Below are positions 1-64,000 of a stretch of 64,000 nt of DNA, in pieces. A model generated the notes under the pieces. It did no database searches. It worked only from the letters and a program-made list of their open reading frames with translations, and was not told the DNA's origin. The DNA comes from an uncultured cyanobacterium (GTDB lineage Bacteria > Cyanobacteriota > Cyanobacteriia > Cyanobacteriales > CAWCAG01): NCBI GenBank assembly GCA_963803805.1, contig CAWDOD010000007.1, forward strand, positions 211,717-275,716, written 5' to 3'. A program made the translations under genes and the position numbers. How positions within the stretch are numbered: position 1 is the stretch's first letter; every line of letters starts with the position of its first letter.

Positions 1-2
1 AG

Positions 3-179
3 AGTCCCAAGTTAGGAGTAAGAATCTTGATTGAGAATGATAATAAGTTACTGTTACCAGGGGGTGAAGGTTATGCCCATATTAAAACTGGCAAGATGCC
101 TATTTATAAAAAAGTTAACCATGAGTTGAGTAAGTTAATTGATTTGGGTAAATATTTCCCTTGGTTAACTGGTGAATGA
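3..179 (+). CDS. 3' end of a probable HlyD/efflux periplasmic adaptor protein (partial, runs off the window)
   Basis: Frame 3 reads SPKLGVRILIENDNKLLLPGGEGYAHIKTGKMPIYKKV...TGE* (TGA 177-179). It resembles the V-x-I-x-N...L-x-PG-x-x-G-x-A-x-I C-terminus of membrane fusion proteins. Confidence 0.55.
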   Translation, partial: SPKLGVRILIENDNKLLLPGGEGYAHIKTGKMPIYKKVNHELSKLIDLGKYFPWLTGE

Positions 180-249
180 AGTTTTTCACTTTCCTTAAGC
201 TGTTAATGATATTAAACGAGCTGTTCGAGAACGAGCAAAATATCTCTTT

Positions 250-681
250 TACTTAGCTATTAACGAATTTCTTGAATTTGACAACTATAAATTACGATCT
301 GCTGGTAAAAAGTGGGAAGTTTACGAACTAGGTGCTTCTCAAATTGATTTGTCACATCCCTACGAAAATTCAGTTCAAATAACACACATTTTTATTGACG
401 AACAAAATAAAAAGAGTTCAAAAACATTTGAATCTTTCCCCCGGACAGGAAAAATTTCCAGAATGTTTGCGGAAAATTCTATCAGGGCTAACAAACATAA
501 TCTCTGGCCTGGCTACTTTGCGAAATACTATGAGTGATTCTCATGTTATATCCTATAAACCATTAAACCATCAGAGCATCACGCAAGGTTAGCTTTTAAT
601 TCGGCTAAAACACTTTGTTACTTTCTATTTGAAACGAAAGAGTATCAAGTGCAGAAGAAAAACGTATCATCTAATAGCTAG
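250..681 (+). pseudogene. Abortive infection family (Abi_C-type) pseudogene
   Basis: Fragments read ...NEFLEFDNYKL...HIFIDEQ / KRVQKHLNLSP...ILSGLTNIISGLATLRNTMSDSH...KP / SEHHARLAFNSAKTLCYFLFET. The LRN..SDxH...HHA.LA.N pattern is typical of Abi_C. The gene is broken by an apparent internal deletion near 405 and an 8-bp duplication TAAACCAT at 556-571. Confidence 0.7.
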
Positions 682-733
682 AAGTTTATGGAAAAGCTTG
701 GTAAAATGAATAATCACTCAAACAAAATTAGAA

Positions 734-1198
734 ATGGTTGCTCATTATTATTATTATTGCTGTTCCCTTCCCTTAGAATCTGGTAGTATTATAAAACCGG
801 GAAATTGGGGAAGAATAATGAAAAAATATACTCCTCACACATCGCCAAACATTTTGACTTTGACAAGAGAGCTAATATTTGAACAAGTAAGGTTTAAATA
901 TTTCTCAGGAAAGCCAAGCCGATTTGAGTCGATTTTTATCTGTCCTGATGAAGATACTATTATTAATTTTAGAAATACTTCTAATAGAGTATTAGATATA
1001 ATTTACAAAGTAGAATTGGTTGATAGTGACGAACCCCAGCACAGGGGAGACTATAATAGAGCGGCTGACATTAGATCAGATGATAACTTTAAATCTATAG
1101 AAGAAAAAGCAAAAGATTACTGGCAGGGCAACGATATTTCAAATGTAGAACTAGTTACAACAAGTAGAATAAGAATAGTTGAAATGACAAGAGAATAG
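734..1198 (+). CDS. DUF2441-like protein (predicted ADP-ribosyltransferase-like fold)
   Basis: Motif RELIFEQVR..YF..KPSRFESIF, IYKV, YWQG and a terminal E-L-V strand. Confidence 0.6.
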   Translation: MVAHYYYYCCSLPLESGSIIKPGNWGRIMKKYTPHTSPNILTLTRELIFEQVRFKYFSGKPSRFESIFICPDEDTIINFRNTSNRVLDIIYKVELVDSDEPQHRGDYNRAADIRSDDNFKSIEEKAKDYWQGNDISNVELVTTSRIRIVEMTRE

Positions 1199-1537
1199 TT
1201 GGCAATATGAGGAGCTATCAAAAAACGAATTGCTCAGCCTATTTTTTATTCATGCAGTAGTCGCTTTTTACTTTTAATGCAATTACAACAAGACTATTAA
1301 AACAATCTCAAGATGCGAGTTTGTGGATAGTCATTAAATCTTTGGCGTTGGTCAATAAAGGTATGAAAACAAAAACTTAATGATCTGAAGTATTTGCAAT
1401 TCAACGGTTTGGTGATCGCCAGCAAATAACAATCATACTCAAAATTACCAACGCCAAATCTTTTAAGAGCTTCCTGAAAATGATAATGTAAATCTTTCAC
1501 CCTGAGCAGCAAACCAAAGACAAGCAAAAATATCTTC

Positions 1538-1632
1538 AGTCATCTTCAAGATGACTACCAACTCCTAGGATGTCCCTAAGAAAAAGTGCAACCCATTCAT
1601 AAAAACTACCTCCTAGTCATCTGAAGATGACT
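1538..1632. repeat. Pair of REP-like palindromes
   Basis: AGTCATCTTCAAGATGACT (1538-1556) and AGTCATCTGAAGATGACT (1615-1632). Confidence 0.7.
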
Positions 1633-1698
1633 TTTGCTATGAGGCGGCAAATTCATTTGTAGGCGGTATTTTAATAATAGAATTCCAAAATAATTGTT

Positions 1699-1832
1699 TA
1701 TAGCAGTTCTCAAATTCATGAGGTACATTTGGTCTATTTCCATATTTCTACCAACCACTAGCTACTAGTCACTAGCAAAAGCGCAAAAACCAGAATCTAT
1801 GCTGTACCTCACAAGTCTTAGAATTGCCATAT
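1699..1832. mobile_element. Miniature inverted-repeat element (MITE-like)
   Basis: Left TATAGCAGTTCTCAAATTCATGAGGTACA versus reverse complement of the right end TATGGCAATTCTAAGACTTGTGAGGTACA. TA ends and internal CCACTAG-type heptamers. Confidence 0.65.
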
Positions 1833-1846
1833 ACCTAATTAATATA

Positions 1847-3988
1847 TTATCCCTTCTCTTCCTTCTTTAAACGTCGCCACCAAGCCCTAACTAAACTAAT
1901 TTCCTCATAACTATAAAAATCCCCGATCGCCTCGCGAATCGCTTTCAAAGAATCTGCTCCCACTTTTTCAATCCCTACCATAATTACCTCTTGCTTCTCC
2001 TTCACCACCAAACGCTGCAAATCCACAGGCTGATTTAACTCAATTAACTCACATAAATGGTTAACAATTGTCCGGGGGGTAAAACCTCTTTTTTTCGCTA
2101 TTTCTTCCACCTCTAAACCCTGTTGAAATAAACCTAATGTATTCATTTGTGTATCAGTAGGCAGGGCTTCCGGGGGTTGCTGTTCCTGACAAAAGGCGCG
2201 AATCTCTGAGACAAAGCGATCGCCATATTGCTTTAGCTTGTAATCCCCCACACCAGAAATCTTGCCAAACTCCGGTAAGGATTGGGGTTGCTTTTGCGCC
2301 ATTAATTTTAAAGTAGAATCCCCAAAAACCACATAGGGAGGAATACCTTGATGATCGGCAATTTGTTTCCTTAATCGACGCAAGCGCCCAAATAGCAACT
2401 CCGCTTCCATTGTGCTGGGATTAGCATCTGTAAGCTCCTTGGAGGCTGGTTTTTTGGTGATGGCAATGTTTACCTGGCGTTGACTCCGCAACACCTCCCA
2501 ACTACGCTTATTTAACTTGAGGATGCGATAACCGTCGGTGGTTTGGTTAACTAAGCCTTGATGGAGAAGCGATCGCGCTAACATTTTCCAAGCATCAGCC
2601 GTCTTATCTTTACCAATACCGTAGGTAGAAAGGAGGTGATGTCCGTATTGCTGCACCTTTTGTTTTTTGGAACCCCGCAACACATCAATAATGTGGTTTG
2701 TACCAAACTTTTCTCGACACCGGGCTACACAGGAAAGAAATTTTTGTGCTTCAGTCGTCCAATTTTCAATAGGTTTGGGGTTGCGACAGTTATCGCAGTT
2801 GCCACAATCGCCTTTGAACCTTTCTCCAAAATAACCTAAAACAATCGTGCGGCGACAGTCTGTACCTTCAGCATAATCAATAATCTGACTTAGTTGTTGT
2901 CGCGACACCCTCTGTTCATTGGGGTCTGGTTTTTGAGCAATCAGATAATCTATTCTGGGAATATCTCCAGGGCTGTAGAAAAAGAGACAATCTGCTGGTT
3001 CACCATCCCTACCTGCCCTGCCGGATTCTTGATAATAACCCTCTAAATTTCTGGGTAGATCGTAGTGGATGACAAAGCGCACATCTGGTTTGTCAATACC
3101 CATACCAAAGGCGATGGTTGCCACCATAATTCTCACATCGTCCCGAATAAAGCGGGTTTGGTTGCTTGCGCGAGCCTCAGATTGCATTCCTGCATGGTAG
3201 GGCAGGGCTTCAATACCATCACTTTGTAAACGGTTAGCTGTTTCTTCTACTTGACGACGACTGAGACAATAAATTATTCCTGAACCTTGGCGACTTTGCA
3301 CTGCTTTTAATAACTGCCCATAGCTATTGCGCTGTTTCGGTTGTACTTCATAATAAAGGTTAGGACGATCAAAACTAGCAAGATGGATGCTAGGTTCTTT
3401 TAAGCCAAGTTGCTGGACAATATCTTCTTTTACTCGCTTTGTTGCTGTGGCGGTGAGGGCAATAACAGGAATTTTGGGGTAACGCTTTCTCAAAAGCCGA
3501 AGCTGGCGGTATTCTGGCCGAAAATCATGACCCCATTCGGAAACGCAATGAGCTTCATCAATGGCAAATGCAGAGATACCTAATTGCATAGATACTAAAT
3601 CCAAAAAAGGCAGAAACCTCTCCCCCAATAACCTTTCCGGGGCAACATAAAGTAACTTGATCTTCCCTGCCAAAATTTCCTGTTCTCGCTCTCGTATTTC
3701 CCTACTGCTTAAACTACTATTAAGGAAAGTTGCTCCAATGCCGTTGTCATACAAGGTATCTACTTGGTCTTGCATCAAAGCAATTAGGGGAGAAACCACC
3801 ACACTTAAACCAGGTTTCAACAAGGCTGGTAACTGGAAACAAAGAGACTTCCCCCCCCCTGTGGGCATAATCACCAGTAAATCTCGATCTTGCAGTGCTT
3901 CTAGGACAATTTGACGCTGCCCTGGACGAAAATTCTCGTAACCGAAGTAATGTTTGAGGTCTTGCTCCAGAGATTGCAACTGGTACAT
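1847..3988 (-). CDS. recQ: ATP-dependent DNA helicase RecQ
   Basis: [37 protein letters not shown], Zn-binding [14 protein letters not shown] and a C-terminal HTH. Confidence 0.98.
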
Positions 3989-4058
3989 AGGAGATTTTTG
4001 CTCTGATGACTGGAGTTATTCTACCAAATTAAGACCTTGCTATTTAATTGTTATTATC

Positions 4059-4110
4059 TTGACCTCCTCCCACCGCCAAGCCCTCTATTCTTGGGGCTAT
4101 GGTGGGGTTC
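4059..4110. mobile_element. Hairpin resembling an IS200/IS605-family end (remnant)
   Basis: TTGACCTCCTCCCACCGCCAAGCCC...GGGGCTATGGTGGGGTT with nested stems CCCACC/GGTGGG and AGCCC/GGGCT. No transposase is adjacent. Confidence 0.4.
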
Positions 4111-4195
4111 ACCTGCACGAAGATAGATAAAATTTTCTTCTTCTTTTTAATTTCAAGTGTCATTTTTCCCTATCATTTTCAGTACAGCTTGAGAA

Positions 4196-5869
4196 TCAAA
4201 TCTGTGAAAAACTGTAGATAGTTTGGGTTTCCAAATTGCCAAATAATTGGGAAGGTTTACTGGTTAAAGAAAAATGCTGTCTGTCTAACTTAATTTGTAA
4301 ACTTGTCATCGGATCACAACTGGGGGCGATTAAAAACTCTAAACGTTTAATACTAGGCCAAGTAACGAGATGATCAAGTATTTGGGCGATCGCCTCCAAG
4401 TAAGGATGATTTTTATCTTGATACCAATTACTATCAGCTAGTTGAGGTTGATCAAAACCGAGATGAACAGTTAAATTTGGTTGGCTAAACAGGGCTAAAG
4501 CTACGGGTCTAGCTTCTTCTTGCAATAAGAGGTTATGGCATTGAGCTAAATAACGTAATTTCTCTAAACGTTCATAGCCTGCTGTAATAGGTAACATTTC
4601 ATCTTGCCAGTCAAGGGCTACGGTGACTAAATAAGTTTGTAATAGTAAATGTCCCAGCTTGCTAGCTTTGGTAGCTAAGTAGGTAGAATTATAATCAGTA
4701 GACTCGATCAATAAAGGAACCCTATCGACAACTTCCAAACCATAACCTTTCAACCCCGCTATCTTACGAGGATTATTGGTAATCAAACGAATTTGCTTAA
4801 CCCCCAAATCATTAAGAATTTGCGCCCCCATACCATAGTCTCGTAAGTCAGCAGGAAAACCCAAACGTTCATTAGCTTCTACGGTATCTAAACCCAAATC
4901 TTGTAAGGAGTAGGCTTTCAATTTGTTGATTAAGCCAATGCCTCGCCCTTCTTGACGCAAGTAAACTACCACCCCCACCCCCGCAGCTTCAATCATTTTC
5001 AAAGCAGATTGTAGTTGCCCCCGACAATCACAACGCAGGGAACCTAAAGCATCTCCGGTTAGGCATTCTGAGTGCATTCGCACCATAATGGGATAGTCTT
5101 TAAACTGCACTGGATTACCCTTGACAATAGCCACGTGTTCTGTATCATCCAGGGCATTATGATAGGCGTAAATTTGGAAATCACCAAAGAGAGTAGGGAG
5201 TTTAGTAACGGTTTCCCGAAAGACAAAGCGATCATGTTTTAAGCGGTAGCTAATTAAATCCGCAATGCTAATTAGTTTTAAATGATGTTTTTGGGCATAT
5301 TCTTTTAACTCTGGCAACCTCGCCATAGACCCATTAGGATTCTGGATTTCGCAAATCACCCCCGCAGGATATAACCCAGCTAACCTGGCTAAATCAACTC
5401 CAGCTTCTGTATGTCCTGCCCTTTTCAACACCCCACCTTTACGGGCGCGGAGGGGAAAGATATGGCCAGGACGGCGTAAATCTTCAGAACGAGTAGCCGG
5501 GTTAATAGCGATTTGAATAGTTTTGGCCCGATCTTCGGCGGAAATACCTGTAGTTACTCCTAAGTTAGGGGCCGCATCAATACTAACAGTAAAAGCAGTT
5601 TGATTACTATCAGTATTTTTATTCACCATCAAAGGTAAATCTAGTTCATCAAGGCGATCCCCTGTCATAGCCAAGCAAATTAAGCCCCTGGCTTCCACAG
5701 CCATAAAATTGATGTTATCAGGGGTAGCAAATTGGGCGGCACAAATTAAGTCCCCTTCGTTTTCCCGATTTTCATCATCTACTACCACAACAGAAAGCCC
5801 AGCTTTGATATCTGCTAGGGCAGAGTCAATAGAGTCAAATTTAAAAGAGTTATTTTGAGGCGATTCCAC
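4196..5869 (-). CDS. ribBA: Bifunctional DHBP synthase / GTP cyclohydrolase II
   Basis: DDENRENEGDL, RAGHTEA, RMHSECLTGDALGSLRCDC, QEGRGIGL and a cyanobacterial C-terminal extension. Confidence 0.98.
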   Translation of the reverse strand: MESPQNNSFKFDSIDSALADIKAGLSVVVVDDENRENEGDLICAAQFATPDNINFMAVEARGLICLAMTGDRLDELDLPLMVNKNTDSNQTAFTVSIDAAPNLGVTTGISAEDRAKTIQIAINPATRSEDLRRPGHIFPLRARKGGVLKRAGHTEAGVDLARLAGLYPAGVICEIQNPNGSMARLPELKEYAQKHHLKLISIADLISYRLKHDRFVFRETVTKLPTLFGDFQIYAYHNALDDTEHVAIVKGNPVQFKDYPIMVRMHSECLTGDALGSLRCDCRGQLQSALKMIEAAGVGVVVYLRQEGRGIGLINKLKAYSLQDLGLDTVEANERLGFPADLRDYGMGAQILNDLGVKQIRLITNNPRKIAGLKGYGLEVVDRVPLLIESTDYNSTYLATKASKLGHLLLQTYLVTVALDWQDEMLPITAGYERLEKLRYLAQCHNLLLQEEARPVALALFSQPNLTVHLGFDQPQLADSNWYQDKNHPYLEAIAQILDHLVTWPSIKRLEFLIAPSCDPMTSLQIKLDRQHFSLTSKPSQLFGNLETQTIYSFSQI

Positions 5870-6155
5870 TAGATAAAAATAAAATAAGGGGAAGTAGGGG
5901 GGGAGTAGAAACAGAAAGTGAACGGTAATAGCATGGAGTCATGCAATAAGGTTCATTTATCATTTTATCTTCTCAAACCTAGGATTATCTGAAACAAACT
6001 AATTAATTTCTCTCTTCCCTTCTCTGGTGCTTCCTACTCCCCACTCCCTACTTTTGAAAATTAAATACTCAAAAAGGCAGTTTTGGTACTAAAATGCAGC
6101 AGAGCAAGAGATTTAAGAGTAATAGCAGATCAAAGAGTACCTAGGGGTTAAGCTT

Positions 6156-7214
6156 ATGGTTGATTCAGAACGCCTGTCAGTAGGAATTGTCGGCGCTTCC
6201 GGTTATGGTGGCGTACAGCTTGTCCGACTCCTTAGCGATCATCCTCAAGTTGAGATTGTTTATTTAGGGGGAGATAGTAGCGCCGGCAAGTCTTTTGGTG
6301 ATATTTATCCCCATTTAGAACATTGCTTTGATAAAACTATTGAAGCGGTTAACTTAGATGAAATAGCTTCCCGTTGTCAGGCAGTTTTCCTGGGTTTGCC
6401 TAATGGGCTAGCCTGCGATATCGCCCCGACGTTATTGGCCAAAGGTTGTCGCGTTTTGGATCTTTCAGCCGATTATCGCTTTGATAACTTAGATACTTAT
6501 AGTGCTTGGTATAAAAAAGAGCGCAGTGATTATGAAACGGCGGGTAAGGCGGTTTATGGCTTGCCGGAATTATACCGGGATAAGATTCGTGGGGCGCAGT
6601 TAATTGGTTGTCCTGGTTGCTATCCTACCGCCAGTTTGCTTGCTCTTTCCCCTTTGTTGAAACAGGGTTTGATTTTGCCAGAAACAGCTATTATTGACGC
6701 TAAATCCGGGACTTCTGGGGGAGGAAGACAGAAGAAAATCAACTTACTCTTAGCCGAGGCAGATAATTCTTTTGGGGCTTATGGAGTAGCCGGACACCGC
6801 CATACTCCTGAAATTGAAAGAATTTGTAGTGATTTAGCAGGGCATGAGGTTAGGGTACAATTTACTCCTCACCTGATTCCGATGGTACGAGGTATTCTTT
6901 CTACGGTATATGCCAATTTGCGAGATCCTGGATTAGTGCGAGATGACCTATTAACTATTTACAAGGCTTTTTATCGTAATTCTAACTGTGTCAAGGTTTT
7001 ACCTAATGGAGTTTATCCCCAAACTAAATGGGCTTATGGGACAAACCTTTGTTATATCGGTGTAGAAGTAGATCCTCGCACAGATAGGGTGATTGTCATG
7101 TCAGCTATTGATAATTTAATCAAGGGTCAAGCAGGGCAGGCAGTGCAATGTCTGAATTTAATGATGGGTTGGGATGAGATGTTGGGGCTACCTAAGTTGG
7201 CTTTTTACCCTTGA
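6156..7214 (+). CDS. argC: N-acetyl-gamma-glutamyl-phosphate reductase
   Basis: [33 protein letters not shown]. Confidence 0.98.
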
Positions 7215-7240
7215 TTTTGTTAATAGCTAGCTGCTAGCAA

Positions 7241-8082
7241 TTAGCGACTTTCCACCACCTGTAAACGTTGAGAAACAATAGTCATACCGTCGCTGCGAAT
7301 TAAGATGGCAGAAATCCAGCGACTACCTGTTTCTAAAGGGGCCCTACCTACTTTATAAATGCCTCCGCAGGTAGTAAATCTAACTCAAACTGACTAGGAT
7401 CAGTGTAGCGTTGTGGATTTACTCCTTCATCTAAAGCGATGCCTAAAAGGATGTCATCTCCTAAAGGTTCAGTGACAACAGCATCAAAGAAAAATTGCCG
7501 CCCTGCCCTGACTGTTTGGGGTAAATTAATCTCAACTTGGGGAGGGTTATTTCCGGAGGTTAAAACAGTTTTCTCTTCTAAAACATCTTGACGGACAATT
7601 TGATTATTTTCCCAATATTGCCGCGATCGCAAAGTTGCTTCTAAGTTGGTGGTTTTTCCCTGAACAGCTTGAATACCGTTGATATATGTAGTTGTTTCGA
7701 CCACGATTTGATTGTTCTGCTGTTCCCAGGAATTAAGTTCTGTACGGTAACTTAGTTGGGGATAGCGTGTCCATAATTCATTGATCCCCGCCATCAGATC
7801 AGCGCGATTTAAACCATCAGAATTGACAAAATTAGGGCTGTAAAACTGTTCTACTTGTTCAGCATTTTTAGTATTAGCCGACATTTCCATTGTGGCAAGA
7901 AGTTCTTTAACTTCTTGAGGGGCGCTTTCTGGGCTATCGGCCCGGACAACCTCTGCTAAAGTTACGATTAAGCTTAAACTTAAGAGTAGAGAAAAAGACC
8001 AATTTAAGGGTGCAAAACGAAGTTTAGCTTTGCGTTGGCTTAATTTTTGTAGAGAATGGCTAGCAAAAGGTATTTGGGACAT
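7241..8082 (-). CDS. Exported NTF2-like cyanobacterial protein, with a 1-nt deletion frameshift near 7365
   Basis: Signal-like hydrophobic stretch and an FYSPNFVNSDGL NTF2-like core. Adding one G turns ...LLPAEAFIK* into ...LLPAGGIYKVGRAPLETGSRWISAILIRSDGMTIVSQRLQVVESR* (stop 7241-7243). Start codon uncertain. Confidence 0.75.
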
Positions 8083-8155
8083 CAATGATAGTTGGGATAA
8101 TAGAACAATGGTCATTGGTCGTTTATGTAGAGTTGAATTTTAACAGATAAAGCTT

Positions 8156-9241
8156 GTGTCTAAAGCACCGATTCGATTATTAATAGCTGCTAGTGGTACG
8201 GGTGGGCATTTATTCCCCGCCGTGGCTGTGGCAGAACAGTTGAGAGATTACAAAATTGAGTGGCTTGGAGTACCAGATCGTTTGGAAACAACTTTAGTTC
8301 CTAAACAATATCCTCTCCATACTATAGCTGTTACAGGTTTTCAAAAGGGGCTGAGTTTGAGTAGTTTGGGTATTTTCCAGAAACTGGCTTTTTCAGTTTT
8401 GGAGGTACGACGTTTATTAAAAACACGCCAATTTGATGCTGTTTTTACTACCGGAGGTTATATTGCCGGACCAACAATTATGGCAGCCCGTTTAGCCGGT
8501 GTACCAGTTATTCTCCACGAATCCAATGCTATCCCTGGTAAAGTGACTCGTTTGTTTGGCCCTTTTTGCGATCGCGTGGCTTTGGGTTTTGCGGATGCTG
8601 CTTCTTTTTTAAGTCGTTCTCGCACAGTTTGGGTAAGCACCCCGGTTAGGGAAAATTTTCATACCCATCAAGAATTAGATTTACCAATTCCTAAATCTAT
8701 TCCTGTGATTGTGGTGGTGGGAGGTTCCCAAGGGGCCGTAGCCCTTAATCAAATGGTACGCCAATGCGCTCCTATTTGGTTCAAAACTGGGGCAATGGTA
8801 GTTCACCTCACCGGAAAACAAGACCCCGATGCCGATAGTTTACAGCATCCTCAATATCTTGCTTTACCTTTTTATGACAACATGGCAGCCCTGTTACAAA
8901 GGGCTGATTTAGCCATTAGTCGCGCTGGGGCAGGAACTTTAACGGAGTTAGCGGTGACTAAGACACCAGCTATTTTAGTTCCTTATCCCTATGCAGCAGA
9001 AGACCACCAAGCTTATAATGCTAAGGTGTTTGCTAAAGCTGAGGCAGCTTATGTTTATGATCAAGCTACTTTAACCCCCCAGAAGTTGGCAGATCGGGTA
9101 TTAAGCTTGCTAGAGTCCCCGGAAAAGTTAGAGGAGATGGGACGAAAAGCAGAAACTTTGGCTGTGAAAGATAGTGCGGAGAAGTTGGCTTATTTGTTGC
9201 GTTCTGTGGTTAAGGAGAAAAGGGAAAAGGTTAAGGGGTAA
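8156..9241 (+). CDS. murG: UDP-GlcNAc:lipid I GlcNAc transferase
   Basis: SGTGGHLFPA, GGY, HESNAIPG, GGSQGA, ISRAGAGTLTE, DHQAYNA. Confidence 0.98.
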   Translation: MSKAPIRLLIAASGTGGHLFPAVAVAEQLRDYKIEWLGVPDRLETTLVPKQYPLHTIAVTGFQKGLSLSSLGIFQKLAFSVLEVRRLLKTRQFDAVFTTGGYIAGPTIMAARLAGVPVILHESNAIPGKVTRLFGPFCDRVALGFADAASFLSRSRTVWVSTPVRENFHTHQELDLPIPKSIPVIVVVGGSQGAVALNQMVRQCAPIWFKTGAMVVHLTGKQDPDADSLQHPQYLALPFYDNMAALLQRADLAISRAGAGTLTELAVTKTPAILVPYPYAAEDHQAYNAKVFAKAEAAYVYDQATLTPQKLADRVLSLLESPEKLEEMGRKAETLAVKDSAEKLAYLLRSVVKEKREKVKG

Positions 9242-9248
9242 AGGGCAA

Positions 9249-9331
9249 CTAGTAGTCTGTCAATTGGAAATTTAAGGATTAGGGGTCAGTAATCCTTGTA
9301 ACCCCAAAATTATAGGCTGACACACTACTAG
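9249..9331. mobile_element. Short MITE-like element bounded by CTAG
   Basis: CTAGTAGTCTGTCA...TGACACACTACTAG inverted ends and an internal hairpin AAGGATTA..TAATCCTT. Confidence 0.6.
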
Positions 9332-9387
9332 CAACTAGCGATTAACAAATGGAACAATTCCCTAGCTGCAAATATCTATGTTAACAG

Positions 9388-10437
9388 ATGGTTGATATAC
9401 AGATATTGATGGTGAATACTCTTACTATGCACCGATTACAAAAGCGATATAAAAGACTGCTTTTGTTTTTTCCTAAGCTAGTTTTTCCTTTCGCTGTGTT
9501 AGCTTCTTTGGGGCTTCATGGTGCGGTTTTGATGTTGCCCTTAGAAGAGAAGCCAGAGGAAGAAGTTGTTGAAGAAGAGTTAATTGAAGATGTTCCCATT
9601 GCAATTTTCGATGCTCCTTCTGATGCAGAAACTAAACCTAATAATAAAGAAATACCATTGCCAGCTTTTCCTTCTCCTCCTCGCAAAACGGTTTCTCCTG
9701 TTCAGCCTACACCAGTTAAGGAAGAAGTTGTTACTGAACCAACTGAGGTTGAAACAGTTCCTGATTTAGATAAAAAAGACGATTCATCTACAAATAAGTC
9801 TAATTCCAAAGCCCCAATTAGTTCAGATTCAGAAGAGGATAATGGAAATGAATCTGATGACGATGGGGGAGATAGTGGTAAAAAACAAGTAGATAAAGAG
9901 GCTAAGACAAAAGCAGAACAATTTGTAAATAACTTTGCTCCTACTGATTCTACAGGAGTAGAAAAACCATATTTTTTTGAAGCATATATTAGATCTAAAA
10001 TAGACCCTTTGAAACAATCAAAGAAAGAGAAGGAAAAGTCAAAAGAGCATATACAAGAATTAGAAAATCAGATACGAGAATTAGAAAATCAGATACGAGA
10101 ATTAGAAAATCAGATACGAGAATTAGAAAATCAGATAAAATTATTTTTCCCTCTCTTTGATAAAGATATGACGGAGAAAAATTGGTTTGAAGATCGAGAA
10201 GCAAGTATCATTAACATAGGATTAGTTCCTGAAAAAACTCTAAAAGAAGTATTTGAAAAAGAGATAGCTCCTCAACTAAAAGCTAACGGTTCTACTTATG
10301 AAAAAAAGGATGAAGGATATGCAGGAGGCGATCTGTATCAAATAAAAGATACTGATTATTATATTGTTGTAGTTCAACTAAAAGGTCCTGGTAAATTAGT
10401 TCTTTGGGCATATTTAGACAAATCTTCTCTAGAATAA
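9388..10437 (+). CDS. Hypothetical membrane-anchored protein with a Pro/Glu-rich linker and a heptad repeat
   Basis: TM segment LASLGLHGAVLMLP (TonB-like SxxLH anchor), acidic linker, (ELENQIR)x4. Start uncertain. Confidence 0.75.
   Translation: MVDIQILMVNTLTMHRLQKRYKRLLLFFPKLVFPFAVLASLGLHGAVLMLPLEEKPEEEVVEEELIEDVPIAIFDAPSDAETKPNNKEIPLPAFPSPPRKTVSPVQPTPVKEEVVTEPTEVETVPDLDKKDDSSTNKSNSKAPISSDSEEDNGNESDDDGGDSGKKQVDKEAKTKAEQFVNNFAPTDSTGVEKPYFFEAYIRSKIDPLKQSKKEKEKSKEHIQELENQIRELENQIRELENQIRELENQIKLFFPLFDKDMTEKNWFEDREASIINIGLVPEKTLKEVFEKEIAPQLKANGSTYEKKDEGYAGGDLYQIKDTDYYIVVVQLKGPGKLVLWAYLDKSSLE
10057..10137 (+). repeat. 21-bp coding tandem repeat, about 3.9 copies
   Basis: GAATTAGAAAATCAGATACGA repeated perfectly. 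Confidence 0.95.
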
Positions 10438-10458
10438 AAGACTAAATATTATTTGGTT

Positions 10459-10526
10459 TAGGTTGGGTTAGCCGTAAAGATATATAGCAGGAAACACGAC
10501 AATTTTTGTGTTGCCGTAACCTAACA
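10459..10526. repeat. REP-like element (TAGGTTGGGTT...AACCCAACA type)
   Basis: TAGGTTGGGTTAGC...GTAACCTAACA. A related copy GTAGATTGCGGTTGAG..GAAACCCAACA lies at 55526-55557. Confidence 0.55.
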
Positions 10527-10681
10527 AAAAACTACGCATTCAAAAGTTACCAAATATCAACTTATAATCTTTTAAAAGCTTGATTTTTATGATGTGATCG
10601 CAAATTAGCAACCTTAAAAAGTTAATGGTTTCTCAAGAGAGTTTACTAAAAAACCAGGGATAACGTCGTATTACCAAAATA

Positions 10682-11155
10682 TTAAAAACCAGCGATCGCT
10701 CCTAAATTTCCTTGCACTGCCTTCAAATAATCAACTGGAGAAAGTAAAATCAAGGTTCCACGTACTCCAGCAGAAACAGTTACTTTCTCAAAAACTTCTA
10801 TGGTTTCATCAACATAAACAGGATAATCTTTTTTACTAGCCAAAGCTGTTACTCCGCCGCGAATGTATCCTGTTAAAGATTGTACTTCCTGGAGGGGAAC
10901 CATTTCTACTTTGCGATCGCCTATTAATTTTGCTAAGGCTTTGAGGTTAAGGTAGGCATTTCCTGGTATAACAGCAAAATAGATATTATTGGTATTACTA
11001 CGAACAACTAAAGTTTTGAATACTTGTTCCGGGGGAAAACCAAGTTTCTGGGCTGTAGTTTCTGCGGCGAGATCTTCAGTATCAACCTCGTAATCAAGAA
11101 GTTGATAAGTAATACCAAGGTTATCTAATAATCGGACAGCGTTGGTTTTTTTCAT
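10682..11155 (-). CDS. ybaK: Cys-tRNA(Pro) deacylase
   Basis: KTNAVRLL, QVFKTLV, TGYIRGGVT, SAGVRG. Confidence 0.92.
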   Translation of the reverse strand: MKKTNAVRLLDNLGITYQLLDYEVDTEDLAAETTAQKLGFPPEQVFKTLVVRSNTNNIYFAVIPGNAYLNLKALAKLIGDRKVEMVPLQEVQSLTGYIRGGVTALASKKDYPVYVDETIEVFEKVTVSAGVRGTLILLSPVDYLKAVQGNLGAIAGF

Positions 11156-11264
11156 AAAATATCAACTCTCTCCACCTAAGTTGAGGTTAGTTTAAAACAC
11201 ATCTTATCTAAAAACCCAGGAATACTATGATAGATGTTTAATAATAAATAAGAATTGCTATATT

Positions 11265-11930
11265 ATGTGTTGGTTCCAATCATCTTATCCCCACTCCACT
11301 CCCCAGTTGCAACAATTGATGCAGCAAGTAGGCATTTCTAGTTATGAAGAACTTAGGAAAAAATCGGGAGTTGGAGAAAGGCAAATTATCCGCTTGCGTT
11401 ATGGATTAGTATTACAAACAAAGGCAGAAACTCTGGTCAAGTTAGCACAAACTTTACAAATATCTGTAGACGAATTAATTAAAGTTTTGTCCTCAAAACC
11501 TGTGGCGCAAGCATCAGCAATATCTCCAGGGACAAGGCAATTAAAACAGGAATATCAGCGTTTGCAAAAGCAAATGGCAAACCAAAAAGAAAGTTTGCAA
11601 CAAGAGTTTCAACAACAGAGTCTGCAAACCCTAGAATCTTGGATGATTCAATGGCCTACTGCTGCTGCGGCTGTGGAGAATAATCCTGAGTTGCCAGCTA
11701 CAAGATTGTTGCCTTTAATTAAACCAGTAAGCCAACTTTTGCAACATTGGGGAGTTAAGGCGATCGCTTCTGTTGGGGAAGAAGTATCCTACAACCCCCA
11801 ACAGCATCAACTAATGTCAGGAAAAGCCCAGGCAGGAGATACTGTTAAGGTGCGTTATATAGGCTATTCCTGGCAGAATAAGTTGCTTTATCGTGCTAAG
11901 GTAAGCCCTGTGGGAGAAGGGAGAAAGTAG
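11265..11930 (+). CDS. Cro/C1-type HTH protein with a coiled coil and a GrpE-like C-terminal domain
   Basis: HTH (SYEELRKKSGV...KLAQTLQISVDEL) and a GrpE-like tail (YNPQQHQ...VRYIGY...LLYRAKV). Confidence 0.75.
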   Translation: MCWFQSSYPHSTPQLQQLMQQVGISSYEELRKKSGVGERQIIRLRYGLVLQTKAETLVKLAQTLQISVDELIKVLSSKPVAQASAISPGTRQLKQEYQRLQKQMANQKESLQQEFQQQSLQTLESWMIQWPTAAAAVENNPELPATRLLPLIKPVSQLLQHWGVKAIASVGEEVSYNPQQHQLMSGKAQAGDTVKVRYIGYSWQNKLLYRAKVSPVGEGRK

Positions 11931-11984
11931 TCAGTTAAAGAATATACTATTTCCTTACTCCTAATTCGGCTTCCCCCTTGCCCA

Positions 11985-12752
11985 CTAACGAAAATTGTCA
12001 GGATTTAAGGTACGTCCAGGAGAAGAACTCTCGGAAGTAGAAGGGCGTAACATTGTACCTGTACCGCCATCCTTATAATCTAAGTAAGGTTTGAGGTTGA
12101 TGCCTCTACTTCCTACATTGTTGTTACCCCCCAAGGTGGATAAATCTACCCCCAGGAGATCCCCTACAGGATTTAACCAATCGTTGTTACCATCTCCTGT
12201 ATAGGTGTTCACTCCTTGAGTTGACTGCCCGCTATCAGCAACGGTTAGATTCTCAAAAACTAAATCCCTTACTACTTCAGGATTTTTACCAGGAGGTACA
12301 GTTAACACAATGCGACAATCTGGTTCAACTTCTGTAGTGACGCAAAGAACATTATAGTTGTTTTCTACCCCTGTGGTTAATTCTACCAAACCGTCAGGGC
12401 GATAGGATTCTAAACGGCTGGTAATTGCTTCGCAACGTTTTTGAGGACTCCAACCGCCTCCCATTTGAGAAGGAATAGCCCAAGCATAGGATTCCTCCGG
12501 TTGGCTTTCAGGATTGTACATAACCGTGTACTGACCTTCATAAACTTCGCAGGTAAAACGAACCCCAGTTGTATTGCTGCCCGATTCCGTTGTTTGAGGA
12601 TCAGTGTCAACAACCACATCGGGAGGGGCTTGAGTTAGAAGCAAATCTGCACTGGCGCTACTGCTTAAAAAAGCAATGCTACCAAGGGAAAAAGTAATGG
12701 TTTTTAAGCTAGAGAAGAATAGTTTTTGCGTTTTGGGGTGTGAGGGCAACAT
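11985..12752 (-). CDS. COP23 domain exported protein
   Basis: Signal peptide, RFTC, GGGWSPQKRCEAITSRL, NVLCV. Confidence 0.85.
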   Translation of the reverse strand: MLPSHPKTQKLFFSSLKTITFSLGSIAFLSSSASADLLLTQAPPDVVVDTDPQTTESGSNTTGVRFTCEVYEGQYTVMYNPESQPEESYAWAIPSQMGGGWSPQKRCEAITSRLESYRPDGLVELTTGVENNYNVLCVTTEVEPDCRIVLTVPPGKNPEVVRDLVFENLTVADSGQSTQGVNTYTGDGNNDWLNPVGDLLGVDLSTLGGNNNVGSRGINLKPYLDYKDGGTGTMLRPSTSESSSPGRTLNPDNFR

Positions 12753-13028
12753 GGGAACTATTTTTTTATAAAGATTAAATGACTATGATATTTGGCTTGA
12801 GTTACTTCAAGCCCTAAAATTTCCAAGACCTTTTTAATTTTGAATTGTTCCGCTCTTAGTTAGTTGATACGCTTATTCAGTAAATACAACAGATATTAGG
12901 CAAATAAAAGTAATACTATTCGGAGATTACTCTCCAAGAAAGAGTCTATCAATAGGTGTGAATTCTTAGCTTTTACAGAAGATTTAATTAAAAATAGGAC
13001 AGTTACTTAAACATTCAAAATGCCTGAA

Positions 13029-14771
13029 ATGAAAACTTTGACTGTCACCAATACAGCAGATAAAGGGAAAGGTTCTCTGCGAGAGACAATCAATAATGCG
13101 AAGTCAGGAGATAGGATTATTTTCGCTTCTGGTTTGGCTAACAAAACAATTAACATTAGCAGGCTTAGGTTTGATATTGATAAGGATCTAACCATAGATG
13201 GAAACAATGCCCCCGGCTTAACTATTAGCGGTGGCAAAAAGAATCAAATATTTCATTTGAAGGGAAATAATCGAGAATTCAATCTACGTAACCTAACTTT
13301 AGCTGACGGCTTTGTGAAAAATGGTCCTGGGGCAGCTATATGGGCAGCTAATGCTCAAGCCAAAATAGAAGTAGAAAATGTCGTTTTCACCAATAACATT
13401 TCCCGTACAGGAAGTGCAATATGGGCTAAAGATGGGGCTGAGGTTACAGTAATTGGCAGTCAATTTGATGGCAACAAAGCGACTAAGACAGGTTCTGATG
13501 TTGCCGCAGGAGCGATCGCGGTTTTTGATCAAAGTGAACTTGTGGTTCAAGGTAGCAAGTTTACAAACAACCAAGGAGATGCTGGGGGGGCGATTAGTAC
13601 TGTTTTTACAGAGGTAATTATTGAAGACTCTGAGTTTATCAACAACAAAAGTAGAAGATTCAGCGGTGCAGTTAATATTGATGGGGCGAGCATCCCTACG
13701 CGAGATCGCTACAACCCAGCGAATCTAGTCGGAGATGGTCAACCAGGAGAAATAATCCTCAAAAATAACCTCTTTAAGAAGAACCAAGCTACAGATTCGG
13801 GTGGGGGCTTAACAGTGTGGGGTTATGACCAGGATTCAGTATTGATTGATAACAATACTTTCATCGGCAACAAAGTAAGTAAGAATTCAAGAGGCGAAGC
13901 AAGGGGAGGAGGACTGCGGGTAGCAGGTTTTGCTACCATCAAAAACTCGACATTTACCAACAATGAATCAGAGCAAAATGGTGGTGGTTTATGGTATCAA
14001 GGAGAAGTTCCTATTAAGGTTATTAATAGTAACTTTTCTGAGAACAAAGCCAAAGAATTTGGTGGGGCAATTTATAACGGACAATGGGGTAGCGAAACGA
14101 CTATCAAAGGTACAGAATTCATCAAAAACTTAGCAGGAAAAGAAGCAGGAGCTATTTATACCGCGAAGAATCACCCTATTACCATCGAAGATTCTATTTT
14201 TGATGATAATGAAGCCAACAACATCGCTGCCACGAAAAACTCGAACTATGAAGTTGTCCGCAAAGCTAGCGACAAGTTTTTGCTAACAGAAGAAAATATT
14301 CTTTATCAAGGTGATCGCCGGGAAGATCAATTTACTGGAGGGGAGGGGGATGATCTTCTTCTAGGAAGCGGTGGCAATGATACCTTGATAGGACAAGGAG
14401 GTAATGATACCCTCCAAGGAGATAGCGGTAAAAATATTCTTGACGGTGGGGCAGGTAATGATCGCTTCATTGGTGGTACAGGACAAGATATCTTTATCGG
14501 CGGTTTAGGTGCTGACAAGTATATCCTTGGTGATCGTAGGGAGAGTTTTTACAATAAGACTCGTAACCAAGATCAAGCTATTATCCAAGATTTTGATGCT
14601 GATGAAGATACCATCCAACTCAGGGGTAAGGCTTCTGATTATAGTTTAGGTTCTATTACTATAGGTAAGCACTCAGGTACAGGCATTTTCGGTAACAATC
14701 TCATTGCTTTAGTAGCAGATGTAGATCCCAAAGATTTTAACCTCAAAGCTGATTATGTTGATTATGTTTAA
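13029..14771 (+). CDS. Secreted parallel beta-helix (Pmp-like GGAI/FxxN repeats) protein with RTX Ca-binding repeats, copy 1
   Basis: VTNTADKGKGSLRETI N-terminus, repeated FxxN..GGAI motifs and GGxGxD nonapeptides. ATG 13029 aligns with the start of copy 2 (ORF track start 13020). Confidence 0.88.
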   Translation: MKTLTVTNTADKGKGSLRETINNAKSGDRIIFASGLANKTINISRLRFDIDKDLTIDGNNAPGLTISGGKKNQIFHLKGNNREFNLRNLTLADGFVKNGPGAAIWAANAQAKIEVENVVFTNNISRTGSAIWAKDGAEVTVIGSQFDGNKATKTGSDVAAGAIAVFDQSELVVQGSKFTNNQGDAGGAISTVFTEVIIEDSEFINNKSRRFSGAVNIDGASIPTRDRYNPANLVGDGQPGEIILKNNLFKKNQATDSGGGLTVWGYDQDSVLIDNNTFIGNKVSKNSRGEARGGGLRVAGFATIKNSTFTNNESEQNGGGLWYQGEVPIKVINSNFSENKAKEFGGAIYNGQWGSETTIKGTEFIKNLAGKEAGAIYTAKNHPITIEDSIFDDNEANNIAATKNSNYEVVRKASDKFLLTEENILYQGDRREDQFTGGEGDDLLLGSGGNDTLIGQGGNDTLQGDSGKNILDGGAGNDRFIGGTGQDIFIGGLGADKYILGDRRESFYNKTRNQDQAIIQDFDADEDTIQLRGKASDYSLGSITIGKHSGTGIFGNNLIALVADVDPKDFNLKADYVDYV

Positions 14772-14829
14772 GACTAGAGAATGAAGTGATCGCCTCAGTC
14801 TTAAAGAATAAGCAATATTTTTATAACAG

Positions 14830-14863
14830 GTCAGTGAAGAGTCTTTTCTTTCACTGACTTTTT
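14830..14863 (+). terminator. Intrinsic terminator after RTX copy 1
   Basis: GTCAGTGAA...TTCACTGAC followed by a T-run. Confidence 0.7.
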
Positions 14864-15046
14864 CTTGCTTCTTACTTTTCATATCTCTAGCGAAATCGTA
14901 TAAACACGATGCTTTGTAGAATTATCTCCTCATGCAAAATCAATTTACTAAGTATAATTTTTTACTTTCTTAAACAAAAATAAATTGTTAATGTTATAAA
15001 TACTCACTAATATGTAACAATTACTTAAATTATTTAAGATACCTAT

Positions 15047-16789
15047 ATGCAAACTTGGACTGTCACTAATACAGCAGATAAAGGGAAAGGTTCTCTGCGA
15101 GAGACAATTGCTCAGGCTAAATCAGGAGATAGGATTATTTTTGCTTCTAGTTTAGCCAAGAAAAAGATTGTCCTTGGTAAACGCAGGTTTAATATTGATA
15201 AGGATCTAACCATAGATGGAAACAATGCCCCCGGCTTAACTATTAGCGGTGGCAAAAAGAATCAAATATTTCATTTGAAGGGAAATAATCGAGAATTCAA
15301 TCTACGTAACCTAACTTTAGCTGACGGCTTTGTGAAAAATGGTCCTGGGGCAGCTATATGGGCAGCTAATGCTCAAGCCAAAATAGAAGTAGAAAATGTC
15401 GTTTTCACCAATAACATTTCCCGTACAGGAAGTGCAATATGGGCTAAAGATGGGGCTGAGGTTACAGTGATTGGCAGTCAATTTGATGGCAACAAAGCGA
15501 CTAAGACAGGTTCTGATGTTGCCGCAGGAGCGATCGCGGTTTTTGATCAAAGTGAACTTGTGGTTAGAGGCAGCAAATTTACCAGAAACCAAGGAGATGC
15601 CGGGGGGGCAATTAGTACTGTTTTTACAGAGGTAATTATTAAAGACTCTGAGTTTATCAACAACAAAAGTAGAAGATTCAGCGGTGCAGTTAATATTGAT
15701 GGGGCGAGCATCCCTACGCGAGATCGCTACAACCCAGCGAATCTAGTCGGAGATGGTCAACCAGGAGAAATAATCCTCAAAAATAACCTCTTTAAGAAGA
15801 ACCAAGCTACAGATTCGGGTGGGGGCTTAACAGTGTGGGGTTATGACCAGGATTCAGTATTGATTGATAACAATACTTTCATCGGCAACAAAGTAAGTAA
15901 GAATTCAAGAGGCGAAGCAAGGGGAGGAGGACTGCGGGTAGCAGGTTTTGCTACCATCAAAAACTCGACATTTACCAACAATGAATCAGAGCAAAATGGT
16001 GGTGGTTTATGGTATCAAGGAGAAGTTCCTATTAAGGTTATTAATAGTAACTTTTCTGAGAACAAAGCCAAAGAATTTGGTGGGGCAATTTATAACGGAC
16101 AATGGGGTAGCGAAACGACTATCAAAGGTACAGAATTCATCAAAAACTTAGCAGGAAAAGAAGCAGGAGCTATTTATACCGCGAAGAATCACCCTATTAC
16201 CATCGAAGATTCTATTTTTGAGAATAATAGAGCGAAACAAATAGCAGCCACGAAAAACTCGAACTATGAAGTTGTCCGCAAAGCTAGCGACAAGTTTTTG
16301 CTAACAGAAGAAAATATTCTTTACCAAGGTAATGGTAGAGACAACAAAATTACTGGTGGTAAAGGCGATGATCGCCTAGAAGGACGTGGCGGAAATGATA
16401 TTTTAATAGGGGGGGCCGGTAATGACATCCTCCAAGGAGATAGCGGTAAAAATATTCTTGACGGTGGGGCAGGTAATGATCGCTTCATTGGTGGTACAGG
16501 ACAAGATATCTTTATCGGCGGTTTAGGTGCTGACAGGTACATCCTGGGCGATAGTCGAGGCAGTTTTTACAATAAGACCCGTAATCAAGGTCAAGCTGTT
16601 ATCAAAGATTTTAATACTGATGAAGATACTATCCAACTTAGTGGCAAACCTTCTGACTACAGGTTAGGTTCTATTACTGTAGGTAAGCACTCAGGTACAG
16701 GCATTTTCGACAATAATCTCATTGCTGTGATAGCAGATGTCAAACTCAAGGAATTTAGCCTTAAAGCCGACTATATAGATTACATCTAA
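15047..16789 (+). CDS. Secreted beta-helix/RTX protein, copy 2
   Basis: Tandem paralog of 13029-14771 with a nearly identical central region. Confidence 0.88.
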   Translation: MQTWTVTNTADKGKGSLRETIAQAKSGDRIIFASSLAKKKIVLGKRRFNIDKDLTIDGNNAPGLTISGGKKNQIFHLKGNNREFNLRNLTLADGFVKNGPGAAIWAANAQAKIEVENVVFTNNISRTGSAIWAKDGAEVTVIGSQFDGNKATKTGSDVAAGAIAVFDQSELVVRGSKFTRNQGDAGGAISTVFTEVIIKDSEFINNKSRRFSGAVNIDGASIPTRDRYNPANLVGDGQPGEIILKNNLFKKNQATDSGGGLTVWGYDQDSVLIDNNTFIGNKVSKNSRGEARGGGLRVAGFATIKNSTFTNNESEQNGGGLWYQGEVPIKVINSNFSENKAKEFGGAIYNGQWGSETTIKGTEFIKNLAGKEAGAIYTAKNHPITIEDSIFENNRAKQIAATKNSNYEVVRKASDKFLLTEENILYQGNGRDNKITGGKGDDRLEGRGGNDILIGGAGNDILQGDSGKNILDGGAGNDRFIGGTGQDIFIGGLGADRYILGDSRGSFYNKTRNQGQAVIKDFNTDEDTIQLSGKPSDYRLGSITVGKHSGTGIFDNNLIAVIADVKLKEFSLKADYIDYI

Positions 16790-16808
16790 ATTCGTTATTA
16801 TCTTATCA

Positions 16809-17468
16809 ATGACAAAAGTATTGCAACTTGGTCAACAACAAATACCCTTAGAACAACTTCCTTTTTTATTAGATAAGTATGAGCTTCTGCCTGCCTTGGC
16901 AGAAGAGATGATTATAGATCAGGCGATCGCTTCAATAGATTTAACACCAGAGGAACAGCCCCAGGGGGTAAGAGAGGAACGGGGAGGCTTACGTAGAGCG
17001 AAAATTCATAAGTTTAAACAGCTTACCTGGGGACATGAACTTAAATCTCATTTCCTAAAATACAGAAGAAAGCTAGATCGGGCAACCTACTATCTTCTAC
17101 GTCATCGCGAGGAGAAGATTATTCAAGAACTCTATTTTCGCCTCCAAGAAAAAGAGCAATCTTTTGCAGAACTAGCGAGGGAATACTCTCAAGGCAGTGA
17201 AGCAAAAAGGGGGGGTTTGGTTAATGGGGTGCAGTTGAGTACATTGCACCCTACTTTAGCTGCAATGCTATCAAGTAGCGAACCAGGAGAAATTTTACCA
17301 GTGACGAAGTTAGATGATTGGTACATTATTGTTAGCTTGCAAGAGTTTATTCCTGCCCAATTTAATGAAACCCTGCAACAGCAATTACTAGAGCAACTTT
17401 TTCAAGAGTGGCTAGAATTTCAGTTGTCGCTTATTAATGTAAGAAATCTTATTTCTGTTGATGCCTGA
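16809..17468 (+). CDS. Parvulin-type peptidylprolyl isomerase associated with type I secretion
   Basis: QELYFRLQEKEQSFAELAREYSQGSEAKRGG. Confidence 0.88.
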   Translation: MTKVLQLGQQQIPLEQLPFLLDKYELLPALAEEMIIDQAIASIDLTPEEQPQGVREERGGLRRAKIHKFKQLTWGHELKSHFLKYRRKLDRATYYLLRHREEKIIQELYFRLQEKEQSFAELAREYSQGSEAKRGGLVNGVQLSTLHPTLAAMLSSSEPGEILPVTKLDDWYIIVSLQEFIPAQFNETLQQQLLEQLFQEWLEFQLSLINVRNLISVDA

Positions 17469-17541
17469 CTATTGCTTTTTCATTTTTGACTCTCTAAAAA
17501 ATGGCAGACTATTAAATTAATTAAAATAAGCTGTAGTTCTT

Positions 17542-17570
17542 ACCTATTACCTATTACCTGTTACCTATTA
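17542..17570. repeat. Heptamer short tandem repeat (STRR-like)
   Basis: (ACCTATT)n, four degenerate copies. Other heptamer runs occur near 1756, 7226, 24342, 27200 and 36595. Confidence 0.75.
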
Positions 17571-17608
17571 GATCACCTATGGGGGTGATCTAATATACCT
17601 GATAGCTT

Positions 17609-20524
17609 ATGACAATGCTCCAATTCTTAGCTCAGGTTTATCCTCTCAATCTGTTGACTCGTAAGGAATTAGAGGAGGTTGCAGCCCAATTGCAACCCCA
17701 TCGTTATTCTATGGGTAGGGAGATCCTTAAAGGAGAAATGCTGCCCCGCCATGTGGGTATCCTCCATCAAGGACAAGCTCGTTTAGTGGCTGATGAACCC
17801 TATAGCGATCGCCGGGTTACTTTGAAGTTGTTGCAACCTGGGGCTATGGTTGGGGCTGTGAGTTGGTTGCGTCAAGTTCCTTGTGAGATTGTTACGGCTA
17901 GGGATGAGTGCATTCTTTTGACTTTAACTCAAGAAGAATTTGCTCGTTGCTTAGATATTTATCCTCAACTTAAAAAAGCTTTTGCACAACAAATTACTTT
18001 CCTAGAAATCTTTACTGTTTTAAAGTTGGCAGTGGAGAAACAACCCTATGAGATCGAGGATTTCCGTGGATTAGTTTCTCAAGTACTTCCTGCAGCAACC
18101 TTAGCTTGCTTACCATTTGGAACAAATGCAACAGAGAACCTAGATAGGGAAAGGATTTGGTTAGTTAGTAGTGGCAAAGTTGTTGGTTTTTCCATTGGTA
18201 CTTGTTTGGATCTGGAGCAAAAATATGTGGAGGTTGAGGGGAACGAAGCCAGATTAATCGGTTTGCCGAGAACTCAATGGCAATCATTATTTAATAGGGT
18301 TACTTCTTCTGTCCCGGAGTTTTTAAAAACAGAAATCACCGATAGTCCAGGATTAGAAGGGCCAATTTCTTTAGATTTTGCCCCAGTAAAATACCCTTTA
18401 GTTCGAGGTAGAGGCTGTGTAAATTCTACCTTAGCTTGTTTGGAGATGGTTAGTAAGTATATGGGTATGCCCTTTCGTAAAGCTTCCTTGCAGCGCATTT
18501 TAATAGAACAAATGGCTCGCAGCGGGAAAATATCTCTGTTGCAATTAGGGGCGATCGCAGAATTAATGGGGTTAAAGGGGCAGGTAGTTAAATTTAAAGG
18601 TGAAGCTATTGCCCGTCTTCCTACTCCAGCTTTGATTCCTTGGCAAGATAGTTTAGTTCTACTTTATGAAAGTGATCCTCGTATCTTAATTTTAGCAAGT
18701 CCAGAGTTTGGGTTGCGTCACTACAAAGTGGCCCAATTTCTTGATCTTTGGGGAGATGAAGGTGAAGCGTTACTTCTGGAAGCAACGAAGGAAACTCCTC
18801 AAAAAAAGTTTGGCTTTAGTTGGTTTGTCCCTTCTTTATTACGCTATAGAGGAGTGCTTTTAGAAGTCTTTTTAGCCTCTTTCTTTGTGCAGCTATTTGC
18901 TTTAGCCAATCCTCTACTTATTCAAAATATTATCGATAAAGTTATTGTTCAAAATAACCTAGGTGCGTTGCAAGCATTAGGATTTCTCCTCTTAATTATG
19001 GCGGTTTTTGAGTCTGTCTTGACTAGCTTACGTACTTACTTATTTGCAGATACAACTAATCGAATAGATTTAAGTTTAGGTACAGAAATCATCAACCATC
19101 TCTTACGCTTACCCTTAAGCTATTTTGAAAAGCGTTCTGTCGGGGAATTATCTAGTCGTGTTAATGAGTTAGAAAATATTCGTTCTTTTTTAACAGGAAC
19201 AGCTTTAACTATAGTTTTGGATGCAGTTTTTTCTCTTATTTATATTGGGGTGATGCTGCTATATAATCCCCTCCTCACCTTAGTTGCTTTGGGAACAGTA
19301 CCTTTATTCATTGGTCTTACTTTAATTGCTTCCCCTTTAATCCAAAAACAGTTAAGACTCAAAGCAGAACAAAATGCTAAAACTCAATCTTATTTGGTGC
19401 AGGTTTTAAACGGTATCCACACCGTTAAGGCCCAGAATTTAGAAAGACATTCCCGTAATGTTTGGCAACAACGCTATGGTCATTATGTAGTTGATAGTTT
19501 CCAAACTGTAATTACTGGTACTTTAGCAAGTTCTGCTAGCAATTTCTTGAATAAAGTTTCCCAGCTATTAGTAATTTGGGTAGGAGCCTATTTAGTAGTA
19601 ACAGGAAAGTTGAGCTTAGGAGAATTAATTGCTTTTCGGATTATTTCTGGTTATGTAACTTCTCCTTTAATGCGCCTCGCACAAATTTGGCAAAACTTCC
19701 AAGAAACTGCTCTTTCTTTAGAAAGACTGAGGGATATTTTAAATCGCCCCCAAGAACAAAATCCTGAAGAGAGAAACAATATTCCTCTACCTTTAATTAA
19801 AGGGAAGGTTCAGTATAAAAATGTTTCTTTCCAGTTTTCAAATAGTAAACAACTACAACTAGATAAAATTAATTTACAAGTTTCCCCAGGAACTTTTGTA
19901 GCTATTGTTGGTCAAAGCGGTTCTGGAAAAAGCACTTTAACCAAGTTGTTAGTGAGATTTTATCATCCTAACCAAGGGAAAATTTTAATTGATAACTACG
20001 ACATTGCAAAGATAGAACTTTATTCTCTACGCCGTCAAATGGGGGTAGTTCCTCAAGATAGTTTGTTATTTGAAGGTACTGTACAAGAAAATATTGCTCT
20101 AACCAATCCCGAAGCTACCATTGAAGAAATTATTGCTGCGGCTCAAGTTGCCGTTGCCCATGACTTTATTATGAATTTGCCCAATGGTTACAACACCAAT
20201 GTTGGCGAAAGGGGTTCTACTCTTTCCGGAGGGCAGAGACAACGCATTGCCATCGCTCGTACGATACTACAAAACCCCCGAATGCTTATCCTTGATGAAG
20301 CTACTAGCGCCCTAGATTATGCCACTGAACAACAAGTCTGTTTAAATTTAGCTCAAACAGCAGGTGATCGTACAGTATTTTTTATTACCCATCGTCTCAA
20401 TACAATTAAGAATGCAGACTTAATTTTAGTAATGGATAATGGTCAAATTATTGAACAAGGAAACCATCAAGAATTAATGGCTTTGAAAGGCAATTATTAC
20501 TGTCTTTACAGCGAAAAAATTTAA
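17609..20524 (+). CDS. Type I secretion ABC transporter (cNMP-binding + C39-like + ABC membrane + ATPase), HlyB family
   Basis: GQSGSGKST, LSGGQRQRIAIAR, ILDEATSALD, N-terminal cNMP-like domain and a C39-like domain (LACLEM). Confidence 0.95.
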   Translation: MTMLQFLAQVYPLNLLTRKELEEVAAQLQPHRYSMGREILKGEMLPRHVGILHQGQARLVADEPYSDRRVTLKLLQPGAMVGAVSWLRQVPCEIVTARDECILLTLTQEEFARCLDIYPQLKKAFAQQITFLEIFTVLKLAVEKQPYEIEDFRGLVSQVLPAATLACLPFGTNATENLDRERIWLVSSGKVVGFSIGTCLDLEQKYVEVEGNEARLIGLPRTQWQSLFNRVTSSVPEFLKTEITDSPGLEGPISLDFAPVKYPLVRGRGCVNSTLACLEMVSKYMGMPFRKASLQRILIEQMARSGKISLLQLGAIAELMGLKGQVVKFKGEAIARLPTPALIPWQDSLVLLYESDPRILILASPEFGLRHYKVAQFLDLWGDEGEALLLEATKETPQKKFGFSWFVPSLLRYRGVLLEVFLASFFVQLFALANPLLIQNIIDKVIVQNNLGALQALGFLLLIMAVFESVLTSLRTYLFADTTNRIDLSLGTEIINHLLRLPLSYFEKRSVGELSSRVNELENIRSFLTGTALTIVLDAVFSLIYIGVMLLYNPLLTLVALGTVPLFIGLTLIASPLIQKQLRLKAEQNAKTQSYLVQVLNGIHTVKAQNLERHSRNVWQQRYGHYVVDSFQTVITGTLASSASNFLNKVSQLLVIWVGAYLVVTGKLSLGELIAFRIISGYVTSPLMRLAQIWQNFQETALSLERLRDILNRPQEQNPEERNNIPLPLIKGKVQYKNVSFQFSNSKQLQLDKINLQVSPGTFVAIVGQSGSGKSTLTKLLVRFYHPNQGKILIDNYDIAKIELYSLRRQMGVVPQDSLLFEGTVQENIALTNPEATIEEIIAAAQVAVAHDFIMNLPNGYNTNVGERGSTLSGGQRQRIAIARTILQNPRMLILDEATSALDYATEQQVCLNLAQTAGDRTVFFITHRLNTIKNADLILVMDNGQIIEQGNHQELMALKGNYYCLYSEKI

Positions 20525-20576
20525 TTGTAAAATTCAGAACTAAAAATTACCACCTATTACCTATTGCTTGAAAATA

Positions 20577-22182
20577 ATGAAGGATTCAACAGTTTTGCCT
20601 GTAACTCTTAAACAATCTCCGCGATGGTCTAGAGCCATTTTATGGACGATGATTAGTTTTACAACTTTTGGCATTACTTGGTCTTATTTCGCTACGATAG
20701 AACAAGCAATTACAGTTACAGGGAAACTCAAACCAGAAGGTAATGTTCAAGAAATTCAAGCTCCTGTAGGAGGAGTAATCAAAGCTATTCATGTTGAGGA
20801 AGGAAGCCAAGTACAACCGGGGGAGGGCCTTAATTAGCTTTGATGTTACTACTAGCCAAGCAGAATTGAATGCTTTACAAAAGGTTCACGACTCTTTAAA
20901 AGCAGAAACTGAATTTTATCGCACTCTTTTAGACAAAGCCAATACTCAACCTTTAACAGAAGCTAGAATTCTGGCTTTAAATCTTCCTAAGAATATAGTA
21001 GATTTAGCTTTGAATCGTACTGCTTTAATAGCGGATAATCAATTTCTTCGTAGTCAAATAAATGGTAATCAACCTGATAATAAATGGGACAGAGATAAAA
21101 CAGGGCGCTGGCACTCTACTAAAAGTTATTTAGATTCTGCTACTGCGGCTCAAGGTTTAGAAATTGAACAGAAACAACAACTATGGCGACAAAACCAAAT
21201 TGAACTAGAAAATGCTCGTAAACAGTTAAATACAGAGCAAAAAATTTTGCAAGAAATTAGCCAAAAAAATCAAATTACTACCGCTACAGCTAAAGATAGT
21301 TTAGTTCTTGAGCAAGAGATTTTTGCTAGCCTTGAACCTCTAGTTAAAGAAGGAGCTGTTTCTCAAGTTTACTACCAACGTCAGGCTCAAGAAGTCAAGC
21401 AAAGCTATCAGCTTTTTGAGCAAGAAAAATATCAAGGGCTTATTCAATATGAACAACAGCTACAACAAATCAAAAACATTCGTGCTGAAATAGCCAAATT
21501 AACAGCAGAAGGTAAACGTTTAAAACTAGACACCTTAAAAAGTAAGGAAGAATTAATTAGTAGTAAAGCAGCTTCAGAAACAGAACTTTGGGAGCAAATT
21601 GCTAACAATAATCAGCAAGTTGCTACCATTAATAGCCAAATTGCTAAAAACATTGTTGAAAATAAAAAACGTTTAGCAGAAGTTGCTGGAAAAATGAGTA
21701 GCTTCCAGCAAGAATTAAAGTATCAACAATTAAAAGCCAGTTCTTCAGGTACTGTATTTGACTTACAAACTAGCTACCAAGAAGTTGTTAAAGCTGGAGA
21801 AACGGTTATGAAAATTGTTCCAGAATCCAAATTGGTTGCAGAGGTATTTATTCCTAATAAAGATATCGGTTTTATCCAACCAGGAATGCCAGTTAGTGTA
21901 CGAGTAGAGACTTTTTCTTTTAGCGAGTTTGGTGATATTAAAGGAGAAGTTATTTCCATAGGTTCTGATGCTCTTCCTCCCAACGAAACTCATCCTTTCT
22001 ACCGTTTTCCAGCTAAAATAAAATTAACAGAACAGGTCATTAATTATAAAGGCAATCAACTATCTTTACGCTCAGGTATGTCTATTAGCGCTAGTATTAT
22101 GATTGATACTGACCGTAAAGTTATTAGTTTGTTCGTAGACCTTTTTGATAAAAAAATAGATGCTCTTAAAAGAGTGCGTTAA
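20577..22182 (+). CDS. HlyD family secretion adaptor, split by a +1 G frameshift near 20825
   Basis: The N-part (TGKLKPEG..EIQAPVGGVIKAIHVEEG..VQPGE) joins ALISFD... if one G of GAGGGCC is removed. The C-part has IPNKDIGFI, FGDIKGEV and LRSGMS. Confidence 0.88.
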
Positions 22183-22518
22183 ACAGCGGGGGGCATTATA
22201 AGTAACACTTTTCTTTTGGAAAGTTGTGATTAAATATTTTGAATTTACATAACTTCAAGTTTAAAAATGTCAAGCCCCAAAAAATTCTACAAATGACGCA
22301 AATTCGTCGTTTAATGGTACAATCAAGAAAATCACAATGCTACTCTTGTGTGCAAAACTCAATTGCAGTCTCTATAAGCTCGATAAAGCGTTAAAAAACT
22401 GGCTTTCTACCTTTAAATATCTAAAAATAAGGAGCTTAAGAAAATCTAATTTTCGAGGTAAGTTGAGAAGTTTTTTTGACAAAGTGTTATTTTCATGGTA
22501 GCGGATTTGGCTTAAGCT

Positions 22519-23533
22519 TCAATTTCTAAGATTAGCGATTCCAGAATCAATTAACTCACAACCTTGGGCAACACTTTCTAAACGCGATAGCTTGTCTCTC
22601 AACTCCGCAGCCCCTAAAAAACCTTTGGCATACCAAGCCATGTGTTTTCTAGATTGAAGGATACCTCGTTCCCCCTTATATTCCCACAACCCCTCTAAGT
22701 GTTCCTTTGCACATTGCAGCCTTTCTATTGGGGTAGGTTGAGGCAACTTTATACCTCTTTTTAGGTAAGTATCTATTTCCCCTACCAAAAAGGGATAACC
22801 TAGAGTTCCTCGCGAACACATCACCCCATCTGCCCCAGTTTGAGTCAAGCATTTCACCGCAGCTTCTACTGAAAAGATATCGCCGTTAGCAATGACAGGA
22901 ATAGTCAAAACTTCCTTCACTTTCTTAATCCATTCCCACCTTGCAGAACCATTGTAACCTTGAGCGCGGGTACGAGCCATGCAACGTTAACATTGCTACC
23001 CCAGCATCTTCAAGGGCTTTAGCAAAGTCGAGGATGTTAATTTGGTCATCATCCCAACCTAAGCGAGTTTTTACCGTTACCGGAGCATCCACAGCTTGCG
23101 CCACTGCTTTAACAATAGCCACTGCTACTTCCGGTTGCCTCAACAAAGAAGAACCACCACCCTTTTTGGTAATCTTATTAACCGGACAACCCATATTAAT
23201 ATCCACAGTATCTGCTCCCTCTGCCACAGCTTTTCGGGCTGCTTCCCCCATAAAATCAGGGCGACAGTCAAAAAGTTGAATACTAATAGGACGCTCCTGT
23301 GGGTCAATTTCCATTAACTTAGGCAATTCCTGGAGATGGTGTATCTCCTTAGCGCTAACCATCTCCGTGTACATCATCGACTCCGGGGAGTAGCGCCTGA
23401 CTAAACGCCTAAACACCAAGTCTGTCACTCCTGATAAGGGAGACTGCAAGACACGGCTATTAACTTTCACCGAACCAATTATCAAAGGGGTAGAAAGCTT
23501 GGTTTGTAAAGACGAAGAAAGACTCTCAGACAT
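22519..23533 (-). CDS. dusB: tRNA-dihydrouridine synthase B, split by a +1 frameshift near 22977
   Basis: QSPLSGVTD, DINMGCPV, VTVKTRLGW, then TLH/[A]RTRAQGY, IPVIANGDI, GADGVMCSRG. Confidence 0.92.
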
Positions 23534-23628
23534 TTTTTAAAGATAAGCTATTTGGGATACAGTTAGCTTCAGTATTGCCAGAAGCTATAGGAGCAAGCTC
23601 CATAACTGTTTTTAATTTTTAATTAAAA

Positions 23629-24231
23629 TCAATACCCCCGCCATACCCCGACTAAAACTCCTTGTATATCTACTCTATCTGCGGCAACTTGGATGGGTGT
23701 ATATTTAGGATTGGAAGGTCTGAGGGTAACTTGATCTGCTTGGCGATAGAAGCGTTTTAAAGTAGTGCCGTGTCCTTCCACCCTGGCAGCCACAATTTCA
23801 CCATTCTTAACTTCATCTTTGGCTGGTACAGAACGCATAATGGCCATATCCCCTTCAGTAATATAGTCTTCAATCATGCTATCTCCTGTCACCCTCAAAG
23901 CAAAACAGTTGGGGCGTTGAATCAAATCTGATAAATCCAACTTCTCCTTTTCATCAGTAAAAGGTTCTACTAATCCCCCTGCGGCGATCGCTCCTAATAC
24001 AGGCAATCCTTTTGCTTCTGCATGAAGAATGCGCAGGGTACGAGCTTTCCCTTCTGTCCAATCAATATAACCTTTAGACCGTAATCTCTCTAAGCGGCTC
24101 TGGATAGGCGCTGGAGATTTGAGGTTCATTGCTCGCATCATCTGTCTAATGGAAGGAGCATATTGGGAGGTGCGAATATATTCTACTAACCAATCAAATA
24201 GTTCCTTTTGAGCTTCGGTGAGAGGTTCCAT
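23629..24231 (-). CDS. lexA: SOS repressor LexA
   Basis: N-terminal wHTH (APSIRQM), IAAG cleavage site, GDSM serine and TTLKR lysine. Confidence 0.97.
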   Translation of the reverse strand: MEPLTEAQKELFDWLVEYIRTSQYAPSIRQMMRAMNLKSPAPIQSRLERLRSKGYIDWTEGKARTLRILHAEAKGLPVLGAIAAGGLVEPFTDEKEKLDLSDLIQRPNCFALRVTGDSMIEDYITEGDMAIMRSVPAKDEVKNGEIVAARVEGHGTTLKRFYRQADQVTLRPSNPKYTPIQVAADRVDIQGVLVGVWRGY

Positions 24232-24314
24232 AATTTTTTGTTCTTGAAAGATAGTTGTTTAATAGTAGTTAGGTTAATAAGAGTTTTATCCCTTTAACTA
24301 ACTCCTATAATTCT

Positions 24315-24328
24315 AGAACACTAGTACT
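24315..24328 (-). promoter_or_regulatory. Cyanobacterial LexA box upstream of lexA
   Basis: Minus strand AGTAC-TAG-TGTTCT fits the RGTAC-N3-DGTWCB consensus, about 84 bp upstream of the lexA start. Confidence 0.85.
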
Positions 24329-24369
24329 AGCAAAGAAAGTAATTGCTAATTGCTAGTTGGTTAACCTCA

Positions 24370-25296
24370 TCAACATAATCCCAATAAAGCAGCCAAAAGA
24401 GCTTGTTGAGCGTGCATTCTATTTTCTGCTTGTTCCCAAACTTTTGATTGTTTTCCTTCAATAACTGCTTCAGTTATTTCTTCGCCTCTATGGGCAGGCA
24501 AACAATGGAGGACAATGGCTTCAGGATGAGCATTGTTGAGAATAGTGCCATTAACTTGATAATTTTGAAATACAGGTAAGCGGCTATCTGCCAAATCTTC
24601 TTGTCCCATACTTGCCCAAACATCAGTATAGATAACATCGGCATTTTTTACTGCTTTCATGGGGTCATCGGTAAGCAAAACTTGGGAGCGATCGCCTGCA
24701 ATATTTCGACCTTGTTCGACAATTTTTCTTTCGGGTTGATGATTAATCGGGGTAGCAAGGCTAATATTAATACCCATCAGGGCGCAACCTAAAAGTAGGG
24801 AATGGGCAACATTATTGCCATCTCCTAAATAAGCTAAATTGACCCCACGGAGATCCTCAAAAGATTCTTGTATCGTTAATAAATCAGCCAAAATTTGACA
24901 GGGATGCTCCAAATCGCTTAAAGCATTGATAATGGGTATTTTGGTATATTTGGCAAAAATTTCTAAATCTTCTTGCTTAAAAGTACGAATTGCTAAAATA
25001 TTCAGGTAACGGTCGAGAACTCTAGCTGTATCTGAGATTGGTTCTCCTCTGCCTACTTGAGTAACATTAGGATTAAGATCAATTACTTGCCCTCCCAGAC
25101 GGTGCATCGCCACAGTAAAACTAACACGGGTGCGAGTGGAAGCTTTATAAAATAGAAGTCCTAGTTCTTTATGGGTACGAAAAGAACGTTCTCCACTTTT
25201 AAGTTCTTTAGCTAGATGCAACAGTTCCTTAATTTCGGAAGAATTGAGGTCTGTTATTCTGAGAAAATCTCGTCCCTTTAAATCCTGTATGCCCAT
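24370..25296 (-). CDS. argF: Ornithine carbamoyltransferase
   Basis: STRTRVSF, HPCQILAD, DVWASMG, HCLP. Confidence 0.97.
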   Translation of the reverse strand: MGIQDLKGRDFLRITDLNSSEIKELLHLAKELKSGERSFRTHKELGLLFYKASTRTRVSFTVAMHRLGGQVIDLNPNVTQVGRGEPISDTARVLDRYLNILAIRTFKQEDLEIFAKYTKIPIINALSDLEHPCQILADLLTIQESFEDLRGVNLAYLGDGNNVAHSLLLGCALMGINISLATPINHQPERKIVEQGRNIAGDRSQVLLTDDPMKAVKNADVIYTDVWASMGQEDLADSRLPVFQNYQVNGTILNNAHPEAIVLHCLPAHRGEEITEAVIEGKQSKVWEQAENRMHAQQALLAALLGLC

Positions 25297-25442
25297 TGTT
25301 CAGTTGCTTAATTTACCCAGATTAATAGCAAAGAGTATATTATATGCTGGAATTGAACTTTTGAATCGTATTTAAGTTGAACTTTTGGCTAGAAACTGGC
25401 AGATTTATAGATGGAGGTTTAGTTAAAGATCAACATACATGA

Positions 25443-26039
25443 ATGGCTAGACATAAGGAATTTGATCGGGATGAGGTACTAAAAAAAGCAATGGAGTTGT
25501 TTTGGTATAAAGGTTATGAAGCAACTTCGGTTAGGGATTTAGTTAAGCATATGGGCATCAATCGAGGTAGTCTCTACGATACCTTTGGTGACAAACATAG
25601 CCTTTTTATGGCTGCTTTAGATTGCTATGGTGAAGGTTCTGCTTTAAAAGAGTTAGCCGAGTCTCCTCAAGGGGTTGCGGCTATCGGTCAGTTCTTTACT
25701 AATCTCCTGGGCTATTACACTACTAAAAAAGAGTGCGAAGGTTGCTTAATGACCAACACCTTAGTAGAATTAGCACTCCATGATTCAGATGCAGCTAACA
25801 AAATCACTGCTTATCTCCAACAAATGGAAGATGCTTTTTATCAAGCTTTGCTTTGGGGAAAAGAACAAGGAGAAATTAACCCAAGTCTAAATTTAAGAGC
25901 GATCGCTCGTTATCTAACCAGTAGTGCCAATGGTTTAAGCGTTATGGCAAAAGCCAAACCAGATACTCAAGTTTTAAAAGATATTGTGGAGATGACTTTA
26001 GCTACCTTATCCAACCATTCGTTCCAGAATGGATTATAA
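25443..26039 (+). CDS. TetR/AcrR family regulator (NemR/ComR-like)
   Basis: FWYKGYEATSVRDL...GINRGSLYDTFGDK and GCLMTNT. Confidence 0.92.
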   Translation: MARHKEFDRDEVLKKAMELFWYKGYEATSVRDLVKHMGINRGSLYDTFGDKHSLFMAALDCYGEGSALKELAESPQGVAAIGQFFTNLLGYYTTKKECEGCLMTNTLVELALHDSDAANKITAYLQQMEDAFYQALLWGKEQGEINPSLNLRAIARYLTSSANGLSVMAKAKPDTQVLKDIVEMTLATLSNHSFQNGL

Positions 26040-26375
26040 TTTTAGAAAAGGAAAATAATCCTACTTGCTCCCTACTCCCTTCACGAATGAAATATATCTT
26101 CAAATTCCAGAATCTATGTAATATCTTCTTTACAAGAACTCTGTCTTAAATTACTCTGTTGGGAACTTACTAACTGATAAAGTATTCTTTGGTGAGTCTG
26201 GAATCGCCATTATATGTTGAATTAATGACAATTAGCTAAGTTGCTCTATTTATTAGGAATTAAACTAACAAAAGTAAGGTGTACCCACACCAGATCTATT
26301 GATATAAAACTTCTTCGGAATATAGATTAACCAGGCTCTCGCAAATTTCTTTGCAACTGAACTAGAAGAAAAACT

Positions 26376-27197
26376 ATGCCACAACTAAATCTAAGCATTT
26401 CTAACCCCAGCCAAAGGCGATCAGGCCAACTAGAATCAACAACCACTGGGGGACAAAAATCAACAGAAATAGACATAGATTTTATCAACAAACAGTTTGT
26501 CAGGGCTGATGCTAACCAAATAGTTCAGTGGGGGGCAGATACTTTTGGTGATGAGTTAGTAATGACCACAAGCTTCGGCATCCAAGGGGCAGTTATGCTG
26601 CATCTAGTCACGAGGATAGTACCAAACATTCCCGTTATTTGGGTTGATACAGGCTATCTTCCTCCAGAAACCTACAAATTTGCTGAAGAGTTAACAGAAC
26701 GTCTCAACTTAAACTTAAAAGTTTATCAATCCCCCATGAGTCCAGCCCGTATGGAAGCTATATATGGTCGTCTCTGGGAAAAAGGAACTGTCGAAGCCTT
26801 TAATTTATATGATCAAATCCGCAAAGTAGAACCAATGCAAAGGGCTTTAAAAGAACTAAGTGCCAAAGCTTGGTTAGCCGGATTAAGAAGTCATCAAACC
26901 GATCACCGCAAAAACCTACCCTTCGTGGGCATCCAGTTGGATATCTACAAAATTTTACCTATACTTGACTGGAACGCCAAGGATGTCTATCAATACCTCA
27001 CCACCAATGATATGCCTTATCATCCCTTCTTTGATCAAGGCTATACTACCGTCGGTGATTGGCACTCTAGCCGTCCTCTCATGTCTGAAGACGAACATGA
27101 ACGGGATACCCGCTTTCGAGGGCTTAAACAAGAATGCGGCATTCATCTACCCCAAAATTTTGACCAAGCAAGCAGTCTTGATTCTAGTTTTTTATAA
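26376..27197 (+). CDS. cysH: Phosphoadenosine phosphosulfate reductase
   Basis: TTSFG, DTGYL, RKVEP, GYTTVGD, ECGIH. Confidence 0.95.
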
Positions 27198-27310
27198 TTG
27201 CTAGTGGCTAGTTGCTAATGGCTAATTGTTAAGGAATGAGAATAGATATAGATAACTATATACCTTAGCACTGTTCCCCGTAGTCTGTTCCCCATTCCCT
27301 AAGACTTTAA

Positions 27311-28732
27311 ATGTTCAAACTTTTAGATGTACTCTTTGCCTTCGTAATAGTTGCATTGCTAATACTAGTTGGTAGGTGGATTAAGCAACACATCGGCTTA
27401 TTACAAAGGCTTTATTTACCTGAATCGATTATTGCTGGAGTTTTGGCTCTATTATTGGGGCCAGAGGTTTTAGGGGCAATTGCCACACTATTAGGTGGGA
27501 AAGGTTCTTTTTTTGCTGAAAACGGCATTTTTCCTGAACCAATGCGGGTAATTTGGTCAGAATCTCCTGGAGTCTTCATTAACATTGTTTTTGCGGCACT
27601 ATTCTTAGGAGAAATCATTCCTCAACCGCGAGAAATTTGGCGAAAAGCTGCCCCTCAAGTCGCTTTTGGTCAAACCCTGGCTTGGGGACAATATGTAGTC
27701 GGACTTCTGACTACCATTTTAGTACTGGTTCCTATCTTCAAAGTTAGTCCTATGGCTGGGGCTTTGATTGAAATTGGTTTTGAAGGGGGTCATGGTACAG
27801 CAGGAGGTATGCAAGAAACCTTTCAGGAATTAGGCTTTCCTGATGGCGGGGAATTAGCTGTAGGTTTAGCAACAGTAGGGATTGTTTCAGGAGTTGTAGT
27901 TGGAACTCTTTTAGCTAACTGGGGCCGCCGGAAAGGATATGTAGCGGCAGATCTAGAAACGGAAACTCCCCAGGATTTGGAGCATATGGTGCAAAGCGAA
28001 TCCCGCCAAGTTCGCGAAGCAAGACAAAGATTAACCCAGGGACTGCTTATTGATCCCCTCTCCCTTAACTTCGGTTTTGTGGGGATTGCGATCGCTATTG
28101 GTTGGTTAATCTTAGAAGGGTTGAGATGGATTGAAAGTAATACTTGGGGACAAACAGGTTTTCAGGTTTTAGAATTTGTACCCCTATTTCCTATTGCTTT
28201 AGTGGGGGGAGTTATTGTCCAATTAGTCATGGAACGTCTAGAGTTAGCCCCTTTAATTATCCGCCCCTTACAAGAACGTATTTCTGGGGTAGCCCTGGAT
28301 ATAGTTGTTGTTACTGCGATCGCCAATATTTCTCTACAAGTACTAGGGGCAAATTTAGGGGTATTTTTGATCCTCTCTGTTGTCGGTATCGCTTGGAACC
28401 TCTTCGCCTTTCTCTACCTTGCCCCTCGTATCCTCACAGATTATTGGTTTGAAAGAGGTATTGGGGATTTAGGTCAATCCATGGGGGTAACAGCCACAGG
28501 AATTTTATTACTACGTATGGTAGATCCTGATAACCGTACCGGAGCTTTTGAAAGTTTTGCCTACAAACAACTCTTCTTTGAACCCATTGTCGGTGGGGGA
28601 TTATTTACCGCCGCCGCCCCGGCTTTAATTGTTCAATTAGGTGCGGTAAGTGTTTTAGGCATAACTACAGCTTTATTAATTTTCTTTATAGGATTTGGGT
28701 TTTACAACTACAAGAAGTTCAAAGCAAAGTAG
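27311..28732 (+). CDS. gltS: Sodium:glutamate symporter family transporter
   Basis: LPESIIAG, GFEGGHGTA, GQSMGVTATG and multiple TM helices. Confidence 0.88.
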   Translation: MFKLLDVLFAFVIVALLILVGRWIKQHIGLLQRLYLPESIIAGVLALLLGPEVLGAIATLLGGKGSFFAENGIFPEPMRVIWSESPGVFINIVFAALFLGEIIPQPREIWRKAAPQVAFGQTLAWGQYVVGLLTTILVLVPIFKVSPMAGALIEIGFEGGHGTAGGMQETFQELGFPDGGELAVGLATVGIVSGVVVGTLLANWGRRKGYVAADLETETPQDLEHMVQSESRQVREARQRLTQGLLIDPLSLNFGFVGIAIAIGWLILEGLRWIESNTWGQTGFQVLEFVPLFPIALVGGVIVQLVMERLELAPLIIRPLQERISGVALDIVVVTAIANISLQVLGANLGVFLILSVVGIAWNLFAFLYLAPRILTDYWFERGIGDLGQSMGVTATGILLLRMVDPDNRTGAFESFAYKQLFFEPIVGGGLFTAAAPALIVQLGAVSVLGITTALLIFFIGFGFYNYKKFKAK

Positions 28733-28775
28733 AGGCAATGATGTCTACGACAAGGGCAAGCCTTACAATTAGCCA

Positions 28776-30528
28776 TTAGCGATTATCAATTTTATCAATT
28801 GCAGACAGACATTCTGCTTGCAAAACTATGCTTTCTTCGGTTTCAAACACAGAACAACTTTCGATAAACTCTGAAATAGCGGGCATTACTCCTTGCTTCA
28901 AACTAGCTACAGCTTGTTCTGCTTCTGGTTCAATGCCCCTAAGCCAACGCTCTTCAGAGATATATTCTGGTGTGAAAGCCTCTCTGTCTATCAGCAAGAA
29001 ATCTACCTTGTATTTATTAATTAGGTATTTCAAGTCTGTTAAATCTTGACCATATTGAGCTTTCATTAGATTCAACCATCCTCTGCTTGATGCGACGATA
29101 GTAACCTAGATGGTAAGGAGCAGCAGTTTCAGGACTGATTAAAACAGGGCGTTGAGAAAATGTTGGTATGTTGTTTGTTTCTTGAGAAAGGGAGGCAATG
29201 AGGCTATTTTTAGGTTGTTCAGCGAAAAACTTATATAAAGCAGGTTCGTTAGCAGTTCTGTAGTCTACCCTAGGAAACTTCTTTAAAGAATTAGGGTATA
29301 AGAAAATTAAGCCAGCTACTAGGGTGAAAAGTCCTAATGTTAAAAACTGTTTTACTCTGCTAGAGCGTCTTGGTTGTTGATAAATTCGCAAAACAGCATC
29401 TAGGAATAAAATTGTTGCAATTCCTCCGGCTATGGCAATGAGAATAGGAACACTATGCTTGGTATAGCGGCTAGGGAGATGCAACTTGAATAGCAAAGCA
29501 TGGGCGAGGAAGAACATCCCTAAAGAAGCTACTAAAATCTGTGACAAAATGATAACTTCAGAAGAAACTTTCTTGCTTAAAGGAAAGTGGCGCGGGTAAC
29601 GCAACAGAAAGGGGAGCAATACAGCAGCCCAAACTTGAGGCGGTGGGAACATACATTTGGGTAGTACCCCTGAACGTAAAGCGCAAAACCAGAACTTGAC
29701 TGGATCATCATAAAAATAGGCTTTGCGTCCTGTCGATTGAAAAATAGGCATACTTCTGGCTTCTGTAGCTGTAACTACAGGGTCATATTCAGAAGTTGTT
29801 AAAGCATAGGGTAAGAGCATGAGTACAGTAACCCCTAACCCCGCAACACAGAAAATATAATCACTTTTTTCTGGGGAGAAGCGCAGTCGCCAATTTTCGA
29901 GGCGAAATAGCCGCAACAGCAAAACCCCGGCTGAAATAAACAGGCACTGAGGATAGAATAATCCCTGTAGGGCGATCGCTACTAAGCAAGGGAAGAGGGA
30001 ACGCCGTAACAGATAGTAAACAAAAGCGAGAAAGAAGGGATAAAAAAAAGCTCTAGGTGTACCGGAGGGAAGTTCAGGCATCATCCAGAAAGTTTGATTT
30101 AAAAACAGCGTTGCTACAAACCCTGCTGAGGGGACAGGAAATATAGCCATGACAACCCCAAAACAATAAGCGGTTGAGATTAAGGACAGGAAGAGGGGTA
30201 ATATTTTATTGAAGAAGAGGGGATCAAGTCCCAGTGAGGCCACGAGGTGGTAAAGAGTACGGTAACCTCTGGGGGCTACAGATTGAAAGTAATTAGAAAT
30301 TAAGTCTTGAGGAAATAAATCAGGGTCTAAAAACCGTCGCATCCAAAATACGTGCGATCGCACATCATCATGAATGATATATTCACTACTAAAGACTTCC
30401 CTAAGTCCTAGATAGCTATAAATTGCAGCGAAAGCTAAACTCAAACTGAACCAGAATATTACCCGTGAACTATGGGTTTTTGTAGTTGCAGCCCTTAAAA
30501 ACCAGTGTAGATGGCTAACTAATACCAT
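28776..30528 (-). CDS. Polytopic membrane protein (glycosyltransferase-like), +1 G frameshift near 29076
   Basis: HDDVRSHVFWM, LPSRY and many TM segments. Removing one G joins ...IKQRM to LNLMKAQYG...YKVDFLLID. Confidence 0.7.
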
Positions 30529-30685
30529 TTTTGAAAAATAATGTTTGAGTTAATCAATCAAGTTAAAAATCAAGGGTAACAACTACCACTATTGTTAAGT
30601 CGTTAGCTTGATTATTGTTAACTTCTAACTTGTAACTTTTGATAAATATAAAGAAAATATAAAGATATTAATAGTTACCCTATTT

Positions 30686-30718
30686 TGTAGCCAATGCTAC
30701 AGAAATATCAACTACAAT
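30686..30718 (+). promoter_or_regulatory. NtcA site and -10 box of gifA (repressive geometry)
   Basis: TGTA-GCCAATGC-TACA (GTA-N8-TAC, 30687-30700) lies only 12 nt upstream of TACAAT (30713-30718). Confidence 0.85.
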
Positions 30719-30791
30719 ATAAAAGGTGGGAGCGAAACAGCTCTTTAATCACCAAGCAAAATTAAGTCAAGCAATCACAAGGAGTTGTTCT

Positions 30792-30992
30792 ATGTCTACT
30801 CAAAAACAGGCTCGCGCTATAATGATTCGTCACAACCAACTGATTAGAAATCGCCAGCAATCTCTTTTAGGGCGTGCGGCTGCCGACATCGGCATGGATA
30901 TTGATAGCGCTCAATACAATGATCATATCCAAGGAAAAATTCGTCCTAGCTCCAGAGATAGTTATGCTCGCAGTAATGTATCTTTAAGTTAA
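30792..30992 (+). CDS. gifA: Glutamine synthetase inactivating factor IF7
   Basis: MSTQKQARAIMIRHNQLIRNRQQSLLGRAAADIG...IQGK...SY.RSNVSLS. AAGGAG RBS before ATG 30792 and an NtcA site upstream. Confidence 0.92.
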   Translation: MSTQKQARAIMIRHNQLIRNRQQSLLGRAAADIGMDIDSAQYNDHIQGKIRPSSRDSYARSNVSLS

Positions 30993-31046
30993 AAGTAAAA
31001 GTTAGTAGCAGATTATAAAGTTGTTGAATAGTTAGTCAAATCCTTG

Positions 31047-31079
31047 TAGGGTGCTTTTCGAGATGAAAAAAGCACCCTA
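31047..31079 (+). terminator. Hairpin after gifA (terminator or REP-like)
   Basis: TAGGGTGCTTTT...AAAAGCACCCTA. Confidence 0.6.
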
Positions 31080-31160
31080 ATTTTATAGAATAATTTGAGC
31101 CTCTAGCAACGGTAAACCATATAGTTGTCAATGACTAATACTGATTTCTAAACTTAATTA

Positions 31161-32990
31161 CTGACGGTTCGCCGATTGCAAATGGAGTTAGAGAAAGTTT
31201 ATCCAGGGGTAAAAGACTGAGCAGTAAGTTGAGTATAGATAGTGGTGGAAAAGCCAAGGAGGGTAAGAATACACTGCTGTAGCGGTGAAAGAGGAGTTAA
31301 ATGAGCATAAATAACTTGGGGTTGAACTTCAATCAAAGTGAGTGTAATTTCCTGAAAAACAGCTAGAAGCATCTCAGCAGTAGGATGAGCAGTTTCTCTT
31401 TGAGGGTTGCCAGCATAAAGACCAGCAAGTTTGTGTTGAGATTGCTTGAGGTTGGAGCGAACCTGGAACTCCAACAGGGTTAAGACACGTAAACCAATAG
31501 AAAGCAAACGAATCAAGCCAGTAACATGGTCTTCACGTTGTAAGTAGATAGGGGTCAAAGAAAGGGGAAAGCCCTTCAATCTCTCAAATCCTCTCTCAGT
31601 TAAATATTGATGACGATAAGCCCGAACAGCTTGCTTTAAAGAAAGTTGACTACAACTGTGATTAGTCACGTAAATGCGCCATCCCAATAACTTAATCTGT
31701 TGTTCTACAGCCAACGAGTCTATTTCAAAACTAAACTCCACAGAAACTGATTCTATGGTTTGAGAAGGTCTTGTGAGATATCGTCTCTTCAGTTTTTGCA
31801 CTCGTTGGAGTTGAAACTCAAGATGAAAAAACTCCGCAGTACCATAGCGTTTCAGAATCGCTTCGGTTGCCAATTTCCATTGTTCAATATTGGTGAGTTT
31901 CCTCTTGCCACGACGGGGAATTTTCAATTGTTTAAGGGCATCTTCAGTTTTCTGCACTCTCTGGCGTAGGGACTTTTCCCGTGTTTGAGCTAGTGAGAGG
32001 GAACGTACTACCAATTGTCGCTCTTTCCAATTCACTTCCACACCTTCTATTTGAGTGGTTTTATCTTGTTCTATTTCAAACCCTTCAGCAATTTGTTTGT
32101 TTTCTCCGTTAGCATAATCGTAGTCAATTGATGTTAGTTGTTGCTTGCCTTGCCAAACTGGTTGAAGATATTGTCTGATTTGTTCTGCCTTGACTTGCTT
32201 AGCACTTAGGGGGCAAAGATAGTAATCTTTCCCTGATGCTATCTCCCCACGAGTTGCTTTTGATGACATTTTACTATCACCGATATAAAGCAATCCTGAG
32301 CGTCGCAATGTCGAACGTAGTCGCTTCACTGCTGGCATATATAAAGGGTCGTCAGCTTTGTCTCCTGATAATATTTCTGTGGCTACTGGCATTCCTAATG
32401 GGTCTAGGGTCGATAACATGATTTTTACCTGGGCTAAGTCAGGGCGATGATCTTTGCTATGACCCCATTGAAATAATCCTTCTGTGTTTACACCACAATA
32501 ACTCGAACCTGTTGTACTATCTAAACGTACTTGCTCTAAGCTTAGAGGATATACTCGTATGATGCTTCGGGACAATTGTTCCTCAAATGATTGCCAATTT
32601 TTATCTTGGCTTAGGTAACGCAGTAACGATTCTAGCCTGTCATCGCTCCAGTCTAGTTCACGTATTTCTTCTCCCACTAGTTTTTTTAAGCTCTCTTTTC
32701 GTTTGGCTACCCATCCTTGGACGTGGCTCAAACGATGGTCGGCTTGAGATAGTATGTAGCTCAACCAAATTACTGCCACGCTTCCCAGGCTTTCCCCTTG
32801 CCAGTTTCCATGAGTGACAAAGCACTTATCTAGTAATTGTTTGACACCCATTGTTTCTAATTGCTTGATAATTACAGGGACATCATCTACTCGTTCGTTG
32901 CTTATTCTCCCCTCTACTACCATACTCCCCTCGCTATACTTTAAATGTCTCTGCTTTTTCTAACTCTATTTGCAATCAGCGAACCGTGAG
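31161..32990 (-). mobile_element. IS1634-family insertion sequence, 1830 bp
   Basis: About 37-bp imperfect TIRs, CTGACGGTTCGCCGATTGCAAATGGAGTTAGAGAAAG versus (rc) CTCACGGTTCGCTGATTGCAAATAGAGTTAGAAAAAG. TSD TAATTA at 31155-31160 and 32991-32996. Confidence 0.93.
31199..32923 (-). CDS. IS1634-family DDE transposase
   Basis: RLDSTT, GHSKDHRPDLAQ, IGDSKM, YR.QY..ERGFERLK. Confidence 0.93.
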   Translation of the reverse strand: MVVEGRISNERVDDVPVIIKQLETMGVKQLLDKCFVTHGNWQGESLGSVAVIWLSYILSQADHRLSHVQGWVAKRKESLKKLVGEEIRELDWSDDRLESLLRYLSQDKNWQSFEEQLSRSIIRVYPLSLEQVRLDSTTGSSYCGVNTEGLFQWGHSKDHRPDLAQVKIMLSTLDPLGMPVATEILSGDKADDPLYMPAVKRLRSTLRRSGLLYIGDSKMSSKATRGEIASGKDYYLCPLSAKQVKAEQIRQYLQPVWQGKQQLTSIDYDYANGENKQIAEGFEIEQDKTTQIEGVEVNWKERQLVVRSLSLAQTREKSLRQRVQKTEDALKQLKIPRRGKRKLTNIEQWKLATEAILKRYGTAEFFHLEFQLQRVQKLKRRYLTRPSQTIESVSVEFSFEIDSLAVEQQIKLLGWRIYVTNHSCSQLSLKQAVRAYRHQYLTERGFERLKGFPLSLTPIYLQREDHVTGLIRLLSIGLRVLTLLEFQVRSNLKQSQHKLAGLYAGNPQRETAHPTAEMLLAVFQEITLTLIEVQPQVIYAHLTPLSPLQQCILTLLGFSTTIYTQLTAQSFTPG

Positions 32991-33015
32991 TAATTACTTA
33001 TTACTTAATAAATCA

Positions 33016-34344
33016 ATGCCCACTTCCCGCCAACTAGCTTTAATTGCTTTAGGAGATATTGAACGCGGAGGAGCTTATACTAATATTGCCCTAGATAGAG
33101 TAATAGGCTCAGCCAAACTAGGCAGTGCTGACCGTAGACTGGTTACGGAGTTAGTTTATGGTATAGTTCGCAGAAGGCGATCTCTAGATGCAATAATTGA
33201 CCAGTTAGGTAAAAAAAAAGCTGAGCAGCAACCCCCTCAATTACGCCTCATTCTGCACTTAGGGCTATATCAGCTACGCTATCTTGATCATATTCCTGAT
33301 TCTGCTGCGGTTAATACCAGTGTGGAACTTGCGAAAGAAAACGGCTTGAAAAAACTAACTGGGGTGGTTAATGGTGTATTACGTCAGTATGTACGTCTAG
33401 CTGCCCAGACAAATGATCCTTTACAGCTACCTAAAGATCCCCTAGAGCGGTTAGAGATTTTACATAGCTTTCCTGGTTGGATATTGCAGTTATGGCGATC
33501 GCAGCTTAGCTTGGAAGAGACGGAGGAATTATGTATTTGGTTTAACAAACCCCCTACCATTGATTTGCGAGTTAATATTTTACGAACTTCGATTGAAGAG
33601 GTGGAGTTAGCTTTAAAAGAAAATAACCTAACGGTTACTCCCTTACCTCACTTACCCCAAGGTTTGAGGATAACCGGAGGCATAGGTTCTATTCAAAAAT
33701 TACCTGGTTTCAAAGAAGGTTGTTGGACAGTACAAGATAGTAGCGCTCAACTAGTATCCCATATTCTAGCTCCTCAACCAGGAGAAACGATTATTGATGC
33801 CTGTGCTGCACCAGGGGGCAAAACTACTCATATTGCTGAATTGATGGGAGATCGAGGTAAGATTTGGGCTTGCGATCGTGCAGTTACACGCTTGAAAAAA
33901 CTCACTCAAAATACCCAACGTTTAGGATTAAGCTCTATTTCGGTTTGCCCTGGGGATAGTCGTAGTTTTGAGCAATTTGAGCAAATTGCTGACAGAGTTT
34001 TAGTTGATGCCCCCTGTTCAGGATTAGGAACACTCCATCGTCGCCCTGATCTGCGTTGGCGACAAACCCCCCAAAAAGTCCAAGATTTAACTGTACTACA
34101 AGGGGAAATTCTCAAGGGAGCAGCAAAATGGGTTAAGCCAGGGGGTATGCTAGTTTATGCTACTTGTACATTGAATAGTTCAGAAAATGAGGCCGTTATC
34201 GACTCTTTTTTATCCTCTCATCCTAATTGGGAAATTGAGCCACCAGCCAATAATTTTCTAGCTACTTCTCAAGGTTGGCTGAAAATCTGGCCCCATCGCC
34301 AGGAACAAGACGGCTTTTTTATGGTGAAGTTAAGACAAGGATGA
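33016..34344 (+). CDS. rsmB: 16S rRNA m5C967 methyltransferase
   Basis: NusB-like N-domain, VQDSSAQ, DACAAPGGKT, DAPCSGLG, YATCT. The ORF-track start at 32986 lies inside the IS end, so ATG 33016 is preferred. Confidence 0.96.
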   Translation: MPTSRQLALIALGDIERGGAYTNIALDRVIGSAKLGSADRRLVTELVYGIVRRRRSLDAIIDQLGKKKAEQQPPQLRLILHLGLYQLRYLDHIPDSAAVNTSVELAKENGLKKLTGVVNGVLRQYVRLAAQTNDPLQLPKDPLERLEILHSFPGWILQLWRSQLSLEETEELCIWFNKPPTIDLRVNILRTSIEEVELALKENNLTVTPLPHLPQGLRITGGIGSIQKLPGFKEGCWTVQDSSAQLVSHILAPQPGETIIDACAAPGGKTTHIAELMGDRGKIWACDRAVTRLKKLTQNTQRLGLSSISVCPGDSRSFEQFEQIADRVLVDAPCSGLGTLHRRPDLRWRQTPQKVQDLTVLQGEILKGAAKWVKPGGMLVYATCTLNSSENEAVIDSFLSSHPNWEIEPPANNFLATSQGWLKIWPHRQEQDGFFMVKLRQG

Positions 34345-34350
34345 TAAGTA

Positions 34351-34773
34351 ATGAGCAAAAATTCTAAAACTAAACAACTGCTAAAAATCCTGATCGGTGC
34401 GGCTTGGATAGATGGCACAATTCAAGCAGAGGAAAGAGAGTATTTAAATCAGATGGCTGCGGAAAAAGGGGTAGCAGAAGATCCTCAGATTAAACCTTTG
34501 CTTTCAGAGATTAAACAAGTTAAACCGTCAGAATGCTATAGCTGGCTACAAGAATATTTAGGGGATAATCCCACTGAAGAAGATTATCAGCAGCTTTTTG
34601 AGTCCTTAAGCGCTTTAATTTATAGTGACGGGGATGTAGATACCGAAGAGGCAAAGTTATTAAATCGCTTACAACTACTTGAAGCAGAAAACAAATCCCC
34701 TAAATCCGGTGTTGATAGGTTTCTTCGTGCGGTACAAAAGCTTTATCGTAAAGCGGTTGTCAACGAACAATGA
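34351..34773 (+). CDS. TerB-like family protein
   Basis: Two AxxDG..ExE motifs (AAWIDGTIQAEE and IYSDGDVDTEE). Confidence 0.85.
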   Translation: MSKNSKTKQLLKILIGAAWIDGTIQAEEREYLNQMAAEKGVAEDPQIKPLLSEIKQVKPSECYSWLQEYLGDNPTEEDYQQLFESLSALIYSDGDVDTEEAKLLNRLQLLEAENKSPKSGVDRFLRAVQKLYRKAVVNEQ

Positions 34774-35009
34774 TGGCTAACAGCAACGGTAAGTTGTACA
34801 GTTGTTAATGATCAATCTTTAAGTAGCAACAAAATACTTTAAAAAAGCGTCATTGTATTTACGCAGACAGAAACTTTTTGTTAGCAAATACCGTCAAAAA
34901 TAGGCTTTTATTAGCTTAATTTGACATAATGGTAGTTTTAGTTTTGATTAGGAACTTACAACTACATCTAATGTCTAATTACTTAACTAGATAACATAAT
35001 ACTTGGAGA

Positions 35010-36272
35010 ATGCACTCAATGTCCAAAATAAATCGTTGGAAAACTACCACCGCTTTAATGCTAAGTATCGGCATGGGCGCAGCAACCCTTGCACCCGTAG
35101 TTGCCCCTTTAATATTATCTGCCCCTGCTGTTGCTCAAGCAAATAGCTTCCCCGATGTTCCAGAAGGTTATTGGGCGAAGGAATTTATTGAAGAGTTAAC
35201 AGAGCGAAACATTATTAGTGGTTTCCCCGATGGTACTTTCAAACCAGATGCTCCTGTTACCCGCGCCCAATTTTCTAGCTTAATTTCTGGGGCTTTCAGC
35301 AAAACTGAAACCCGTAGCAGTATCAATTTTGTTGATGTTAGCTCTAATTATTGGGCAAGATCCTCCATTGATAAATCCTACAAAACTGGCTTCTTAGCTG
35401 GTTATCCTGGCAACATTTTTCGACCAGAGCAGAACATTCCCCGTGAGCAGGTAATTGTTTCTTTAGCCAATGGCTTAAATTATACAACAGGGGCTGTCGA
35501 TAGCACCCTCAATTATTACAACGACGCTACCAGCATTTCTAGCTGGGCGCGTTCTTCGGTTGCAGCAGCAACTCAACGAAGCATGGTTGTTAATTACCCA
35601 ACTTTGAAAAACCTCAATCCTTCCCGTAATGCTACTAGAGCAGAAGTAGCTGCTTTTATTTATCAAGCTTTGGTTAATCAAGGGCAAGCTTCGGCAATAG
35701 GTTCTCCTTACATCGTTAACCAAGCCCCTGTCGCTAGTAGCTTTACCATTCCTGCTGGTTCAGTAATGCCTGTTTCTTATGATAAGGACAAAATTCTCCT
35801 CACCAAAGATGAGACAGTTCCTGTTACTTTAATGGTGAAAGCTAACATTGTTAATTCAGAACAGAGGGTTTTAATTCCTGCGGGAACTAAGGTTGAAGGG
35901 AAGCTAGAACCTACTGCATCTGGTGGAACTCAGTTTATGGCAGAAAGACTCATTTATGCTAACGGCACAAGCCAAAATATTTCTGCTACTTCTCAGGTAA
36001 TTACCGAAACTGAAACTATCAGCAAGGGAGTAAGCATCGGTGATTTAGCTAAGAATGCAGGCATCGGCACAGCCGCAGCAGCAGCGATTTCCGCCATTAC
36101 TGGTGATCGGGCGATCGCTACAGAAGAACTCTTACTTGGTGCTGGTTTAGGAGCTTTAGTAGAGTTGATTCCTAGCTTCTTGGGCTTAAACAAAGTGGAT
36201 CTTTTAGTTGTCAATCCTAATACTGATCTCAATTTAACTCTAACTAATGATTTAGTCGTTTCTGCTCAGTAG
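35010..36272 (+). CDS. S-layer homology (SLH) domain protein
   Basis: Signal peptide and three SLH repeats (FPDV...ISGFPDGTFKPDAPVTRAQF, ...ATRAEVAAFIYQAL). Confidence 0.92.
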   Translation: MHSMSKINRWKTTTALMLSIGMGAATLAPVVAPLILSAPAVAQANSFPDVPEGYWAKEFIEELTERNIISGFPDGTFKPDAPVTRAQFSSLISGAFSKTETRSSINFVDVSSNYWARSSIDKSYKTGFLAGYPGNIFRPEQNIPREQVIVSLANGLNYTTGAVDSTLNYYNDATSISSWARSSVAAATQRSMVVNYPTLKNLNPSRNATRAEVAAFIYQALVNQGQASAIGSPYIVNQAPVASSFTIPAGSVMPVSYDKDKILLTKDETVPVTLMVKANIVNSEQRVLIPAGTKVEGKLEPTASGGTQFMAERLIYANGTSQNISATSQVITETETISKGVSIGDLAKNAGIGTAAAAAISAITGDRAIATEELLLGAGLGALVELIPSFLGLNKVDLLVVNPNTDLNLTLTNDLVVSAQ

Positions 36273-36307
36273 AGATGAGATTTCGTTAGTTATTTGTAAA
36301 TATTTTT

Positions 36308-36342
36308 ATAGAGACGTTGGTTACAATGTCTCTATTTTTTTT
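36308..36342 (+). terminator. Terminator / REP-like hairpin
   Basis: ATAGAGAC...GTCTCTAT followed by a T-run. Confidence 0.65.
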
Positions 36343-36460
36343 GTTATTAACATACAGATGAGCAATTTTTAAGAATAGGGGAATATTCATCTCTGGCAAA
36401 AGTAATTTTAGCGATCGCCTTATCGTTCATGTTTCTAAGCAACAATCTATTGCACTGTTT

Positions 36461-36818
36461 TAGCTGTGTCACGCCAGTAGGGTGTGTTAGTGCTGCCAAC
36501 AATCTCTCGATAAATTAGTAAAATCAAATTCAGCACGTAACGCACCGCAAACCAATTAGAGAGAGCCAAGAAAAGACTTATCTAAAGCGATAAGCTAATG
36601 GCTAGTCGCTAGTTGCTAAAATCTTATACTTGGTGAGGATATTTTATTTATTGGAGTTCTCTTAAAGGGATAGGTCTATGGTGGAAAAATATTGTTGATT
36701 CAACCTCTTCCTGTGTTTATCATAGAAGAATTGGTGCGTTACGGCGGATAAAGGCTTTTTTATTTGACTCCGGTTTGTGATAAGTCGCCTAACACACCCT
36801 ACTAGGGTGACACACCTA
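36461..36818. mobile_element. Composite MITE-like element with nested inverted REP-like units
   Basis: Left GTGTCACGCCAGTAGGGTGTGTTAG versus rc of right GTGTCACCCTAGTAGGGTGTGTTAG. Inner CGTAACGCACC / GGTGCGTTACG pair. Confidence 0.7.
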
Positions 36819-37048
36819 AAATTGTTGCTTTAGAAAGACAGCAAAAGCTATAGCGCTACTTGCAAGACAACTGGGAATCTGAAAAAGTTTTTTTGGCTAA
36901 AAAGCTAGATATAATCAATGATTGAGAGATTTCAAAACAGTAAATTTCGTCTTGTTGCTAGCTTTTGAGTTATTGAGAAAAAAGTAATGTGTCACAATAA
37001 ATGAAAGAAAAATAACCATATAAAAATAATTTAAACAGGAGAAGGTAG

Positions 37049-38776
37049 ATGGTAGCACTCGCCGAAAAAACGGAAAAGCGGCTGACGATACAAAAAGCCG
37101 AAGTCGCGCCGGATACCCTAACAATACGTTCTTTAGATTGGGATCGGGATCGCTTTGATATTGAGTTTGGTTTGCAAAATGGTACAACTTATAACTCCTA
37201 CATTATTCGTGGGGAAAAGACAGCTTTAGTTGATACTTCCCACGGTAAGTTTCGGCAATTATATCTTGATGCCCTCACTGGAGAAATTGACCCCAAAGAG
37301 ATTGATTACTTAATTATTAGCCACACTGAACCAGATCATAGTGGCTTAGTGAAGGATGTTTTGGAATTAGCTCCCCAAGCTGTAGTTGTGGGTGCGAAAG
37401 TGGCGATTAAATTTTTAGAGGATTTAGTTCATGTACCTTTTGAAAAATTAGTAATAAAAAATGGTGATCAATTAGATTTGGGCAACGGCCATGTTTTAGA
37501 ATTTGTCAACGCACCTAACTTACATTGGCCTGATACTATTTTCACCTATGATGCCAAAACTCAGGTACTTTTTACCTGCGATGCTTTTGGGATGCACTAT
37601 TGTAGCGATCGCACCTACGATGAAGATATCAAAGCCATTGAACCAGATTATCGCTTCTATTATGAATGCTTGATGGCCCCCAACGCTCGTTCAGTACTTT
37701 CTGCTATGAAGCGGATGGATAAATTAGGGGAAGTTAACTTAGTCGCTAATGGTCACGGTCCTTTATTGCGTCATAATGTTGGGGAGTTGCTGGGGCGTTA
37801 TCGCAGTTGGAGTAAAGCCCAAGCGAAAGCAGAAAAGACTGTAGCCTTATTTTACACCTCAGATTATGGTTATAGCGATCGCCTTTCCCAAGCGGTGGCT
37901 AAAGGTATCACCAAAACTGGGGTAGCGGTGGAAATGATTGATTTTAAATCAGCCGATACCCAAGAAGTTCAAGAATTAGTTAACCGTGCTGCTGGTATTG
38001 TTGTTGGTATGCCCCCTGCATCTGGGGAACATTATCAAGAAATTACTCAAGTGGTTAGCACAATTTTAGCAGCAGTTAAGGGTAAGCAAGTTGTGGGGAT
38101 GTTTGAATCCTACGGTAGTGATGATGAACCCATAGACCCATTGTTAACTAAATTTGGGGATTTAGGATTGAAAAAAGCTTTTCCTTCCGTCCGTATTAAA
38201 GACAACCCAACTGAAGCTACTTACCAACTCTGTGAAGAAGCAGGAACAGATCTAGGACAACTTTTAACTCGCGATCAAGCTATCAAACAGATGAAGTCCT
38301 TAGATAGTGACTTGGACAAAGCTTTAGGGCGTATCAGTGGCGGGCTTTATATCATCACTGCTAAAAAAGGCGATGTGAAAAGTGCGATGCTAGCTTCTTG
38401 GGTTTCTCAAGCCAGTTTTGAACCCCCAGGTTTAACCATTGCTGTAGCGAAAGATCGCGCCATTGAATCTTTAATGCAAGTGGGCGATCGCTTTATCTTA
38501 AATGTTTTAGAAGAAGGCAACTATCAGCATTTAATGCGCCACTTCCTGAAGCGTTTTAAACCAGGTGCAGATCGTTTTGAAGGAGTCAAAACTCAAACTG
38601 CCAACAATGGTTCTCCCATTCTCCGGGATGCTTTAGCTTATTTGGAATGTCAAGTGGTTAGTCGTATGGAGTGTAGTGATCATTGGATAGTCTACAGTCA
38701 AGTAGAAACTGGCCGCGTTTCTAACACAGAGGCTTTAACCGCAGCACATCATCGTAAGGTGGGCAATCATTATTAA
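37049..38776 (+). CDS. flv3: Class C flavodiiron protein (Flv3 type)
   Basis: RSLDWDRDRFDIEFGLQNGTTYNS, canonical HTEPDH, HWPD, flavodoxin and flavin reductase domains, terminal HHRKVGNHY. Confidence 0.88.
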   Translation: MVALAEKTEKRLTIQKAEVAPDTLTIRSLDWDRDRFDIEFGLQNGTTYNSYIIRGEKTALVDTSHGKFRQLYLDALTGEIDPKEIDYLIISHTEPDHSGLVKDVLELAPQAVVVGAKVAIKFLEDLVHVPFEKLVIKNGDQLDLGNGHVLEFVNAPNLHWPDTIFTYDAKTQVLFTCDAFGMHYCSDRTYDEDIKAIEPDYRFYYECLMAPNARSVLSAMKRMDKLGEVNLVANGHGPLLRHNVGELLGRYRSWSKAQAKAEKTVALFYTSDYGYSDRLSQAVAKGITKTGVAVEMIDFKSADTQEVQELVNRAAGIVVGMPPASGEHYQEITQVVSTILAAVKGKQVVGMFESYGSDDEPIDPLLTKFGDLGLKKAFPSVRIKDNPTEATYQLCEEAGTDLGQLLTRDQAIKQMKSLDSDLDKALGRISGGLYIITAKKGDVKSAMLASWVSQASFEPPGLTIAVAKDRAIESLMQVGDRFILNVLEEGNYQHLMRHFLKRFKPGADRFEGVKTQTANNGSPILRDALAYLECQVVSRMECSDHWIVYSQVETGRVSNTEALTAAHHRKVGNHY

Positions 38777-38862
38777 ACAGGGTAAAGGCTAAAGAGTAAG
38801 GGGGAAAGGGCTAAAATTGGTAATTAGTTTACAATAACCAAGAAGCTATTATCAATTGCTAA

Positions 38863-41800
38863 ATGATTCCCCTGCAACTCACCTTAAAAAACTTCCTTAG
38901 CTATCGCGAAGCAACTCTCGACTTTCGGGGATTGCATACAGCTTGTATTTGTGGTGCAAATGGTGCTGGGAAATCTTCTTTATTAGAAGCAATTACTTGG
39001 GCTGTTTGGGGTCAAAGCCGTACTGCTAGCGAAGATGACACTATTAACGCTGGGGCAAAAGATGTACGGGTGGATTTTACCTTCATTTCTAACCAACAAA
39101 CCTATCGGGTAATTCGTTCTCGTACAAGGGGCAGGAGTGCTTCTCTTGATTTTCAGGTAGAGAGTAAAAACGGGTTCCGTTCCTTAAACGCGAAGGGAAT
39201 GCGAGCAACCCAGCAAGAAATTATTGCCCATTTAAAATTAGACTACGATACTTTTGTGAACTCTGCCTATTTACGTCAGGGAAGGGCGGATGAGTTTATG
39301 TTACGTCGTCCTAGTGAAAGAAAGCAAATTTTAGCAGATTTGTTGAAATTAGATCGCTATGAAGAGTTAGCAGAACAGGCAAAGAGTTTTTCTAAACAAC
39401 TGAAAGGACAAGCAGAACAATTACAACAAAGTTTACAACCTCTCCAGGAACAGTTGGGAGAAAAGGCCGCTTTAGTTGAGGAAAAGACTAAGATTACTCA
39501 ACAAATCAAGCAACTGGAACAATTGCAAGAAGGTGATCGCGAAAAATTGCAGCAATTAGCAAAGTTGCAAAATCAGAGGCAAACTTGGCAACAGCAGCTT
39601 AATTGGCAACAAACCCAGTATCAAAATGTCTCCCAAGACTGCGATCGCGCTGTTCAAGAAAGAGAAGCTTTACAAGGGCAGATACAGAGTTTACAAGGGT
39701 TATTAGGTCAAGAAGAGGAGATTAAACAAGGTTATCAACAGCTTTTACAACTACAAAAAGAAGAAGAACTTTTTAGTGGCAAGTTCCAAGTTTATCAAGA
39801 TGCCCAACAAAAAAAGCAGCAGTTGAATCAGGAGTTGGCACAACAAACCAATCAGCTAAACCTACAACTTAGTCAGTATGAAACAAAATTAGAAACCTTA
39901 CTGCAACAGGAACGAGAATTGCAAGAAGTTCTCAGCCGTAGTCAGGAAGTCGCTGTTGCGTTAACACAATTACATAAATGCCGGCAGCGTCTAGGAGAAC
40001 TCGATGAGTTGCAACTTCAGGTTTCTCCTTTAGTACAAAGGCGCAATAACTTACAAATGGAATTGGAACGGGTAGAGGCAAGGTTAAATGCTAGATTAGA
40101 ACAGTTAAGTAATTTGCGGGGAGAACTTCAGGTTCAAGTTAATCAAGTTCCCCAAACACAGCAACAGATTCTGACAGTAGAAGAAGAAATTAAGCAGTTA
40201 GAGAATAAAAAGATTCGTCAGCAAAGGGTTGAGGAAAAGGGAAATGATCAAAAAAGTTTTCAAGAACGTCTCCAAGAACAGCAACGCCTCTTGCAAAGGA
40301 ACTTAGGAGAGTTACAACAAAAGTTGGAGATGCTACAAACTCCAGGGGCAGTTTGCCCTTTATGTGAACAAGGTTTAGATGAGCATTATCGCCAGCGAGT
40401 AGTAAGCAAAACCGAAGCACAACAGCAAGAAATTCAGGACAAATGTTGGGTGTTGCGGGAACAAATGGCTACCTGTGAGAGGGAATTACAAGGCTTACGG
40501 GTAGAGTATGCACAGTTAAGAAAGGAGATGTCCCCCTACAACAATTTATTACAACAAAGGGGGCAATTGGAAGCGCAGTTAGAAAATACCGGAGGAGTAC
40601 AGCAGAGACTATTAGCCATCAATACTGAAACAGCAGAGATTGAACGTTCCTTAGCCGTGGGGAATTATGCTTTAGAGTTGCACGCTGAGTTAGAGAATTT
40701 GCAACAAAAAATAACCTCCCTCAATTACGACGAACAAACCCACGCTTTAGCAAGGGGAGAGGTAGAAAATTATCGCTGGGCGGAAATTAGACAGGCTAAG
40801 TTAGAGGATGCAGGGAAAAGGCAAGGGCAGTTACAAATTCAAAAGCCCCAACTAGAGGCACAAATAGTTAGGAGTAAAAGGGCTATTGAGGAATTGCATC
40901 AAACTTCCCCATTGCAACAGGAAATTGAACGGGTGGAAGAGTATATTCGGGAGTTAGGTTATGAGAGATCGCGCCATAACCAAATCGTCACTGCTGTGAG
41001 GGAAGCTAATTCCTGGCAACTACGCTACCAACAACTCCAGCAGGCACAACAGCAATATCCCCAATTAGAAGCCCAATCACAACAACTTCAACAACGTCTA
41101 GAACAACGTTTGCAAGACCGAGAAACTGTAGCAAAGCAGTTGAAAGATTTGCAAGAGCAAATGTCTCAAAACCCCGATTATAGCCAAGAGATACAGGTAT
41201 TGCAACAACAAGTTCTCCAAGTCAGAAGAAGACAATTAGATCAGCTTTTAGCACAACAAGGAAGCTATGAACAAAGATTGATTCAAATAGATAATTTAGC
41301 CCAACAATTTCAAGAGACACAAAACAAGTTAGAAGAGATTAAAAAACAATATCGCGTTTATCAAGAACTTGCCCAAGCGTTCGGTAAAAAAGGTATTCAA
41401 GCTTTAATGATTGAGAACATTTTACCACAATTAGAAGCCCAAACCAACCAAATTTTAGCACGTTTAACGGGAAATCAATTACACGTTCAATTTTTAACCC
41501 AAAGAGCATCTAAAAGTAGTAAATCGAAACGGAAAGCCACCAAACTAATTGATACTTTAGATATATTAATTGCTGATGCTAGGGGAACTCGTCCCTATGA
41601 AACCTATTCCGGTGGCGAAGGGTTTCGCATTAACTTTGCTATCCGTTTAGCCTTAGCAAGATTACTCGCACAAAGGGCAGGAACTTCTTTACAGATGCTA
41701 ATTATCGATGAAGGTTTTGGTACTCAAGATGCGGAAGGATGCGAAAGATTAATCGCTGCAATTAATGCGATCGCGGCTGATTTTTCTTGTATTTTAACTG

Positions 41801-41892
41801 TTACCCATATGCCTCAATTCAAAGAAGCTTTTCAAAATCGCATTGAGGTAAGTAAGAATAATCAAGGTTCTCAAATATTGCTTTCAAGTTAG
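38863..41892 (+). CDS. sbcC: SbcC/Rad50 ATPase
   Basis: GANGAGKSS, long coiled coil with a CPLC zinc hook, YSGGE, IIDEGFG. Confidence 0.96.
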   Translation: MIPLQLTLKNFLSYREATLDFRGLHTACICGANGAGKSSLLEAITWAVWGQSRTASEDDTINAGAKDVRVDFTFISNQQTYRVIRSRTRGRSASLDFQVESKNGFRSLNAKGMRATQQEIIAHLKLDYDTFVNSAYLRQGRADEFMLRRPSERKQILADLLKLDRYEELAEQAKSFSKQLKGQAEQLQQSLQPLQEQLGEKAALVEEKTKITQQIKQLEQLQEGDREKLQQLAKLQNQRQTWQQQLNWQQTQYQNVSQDCDRAVQEREALQGQIQSLQGLLGQEEEIKQGYQQLLQLQKEEELFSGKFQVYQDAQQKKQQLNQELAQQTNQLNLQLSQYETKLETLLQQERELQEVLSRSQEVAVALTQLHKCRQRLGELDELQLQVSPLVQRRNNLQMELERVEARLNARLEQLSNLRGELQVQVNQVPQTQQQILTVEEEIKQLENKKIRQQRVEEKGNDQKSFQERLQEQQRLLQRNLGELQQKLEMLQTPGAVCPLCEQGLDEHYRQRVVSKTEAQQQEIQDKCWVLREQMATCERELQGLRVEYAQLRKEMSPYNNLLQQRGQLEAQLENTGGVQQRLLAINTETAEIERSLAVGNYALELHAELENLQQKITSLNYDEQTHALARGEVENYRWAEIRQAKLEDAGKRQGQLQIQKPQLEAQIVRSKRAIEELHQTSPLQQEIERVEEYIRELGYERSRHNQIVTAVREANSWQLRYQQLQQAQQQYPQLEAQSQQLQQRLEQRLQDRETVAKQLKDLQEQMSQNPDYSQEIQVLQQQVLQVRRRQLDQLLAQQGSYEQRLIQIDNLAQQFQETQNKLEEIKKQYRVYQELAQAFGKKGIQALMIENILPQLEAQTNQILARLTGNQLHVQFLTQRASKSSKSKRKATKLIDTLDILIADARGTRPYETYSGGEGFRINFAIRLALARLLAQRAGTSLQMLIIDEGFGTQDAEGCERLIAAINAIAADFSCILTVTHMPQFKEAFQNRIEVSKNNQGSQILLSS

Positions 41893-41942
41893 ACGGACAC
41901 GTTGTAAACCAAAGTTGTTAATTAAGTACCTTAAATTAATTT
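41893..41942 (-). pseudogene. 50-bp remnant of a paralog of the 42586-43209 gene
   Basis: 45/50 identical to 43135-43184. Translates INLRYLINNFGLQRVR versus INLRYLIDNFGLQRVR. Confidence 0.8.
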
Positions 41943-42209
41943 ACAGATTTGGAGGTTTACTTTACCAGTGTTGATTTTCACTGCCCGATTTCTTTAATTT
42001 ATGAAGATGTTGTCTTTCCTCAAAATAGTCTAGAGGAATGATGCTAGAGCAATCCAATACAATTTAATCAATAAAAGATTACGGGCGATCGCAATAATAT
42101 TCAGCAGCACAACCCCACACAATTTGACCGAAAAACTTTGGTTTCAAGCCTCCCCTTTCCATTGATATAGTATAAGCTGAGACGCAAATTATACTAAGGA
42201 AACCTGGTA

Positions 42210-42572
42210 ATGTCTACTAAAATAGCTGCTATAGAAGGGGCTGATGGTGAAACTATTTATATTGAATATGATGAAGAAGATACTGAAGCTTTAGAAGCTG
42301 CTGACGATGGCGGATTACAAGCAGTTGGTTATATTGACGATATCAAAGAGCGCACAGAAAAGTTTAAAACAGTGTTGCAAAGCACAATTAAAGGTTACTC
42401 TACTATGGTGTTGAGTACTGTCAAAGAATCCATGCAAGATAAGCTTCAGCCTAGTAAAGTTAGTATGGAATTTGGTATTCAAGCTGGGGGAGAAACGGGG
42501 GTTCCTTTTGTTACGAAAGGCACAGCTCAAGCTAATATTAAGGTGACGATTGAGTGGGAAATTCAGAAGTAG
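42210..42572 (+). CDS. Trypsin-co-occurring adaptor (Trypco1 / CU044_2847-like)
   Basis: Small acidic protein ending in P.KVSMEFGIQAGGETGVPFVTKGTAQANIKVTIEW. Confidence 0.8.
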   Translation: MSTKIAAIEGADGETIYIEYDEEDTEALEAADDGGLQAVGYIDDIKERTEKFKTVLQSTIKGYSTMVLSTVKESMQDKLQPSKVSMEFGIQAGGETGVPFVTKGTAQANIKVTIEWEIQK

Positions 42573-42585
42573 GGAGATAGGGTTC

Positions 42586-43209
42586 TTATGCGATTGTACT
42601 AAGGCGTTTGAGAATTTTTAGGACGCTGTACAGTTCGTTGGTTTGGTTACTGAGAGAAAATTTATCTGCCAAGGAGTATTGGGGATTATTTGCCCTGACT
42701 AATTTGATAAAGCTGAAGTCAGCGCCGTTGGTAATCATGCCGAAGGTTGAGGTATTTTTATTCGGATCTGCCAACATATAGGTGAGGATTTGAGCAATAC
42801 CTTTCTCTAAGGAGAAATCTAATTGCTTTGATTCAATAACTGTCACCCAAAGGTTATTTTCCAAAACTAAAATATCAATCCTGCTATTAATTTTGACTCC
42901 TTCATCTTCGTCGCTTATTTCTATTGATTTTTCACACTTAATCTGAAAAGGAGAAAGGTAAAAACCAGCAACGAATAAAAGAGGGCTGATGATAGTTAAT
43001 TTGACCACATTTTCTAGGACAGGGGGATGGTCAACTAAATTAAAGTAGCTTTCTCTAATCCTGTCTAATTGCAGGGTTTCCATTTCCGTTAACTCTGGTA
43101 AATCTGTTTGCCATTCCCTGAAAAAATTGGGATCACGGACACGTTGTAAACCAAAGTTATCGATTAGGTATCTTAAATTAATTTGTTGTACTGGAGTTGA
43201 AATAACCAT
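42586..43209 (-). CDS. PD-(D/E)xK protein resembling the type I restriction HsdR N-terminal domain
   Basis: E..VK..IISPLL, RIDILVL...VIESK, AQILTYM, GMITNG. Confidence 0.8.
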   Translation of the reverse strand: MVISTPVQQINLRYLIDNFGLQRVRDPNFFREWQTDLPELTEMETLQLDRIRESYFNLVDHPPVLENVVKLTIISPLLFVAGFYLSPFQIKCEKSIEISDEDEGVKINSRIDILVLENNLWVTVIESKQLDFSLEKGIAQILTYMLADPNKNTSTFGMITNGADFSFIKLVRANNPQYSLADKFSLSNQTNELYSVLKILKRLSTIA

Positions 43210-43371
43210 GTGATTAAGTTTTGGGTGTTAAGTTCTGGATGATACCTCATAATTTGAATATAATCGATTTCTCAAACAGCAATATCTCCAACACAGCCGA
43301 AGGAGAATAGTATCATCTTAACCAGAAAATAGACGTAAATAAGTTACACACAGCCTATAATCTTTTAACAG

Positions 43372-46300
43372 ATGGTTATTCATACAATTGATAGGTTACG
43401 GAAATCCACAGTTAAAATTCTTCATCCTGGCAAAGAAAAAGTAGCAGGTTCAGGTTTTTTTATTCGTAATGATGGTTATTTGATTACTTGTCATCATGTC
43501 ATTTTTCATTTACCTGAATTAAAAGTAGAGTATCAAGGGCAAGAATACCAAGCCCAATGGTGTGCAGAATATTCTCGTCCAGAGGTTGATATTGCGGTGT
43601 TGAAAATTGCCGTGAAGGATGCCCCAGCCGTTAAGATTATTAATCCTTCCCAGTTAAACAAGCCTGTTACGGTTTATGGTTTTCCTGGTAAAAAAGAGAA
43701 AAACTTTCCCCAAGGTTTCGATTTTGTAGCTTCAAATATTGCCCCTAGTGCGCCCATTAATACCCTTTCCACTTTTCGAGATTGGAAAATCAAAACGGCT
43801 CATCCTTGGAATCAATTACCATCAGAAACTGCCTTTTTTCATTCCCACAGAATTAACGCCACTGTAGATCCAGGAACTAGCGGTGGTCAGGTTTTCGTTC
43901 CAGATTTAGGGGGAGTGGTAGGAGTTATTCAGTGTAGTAAAAGTGATGAAAGTTATGTGATTCGCTGGGATAATATTCTTGATATTCTTGATAAGTTAGG
44001 TTTAGAACCCCAGAAGCAAGCTGTTTATCAGTTTCTTGGGGAGATTGTAGAGATTGTAGAGCAATATCAATATCTAAAACTATTCCACACCCGAAATAGA
44101 ATAATTCTCAAAGAGCAGTATATCCCCATTCAAGTCACCTTAGAAAGAAGATATCGCCACGAGGTTGAAACTACTTGGGGTTATAGCGAGTCGGAAGCGG
44201 AGTTGAAAAAAGCCTACTCCCTAAAAGGAATGGTTGAGGAAACGAAGAAAACTCAAGTTAACTGGGCAGAAGCGAAAAAAAGCCATAAGAAAATAATGGT
44301 GTTGGCAGATCCGGGGATGGGTAAATCAACCTTGTTACGGCGAGAAGCGTTGGTTGTTGCCCAAGAGCAAAGGAAAAAGCTGGAAAATCAGGAAACAACT
44401 GTTTCGGAAGTGGTTTTTCCTCTGCTATTCCGGCTTTCAGAATTAGCAGCTAGGGAAGGAGAAATTTTTGATATTATCCTTCAACTTCTACAACGGGATT
44501 ATCGCTATACTTACCCTGCTGTTGCCCATCTCCTGGAAGATAAGTTAGCTAAGGGTGAATGTTTATTGCTGTTGGATGCCTTAGATGAAGTGCCGAAGGA
44601 GCAGCGTCTAGGACTGGCAGAAAAGTTAAACCGCTTCGCCAAGCATTATCCTTGTTCGATAATCTGCACTTCCCGCATTGTTGGTTATGGGGGCAGTCTT
44701 GTTACTGGGCAAAAGGATGTAGAAATTGTGCCTTTTAATCAGCAGCAAACGGAAGATTATATTGAGACTTGGTTTAAGAATGCCGCAGAACATTTAGAAG
44801 ATGATTCCGTTTCCGCTTCTGGGTTAATTGAGGAATTGCGCCAGAAACCCCAAATCAGTGGTTTGGCACAGAATCCTTTGCTGTTGTCTTTACTTTGCAG
44901 TCTTTATCAAGAAAAGGGGATTACTCTCCCGGCTAAACGTGGTCAGGTTTATGAAAAAGCCGTTGAGTATATGCTCAGTCAATGGCGCAAAGATAATCGG
45001 CGTTTGGGGGCTGAGTCTGGTTGGGTGGTGGCGAAGACGGAGTTGTTGGAGTTTTTAGCTTATCAGTTTAGTTGCCAGAGTCAAGAGGTTTTTGAGTTAC
45101 GGGAGTTGCGATCGCAGATTGAAGAGTTTTTGCGGGGGAATTGTGATAGTGATTTTCGTAATGTTACGGCTAGGGAGTTGATTAGGGAGTTGATTAGGGA
45201 GTTGACGGAGGAGGATGGCATTATTCAGCAGTTGGACAGGGAAGGGAAGAAGTATCTATTTTTGCATCGTACTTTTCAGGAGTATTTAACCGCAGCTTAT
45301 TTAAACCATTCCGATAACGGTCTTGTTTTAGCGAAGGAGCATTTTTGGGATTTTGATTGGCATGAGACTTTGACTTTGTTAGCGGGGTTGATGGATGATC
45401 CTTTGCCCTTGTTGCAGGCGATTATGGGGGAGAAGGATGATATTTTTCGGACTTTGTTGTTGTTGGCGGGGCGATGTGTTGCTGAGGGGAAAGAGGTTGA
45501 GGATGCTTTGGTTGAGAGGATTGTTGAGGATGTTTATCAGTTTTGGCTTGCTTACCCTGATGCTGAATTTATTAATTCTGTTGTGGTGAGTTTGGGTCAA
45601 GGTAACGGCCAGATGTTGAAGTGGTTACAAGTCGCCCTTGATGACTCTTATAGTAGTATTAGAAAGATAGCTGCCAAGGCTTTGGGGAAGATAGGGAATA
45701 CTCAAGCAGTAGAATTCCTAATTGCTGCTCTTGGTCACTCTGATAGTGATATTAGAAGTTATGCAACGGATAGCTTAAGCAAAATTGACGAAAAAATCTT
45801 AACTACTGCTCTTCGAGATGACGATAGTAAAGTTAGGAAAGGTGCAGTAGAGGCGTTAGAGAAAATTGGTAATGCAAAAGCAGTAAAAGCTTTGGTTTTT
45901 GCTCTTCGGGACGAAGATAGCGAAGTTAGAAGTAATGCAGTAGAGGCTTTAGGTAACATTGGTAATTACAAAGCAGTAAAAGCTTTGGTCTTTGCTCTTC
46001 GGGACTCTAGAAGTTTAGTTAGAAGTAATACAGCAGAGGCATTAGGTAAAATAGGCGATGCTCAAGCAGTAAAACCTTTAATTGCTGCCCTTCGTGACGC
46101 TGATAAATTGGTTAGAAGCCATGCAGCAGAGGCATTAGGTAAAATAGGTGATGCTCAAGCAGTAAAACCTCTAATTGCTGCCCTTTATGACCCTCATAAT
46201 GACCCTGACAATACCAATAAACAAGAGTCTATTTTAGAGTCGATTATCAAGATTGATCCTAGAAATAGTGCAGCAGTAGCATTGGGTATGATTGGTAGTT

Positions 46301-47607
46301 CTCAAGCAGAAGAAGTTTTAATTGCCGCCTTTCATAACTCTGGTATCAATATTGAATATGTGATAGAAGCTTTAAGAAAAATAGGTCATAATCGAGCAGT
46401 AGAAGCCTTAATTGCTGCTCTTGATGACCCTGATGAGGACATTAGATGTTACGCAGCAAGCGGTTTAAGCGAAATTACAAACGTCAAAGCAGTAAAAGCT
46501 TTGAAATCCGCTCTTCGTCACTCTAACAGTAATGTCAGAATGTGTGCAGTGGAAGCTCTAGGTAATATCTGTAATGCCCACCAAAATGATCAAGAAGTGG
46601 TAAAACCCCTAATCACTGCTCTTAATGATTCGGATAGTGAGGTTAAAGAGAGAGCGGCAAAGGTTTTGGGTAATATAGGCAATGCTCAAGCAGTAAAACC
46701 CTTAATTATTGCTCTTAATGATTCGGATAGTGAGGTTAGAAGGAAGGCAGCAGAGGCTTTGGGTAATATAGGCAATGCTCAAGCAGTAAAATCCTTAATT
46801 ATTGCTCTTGACGATCCTTATCGTTGGACTAGATGGAATGCAGCAAAAGCTTTAGCCAAAATTGGTAACACTCAAGCAGTAGACTCCTTAATTGTTGCTC
46901 TTGATAATTATGATAGTAATATTAGACAGTATGCTATAAAGCTGTTAAGCAAAATCGGTAGTGCTAAAGCAGTAGAAGCTCTAATCACCGCTTTGGATAG
47001 TTTTGATAGCGGGGTTAGAGGAACAGCAGCGGAGGCTTTAGGGAAAATCGGTAGCAGTCGAGCAGCAGAAGTTTTGATTGATGCTGTGGATGATCCTGAT
47101 AGCCAAGTTAGAAAGAGTGCTGTAGAGGCTTTAGGAAAAATTGGTCACAGCCGAGCAACAGAAGTTTTGATTGATGCTGTGGATGATCCTGATAGCCAAG
47201 TTAGAAAGAGTGCTGTAGAGGCTTTAGGAAAAATTGGTCACAGTCGAGCAGCAGAAGTTTTGATTGATGCTGTGGATGATCCTGATAGCCAAGTTAGAAA
47301 GAGTGCTGTAGAGGCTTTAGGAAAAATTGGTGATATAAAGACTTTGGAAAAGCTAATTGAACTTCCTCAAATCAATATTTATCATCCTCAAATTTTTTCT
47401 ATAGCTAGAACTTTGGCAGTTCGCTATAGCAGAGAAAAAGCCAATTTTATTCCAGTTTATCGTGAAGAAAAAGTTCGCCCTTCTCCTTTGATAGTGCGTA
47501 TCAAGCAATTCCTGAGAAAGTTAACCATTTTCTTATACCATTTTGCAAAAAAGGTATTATGCCAACTGTGGAGAAAAATCAAACAAGCAATCACCAGTAA
47601 GCATTAA
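43372..47607 (+). CDS. Trypsin-like protease - NACHT NTPase - HEAT repeat protein
   Basis: Protease triad TCHHV / DIAVL / PGTSGG. Walker A ADPGMGKS, Walker B LLLLDALDE, NPLLL, FLHRTFQEY, then many 31-aa VR..AAEALGKIG HEAT repeats. Confidence 0.92.
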   Translation: MVIHTIDRLRKSTVKILHPGKEKVAGSGFFIRNDGYLITCHHVIFHLPELKVEYQGQEYQAQWCAEYSRPEVDIAVLKIAVKDAPAVKIINPSQLNKPVTVYGFPGKKEKNFPQGFDFVASNIAPSAPINTLSTFRDWKIKTAHPWNQLPSETAFFHSHRINATVDPGTSGGQVFVPDLGGVVGVIQCSKSDESYVIRWDNILDILDKLGLEPQKQAVYQFLGEIVEIVEQYQYLKLFHTRNRIILKEQYIPIQVTLERRYRHEVETTWGYSESEAELKKAYSLKGMVEETKKTQVNWAEAKKSHKKIMVLADPGMGKSTLLRREALVVAQEQRKKLENQETTVSEVVFPLLFRLSELAAREGEIFDIILQLLQRDYRYTYPAVAHLLEDKLAKGECLLLLDALDEVPKEQRLGLAEKLNRFAKHYPCSIICTSRIVGYGGSLVTGQKDVEIVPFNQQQTEDYIETWFKNAAEHLEDDSVSASGLIEELRQKPQISGLAQNPLLLSLLCSLYQEKGITLPAKRGQVYEKAVEYMLSQWRKDNRRLGAESGWVVAKTELLEFLAYQFSCQSQEVFELRELRSQIEEFLRGNCDSDFRNVTARELIRELIRELTEEDGIIQQLDREGKKYLFLHRTFQEYLTAAYLNHSDNGLVLAKEHFWDFDWHETLTLLAGLMDDPLPLLQAIMGEKDDIFRTLLLLAGRCVAEGKEVEDALVERIVEDVYQFWLAYPDAEFINSVVVSLGQGNGQMLKWLQVALDDSYSSIRKIAAKALGKIGNTQAVEFLIAALGHSDSDIRSYATDSLSKIDEKILTTALRDDDSKVRKGAVEALEKIGNAKAVKALVFALRDEDSEVRSNAVEALGNIGNYKAVKALVFALRDSRSLVRSNTAEALGKIGDAQAVKPLIAALRDADKLVRSHAAEALGKIGDAQAVKPLIAALYDPHNDPDNTNKQESILESIIKIDPRNSAAVALGMIGSSQAEEVLIAAFHNSGINIEYVIEALRKIGHNRAVEALIAALDDPDEDIRCYAASGLSEITNVKAVKALKSALRHSNSNVRMCAVEALGNICNAHQNDQEVVKPLITALNDSDSEVKERAAKVLGNIGNAQAVKPLIIALNDSDSEVRRKAAEALGNIGNAQAVKSLIIALDDPYRWTRWNAAKALAKIGNTQAVDSLIVALDNYDSNIRQYAIKLLSKIGSAKAVEALITALDSFDSGVRGTAAEALGKIGSSRAAEVLIDAVDDPDSQVRKSAVEALGKIGHSRATEVLIDAVDDPDSQVRKSAVEALGKIGHSRAAEVLIDAVDDPDSQVRKSAVEALGKIGDIKTLEKLIELPQINIYHPQIFSIARTLAVRYSREKANFIPVYREEKVRPSPLIVRIKQFLRKLTIFLYHFAKKVLCQLWRKIKQAITSKH
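47059..47331 (+). repeat. Three near-identical 93-bp HEAT-coding repeats
   Basis: CGAGCAGCAGAAGTTTTGATTGATGCTGTGGATGATCCTGATAGCCAAGTTAGAAAGAGTGCTGTAGAGGCTTTAGGAAAAATTGGT... x3. Confidence 0.95.
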
Positions 47608-47625
47608 TTTGTTGTCTAAAAATAA

Positions 47626-47982
47626 CTAAAAATTAGTTTGACGGATGCGAACAGCAGTTTGACTAACAACAGTCAAAGCTTCTGGTAACTCATCTGTATG
47701 TTGCTCAATTACTTGAGAAACAATCTCTGCTTTTTGATTGGGAGATAAGCCGGGTAATCTAATCAATATAACTCCTGCCGTAACGCTTTTGAGGCGAAAT
47801 ACTAACTCACCAAAATCTTTATCTCCTGTTATTAAAGGAGCATCTTGTTCATTTGCTATGTAGAGTACAGTTTCATCGGAAATTCCTGGCTCCATTTCAG
47901 CCACAAACCAAACAGTATGTCCATCCTCACGAAGACGAGTAACAATAGGCTCATCGATATTTTCATCTGCTACGAAATTCAC
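47626..47982 (-). CDS. DUF5615 PIN-like toxin
   Basis: MNFVADENI, G.SDE.VL, LITGDKDFGEL. Overlaps the upstream DUF433 gene. Confidence 0.88.
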   Translation of the reverse strand: MNFVADENIDEPIVTRLREDGHTVWFVAEMEPGISDETVLYIANEQDAPLITGDKDFGELVFRLKSVTAGVILIRLPGLSPNQKAEIVSQVIEQHTDELPEALTVVSQTAVRIRQTNF

Positions 47983-48224
47983 GATGCTTGCTGAGGAAGA
48001 GGATAAATCGCTTCAGCCCTTAAAACATCCAAAGCAAAAGCCAAAGCCGCTAAAATTCCTTCGTGGGTTAAGCGAGGATGAGCCGCGAGAATTTGTTCTT
48101 TGCTTTCACCCGCAGCTAACTTTTCGAGGATTAATTCAACAGTAATGCGAGTTCCAGTAATAACAGGTTTACCCATCATCACATTAGGGTTAGAGGTAAT
48201 GAATTGTTTGGGTTGCTGTTCCAT
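47979..48224 (-). CDS. DUF433 antitoxin
   Basis: NPNVMMGKPVITGTRITVELIL..LAAG...ILAAHPRLT. Confidence 0.92.
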   Translation of the reverse strand: MEQQPKQFITSNPNVMMGKPVITGTRITVELILEKLAAGESKEQILAAHPRLTHEGILAALAFALDVLRAEAIYPLPQQAS

Positions 48225-48335
48225 AACTCAAAGTCAAACACTTACTCCCAAATCATATCCTTTTTCAGTCTTATATCTGTGGTAAGTTGTGGAATCGCTA
48301 TAGTTATTAGGATACACTCTTCAAAATAGCCCAAA

Positions 48336-49477
48336 AGACCTCTCCGGAAATAGCCAAAGTTATACAGTACAGTCTTTGAGATGGCAGTTGCCTTGACCCA
48401 AAGATAGCTCTATTCTACGGTTTAATAAGTATTTGAGAAAGCTACTACCCATAACTAACAAAAAGATAGCTCTAATTAGATAGTTATTTGCCAAGGGCAA
48501 GGGCAGATATATCTTCACTAAAACACAGAAGTACCAATTCTTAATCTCACTAACCCACAAATTGTCGTAACTACCTGCTCATATTTATGGGAATTTAATC
48601 TGAATCTTTCACTAGCTACTCTAAATATCTTAATTAATCTAATTAAATGTTCTACGAATATTCGCTCCTTAGCTAGCTCTTTATTTATTTGTTTTTCTTG
48701 AGCATTTAGTTGTTTTTTTCTCGGCTTTTTCAGAGGCGTTGTCGTTGATTTGTCTCCTTGATAAGCTTTATCTCCCCTAAATCTTTGCTGCTCACTAAAT
48801 TTTGTTTTCGTTTCCCTAAATATTTTGATATCACTTTTTGGACCCGGTAAACCCGCTTCAACATCGACGACCAGATTGACCTTTTGGTAAAACAATTACT
48901 TGAGTTTTTCTTGTGTGATTAGCTTTTTTACCTGAGTAATACTTTTTCTGCTCTTCATACTCTCCAGGTCTTTCGATGGGCTGCTCATAGCTATCTACAA
49001 TTAACTCGAACTCTGCTAACATCTCTTGGACTATTTCATAGTCACACTCGTTTTTTTTACCTGCTCATAGATACTTGCTGGTAATAATTCTCCTATTAGG
49101 GGACACCAATAGTTAAAAATATTATTGGCAGTTGTTTCACTGACACCAAACTGAATCCCTAGTAGCTGAAATGTCGTTAAGTGTCGTAAATATGTTAAGG
49201 TTAGGATTACTTGTTCTGGTGGAGATAGTTTCGCTTTTCTACCACCTCCAGAGCCAATAATTCTGACTTTTTGAGCTTCCGCTAGTTTTCGTTTTTGAGC
49301 CTCTAGTTCAATAGCCTTGGAGAGCAGTTTTTCTAACTGTTCATATTTTAAACCTACTAAACGCTGAGATTCTCTGGGATGTTGCTGGATATATTCGAGT
49401 ATTTTACTCATTATTTCTGGTTAAAAATTCTATTTTATCTTCTTTTATCATAGTTTGATTCTTTTTCGGAGATGTCT
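48336..49477 (-). mobile_element. IS5-family (ISL2-like) element; transposase in split frames
   Basis: TIRs AGACCTCTCCGGAAAT (48336) and rc AGACATCTCCGAAAAA (49477). HTH ORF 49031-49411, A8C slippery site at 49050-49058, middle frame with VDSYEQPIERP..QKKYYSGKK, second break near 48875, DDE C-part GDKAYQG...RIFVEHLI (ends 48518). Confidence 0.85.
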
Positions 49478-49570
49478 AATAGATAATATCAACGGGTCAT
49501 CGGTAATTGTCCACCCATCCTTAATTAAAGCATTTTTTACTTGATTGTGATAAATATCTTTAGCTGGCAT
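49478..49570 (-). pseudogene. xisH: xisH 5' fragment truncated at the IS end
   Basis: MPAKDIYHNQVKNALIKDGWTITDDPLILSI abuts the IS terminal repeat. Confidence 0.85.
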
Positions 49571-49579
49571 TGAGATTAT

Positions 49580-49933
49580 TTATTTTTCAAATATTTGATT
49601 GGCATAGGATTCCCCTGAAGCTACCCTTTCTTCTCGAAGTTGACGCAATCTTGCAGAAACTGGTGGAGGATTAAGTTTTTGCTCCTCTCGCATTTGATGT
49701 CCCCACTCTAGCCAGTCAGCGATGTAGTGAGTAATTTGTTCCTTGTTCTGGAGATAATAAAGAATCGTGGCGTAAGTTTGCTCTAAGTTTAGGGATGGAT
49801 AGGTTTTAGCAATTTCTTCGGGAGTGAGGCTACGATAAATATAGTCATACAGAATTGTTTCAATGCCAATCCGTGTACCTTTCAGACGAATATCATTAGG
49901 AGCAAGAAAAATAAAGTAGTTTTCTAGTTGCAT
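49580..49933 (-). CDS. DUF433 family protein (orphaned antitoxin)
   Basis: IRLKGTRIGIETIL...TPEEIAKTYPSLNLEQTYATILYY. Confidence 0.85.
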   Translation of the reverse strand: MQLENYFIFLAPNDIRLKGTRIGIETILYDYIYRSLTPEEIAKTYPSLNLEQTYATILYYLQNKEQITHYIADWLEWGHQMREEQKLNPPPVSARLRQLREERVASGESYANQIFEK

Positions 49934-49984
49934 TGTTGTATCATTATCGACTTATTAAATCAATCCCTTAAAATCATAACCTCT

Positions 49985-50226
49985 TTAGGCAACACCATAA
50001 CCCGTATAAGGACGTTTATAAGGTGGATGCAATCCAAGTACAATATCTTCTTTTGCAATACCCATTTCTATCAACTCTTCACCAACATCAACATCAGTCG
50101 CGTTGTGCTGAAGCTAGATTTTCCTTTCCTTAATATCGAAATGTAAAACAGTATAATAAACCCTTTCCAAACCCTTCCAACCAACTCGCATGAGTTGATA
50201 ATGTTCCCTAATGGGATCAAAAAGAG
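49985..50226 (-). pseudogene. xisI: xisI pseudogene (5'-truncated, internal stop)
   Basis: FDPIREHYQLMRVGW...HFDIKERKI*LQHNATDVDVGEELIEMGIAKEDIVLGLHPPYKRPYTGYGVA*. Confidence 0.85.
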
Positions 50227-50239
50227 GTAATAAGCGAGT

Positions 50240-50436
50240 CTGTTAGTCAATTACCATCTCAATGGACAGCAGCCTAACCTAATATTGAATGGAAGAAAAT
50301 CAAACAACTCCGTAATCGTTTAGCTCACGAATATTTAAGTATCAATTTTGATATAATCTGGGAAATTATCGAAAGAGATATTACTGAACTTGAAGAAACA
50401 ATTGAAGCAATAGCGCAAGAGTTTTGGGAGCTTTAA
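50240..50436 (+). pseudogene. HepT/DUF86 HEPN ribonuclease fragment
   Basis: SQLPSQWTAA*PNIEWKKIKQLRNRLAHEY..INFDIIWEII with the HEPN RxxxxH motif. 5' part missing. Confidence 0.82.
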
Positions 50437-50442
50437 CTTTAG

Positions 50443-50500
50443 TGCGTAGGCATAGTCTTGCGACAATGCTTACGCAAACGCGAAGCGGGTCGCCCCTACA
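50443..50500. repeat. REP-like hairpin plus GTAGGGGCG-type end
   Basis: TGCGTAGGCAT...ATGCTTACGCA followed by GCGGGTCGCCCCTACA. Confidence 0.55.
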
Positions 50501-50519
50501 TAATGATATTTCTTCCTAA

Positions 50520-50855
50520 TCAACCTACTGCAAACTCTGTATGATGCCTAATTTTCGGAGGATGAAAAGCTAAAACAATTCTCTCTTTCGCAATGCCACC
50601 TGCAACTAAATCATCAGCAATACCATCTTCTAAACCATCCCGATGTATCCAAACCTTATCGTCAATAATTTCTAAATGAACCACACAACCATGAACTTTC
50701 ACATCCTTGCGCCAACCTATGGTCATTAACAAATAATCCCTGTGGTCATCACTAATAACCAATTTATGTTTTAAATTTTTATCGTAATAAGGAAGGTCTG
50801 CATACTCTTTAATAATCGGATAAATAGTATCATAAAGTTCTTTTAACTTATCCAT
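50520..50855 (-). CDS. xisI: XisI family protein
   Basis: DYLLMTIGW...HGCVVHLEIIDDKVWIHRDGLEDGIADDLVAGGIAKERIVLAFHPP. Confidence 0.92.
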   Translation of the reverse strand: MDKLKELYDTIYPIIKEYADLPYYDKNLKHKLVISDDHRDYLLMTIGWRKDVKVHGCVVHLEIIDDKVWIHRDGLEDGIADDLVAGGIAKERIVLAFHPPKIRHHTEFAVG

Positions 50856-50900
50856 TGTAAAATAGTCTCCTGTTTAGCATCAAAAACTATTAAATTTATA
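50843..50900 (-). pseudogene. xisH: xisH 3' fragment
   Basis: INLIVFDAKQETILQWIS* overlaps the xisI start, as in intact xisHI pairs. Confidence 0.75.
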
Positions 50901-50954
50901 ATCTTTCTTTTTAAAAAAAAACTTTATTCAGGAGTATAATTGCGATAAATATTA

Positions 50955-51710
50955 CTATATCAACTTTAAAAGTTCTACCCAACCTGATTCCATATTTCTT
51001 TTTGGACTTCTGCCTGCCCCAGGTTGATAAATCCAGCCCTGAAAATCAATCTTTAACTTCTGCAATTCATCGGCTACCGTTTTACCAATAATCCAAACCT
51101 TAGCTTCGGGAAAGCGAGACCATAAACCAGCACCATAATCTTCCCACCAAAAGCGATGTAATGTGGATTTTATTTGATTAGAAACTCGCTTACCTCCCGG
51201 TAGATACATCGCGTGAATAGAAGCATCTATCACCCAAACTCCCTTAGCTTGCATCTCTTGTAAAGTAGCAACCTTCCAGGCTAAGCGATCGCTTAAAGAA
51301 ACCCCTGTGCTTTTTCGAGGTTGCTTTCCCCTGAGTGTTAATTTACCAAACAAATCCCAAAACTGCCTTGTTCCTGCATTCCTCTGCACAGTCTGGGCGG
51401 ATAATAGCTCTGGTTCCCCATAGCCTAAACAATAAATTAAGCGAACAAACTCTTCGGGAGTATGTTGGGCAACAGCAGGCAAGCACTGTTTTTGTACCGT
51501 TAAACCAAAATCTTGAGCAGAAGTATAAATATGAGACTCTGCAATTAAGATTACCGAAATATTCTCCGGTCGCCAAGCCCAGCGATGTTTTTCCACCGCT
51601 AAAGCTACTTGAGGTAATTCTGGTTCAAACCCAGCTTCCTTAAGCAAATTAGCCCCTTTGTTTTGGCTGATTTTAATTTTCTGTTCTACCCAAACAGGAA
51701 TCTGGGACAT
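50955..51710 (-). CDS. Hypothetical protein, possibly uracil-DNA glycosylase superfamily fold
   Basis: RP..ISVILIAES, N.GT.QFW, GVWVIDAS, IIGK.V and QP.A occur in UDG-like order. Start chosen at MSQIP (track start 51776). Confidence 0.55.
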   Translation of the reverse strand: MSQIPVWVEQKIKISQNKGANLLKEAGFEPELPQVALAVEKHRWAWRPENISVILIAESHIYTSAQDFGLTVQKQCLPAVAQHTPEEFVRLIYCLGYGEPELLSAQTVQRNAGTRQFWDLFGKLTLRGKQPRKSTGVSLSDRLAWKVATLQEMQAKGVWVIDASIHAMYLPGGKRVSNQIKSTLHRFWWEDYGAGLWSRFPEAKVWIIGKTVADELQKLKIDFQGWIYQPGAGRSPKRNMESGWVELLKLI

Positions 51711-51872
51711 AATATCTTTTTTTGTGTTGGAGATATGGTGGTTGGAAAGGGGTAAGGGGAAACCATTATTTTCCAAATACTCTCTACCCCCTACCCCCTA
51801 CTTTTATCAAAAACCAAAAGTGTTGAGGTCAAAACTTATTACTTATTACTTTCAACCCAACACTGCTCCGTG

Positions 51873-53081
51873 TTATTGAGACTGACTTTCCAATTGCGCT
51901 GTAGCTATTTTCAAATTAATCACCTTTTCACCACGCTGGATTTTGAAAGGTAATTCTTTGTTTAAACCGCTATTTTCAACCACAGTTTGCAATTGCCCAG
52001 CTTCAGTTATACGCTGCCTGTTAACTTCTAAAATTACATCCCCAGCACGAATGCCTCCTTGAGCAGCAGGACTGCCAGGAATAACTCTCACTACTAAAAC
52101 ACCTTCAACCTCTGGGACAATGATGCGGGAGTTAGGATCTCGATTATTCTCCTTCGCTGTTTCGGGGGTAAGAGTCACCATCTGCACTCCTACATAGGGA
52201 TGAGGTACTTGCTTACCATCTGCTAAAACTTGGGAGAGAGACTTTGCTTTGTTGATAGGGATAGCAAAACCAATACCCATAGCATCAGGGCGAATAGCTG
52301 TGTTGATACCAATGACTTCTCCCTGTTCATTTAGTAATGGTCCACCAGAGTTGCCAGGGTTAATAGCTGCATCGGTTTGCAGGAAATCGATACGCTTATC
52401 AAGGATGCCCACTTCCGAAGAAGAACGGTTTAAAGTACTAATAATTCCCAAAGTTACGGTATTATCCAAACCAACGGGATTACCCACTGCGATCGCCCAA
52501 TCTCCTACCTTAACCTGATCAGAATCTCCTAAAGGGGCAACGGGCATATTCCCTTGGGGTTCAATTTTAACCACCGCCAAATCTGTAACACTATCAGTTC
52601 CTTTAACCACTCCTTCTAAACGCCTACCGTCTTTCAGGGTAACGGTTACTTTATCTGCTTGACTAACTACATGGGCATTAGTAAGAATCGTACCATTCTC
52701 ATCAAAAATAAACCCGGAACCTTGTCCCCTTAAAGTCCTTTCTTGGGGGGCTTGTTGTCCAAAGCGATCCCCAAAAAAGTCCCGGAAGAAGGGATCTTCT
52801 AACATTGGATCAAGACGTTGAGTTACAGTACGCTCTGTATCAATTCTAACTACTGCATCCCCTGTACGTTCTACGGCTGCTGAAACAAAGCTTCCCCCAG
52901 GGCGATTAGCAGCTTTTGGTGCTTGAGCAATTTCTTTAACTGTTTCTGTTTTGGTTGCTGTGGGAATCAAACTATTCTCAGTAGCGTTGGGTGCTGCTGC
53001 TGAAGATAGCACTCTAATTGTGCCGAAGGTTAACACCACACCAAGGAGAAGGGATAAAAAATGAGTTGTAAGTTTTCGCAT
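51873..53081 (-). CDS. hhoA: HtrA/Deg serine protease with one PDZ domain
   Basis: SFVSAAV...AVVRIDTE, TNAHV, DLAV, GNSGGPL and a PDZ domain. Confidence 0.92.
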   Translation of the reverse strand: MRKLTTHFLSLLLGVVLTFGTIRVLSSAAAPNATENSLIPTATKTETVKEIAQAPKAANRPGGSFVSAAVERTGDAVVRIDTERTVTQRLDPMLEDPFFRDFFGDRFGQQAPQERTLRGQGSGFIFDENGTILTNAHVVSQADKVTVTLKDGRRLEGVVKGTDSVTDLAVVKIEPQGNMPVAPLGDSDQVKVGDWAIAVGNPVGLDNTVTLGIISTLNRSSSEVGILDKRIDFLQTDAAINPGNSGGPLLNEQGEVIGINTAIRPDAMGIGFAIPINKAKSLSQVLADGKQVPHPYVGVQMVTLTPETAKENNRDPNSRIIVPEVEGVLVVRVIPGSPAAQGGIRAGDVILEVNRQRITEAGQLQTVVENSGLNKELPFKIQRGEKVINLKIATAQLESQSQ

Positions 53082-53204
53082 AGAGGTTATCGTTTAACTG
53101 AATCTGAGGCAATATCTTTACTTATATTTTGCCTTAGAAAAGTTGCTGTTAACCGACCTTTTTAAGTAGGGTAAACCGTAATCATTAAAGTGTCAGATAA
53201 CTTA

Positions 53205-54446
53205 TTACTTTTTATTTTGCCTGTCAAGCTGATGAGCTTCCTCTATAGCTGCTTTTTCTTTAGCTCTTTGGGCGAATGGTTGCAACTGTTCAATTTCCCT
53301 ACCGCTTAAAATACTCAAATTTTCTAAATCTATCCCTTTACTGAGCATTTCTACACACCATGTCTGTTGTGCTTGCTTTAAAGTTGGTGGTTGGGCTTGG
53401 GGTGTTAGTAAACCTGTGTTTAAAGTTTGCCATAAAGTTTCTAATTCTTTTTGGGAAATAGGCTGCTTTTCCTCGTTGAGAAACAAGGCTGATTGTTCAT
53501 CCTTACGGGTTTTTAGCCACTGAATAACTGGATCACTCTCAGCAAAGCCATAACGTTTGCCCATAATCCACTGGTTGAGAGGCACTTGTCTAATTGCACC
53601 TTGATTAATCTGTAAGATACGTTGTCCAGATTCTTTAATAAAGTGCCATCTCTCTAAATTGATCACTTCCTGGGGTGATAAACCTGCGCCAAACAAGACA
53701 TAAACTAAAGCATACTCTTGTCGTCCTTGTTTCTTAGCTTGTCGAAAAATGGCACGAACTAAATTAGCTGGTAAATCTTGTATTTGCTTTTGATTAACTG
53801 AAGATGACGGAGTTTCTGAAAAAATCTCTGTTTCAGTAGAACTAATAATAGCACCATGTAAAAATAGCTCTACCAAACTAGCTAAAAAATCCTCTCTTTC
53901 TAACCAAAGTCCATCTCCTTCAGTTTCAATAGTTGAGTTGATAGTAAAGTAACCGAGGATCAGCCCATTGAGTAAACTGCTTAAGGTTTCGGCTGGGAAA
54001 CGGACTTCTAATCCTTCTTGGGCGATCGCCCTAGCTAAATGCTTTGCTATATGTTGATTAGCTTCTATTAATCTTTGCCCTAAAGCCAAACGATTTTCTG
54101 GAGGATACTGCCCCGCTTCTCCTAGGACAGAGCGTACTAATTCAGGAACTTTTTCTAAAGCATCTAAACTATTCTGGGTGTAATCTTGCAAAACTTGAGC
54201 AATACTAGGTTGAGAATCACCTTTTTCCCCTAAAGTTTGCTCTAAATGGGCAAATAGTCTCAAATTTTCCGTTACAGCCAGTAATAAGCCGTGCTTACTA
54301 CCGAAATGCCTAAATAAAGTGACTTCATTCACCTGAGCGCGATCAGCTACAGCTTTAGTAGTAGTATCAGTAACTCCTCTTTCCGTAAATAACTCTAGTG
54401 CAGCCTCAATTAAACGGGTTTTGGTCGATTTTTTTCCAGCAGCCAT
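53205..54446 (-). CDS. TetR-family regulator fused to a degenerate tyrosine-recombinase-like domain
   Basis: HTH TTTKAVADRAQVNEVTLFRHFGSK. C-domain ALVYVLFGAGLSPQEVINL...RQVPL...ALFLN...LKQAQQTWCVEMLSKGIDLENLSILSG. Start taken at ATG 54446. Confidence 0.85.
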   Translation of the reverse strand: MAAGKKSTKTRLIEAALELFTERGVTDTTTKAVADRAQVNEVTLFRHFGSKHGLLLAVTENLRLFAHLEQTLGEKGDSQPSIAQVLQDYTQNSLDALEKVPELVRSVLGEAGQYPPENRLALGQRLIEANQHIAKHLARAIAQEGLEVRFPAETLSSLLNGLILGYFTINSTIETEGDGLWLEREDFLASLVELFLHGAIISSTETEIFSETPSSSVNQKQIQDLPANLVRAIFRQAKKQGRQEYALVYVLFGAGLSPQEVINLERWHFIKESGQRILQINQGAIRQVPLNQWIMGKRYGFAESDPVIQWLKTRKDEQSALFLNEEKQPISQKELETLWQTLNTGLLTPQAQPPTLKQAQQTWCVEMLSKGIDLENLSILSGREIEQLQPFAQRAKEKAAIEEAHQLDRQNKK

Positions 54447-54456
54447 AAATAAAAAA

Positions 54457-54519
54457 TGCAAGTAATACTTGCACTATCTCACAATACTTGCTACATTGAA
54501 TATGTAAGCACCACTTGCA
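54457..54519. promoter_or_regulatory. Putative operators of the TetR fusion
   Basis: Perfect palindrome TGCAAGTA-A-TACTTGCA (54457-54473), half site TACTTGC (54485-54491) and a degenerate copy TGTAAGCACCACTTGCA (54503-54519). Confidence 0.72.
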
Positions 54520-54628
54520 TTTTCTCTTCTAAATTATAACTAACCTTTCACTAAACAGATAGTTGTGGTGGAGTGAGATGCAAACAACTAGAAAAATTCA
54601 ATCCTGGTATTTTTAAAGGACAAAATTA

Positions 54629-55459
54629 ATGACACAAGCAGTAATCTCCCTGGAGAGTAAGCAAAAGCTAACTCTCTGCTGGACAAGTGTGGCCTTTTTC
54701 AGCACATTCCACCTCCTAGCTTTATTAGCACCTTGGTTTTTTTCTTGGTCAGCATTAGGTGTAATGATTTTTTGCCATTGGCTATTTGGTAGCATTGGCA
54801 TTTGTTTAGGATACCATCGCCTTTTAACTCATCGTAGTTTGCAAGTACCTCAATGGTTAGAATATGTCCTGGTAACTATCGGTGCGTTGGCCCTACAAGG
54901 AGGCCCTATTTTTTGGGTAGCGGGACACCGTTTGCATCATGCCCATACAGAAGATGTAGAAAAAGATCCTTATTCTGCTAAAAAAGGATTTTGGTGGAGT
55001 CATATGCTGTGGTTGATTTATCCACAAAAGCAGTTTTTTGACTACGAATCTTATCAGAAGTATGCCCCTGATTTAACTCGCCACGCTTATTATCGTTGGT
55101 TAAACAAAAAATCTAGTTTTATCGGGCTGCAAGTTGCCTTTAGTGTGCTGCTATACGCTTTAGGCGGTTGGTCTTTCGTAATTTATGGTACATTCCTCAG
55201 AGCAGTATTACTCTGGCATAGCACTTGGTTAATCAACTCTGCTAGTCATATCCGAGGCTATCGCACTTTTCCTGCTAATGACAATGCCCGTAACCTCTGG
55301 TGGGCAGCTATTCTCACTTACGGAGAAGGCTGGCACAATAATCATCATGCCCATCCTCGTGTTGCTAAAGCTGGATATAAGTGGTGGGAGATTGATCCAA
55401 CTTGGTGGGCAATTCAGGTATTGCAAAGATTCGGTTTAGCCAAAAAAGTATTCTTGTAA
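54629..55459 (+). CDS. desC: Delta-9 acyl-lipid desaturase (DesC family)
   Basis: His boxes HRLLTH, HRLHH and HNNHH, plus GEGW and WWEID. Confidence 0.9.
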   Translation: MTQAVISLESKQKLTLCWTSVAFFSTFHLLALLAPWFFSWSALGVMIFCHWLFGSIGICLGYHRLLTHRSLQVPQWLEYVLVTIGALALQGGPIFWVAGHRLHHAHTEDVEKDPYSAKKGFWWSHMLWLIYPQKQFFDYESYQKYAPDLTRHAYYRWLNKKSSFIGLQVAFSVLLYALGGWSFVIYGTFLRAVLLWHSTWLINSASHIRGYRTFPANDNARNLWWAAILTYGEGWHNNHHAHPRVAKAGYKWWEIDPTWWAIQVLQRFGLAKKVFL

Positions 55460-55666
55460 CTGCACTCTTCTTTTCCTGCCCACCAATATTATTGTTCTCC
55501 CAATAACTGTAAATATCTTCTCTACGTAGATTGCGGTTGAGTGCGCGAAACCCAACAATTCAGGTTGAGGAGCTAGAGGAACAATGGGGCAAGGAGATGG
55601 GGGGATAGAGGGATCTTCCTCCCACGCCTCCCAGCTATTGAGTAGAAGCTAAATTAAGAGAACTTT

Positions 55667-56539
55667 TCAATCGCTTTTCTCTGATAACAACTGAGCTATT
55701 TTATTAACATCTTCTTCTGGTATCTCATGCAAATCCATCAGCTTGTAAAGTTCTTTCCCAATAGGCTCTAACTCTAAAGTATCAGGCTTAATATACTCCA
55801 AGCTTCCTATGTTCTTGCCTAAAATTAATTGCTCTTCAAAACTAAGTATTCTTTTTATACGCAAATTGTTAATTTCACTTAATAGATAAATTTCTTCTGA
55901 ACTCATCTTCGGAGGGTGAATTTTCTTATTCTCGTCCCTCAAATATTCACCACTTCCATCTTTAGGAATATAGTCATCCTTTCTGAGCTGAAAATATTCC
56001 TTATTTTGAACCAAATTTAATAAGCACATCTGACGGTAAGAAATCTCTTGACCCAATCTAAGGATATGGTTTGCTTGTTCTTTGCTAATTTCTTTAGCAA
56101 AAGCAATATTGGCGAATAACCTTCCGTAAAACCTGAGCTTTTTCTCTTCATGCTCTTGTTGCGAGGCGATTATAACTCCTTCAAAAATTTCCTCTGCTGC
56201 TGCCCTTTCTGTTATCTGTGCTTGGAAAAAACTATCCTGACGAAGCGGTATACCTTGCTCTAAGTTTTGCTTTATCTTTTCCAATGCAAATACAACAAAC
56301 CCTCCAATCTTTACTTTTTCCTTATGACTTAATTGGCGACTTCCAAAATCTTTGAGAATGCTTGTAATTATAGGAATTAAAGCACCACCCGAAAAAGCAC
56401 CAGCAACACCGCCAACTACAAAGCCTATAACCGAACCAACAGAGCTTCCAACTATTTCTGGAGATAGCTCAATCCAGTATTTTATCTCTTGCCACTCAGA
56501 AATATTCCCTTTATTCTGCTGCTGTTTTTGGAGTGCCAT
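55667..56539 (-). CDS. Hypothetical protein with a glycine-zipper N-terminus (DUF4393/Abi-alpha-like architecture)
   Basis: GSSVGSVIGFVVGGVAGAFSGG, EHEEKKLRFYGRLFAN, C-terminal wHTH-like L..IG..L. Start taken at MALQK. Confidence 0.55.
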   Translation of the reverse strand: MALQKQQQNKGNISEWQEIKYWIELSPEIVGSSVGSVIGFVVGGVAGAFSGGALIPIITSILKDFGSRQLSHKEKVKIGGFVVFALEKIKQNLEQGIPLRQDSFFQAQITERAAAEEIFEGVIIASQQEHEEKKLRFYGRLFANIAFAKEISKEQANHILRLGQEISYRQMCLLNLVQNKEYFQLRKDDYIPKDGSGEYLRDENKKIHPPKMSSEEIYLLSEINNLRIKRILSFEEQLILGKNIGSLEYIKPDTLELEPIGKELYKLMDLHEIPEEDVNKIAQLLSEKSD

Positions 56540-56666
56540 GTTTACTATTTTTTGAGTCAATAAATTTCTTTTTAATACTACACAAATACACGAATTACTT
56601 TTGTGTAAGAAAATCCACAACTAATACTGACAAATGTTTCTTTCAAAAAGCCTTAAACTAAACATC

Positions 56667-56828
56667 TCAACCTAAAGCAAACTCAGTCAACTGACGCATC
56701 TTGTGAGTGTTGAAACCAATTACAAGATCTTGCTTCGGCACTCCCATCTCCACCAACTCCTCAGCAATATCAACCTCAGTTGTATTTTGCTCAATCCAAA
56801 TCTTCCCATCCTTATCCCATCCTTAATA
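56667..56828 (-). pseudogene. xisI: xisI 3' fragment
   Basis: IKDG/KIWIEQNTTEVDIAEELVEMGVPKQDLVIGF...EFALG*, with an 11-bp duplication at 56804-56825. Confidence 0.8.
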
Positions 56829-56992
56829 CTTAGGTGCATCATTATGAATTTTCCGTAACTCCTGAGCAATGGGAGATTCTTAAAGTTCCTGCTTCGTAAC
56901 TAAAATCAGCAAATTTGCATAAATTTTTTAACTTAGCTGCGAAATCTTGGTAGTTAACAAAAGCCAAGATACCCTCATTCATCGCACAACTT

Positions 56993-57512
56993 ATGAATAA
57001 ACTAACTTTGCCATCAATTGCTGGAATTTCTCTTCTGATCAGCAGTTTGATAGCCGTGCCAGTACAAGCTTCAATAATCACGGAAGAAAATACAGAAACC
57101 AGGGAAACTATCAGTCTTTCTGAGGAAATGAATGCTGGAAATAGTAATCAATATGTACTTAACACTAATAGTCATGTGAATACGGGTGTATCTGTAAATA
57201 CTGGAGATGTGATTAAAATCCAAGCCAGTGGAATAATACGCTTTGGATTCTTCACTGGCTCAGGAGGTCCTAGGGGTATTATTTTTAACCCAGAGTACAA
57301 CTATTTTATCGATGTGCCACATGGCCAGCTAATGGTAAGAGTAAGGCAGTTTGGGATGCAGGATCTCTGATGGATGGTTCCCTGTTGGGGAAGGGGCAGA
57401 ATTAGTGGTCAAAGGGCCAGGAGTTTTGGAGTTTTTAGTTAATGACAATCAACCAGGGGATAATACTGGCAGTTTTAAAATTGAATTGACTATTGATTCT
57501 GTACAAAATTGA
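56993..57512 (+). CDS. Secreted LecA/PA-IL-like lectin domain protein, +1 frameshift near 57368
   Basis: Signal peptide and NTGVSV..GDVIKIQASG. After removing one base the frame continues DGWFPVGEG...GVLEFLVND..PGDNTGSFKIELTIDSVQN*. Confidence 0.7.
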
Positions 57513-57594
57513 GCTATATCTCAAACTCTTGTGGAAGTTTAGGATAGAAAGTTTTAGCATCCTTAAAGTTGATTATTTATTATCTATTGCGAAA

Positions 57595-60500
57595 CTATTT
57601 CCTTTTCAAACTCCAAACCCCATCCCAATTTTTAGGTACACCTTCTTTTTTAAGTTCCTCTACTCGCTCCAAATAAAGCTGAGAGACACTATCATCAGGG
57701 TTACTAGCTAAAACTTGCTTAAAGTAGCCTTCTGCTTCCGCTACTGCCCCTAAACGATAGCACTCCAAACCTTTTTCAAAATCTGCTTGAGTTGCTAACT
57801 TCGCTGCAATATCCTCTTGGTTATTACCATCCAATACTTCAAAAATGGCGATGGGATTTTTCTTACCTTTGAGAATTACTTTGTCGAGGAAACGTATTTG
57901 ATATTGCTGAGGATTACTCAACCTTTCTTTAGTTGTTTCGCTAATTACTAAAGATACCCCGTAAAACTTAGTCAAACTTTCTAAACGAGCTGTCAAATTG
58001 ACATTATCAGAAAAAGCGTCCCCTTGCATACGAGCAGTCTCTCCTACCATACCTACCATCATATGACCAACGTGTATGCCAACTCCCACCTTAATTGGAG
58101 CCTGATTGTTTTCTTGACGCTGACGATTATATGTTTCCACCTGTTGCAGCTTAGCAATTCCTGCGGCTAAAGCATCATCAGCCCCACTAGGAAAAACTGC
58201 CATCATCCCATCCCCTAAATATTTAACAATGAAACCGCCATTGTCGCGAATTTTGGGACTCACTTCCTTAAGATAATGATTCACAAAATCAAAGTTTTCT
58301 TGGGGAGTCATATTTTCAGAAATGGCAGTAAAAGAGCGAATATCAGAAAACATCACCGCCATCTCTTTGCTAACATGATCCCCTAAATTAACTTGAGTAA
58401 TACTTTGCTTTTGTAAAAACTCTAAATATTCAGCAGGTACAAAACGACTATAGGAATCAGTTAGTTCCACTTGACGGCTATAAGAACGAGCATTTTCTAT
58501 AGAAATAGCGGCTTGGGAAGAAAGTAAATTGAGAAGTTCTGAGCGCTCTGGGGTAAAAGCTTCTGCAATTAAACTATTTTCTAAGTAAACAATACCTACT
58601 AATGTTCCTTGATTAAGTAAGGGGGTACAAAGAATTGATTTAGGTTTGTGGCTTAAAATATAAGGATCTTGGGTAAAAGCTCCTACCCTAACGGCATCTC
58701 CTATCACCAGGTTTTTTCGAGTATGATTTACATAATTAATGATAGTTTTGGGTAAGCGAGATTGTTGTTGAGCATCTTCTAAGGGCAATTGTTCAATAGT
58801 AACTTTTTCCTCACCAATAGTTCCCATAGCTTCAATTACCCAAGCATCAGATTTATTTAATAAAAGAAAGCCCTTATCTGCTCCGGCATTCTCAATCACA
58901 ATTTTCATCATTCGACTCAGCAATTTATCTAAGACAATTTCGCTGCCTAATGCTTGAGAAGCTTTGAGAACGCTAGTTAAATCTATTACCTTGGAAGGGT
59001 CAGTTGTAGCAATTGTAGACTTATTTTTAAGATTAACAGACACTATAGGAGTTGAAGAAAACAACTGAGGATATTTTTGTTCTAAATCTTTGACTTTAGC
59101 TGTAGCTTGCCAATGCTGATAACCGTAATGAGCTTTAGTCATATAAAGTTGCCCTACTTCTGTCATACTACGACTTAAGTAGAATTCTGCTGCTAACTCG
59201 TAAGCTAAAGCTTCATCTTGAATATAACCAGATTGCCTAGCATTTTTGATGGCACTTTCATAAAGTTCTGCTGCTTGCCAATGTTGCTCTAGAACTCGTG
59301 CTTTTTCTGCTTCTACTAATTCATATTTATGTAAAAAGTTCATCGGAGCATGGTTAGCCCAAATTTCCATTTTTTGTTGATTAGCAACGACTTTTCTTAA
59401 ATACTGCTCGTTCCTATTTTTATCTTTATCATGACAATTAGCTAGCAAAGCTAGGGAATAATAAAAATTGTGCTGAGCCACGTTAAGTAAACCTACTACA
59501 GAAGGCTCGTAATTACCTCCTAAAGAAGCGTGGGTTACGGCGGCTGAATAGTCTTTAAATAAGTAGCTTAAAATAGTTTTTGCTAAATAAACTTGAAATA
59601 CCAAGTTTAAATTATTAGTTTGGAGTAACGTTGGTAACATAGTTACTTCATCAAAAATTTCTCCAACCAATTGCTGGTAATTTTGGGAATTACCTCTTAA
59701 ACTTTCTACTAGCTGACTCCAGATTTTGACGTAGGCTAAAGAATATTCCTGCTTATTTTTTTGAATTAAATCGATATATTGTTGATGTTGTTGACTGATA
59801 TAATCTAAAGGTTGCCCTAATAACAAAAGATTGGAACAATATTCCACAGCACCATAACAAGCAAATTCAATATCCCCAGTTTCTAAACCTACTTGAATGG
59901 TTTCTCGTAAAGGTTCTATAGCAGAAGCAGCAGATTCTTTCCAGTGAAAAATAAAAGAATTAAATAAATAGTCTACTTTACATTTGATTTCCTTAGTAGC
60001 AAACTTTTCTAATACTTGTAAAGCTAAATGACCAAATTGATAACCTGTCTCTATATCCGAGAGCATGGTACAAAGCAAAGAACCATAAAAAGCATAAGCT
60101 ACAGGTGCTAAAGGGGAGTTACCATAATTGATGCATAAATCAATCATCGTAAACAAAATTTGCGGTAACATCGTCGGATTAGCAATATAAGCAGGAACCG
60201 CAATAGTCATTAAGATTCGCATAGCTGCCAATTTGTCTCGATCTTCCATCGTGGGCAAGCTAGCTAACTTTTCAATATCTAAGTTTTGAGGAGGGGAGTG
60301 GTAAAGAGAAACCCCTAACATCTGTAAGACTTGTAAACCAATATGAATAGCAGTTTGCTGTTGATTTTGAGCAATATAAAAGAGAATTTGATTCTCATAT
60401 ACCTTAACTTTCTCTAATACAGTATTAGCATTACTTAAAACAATATCAGTAAGAAACTTAGCTTGGTCGAAGTTGGTATTTAAGTATTCAGCTTCTATGG

Positions 60501-64000: not shown

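Follow-up and report, generated by a model that had tools for sequence, protein, structure and literature searches.

A predicted protease-gated Trypco1/Pepco module with a NACHT-HEAT sensor, interrupted by a solitary nuclease gene, in an uncultured cyanobacterium

We conclude that a locus in the window, a 64,000-nucleotide stretch of DNA from an uncultured cyanobacterium, is probably a two-gene, NLR-like module of the Pepco-protease class for protease-gated cell suicide of the abortive-infection type, located beside sbcC in a variable island. Its two partners are a Trypco1/Pepco gene (42210..42572, + strand; P0001, 120 aa) and a gene for a predicted NLR-like sensor protease with trypsin, NACHT, and HEAT regions (43372..47607, + strand; P0003, 1411 aa). 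Between them lies a gene for a solitary HsdR_N-type PD-(D/E)xK nuclease (42586..43209, - strand; P0002, 207 aa), which is most likely a later passenger insertion from a multi-copy family of solitary nucleases and stands outside the mechanism. Such modules form a class that was already catalogued by Kaur et al. (2020, PMC7159879), and bench work exists for one of its members; the picture of the class is unchanged by the present locus.

All three open reading frames were recovered exactly at these positions and on these strands, as the first-pass annotation had described, and its placement of an opposite-strand HsdR_N-like gene between co-oriented Trypco1 and NLR genes was borne out by a match to PF04313. 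The nuclease gene converges on the Trypco1 gene, from which 13 nt separate it, and diverges from the NLR gene across 162 nt, and the Trypco1 and NLR genes are 799 nt apart with the antisense nuclease gene inside that gap. A scan of positions 41800-43500 detected no terminator-like site, including between the nuclease and Trypco1 genes, and four promoter-like sites, every one of them on the minus strand, compared to a higher mean of 5.6 in shuffled sequence; the absence of plus-strand sites refers to a crude consensus search, with some promoter types outside its reach.

P0003 begins with a serine protease domain of trypsin-like type (aa 26-185; 43447..43926, + strand; Trypsin_2, 5.1e-14), in which the triad motifs TCHHV (residues 39-43; H41/H42), D73, and GTSGG (S170) are invariant in 15/15 aligned orthologs. 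A NACHT NTPase core follows (aa 309-470; 44296..44781, + strand), which matches PF05729 at 9.8e-8 (32.4 bits; cut-off 26.7). The Walker A motif GMGKST (K318) is likewise invariant in all 15 aligned orthologs, as are D402, D405, E406, and V407 of the Walker B motif LLLLDALDEV (398-407); a few sequences differ at positions 403-404. The intact-looking His/Asp/Ser triad and the NACHT Walker A and B motifs that had been read from the translation therefore stand, as does the long HEAT array, which matches HEAT_2 at 1e-117. When the first 720 residues of P0003 were searched against sequences of solved structures, the only matches were HtrA/DegP-type proteases, to residues 17-104. Searches against PHROGs returned weak protease matches to the N-terminus and no sign of a phage origin for the locus proteins.

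The array of HEAT/PBS-lyase-type repeats, presumed to be the ligand sensor, spans approximately aa 753-1330 (45628..47361, + strand; HEAT_PBS, 4e-80) and is built of 31-aa units of 93 nt. The region bounded by the first HEAT-like unit and the FIPxY motif of the cap measures 605 aa in P0003 compared to 122-465 aa in 10 orthologs, which makes this array the longest among the orthologs measured. Array length also varies between close relatives, as two congeners with 92% identity between their N-termini have arrays of 463 and 122 aa. Three near-identical tandem 93-nt units in P0003 (47032..47331, + strand; 96% matches, with identical protein units) show that the array has recently expanded in frame. 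The array is followed by a C-terminal cap, ...LEKLIELPQINIY...ARTLAVRYS...FIPVY... (47362..47604, + strand). The same cap motif terminates all 12 orthologs for which a C-terminus was available, which implies that the P0003 gene is complete.

The partner protein P0001 had been called Trypco1-like, and it passes both of the profiles named as a check, Trypco1 PF19493 (1e-19; 71.4 bits; cut-off 24.6) and NF041216 CU044_2847 (4.4e-22; 78.6 bits; cut-off 23). A homolog search returned 94 relatives. Its C-terminus, ...KVTIEWEIQK, has a very short tail: in alignment A1, I114 is isoleucine in 28/30 sequences and valine in 2/30, E115 and W116 are invariant, and the residues after W116 number 4 in P0001 compared to 3 to about 19 in orthologs. 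Two amphipathic beta strands (residues 83-92 and 100-116) form a long hairpin, and their observed beta moments were reached by only 12/1000 and 7/1000 shuffles, respectively. This alternation of hydrophobic and polar residues would fit a barrel whose exterior faces lipid and whose lumen is polar, and by analogy with the tested family member discussed below, P0001 is predicted to be a beta-barrel pore toxin activated by a protease. By contrast, the amphipathicity of the 30-residue helix 45-74 is not significant (83/1000 shuffles reach the observed value), whereas an amphipathic helix is described as required for toxicity of that family member, SsPepco. The AF2 monomer model of P0001 is weak (pLDDT 61), and a four-copy complex prediction gave a median score of 0.27 against a mark of 0.42, which counts neither for nor against oligomerization. 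P0001 had no match at E <= 10 among sequences of solved structures and matched no PHROGs family.

Conserved linkage argues that the two genes belong together. In a sample of 301 genomes of the order, 14 other loci encode full trypsin-NACHT-HEAT orthologs, 13 of which could be tested (the fourteenth, L069, is cut by a contig end). Trypco1 lies directly upstream on the same strand in 13/13, as expected if homologs of the NLR gene are linked to it. With the first start codon taken as the start of each open reading frame, the two genes overlap by 4 nt or are separated by 6-19 nt in eight of these loci, and by 91-267 nt in the remaining five. The insertion in the window broke an operon that is tightly coupled in most orthologs. 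No Trypco1 gene was found near any of the 12 testable, closely related NACHT-HEAT proteins without a protease domain, in 0.85-1.5 kb upstream and in longer stretches; the N-terminus of these relatives is instead EAD10, CHAT, or HTH-like, or carries no module, and a congener has the EAD10 form at another locus. The occurrence of other N-termini on the same NACHT-HEAT chassis implies that the protease and Trypco1 behave as one swappable effector unit. The locus offers a clean natural example of a swappable effector position in a bacterial NLR, where the options on one chassis are trypsin (always with Trypco1), EAD10, CHAT, an HTH-like module, or nothing. Within the source genome, four of five Trypco1 genes adjoin a protease gene, their neighbours being a trypsin-nSTAND1-WD40 gene, P0003 of the window, and two caspase-type genes; no Trypco2 (PF19631) was found there.

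The closest tested relative of the proposed module is the SsPepco/SsAvs4 pair of Streptomyces subrutilus, described in a preprint that equates Pepco with Trypco1 and Trypco2 (Evans et al., 2025, bioRxiv 10.1101/2025.11.14.688446). According to that preprint, SsPepco is a pre-assembled, 9- to 10-meric beta-barrel pore toxin that is armed when the trypsin domain of SsAvs4 cuts after Ile97 and the C-terminal tail is lost; toxicity requires Pepco as well as the catalytic serine, and the trigger is phage portal proteins (section 8). The pair in the window shares with it a small Trypco/Pepco gene upstream of a STAND NTPase with an N-terminal trypsin domain and C-terminal sensor repeats, as well as predicted amphipathic beta strands in the small protein and a conserved isoleucine near its C-terminus (I114), which may correspond to Ile97. 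It differs in that the NTPase of P0003 is a NACHT with a HEAT array, in that a nuclease gene on the opposite strand separates the two partners, and in that only 4-6 residues extend beyond the conserved strand of P0001, compared to about 20 in SsPepco. No Avs model of PADLOC matched P0003, which gave only HEAT, RT-protease, and other partial matches.

Trypco1 itself was defined as a neighbour of trypsin-like peptidases in NTP-dependent conflict systems, the parts of which include STAND NTPases and HEAT-type repeats (Kaur et al., 2020, eLife, PMC7159879). As presented in that paper, these systems centre on a vWA-MoxR (VMAP) ternary type, and the annotated neighbours of the locus in the window include neither vWA nor MoxR. 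A pair with the same two-gene logic is found elsewhere in the source genome, on contig C2 of G000 (792150-797757, minus strand), where Trypco1 and a trypsin-nSTAND1-WD40 gene are adjacent on one strand with nothing between them. This pair differs from that in the window in its STAND clade (nSTAND1) and sensor (WD40), and its Trypco1 has no similarity to P0001 detectable by tblastn at E <= 1e-3. In 2023, Kibby et al. reportedly described bNACHT as NLR-related anti-phage proteins. P0003 resembles bNACHT in combining a NACHT NTPase with an effector at the N-terminus and a sensor region at the C-terminus, and matched no named anti-phage NACHT family in PADLOC and NCBIfam profile searches; its score against the NCBIfam EruA model (42.9 bits; cut-off 1000) does not make it a member. 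Our literature search turned up no bench work on a trypsin-NACHT-HEAT protein and no description specific to this architecture in cyanobacteria.

The order of domains and the literature agree with a sensor, NTPase, and protease logic that would operate as follows. The HEAT array of P0003 would bind a ligand, probably phage- or damage-derived, upon which the NACHT NTPase would oligomerize, as STAND and NLR proteins do, and gather the N-terminal trypsin-like domains into an active state. By analogy with SsPepco, the protease would then cut P0001 near its C-terminus, probably after I114, with loss of about six residues (EWEIQK), and the trimmed protein, an oligomeric amphipathic beta-barrel, would permeabilize the membrane and kill the cell, as the preprint demonstrated for one member of the family. 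The first-pass annotation had proposed Trypco1 as either cofactor or substrate; the Pepco work favours the substrate, which would itself be the death effector, over an adaptor or cofactor. Extending this mechanism to P0001 relies on the equation of Pepco, Trypco1, and Trypco2 made by Evans et al. Moreover, SsPepco sheds a 2-kDa tail and P0001 is almost tailless, so that the activating cut may differ. As a Pepco variant whose tail is just a few residues long, P0001 would test whether exposure of a C-terminal isoleucine, rather than removal of a long tail, arms the pore.

The protein encoded between the two partners, P0002, scores 32.1 bits against HSDR_N PF04313 (cut-off 25.1), matches the PADLOC PD_DExK model at 4.5e-7, and has a weak endonuclease match in PHROGs. 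In its family E93 and E126-x-K128 are invariant and D112 is nearly so; the closest homolog, P0099, has N at this last position. Structural comparison of its AF2 model (pLDDT 80) by VIA-align placed it near DrdV (Z 8.4; rmsd 3.5; 125 residues aligned), BpuSI (Z 8.0; rmsd 4.3; 136 aligned), and an HsdR fragment (Z 7.6; rmsd 3.4; 108 aligned), all in a Z range that the tool calls common, and two mitoribosomal chains outranked the nucleases (Z 11.1 and 10.3). A Foldseek search of the PDB gave nothing at E <= 0.001, and its top rows were ribosomal with poor TM-scores. Many proteins of about 208 aa from filamentous cyanobacteria that are named 'restriction endonuclease subunit R' share 53-85% identity and the E...D...ExK residues with P0002, and neither a helicase nor a methylase partner is encoded near it.

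The family is widespread and present in many copies, occurring in 169/301 genomes with up to 10 copies each. The source genome has six matches at E <= 1e-40 and more at looser thresholds; the eight found at the default threshold comprise six full-length copies including P0002, one full-length copy with an internal stop, and one partial copy plus one short relic. Genes flanking the copies in this genome include those for a tRNA synthetase, an alanine racemase, HNH, and Uma2 proteins. A 50-nt relic of the 5' coding part of the nuclease gene (about codons 9-25) lies directly after the sbcC stop codon (41893..41942, - strand; 90% identical to 43135-43184), and a second relic of the 5' end is on contig C11. 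We rejected a tandem duplication of the nuclease and Trypco1 genes as the origin of the 50-nt repeat, as the adjoining intergenic DNA is without similarity; because homology is confined to 50 nt, we call it only a relic of a rearrangement.

Whether the nuclease is a passenger or a third component had been left undecided, and the comparison of genomes favours the passenger: no nuclease gene separates Trypco1 from the NLR gene in any of the 13 orthologous loci, and neither Trypco1 nor a protease-NACHT gene lies within 1.5 kb of the closest nuclease homologs (0/29 loci). The alternative that the nuclease has been retained as a component, acting as a second effector or as a regulator that damps the toxin gene by convergent transcription, is in our judgement quite unlikely. 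It would accord with the intact nuclease reading frame and its catalytic residues, with its position 13 nt from the Trypco1 stop with no terminator-like site between them, and with the neighbourhoods of other family members. In G097 and G152, effector-less NACHT-HEAT genes are followed by a full copy about 240 nt downstream, a copy lies 1.3 kb downstream of a trypsin-type NACHT-HEAT gene in G216, and a remnant lies beside a NACHT-HEAT gene in G135; two other paralog loci in the source genome adjoin an NB-ARC fragment and an EAD10-GUN4 gene (STAND/EAD). These copies beside NACHT-HEAT genes count against a pure passenger, but all four cases outside the source genome come from one genus with 6-10 nuclease copies per genome, and one of them is decayed. 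The opposite orientation of the gene and the N for D112 in P0099 also argue against a retained component. Finally, for the closest homologs of Trypco1 (P0006, 89%) and of the nuclease (P0099, 85%), the longest contig listed is 3404 nt in each case and the sources are the same, which suggests that they may share one contig and that the split arrangement may be retained in common with a relative. A bolder version, in which the split is no accident and a near-tailless Pepco, the longest-array NACHT sensor, and a captured PD-(D/E)xK nuclease form a rewired three-part system, strikes us as very unlikely. If it were true, the nuclease could serve as a further effector, directed at DNA, or restrain the pore toxin as an antisense brake, and the effector-less NACHT-HEAT genes with a nuclease in the other genus would be a sister design in which this family is the sole effector.

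For the favoured reading of the nuclease as a passenger, its gene would have landed between the Trypco1 and NLR genes in this lineage, such that separate promoters would now be needed. A decaying relic, in which this insertion uncoupled the genes and the module has ceased to function as one, is unlikely. The contrast between the tight operon of 8/13 orthologs and the present split would fit such decay, as would the broken insertion sequence and nuclease relics in the island, the lack of a plus-strand promoter-like site, and decayed copies of the module elsewhere, namely L044, where the Trypco1 N-terminus is fused to a stop-containing NACHT fragment, and L046, where the NLR gene has a stop. Against this, the reading frames of 1411, 120, and 207 codons are uninterrupted, conservation extends to all catalytic residues, and the three newest HEAT units were expanded in frame; the promoter scan, moreover, was a consensus match that does not cover all promoter types. 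Least probable of all, to the point of being remote, is that the same machinery serves a purpose other than phage defence, such as programmed death or kin conflict within filaments, a role that has been proposed for such systems in multicellular bacteria, in which the class is reported to be enriched (Kaur et al., 2020, PMC7159879). The relatives come from filamentous cyanobacteria, judged by source names, a phage trigger is known for no NACHT-HEAT sensor, and the preprint by Evans et al. (bioRxiv 10.1101/2025.11.14.688446) does not use the word NACHT in its main text. However, section 8 of the same preprint has the only tested Pepco-protease pair responding to phage portal proteins, and the island carries toxin-antitoxin and insertion sequence genes, as is often the case for defence genes.

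The surroundings of the predicted two-gene module have this character on the downstream side. Upstream, two open reading frames encode a flavodiiron protein and SbcC, as recognized by eye from their translations and not by profile. Those at 47.6-54.5 kb are toxin-antitoxin genes, insertion sequence fragments, XisI, HtrA, a TetR-integrase-like gene, and one without a Pfam family; no vWA or MoxR gene is among these or the two upstream frames. Immediately after the NLR gene lies a toxin-antitoxin-type pair, DUF5615 (PIN-like) and DUF433 (47626..48224, - strand), followed by a broken transposase with DDE_Tnp_4 and HTH_Tnp_4 fragments as two open reading frames (48518..49411, - strand) and a second DUF433 (49580-49933). 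The G+C content is 0.31-0.39 at 48000-51000 compared to 0.39-0.46 inside the NLR gene, and hence the first-pass description of a bordering TA-rich island is true in both senses, toxin-antitoxin genes and lower G+C.

The genome that holds the window is 5.3 Mb in size, and the source names of its relatives put it among filamentous cyanobacteria. The three ORFs that the first-pass annotation had read as a candidate NLR-like conflict system are present as described at 42210-47607 of the window (contig C7:211717-275716). A Trypco1 gene (P0001, 120 aa; 42210-42572, + strand; Pfam and NCBIfam profiles) is followed by an opposite-strand nuclease gene (P0002, 207 aa; 42586-43209, - strand; HSDR_N and PADLOC PD_DExK profiles) and by the trypsin-NACHT-HEAT or NLR gene (P0003, 1411 aa; 43372-47607, + strand; Pfam profiles). 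Upstream lie sbcC (38863-41892) and, before it, a flavodiiron-type gene, both recognized by inspection of the translated sequences. Similarity between the window and G027, a genome of the same genus, breaks off 4 nt short of where the sbcC stop codon ends, and another gene comes next in G027, which implies that 41893 to ≈50950 is a variable island. Across the rest of this island (47626-50855), a DUF5615/DUF433 pair is accompanied by an orphan DUF433 gene, XisI, and an IS transposase whose DDE_Tnp_4 and HTH_Tnp_4 parts are separate ORFs. Also downstream of the NLR gene are an HtrA-type protease gene and a 273-aa ORF (50955-51776) that matched no Pfam family. A 418-aa ORF (53205-54461, - strand) shows the unusual pairing of an N-terminal TetR_N domain with a weak C-terminal Phage_integrase match (9.4e-6, below cut-off).

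Residues 1-720 of P0003 were searched against 301 genomes of the order, including the window's own. NACHT matches at E <= 1e-30 occurred in 97 of these genomes, and orthologs that also cover the protease domain in 14 genomes besides the window's, with fragments and pseudogenes in G010, G184, G246, and G135 set aside. In 13 of the 14 full-ortholog loci, the NLR gene is immediately preceded, in the same orientation, by a Trypco1 gene with 52-65% identity to P0001; in the fourteenth (L069) the contig stops 375 nt past the gene start, and this locus was left out of the count, so that the expected linkage was found in 13/13 testable loci. The two genes overlap by 4 nt or are separated by 6-19 nt in eight of these loci and by 91-267 nt in five. 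By contrast, a second group of 13 loci encodes NACHT-HEAT proteins without a protease, which match P0003 from residue ≈211 on (47-84% identity), and no Trypco1 gene was found upstream in the flanks fetched for the 12 examinable loci. The N-termini of these relatives are EAD10 (G027, G165), CHAT (G289, G175), HTH-like (G144, G193), or absent (G097, G152, G135). This distribution implies that the protease and Trypco1 are gained or lost jointly and thus, on gene neighborhood, would form one effector module on a shared NACHT-HEAT chassis. At another locus in G027 (C5, ≈1941131-1944760; L022/L051/L099), a NACHT-HEAT protein is 84% identical from residue 211, EAD10 replaces the protease, and no Trypco1 gene occurs within the flanks fetched; compared with the trypsin form in the window, the congeners show a swapped effector. 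Two decayed modules were also seen: in L044 (G246:C45) the Trypco1 N-terminus is fused to a stop-containing NACHT fragment, and in L046 (G010:C138) an intact Trypco1 gene precedes a protease domain with a stop.

P0001 matched both profiles against which it was checked, Pfam Trypco1 (PF19493; 1e-19, 71.4 bits against a cut-off of 24.6) and NCBIfam CU044_2847 (4.4e-22). In NTP-dependent conflict systems, Trypco1 and Trypco2 were named as neighbors of trypsin-like peptidases (Kaur et al., 2020; PMC7159879). In work that equates Pepco with Trypco1/Trypco2, the Pepco of one Streptomyces pair is described as forming 9- to 10-mer beta barrels stable to heat and detergent; the trypsin domain of its Avs4-type partner cuts Pepco after Ile97 with loss of a 2-kDa C-terminal tail, toxicity requires Pepco and the catalytic Ser, and E. 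coli is killed by Pepco truncated precisely at Ile97 (Evans et al., 2025; bioRxiv 10.1101/2025.11.14.688446). The family and protease link proposed for P0001 stand, and this Pepco work replaces the earlier label of adaptor with that of putative effector. A weak AF2 monomer model of P0001 (pLDDT 61) places a long helix (45-74) between an N-terminal hairpin and a long hairpin (83-115), and the hydrophobic/polar alternation of the two long strands was matched or exceeded by only 12 and 7 of 1000 shuffles. The C-terminus of 30 aligned orthologs has the pattern KVTIEW[DE]L, in which E115 and W116 do not vary and I114 hardly does; a K/Q/P/S-rich tail comes next and ends 3 to ≈19 residues past W116. 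P0001 ends in EWEIQK. By analogy, P0001 fits the Pepco pore-toxin picture in outline. Cleavage after I114, the putative site, would remove six residues, a real difference from the 2-kDa tail of the Streptomyces subrutilus protein SsPepco.

Pfam searches of P0003 detected Trypsin_2 (residues 26-185; 5.1e-14), NACHT (309-470; 9.8e-8, above cut-off), and a very strong HEAT_2 signal (1e-117). In an alignment with the 14 orthologs, the protease motifs TCHHV (39-43), D73, and GTSGG (S170) and the Walker A motif GMGKST (K318) are invariant in 15/15 sequences, as are D402, D405, E406, and V407 of Walker B (LLLLDALDEV, 398-407), with a few substitutions at 403-404; the intact-looking triad and the Walker motifs noted previously are thereby borne out. 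P0003 ends in the cap motif ...INIY...ARTLAVR[YF]S...FIPVYP... shared by every one of the 12 orthologs whose C-terminal sequence could be examined, which indicates that the gene is complete. The repeat array is the variable part of the family: counted from its first HEAT-like unit up to the cap, it spans 605 aa in the window and 122-465 aa in 10 orthologs measured, and in two congeners with 92% identical N-termini it is 463 and 122 aa long. In the P0003 gene, the three final 93-nt units are 96% identical as DNA and identical as protein, which points to an in-frame expansion of recent date. Pairing a conserved engine with a rapidly changing repeat sensor is the expected pattern for NLR-type receptors. 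In one genus (L067-L069; G216, G097, G135), a P/G/K-rich insertion of ≈35-90 residues directly follows Walker A (NLR residues ≈340).

By profile, the module belongs to the Pepco/Trypco1-protease class and is predicted to work like it. PADLOC and NCBIfam searches did not place it in the Avs families or EruA, and its neighbor genes are not those of a vWA-MoxR ternary system. The main text of Evans et al. does not contain the word NACHT, and we found no bench work on a trypsin-NACHT-HEAT sensor variant in the literature searched. The observation and interpretation of the first-pass annotation hold, with the small protein relabeled as effector and the nuclease as a probable passenger.

The Trypco1 and NLR genes are 799 nt apart, and the convergent nuclease gene lies 13 nt from the Trypco1 stop, which implies that each has its own transcript or that transcription runs through an antisense gene. 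A crude scan found no + strand promoter-like sites across the split. That the module is a relic left after the split nevertheless seems improbable to us. P0002 itself matched HSDR_N (PF04313; 1.3e-7, above cut-off) and the PADLOC PD_DExK model, and across 26 family members E93, E126, and K128 never vary and D112 is almost invariant. Its AF2 model is decent (pLDDT 80); the best non-ribosomal likenesses are the nuclease domains of DrdV, BpuSI, and HsdR (Z 8.4-7.6, a range that is common according to the tool), and Foldseek gave no PDB match at E <= 0.001.

Both readings of the nuclease gene offered earlier, later passenger or third component, were weighed. No nuclease gene lies between Trypco1 and the NLR gene in the 13 testable orthologous loci. 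The family occurs in 169/301 genomes at E <= 1e-40 (<=10 copies each), and the window's genome has eight matches at the default threshold; besides the window copy, these include a copy with an internal stop, a partial one, and a short relic. Paralog neighbors are unrelated (tRNA synthetase, alanine racemase, sugar epimerase, HNH and Uma2 nucleases, transposase, NB-ARC fragment, EAD10-GUN4), and in other genomes the 29 best-matching loci have neither Trypco1 nor protease-NACHT within 1.5 kb. A 50-nt relic of the nuclease 5' coding part abuts the sbcC stop (41893-41942; 90% identical to 43135-43184), and a second (78 nt, 86% identical) lies at C11:198573-198650, which suggests repeated movement or recombination of this gene or of a close copy. 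Copy number, neighbors, relics, and homolog loci favor a passenger, which we consider probable, over a third component. Two facts pull the other way. First, in one other genus, effector-less NACHT-HEAT genes have full copies ≈240 nt downstream, and a family copy lies 1.3 kb downstream of the trypsin-type NLR gene in G216. Second, the closest homologs of P0001 (P0006, 89%) and P0002 (P0099, 85%; N replaces D112) come from the same sources, with a longest contig of 3404 nt each, so that a relative may share the split arrangement.

The window's genome has five Trypco1 genes, including that of the window. One is directly upstream of a trypsin-nSTAND1-WD40 gene (1722 aa), and two accompany divergent Peptidase_C14-iSTAND (520 aa; C1:137502-139503) and Peptidase_C14 (459 aa; C10:35061-36929) genes, with tails ending in ...CTFPNND and ...CKFPNSSQ, respectively. 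The fifth (C2:534161-534547) is an orphan with no protease neighbor. In the genus with effector-less NACHT-HEAT genes, a 950-aa protein of this type is followed by a same-strand full nuclease in G097:C162 and G152:C125 and by a nuclease remnant in G135:C122, a possible sensor-plus-nuclease pair.
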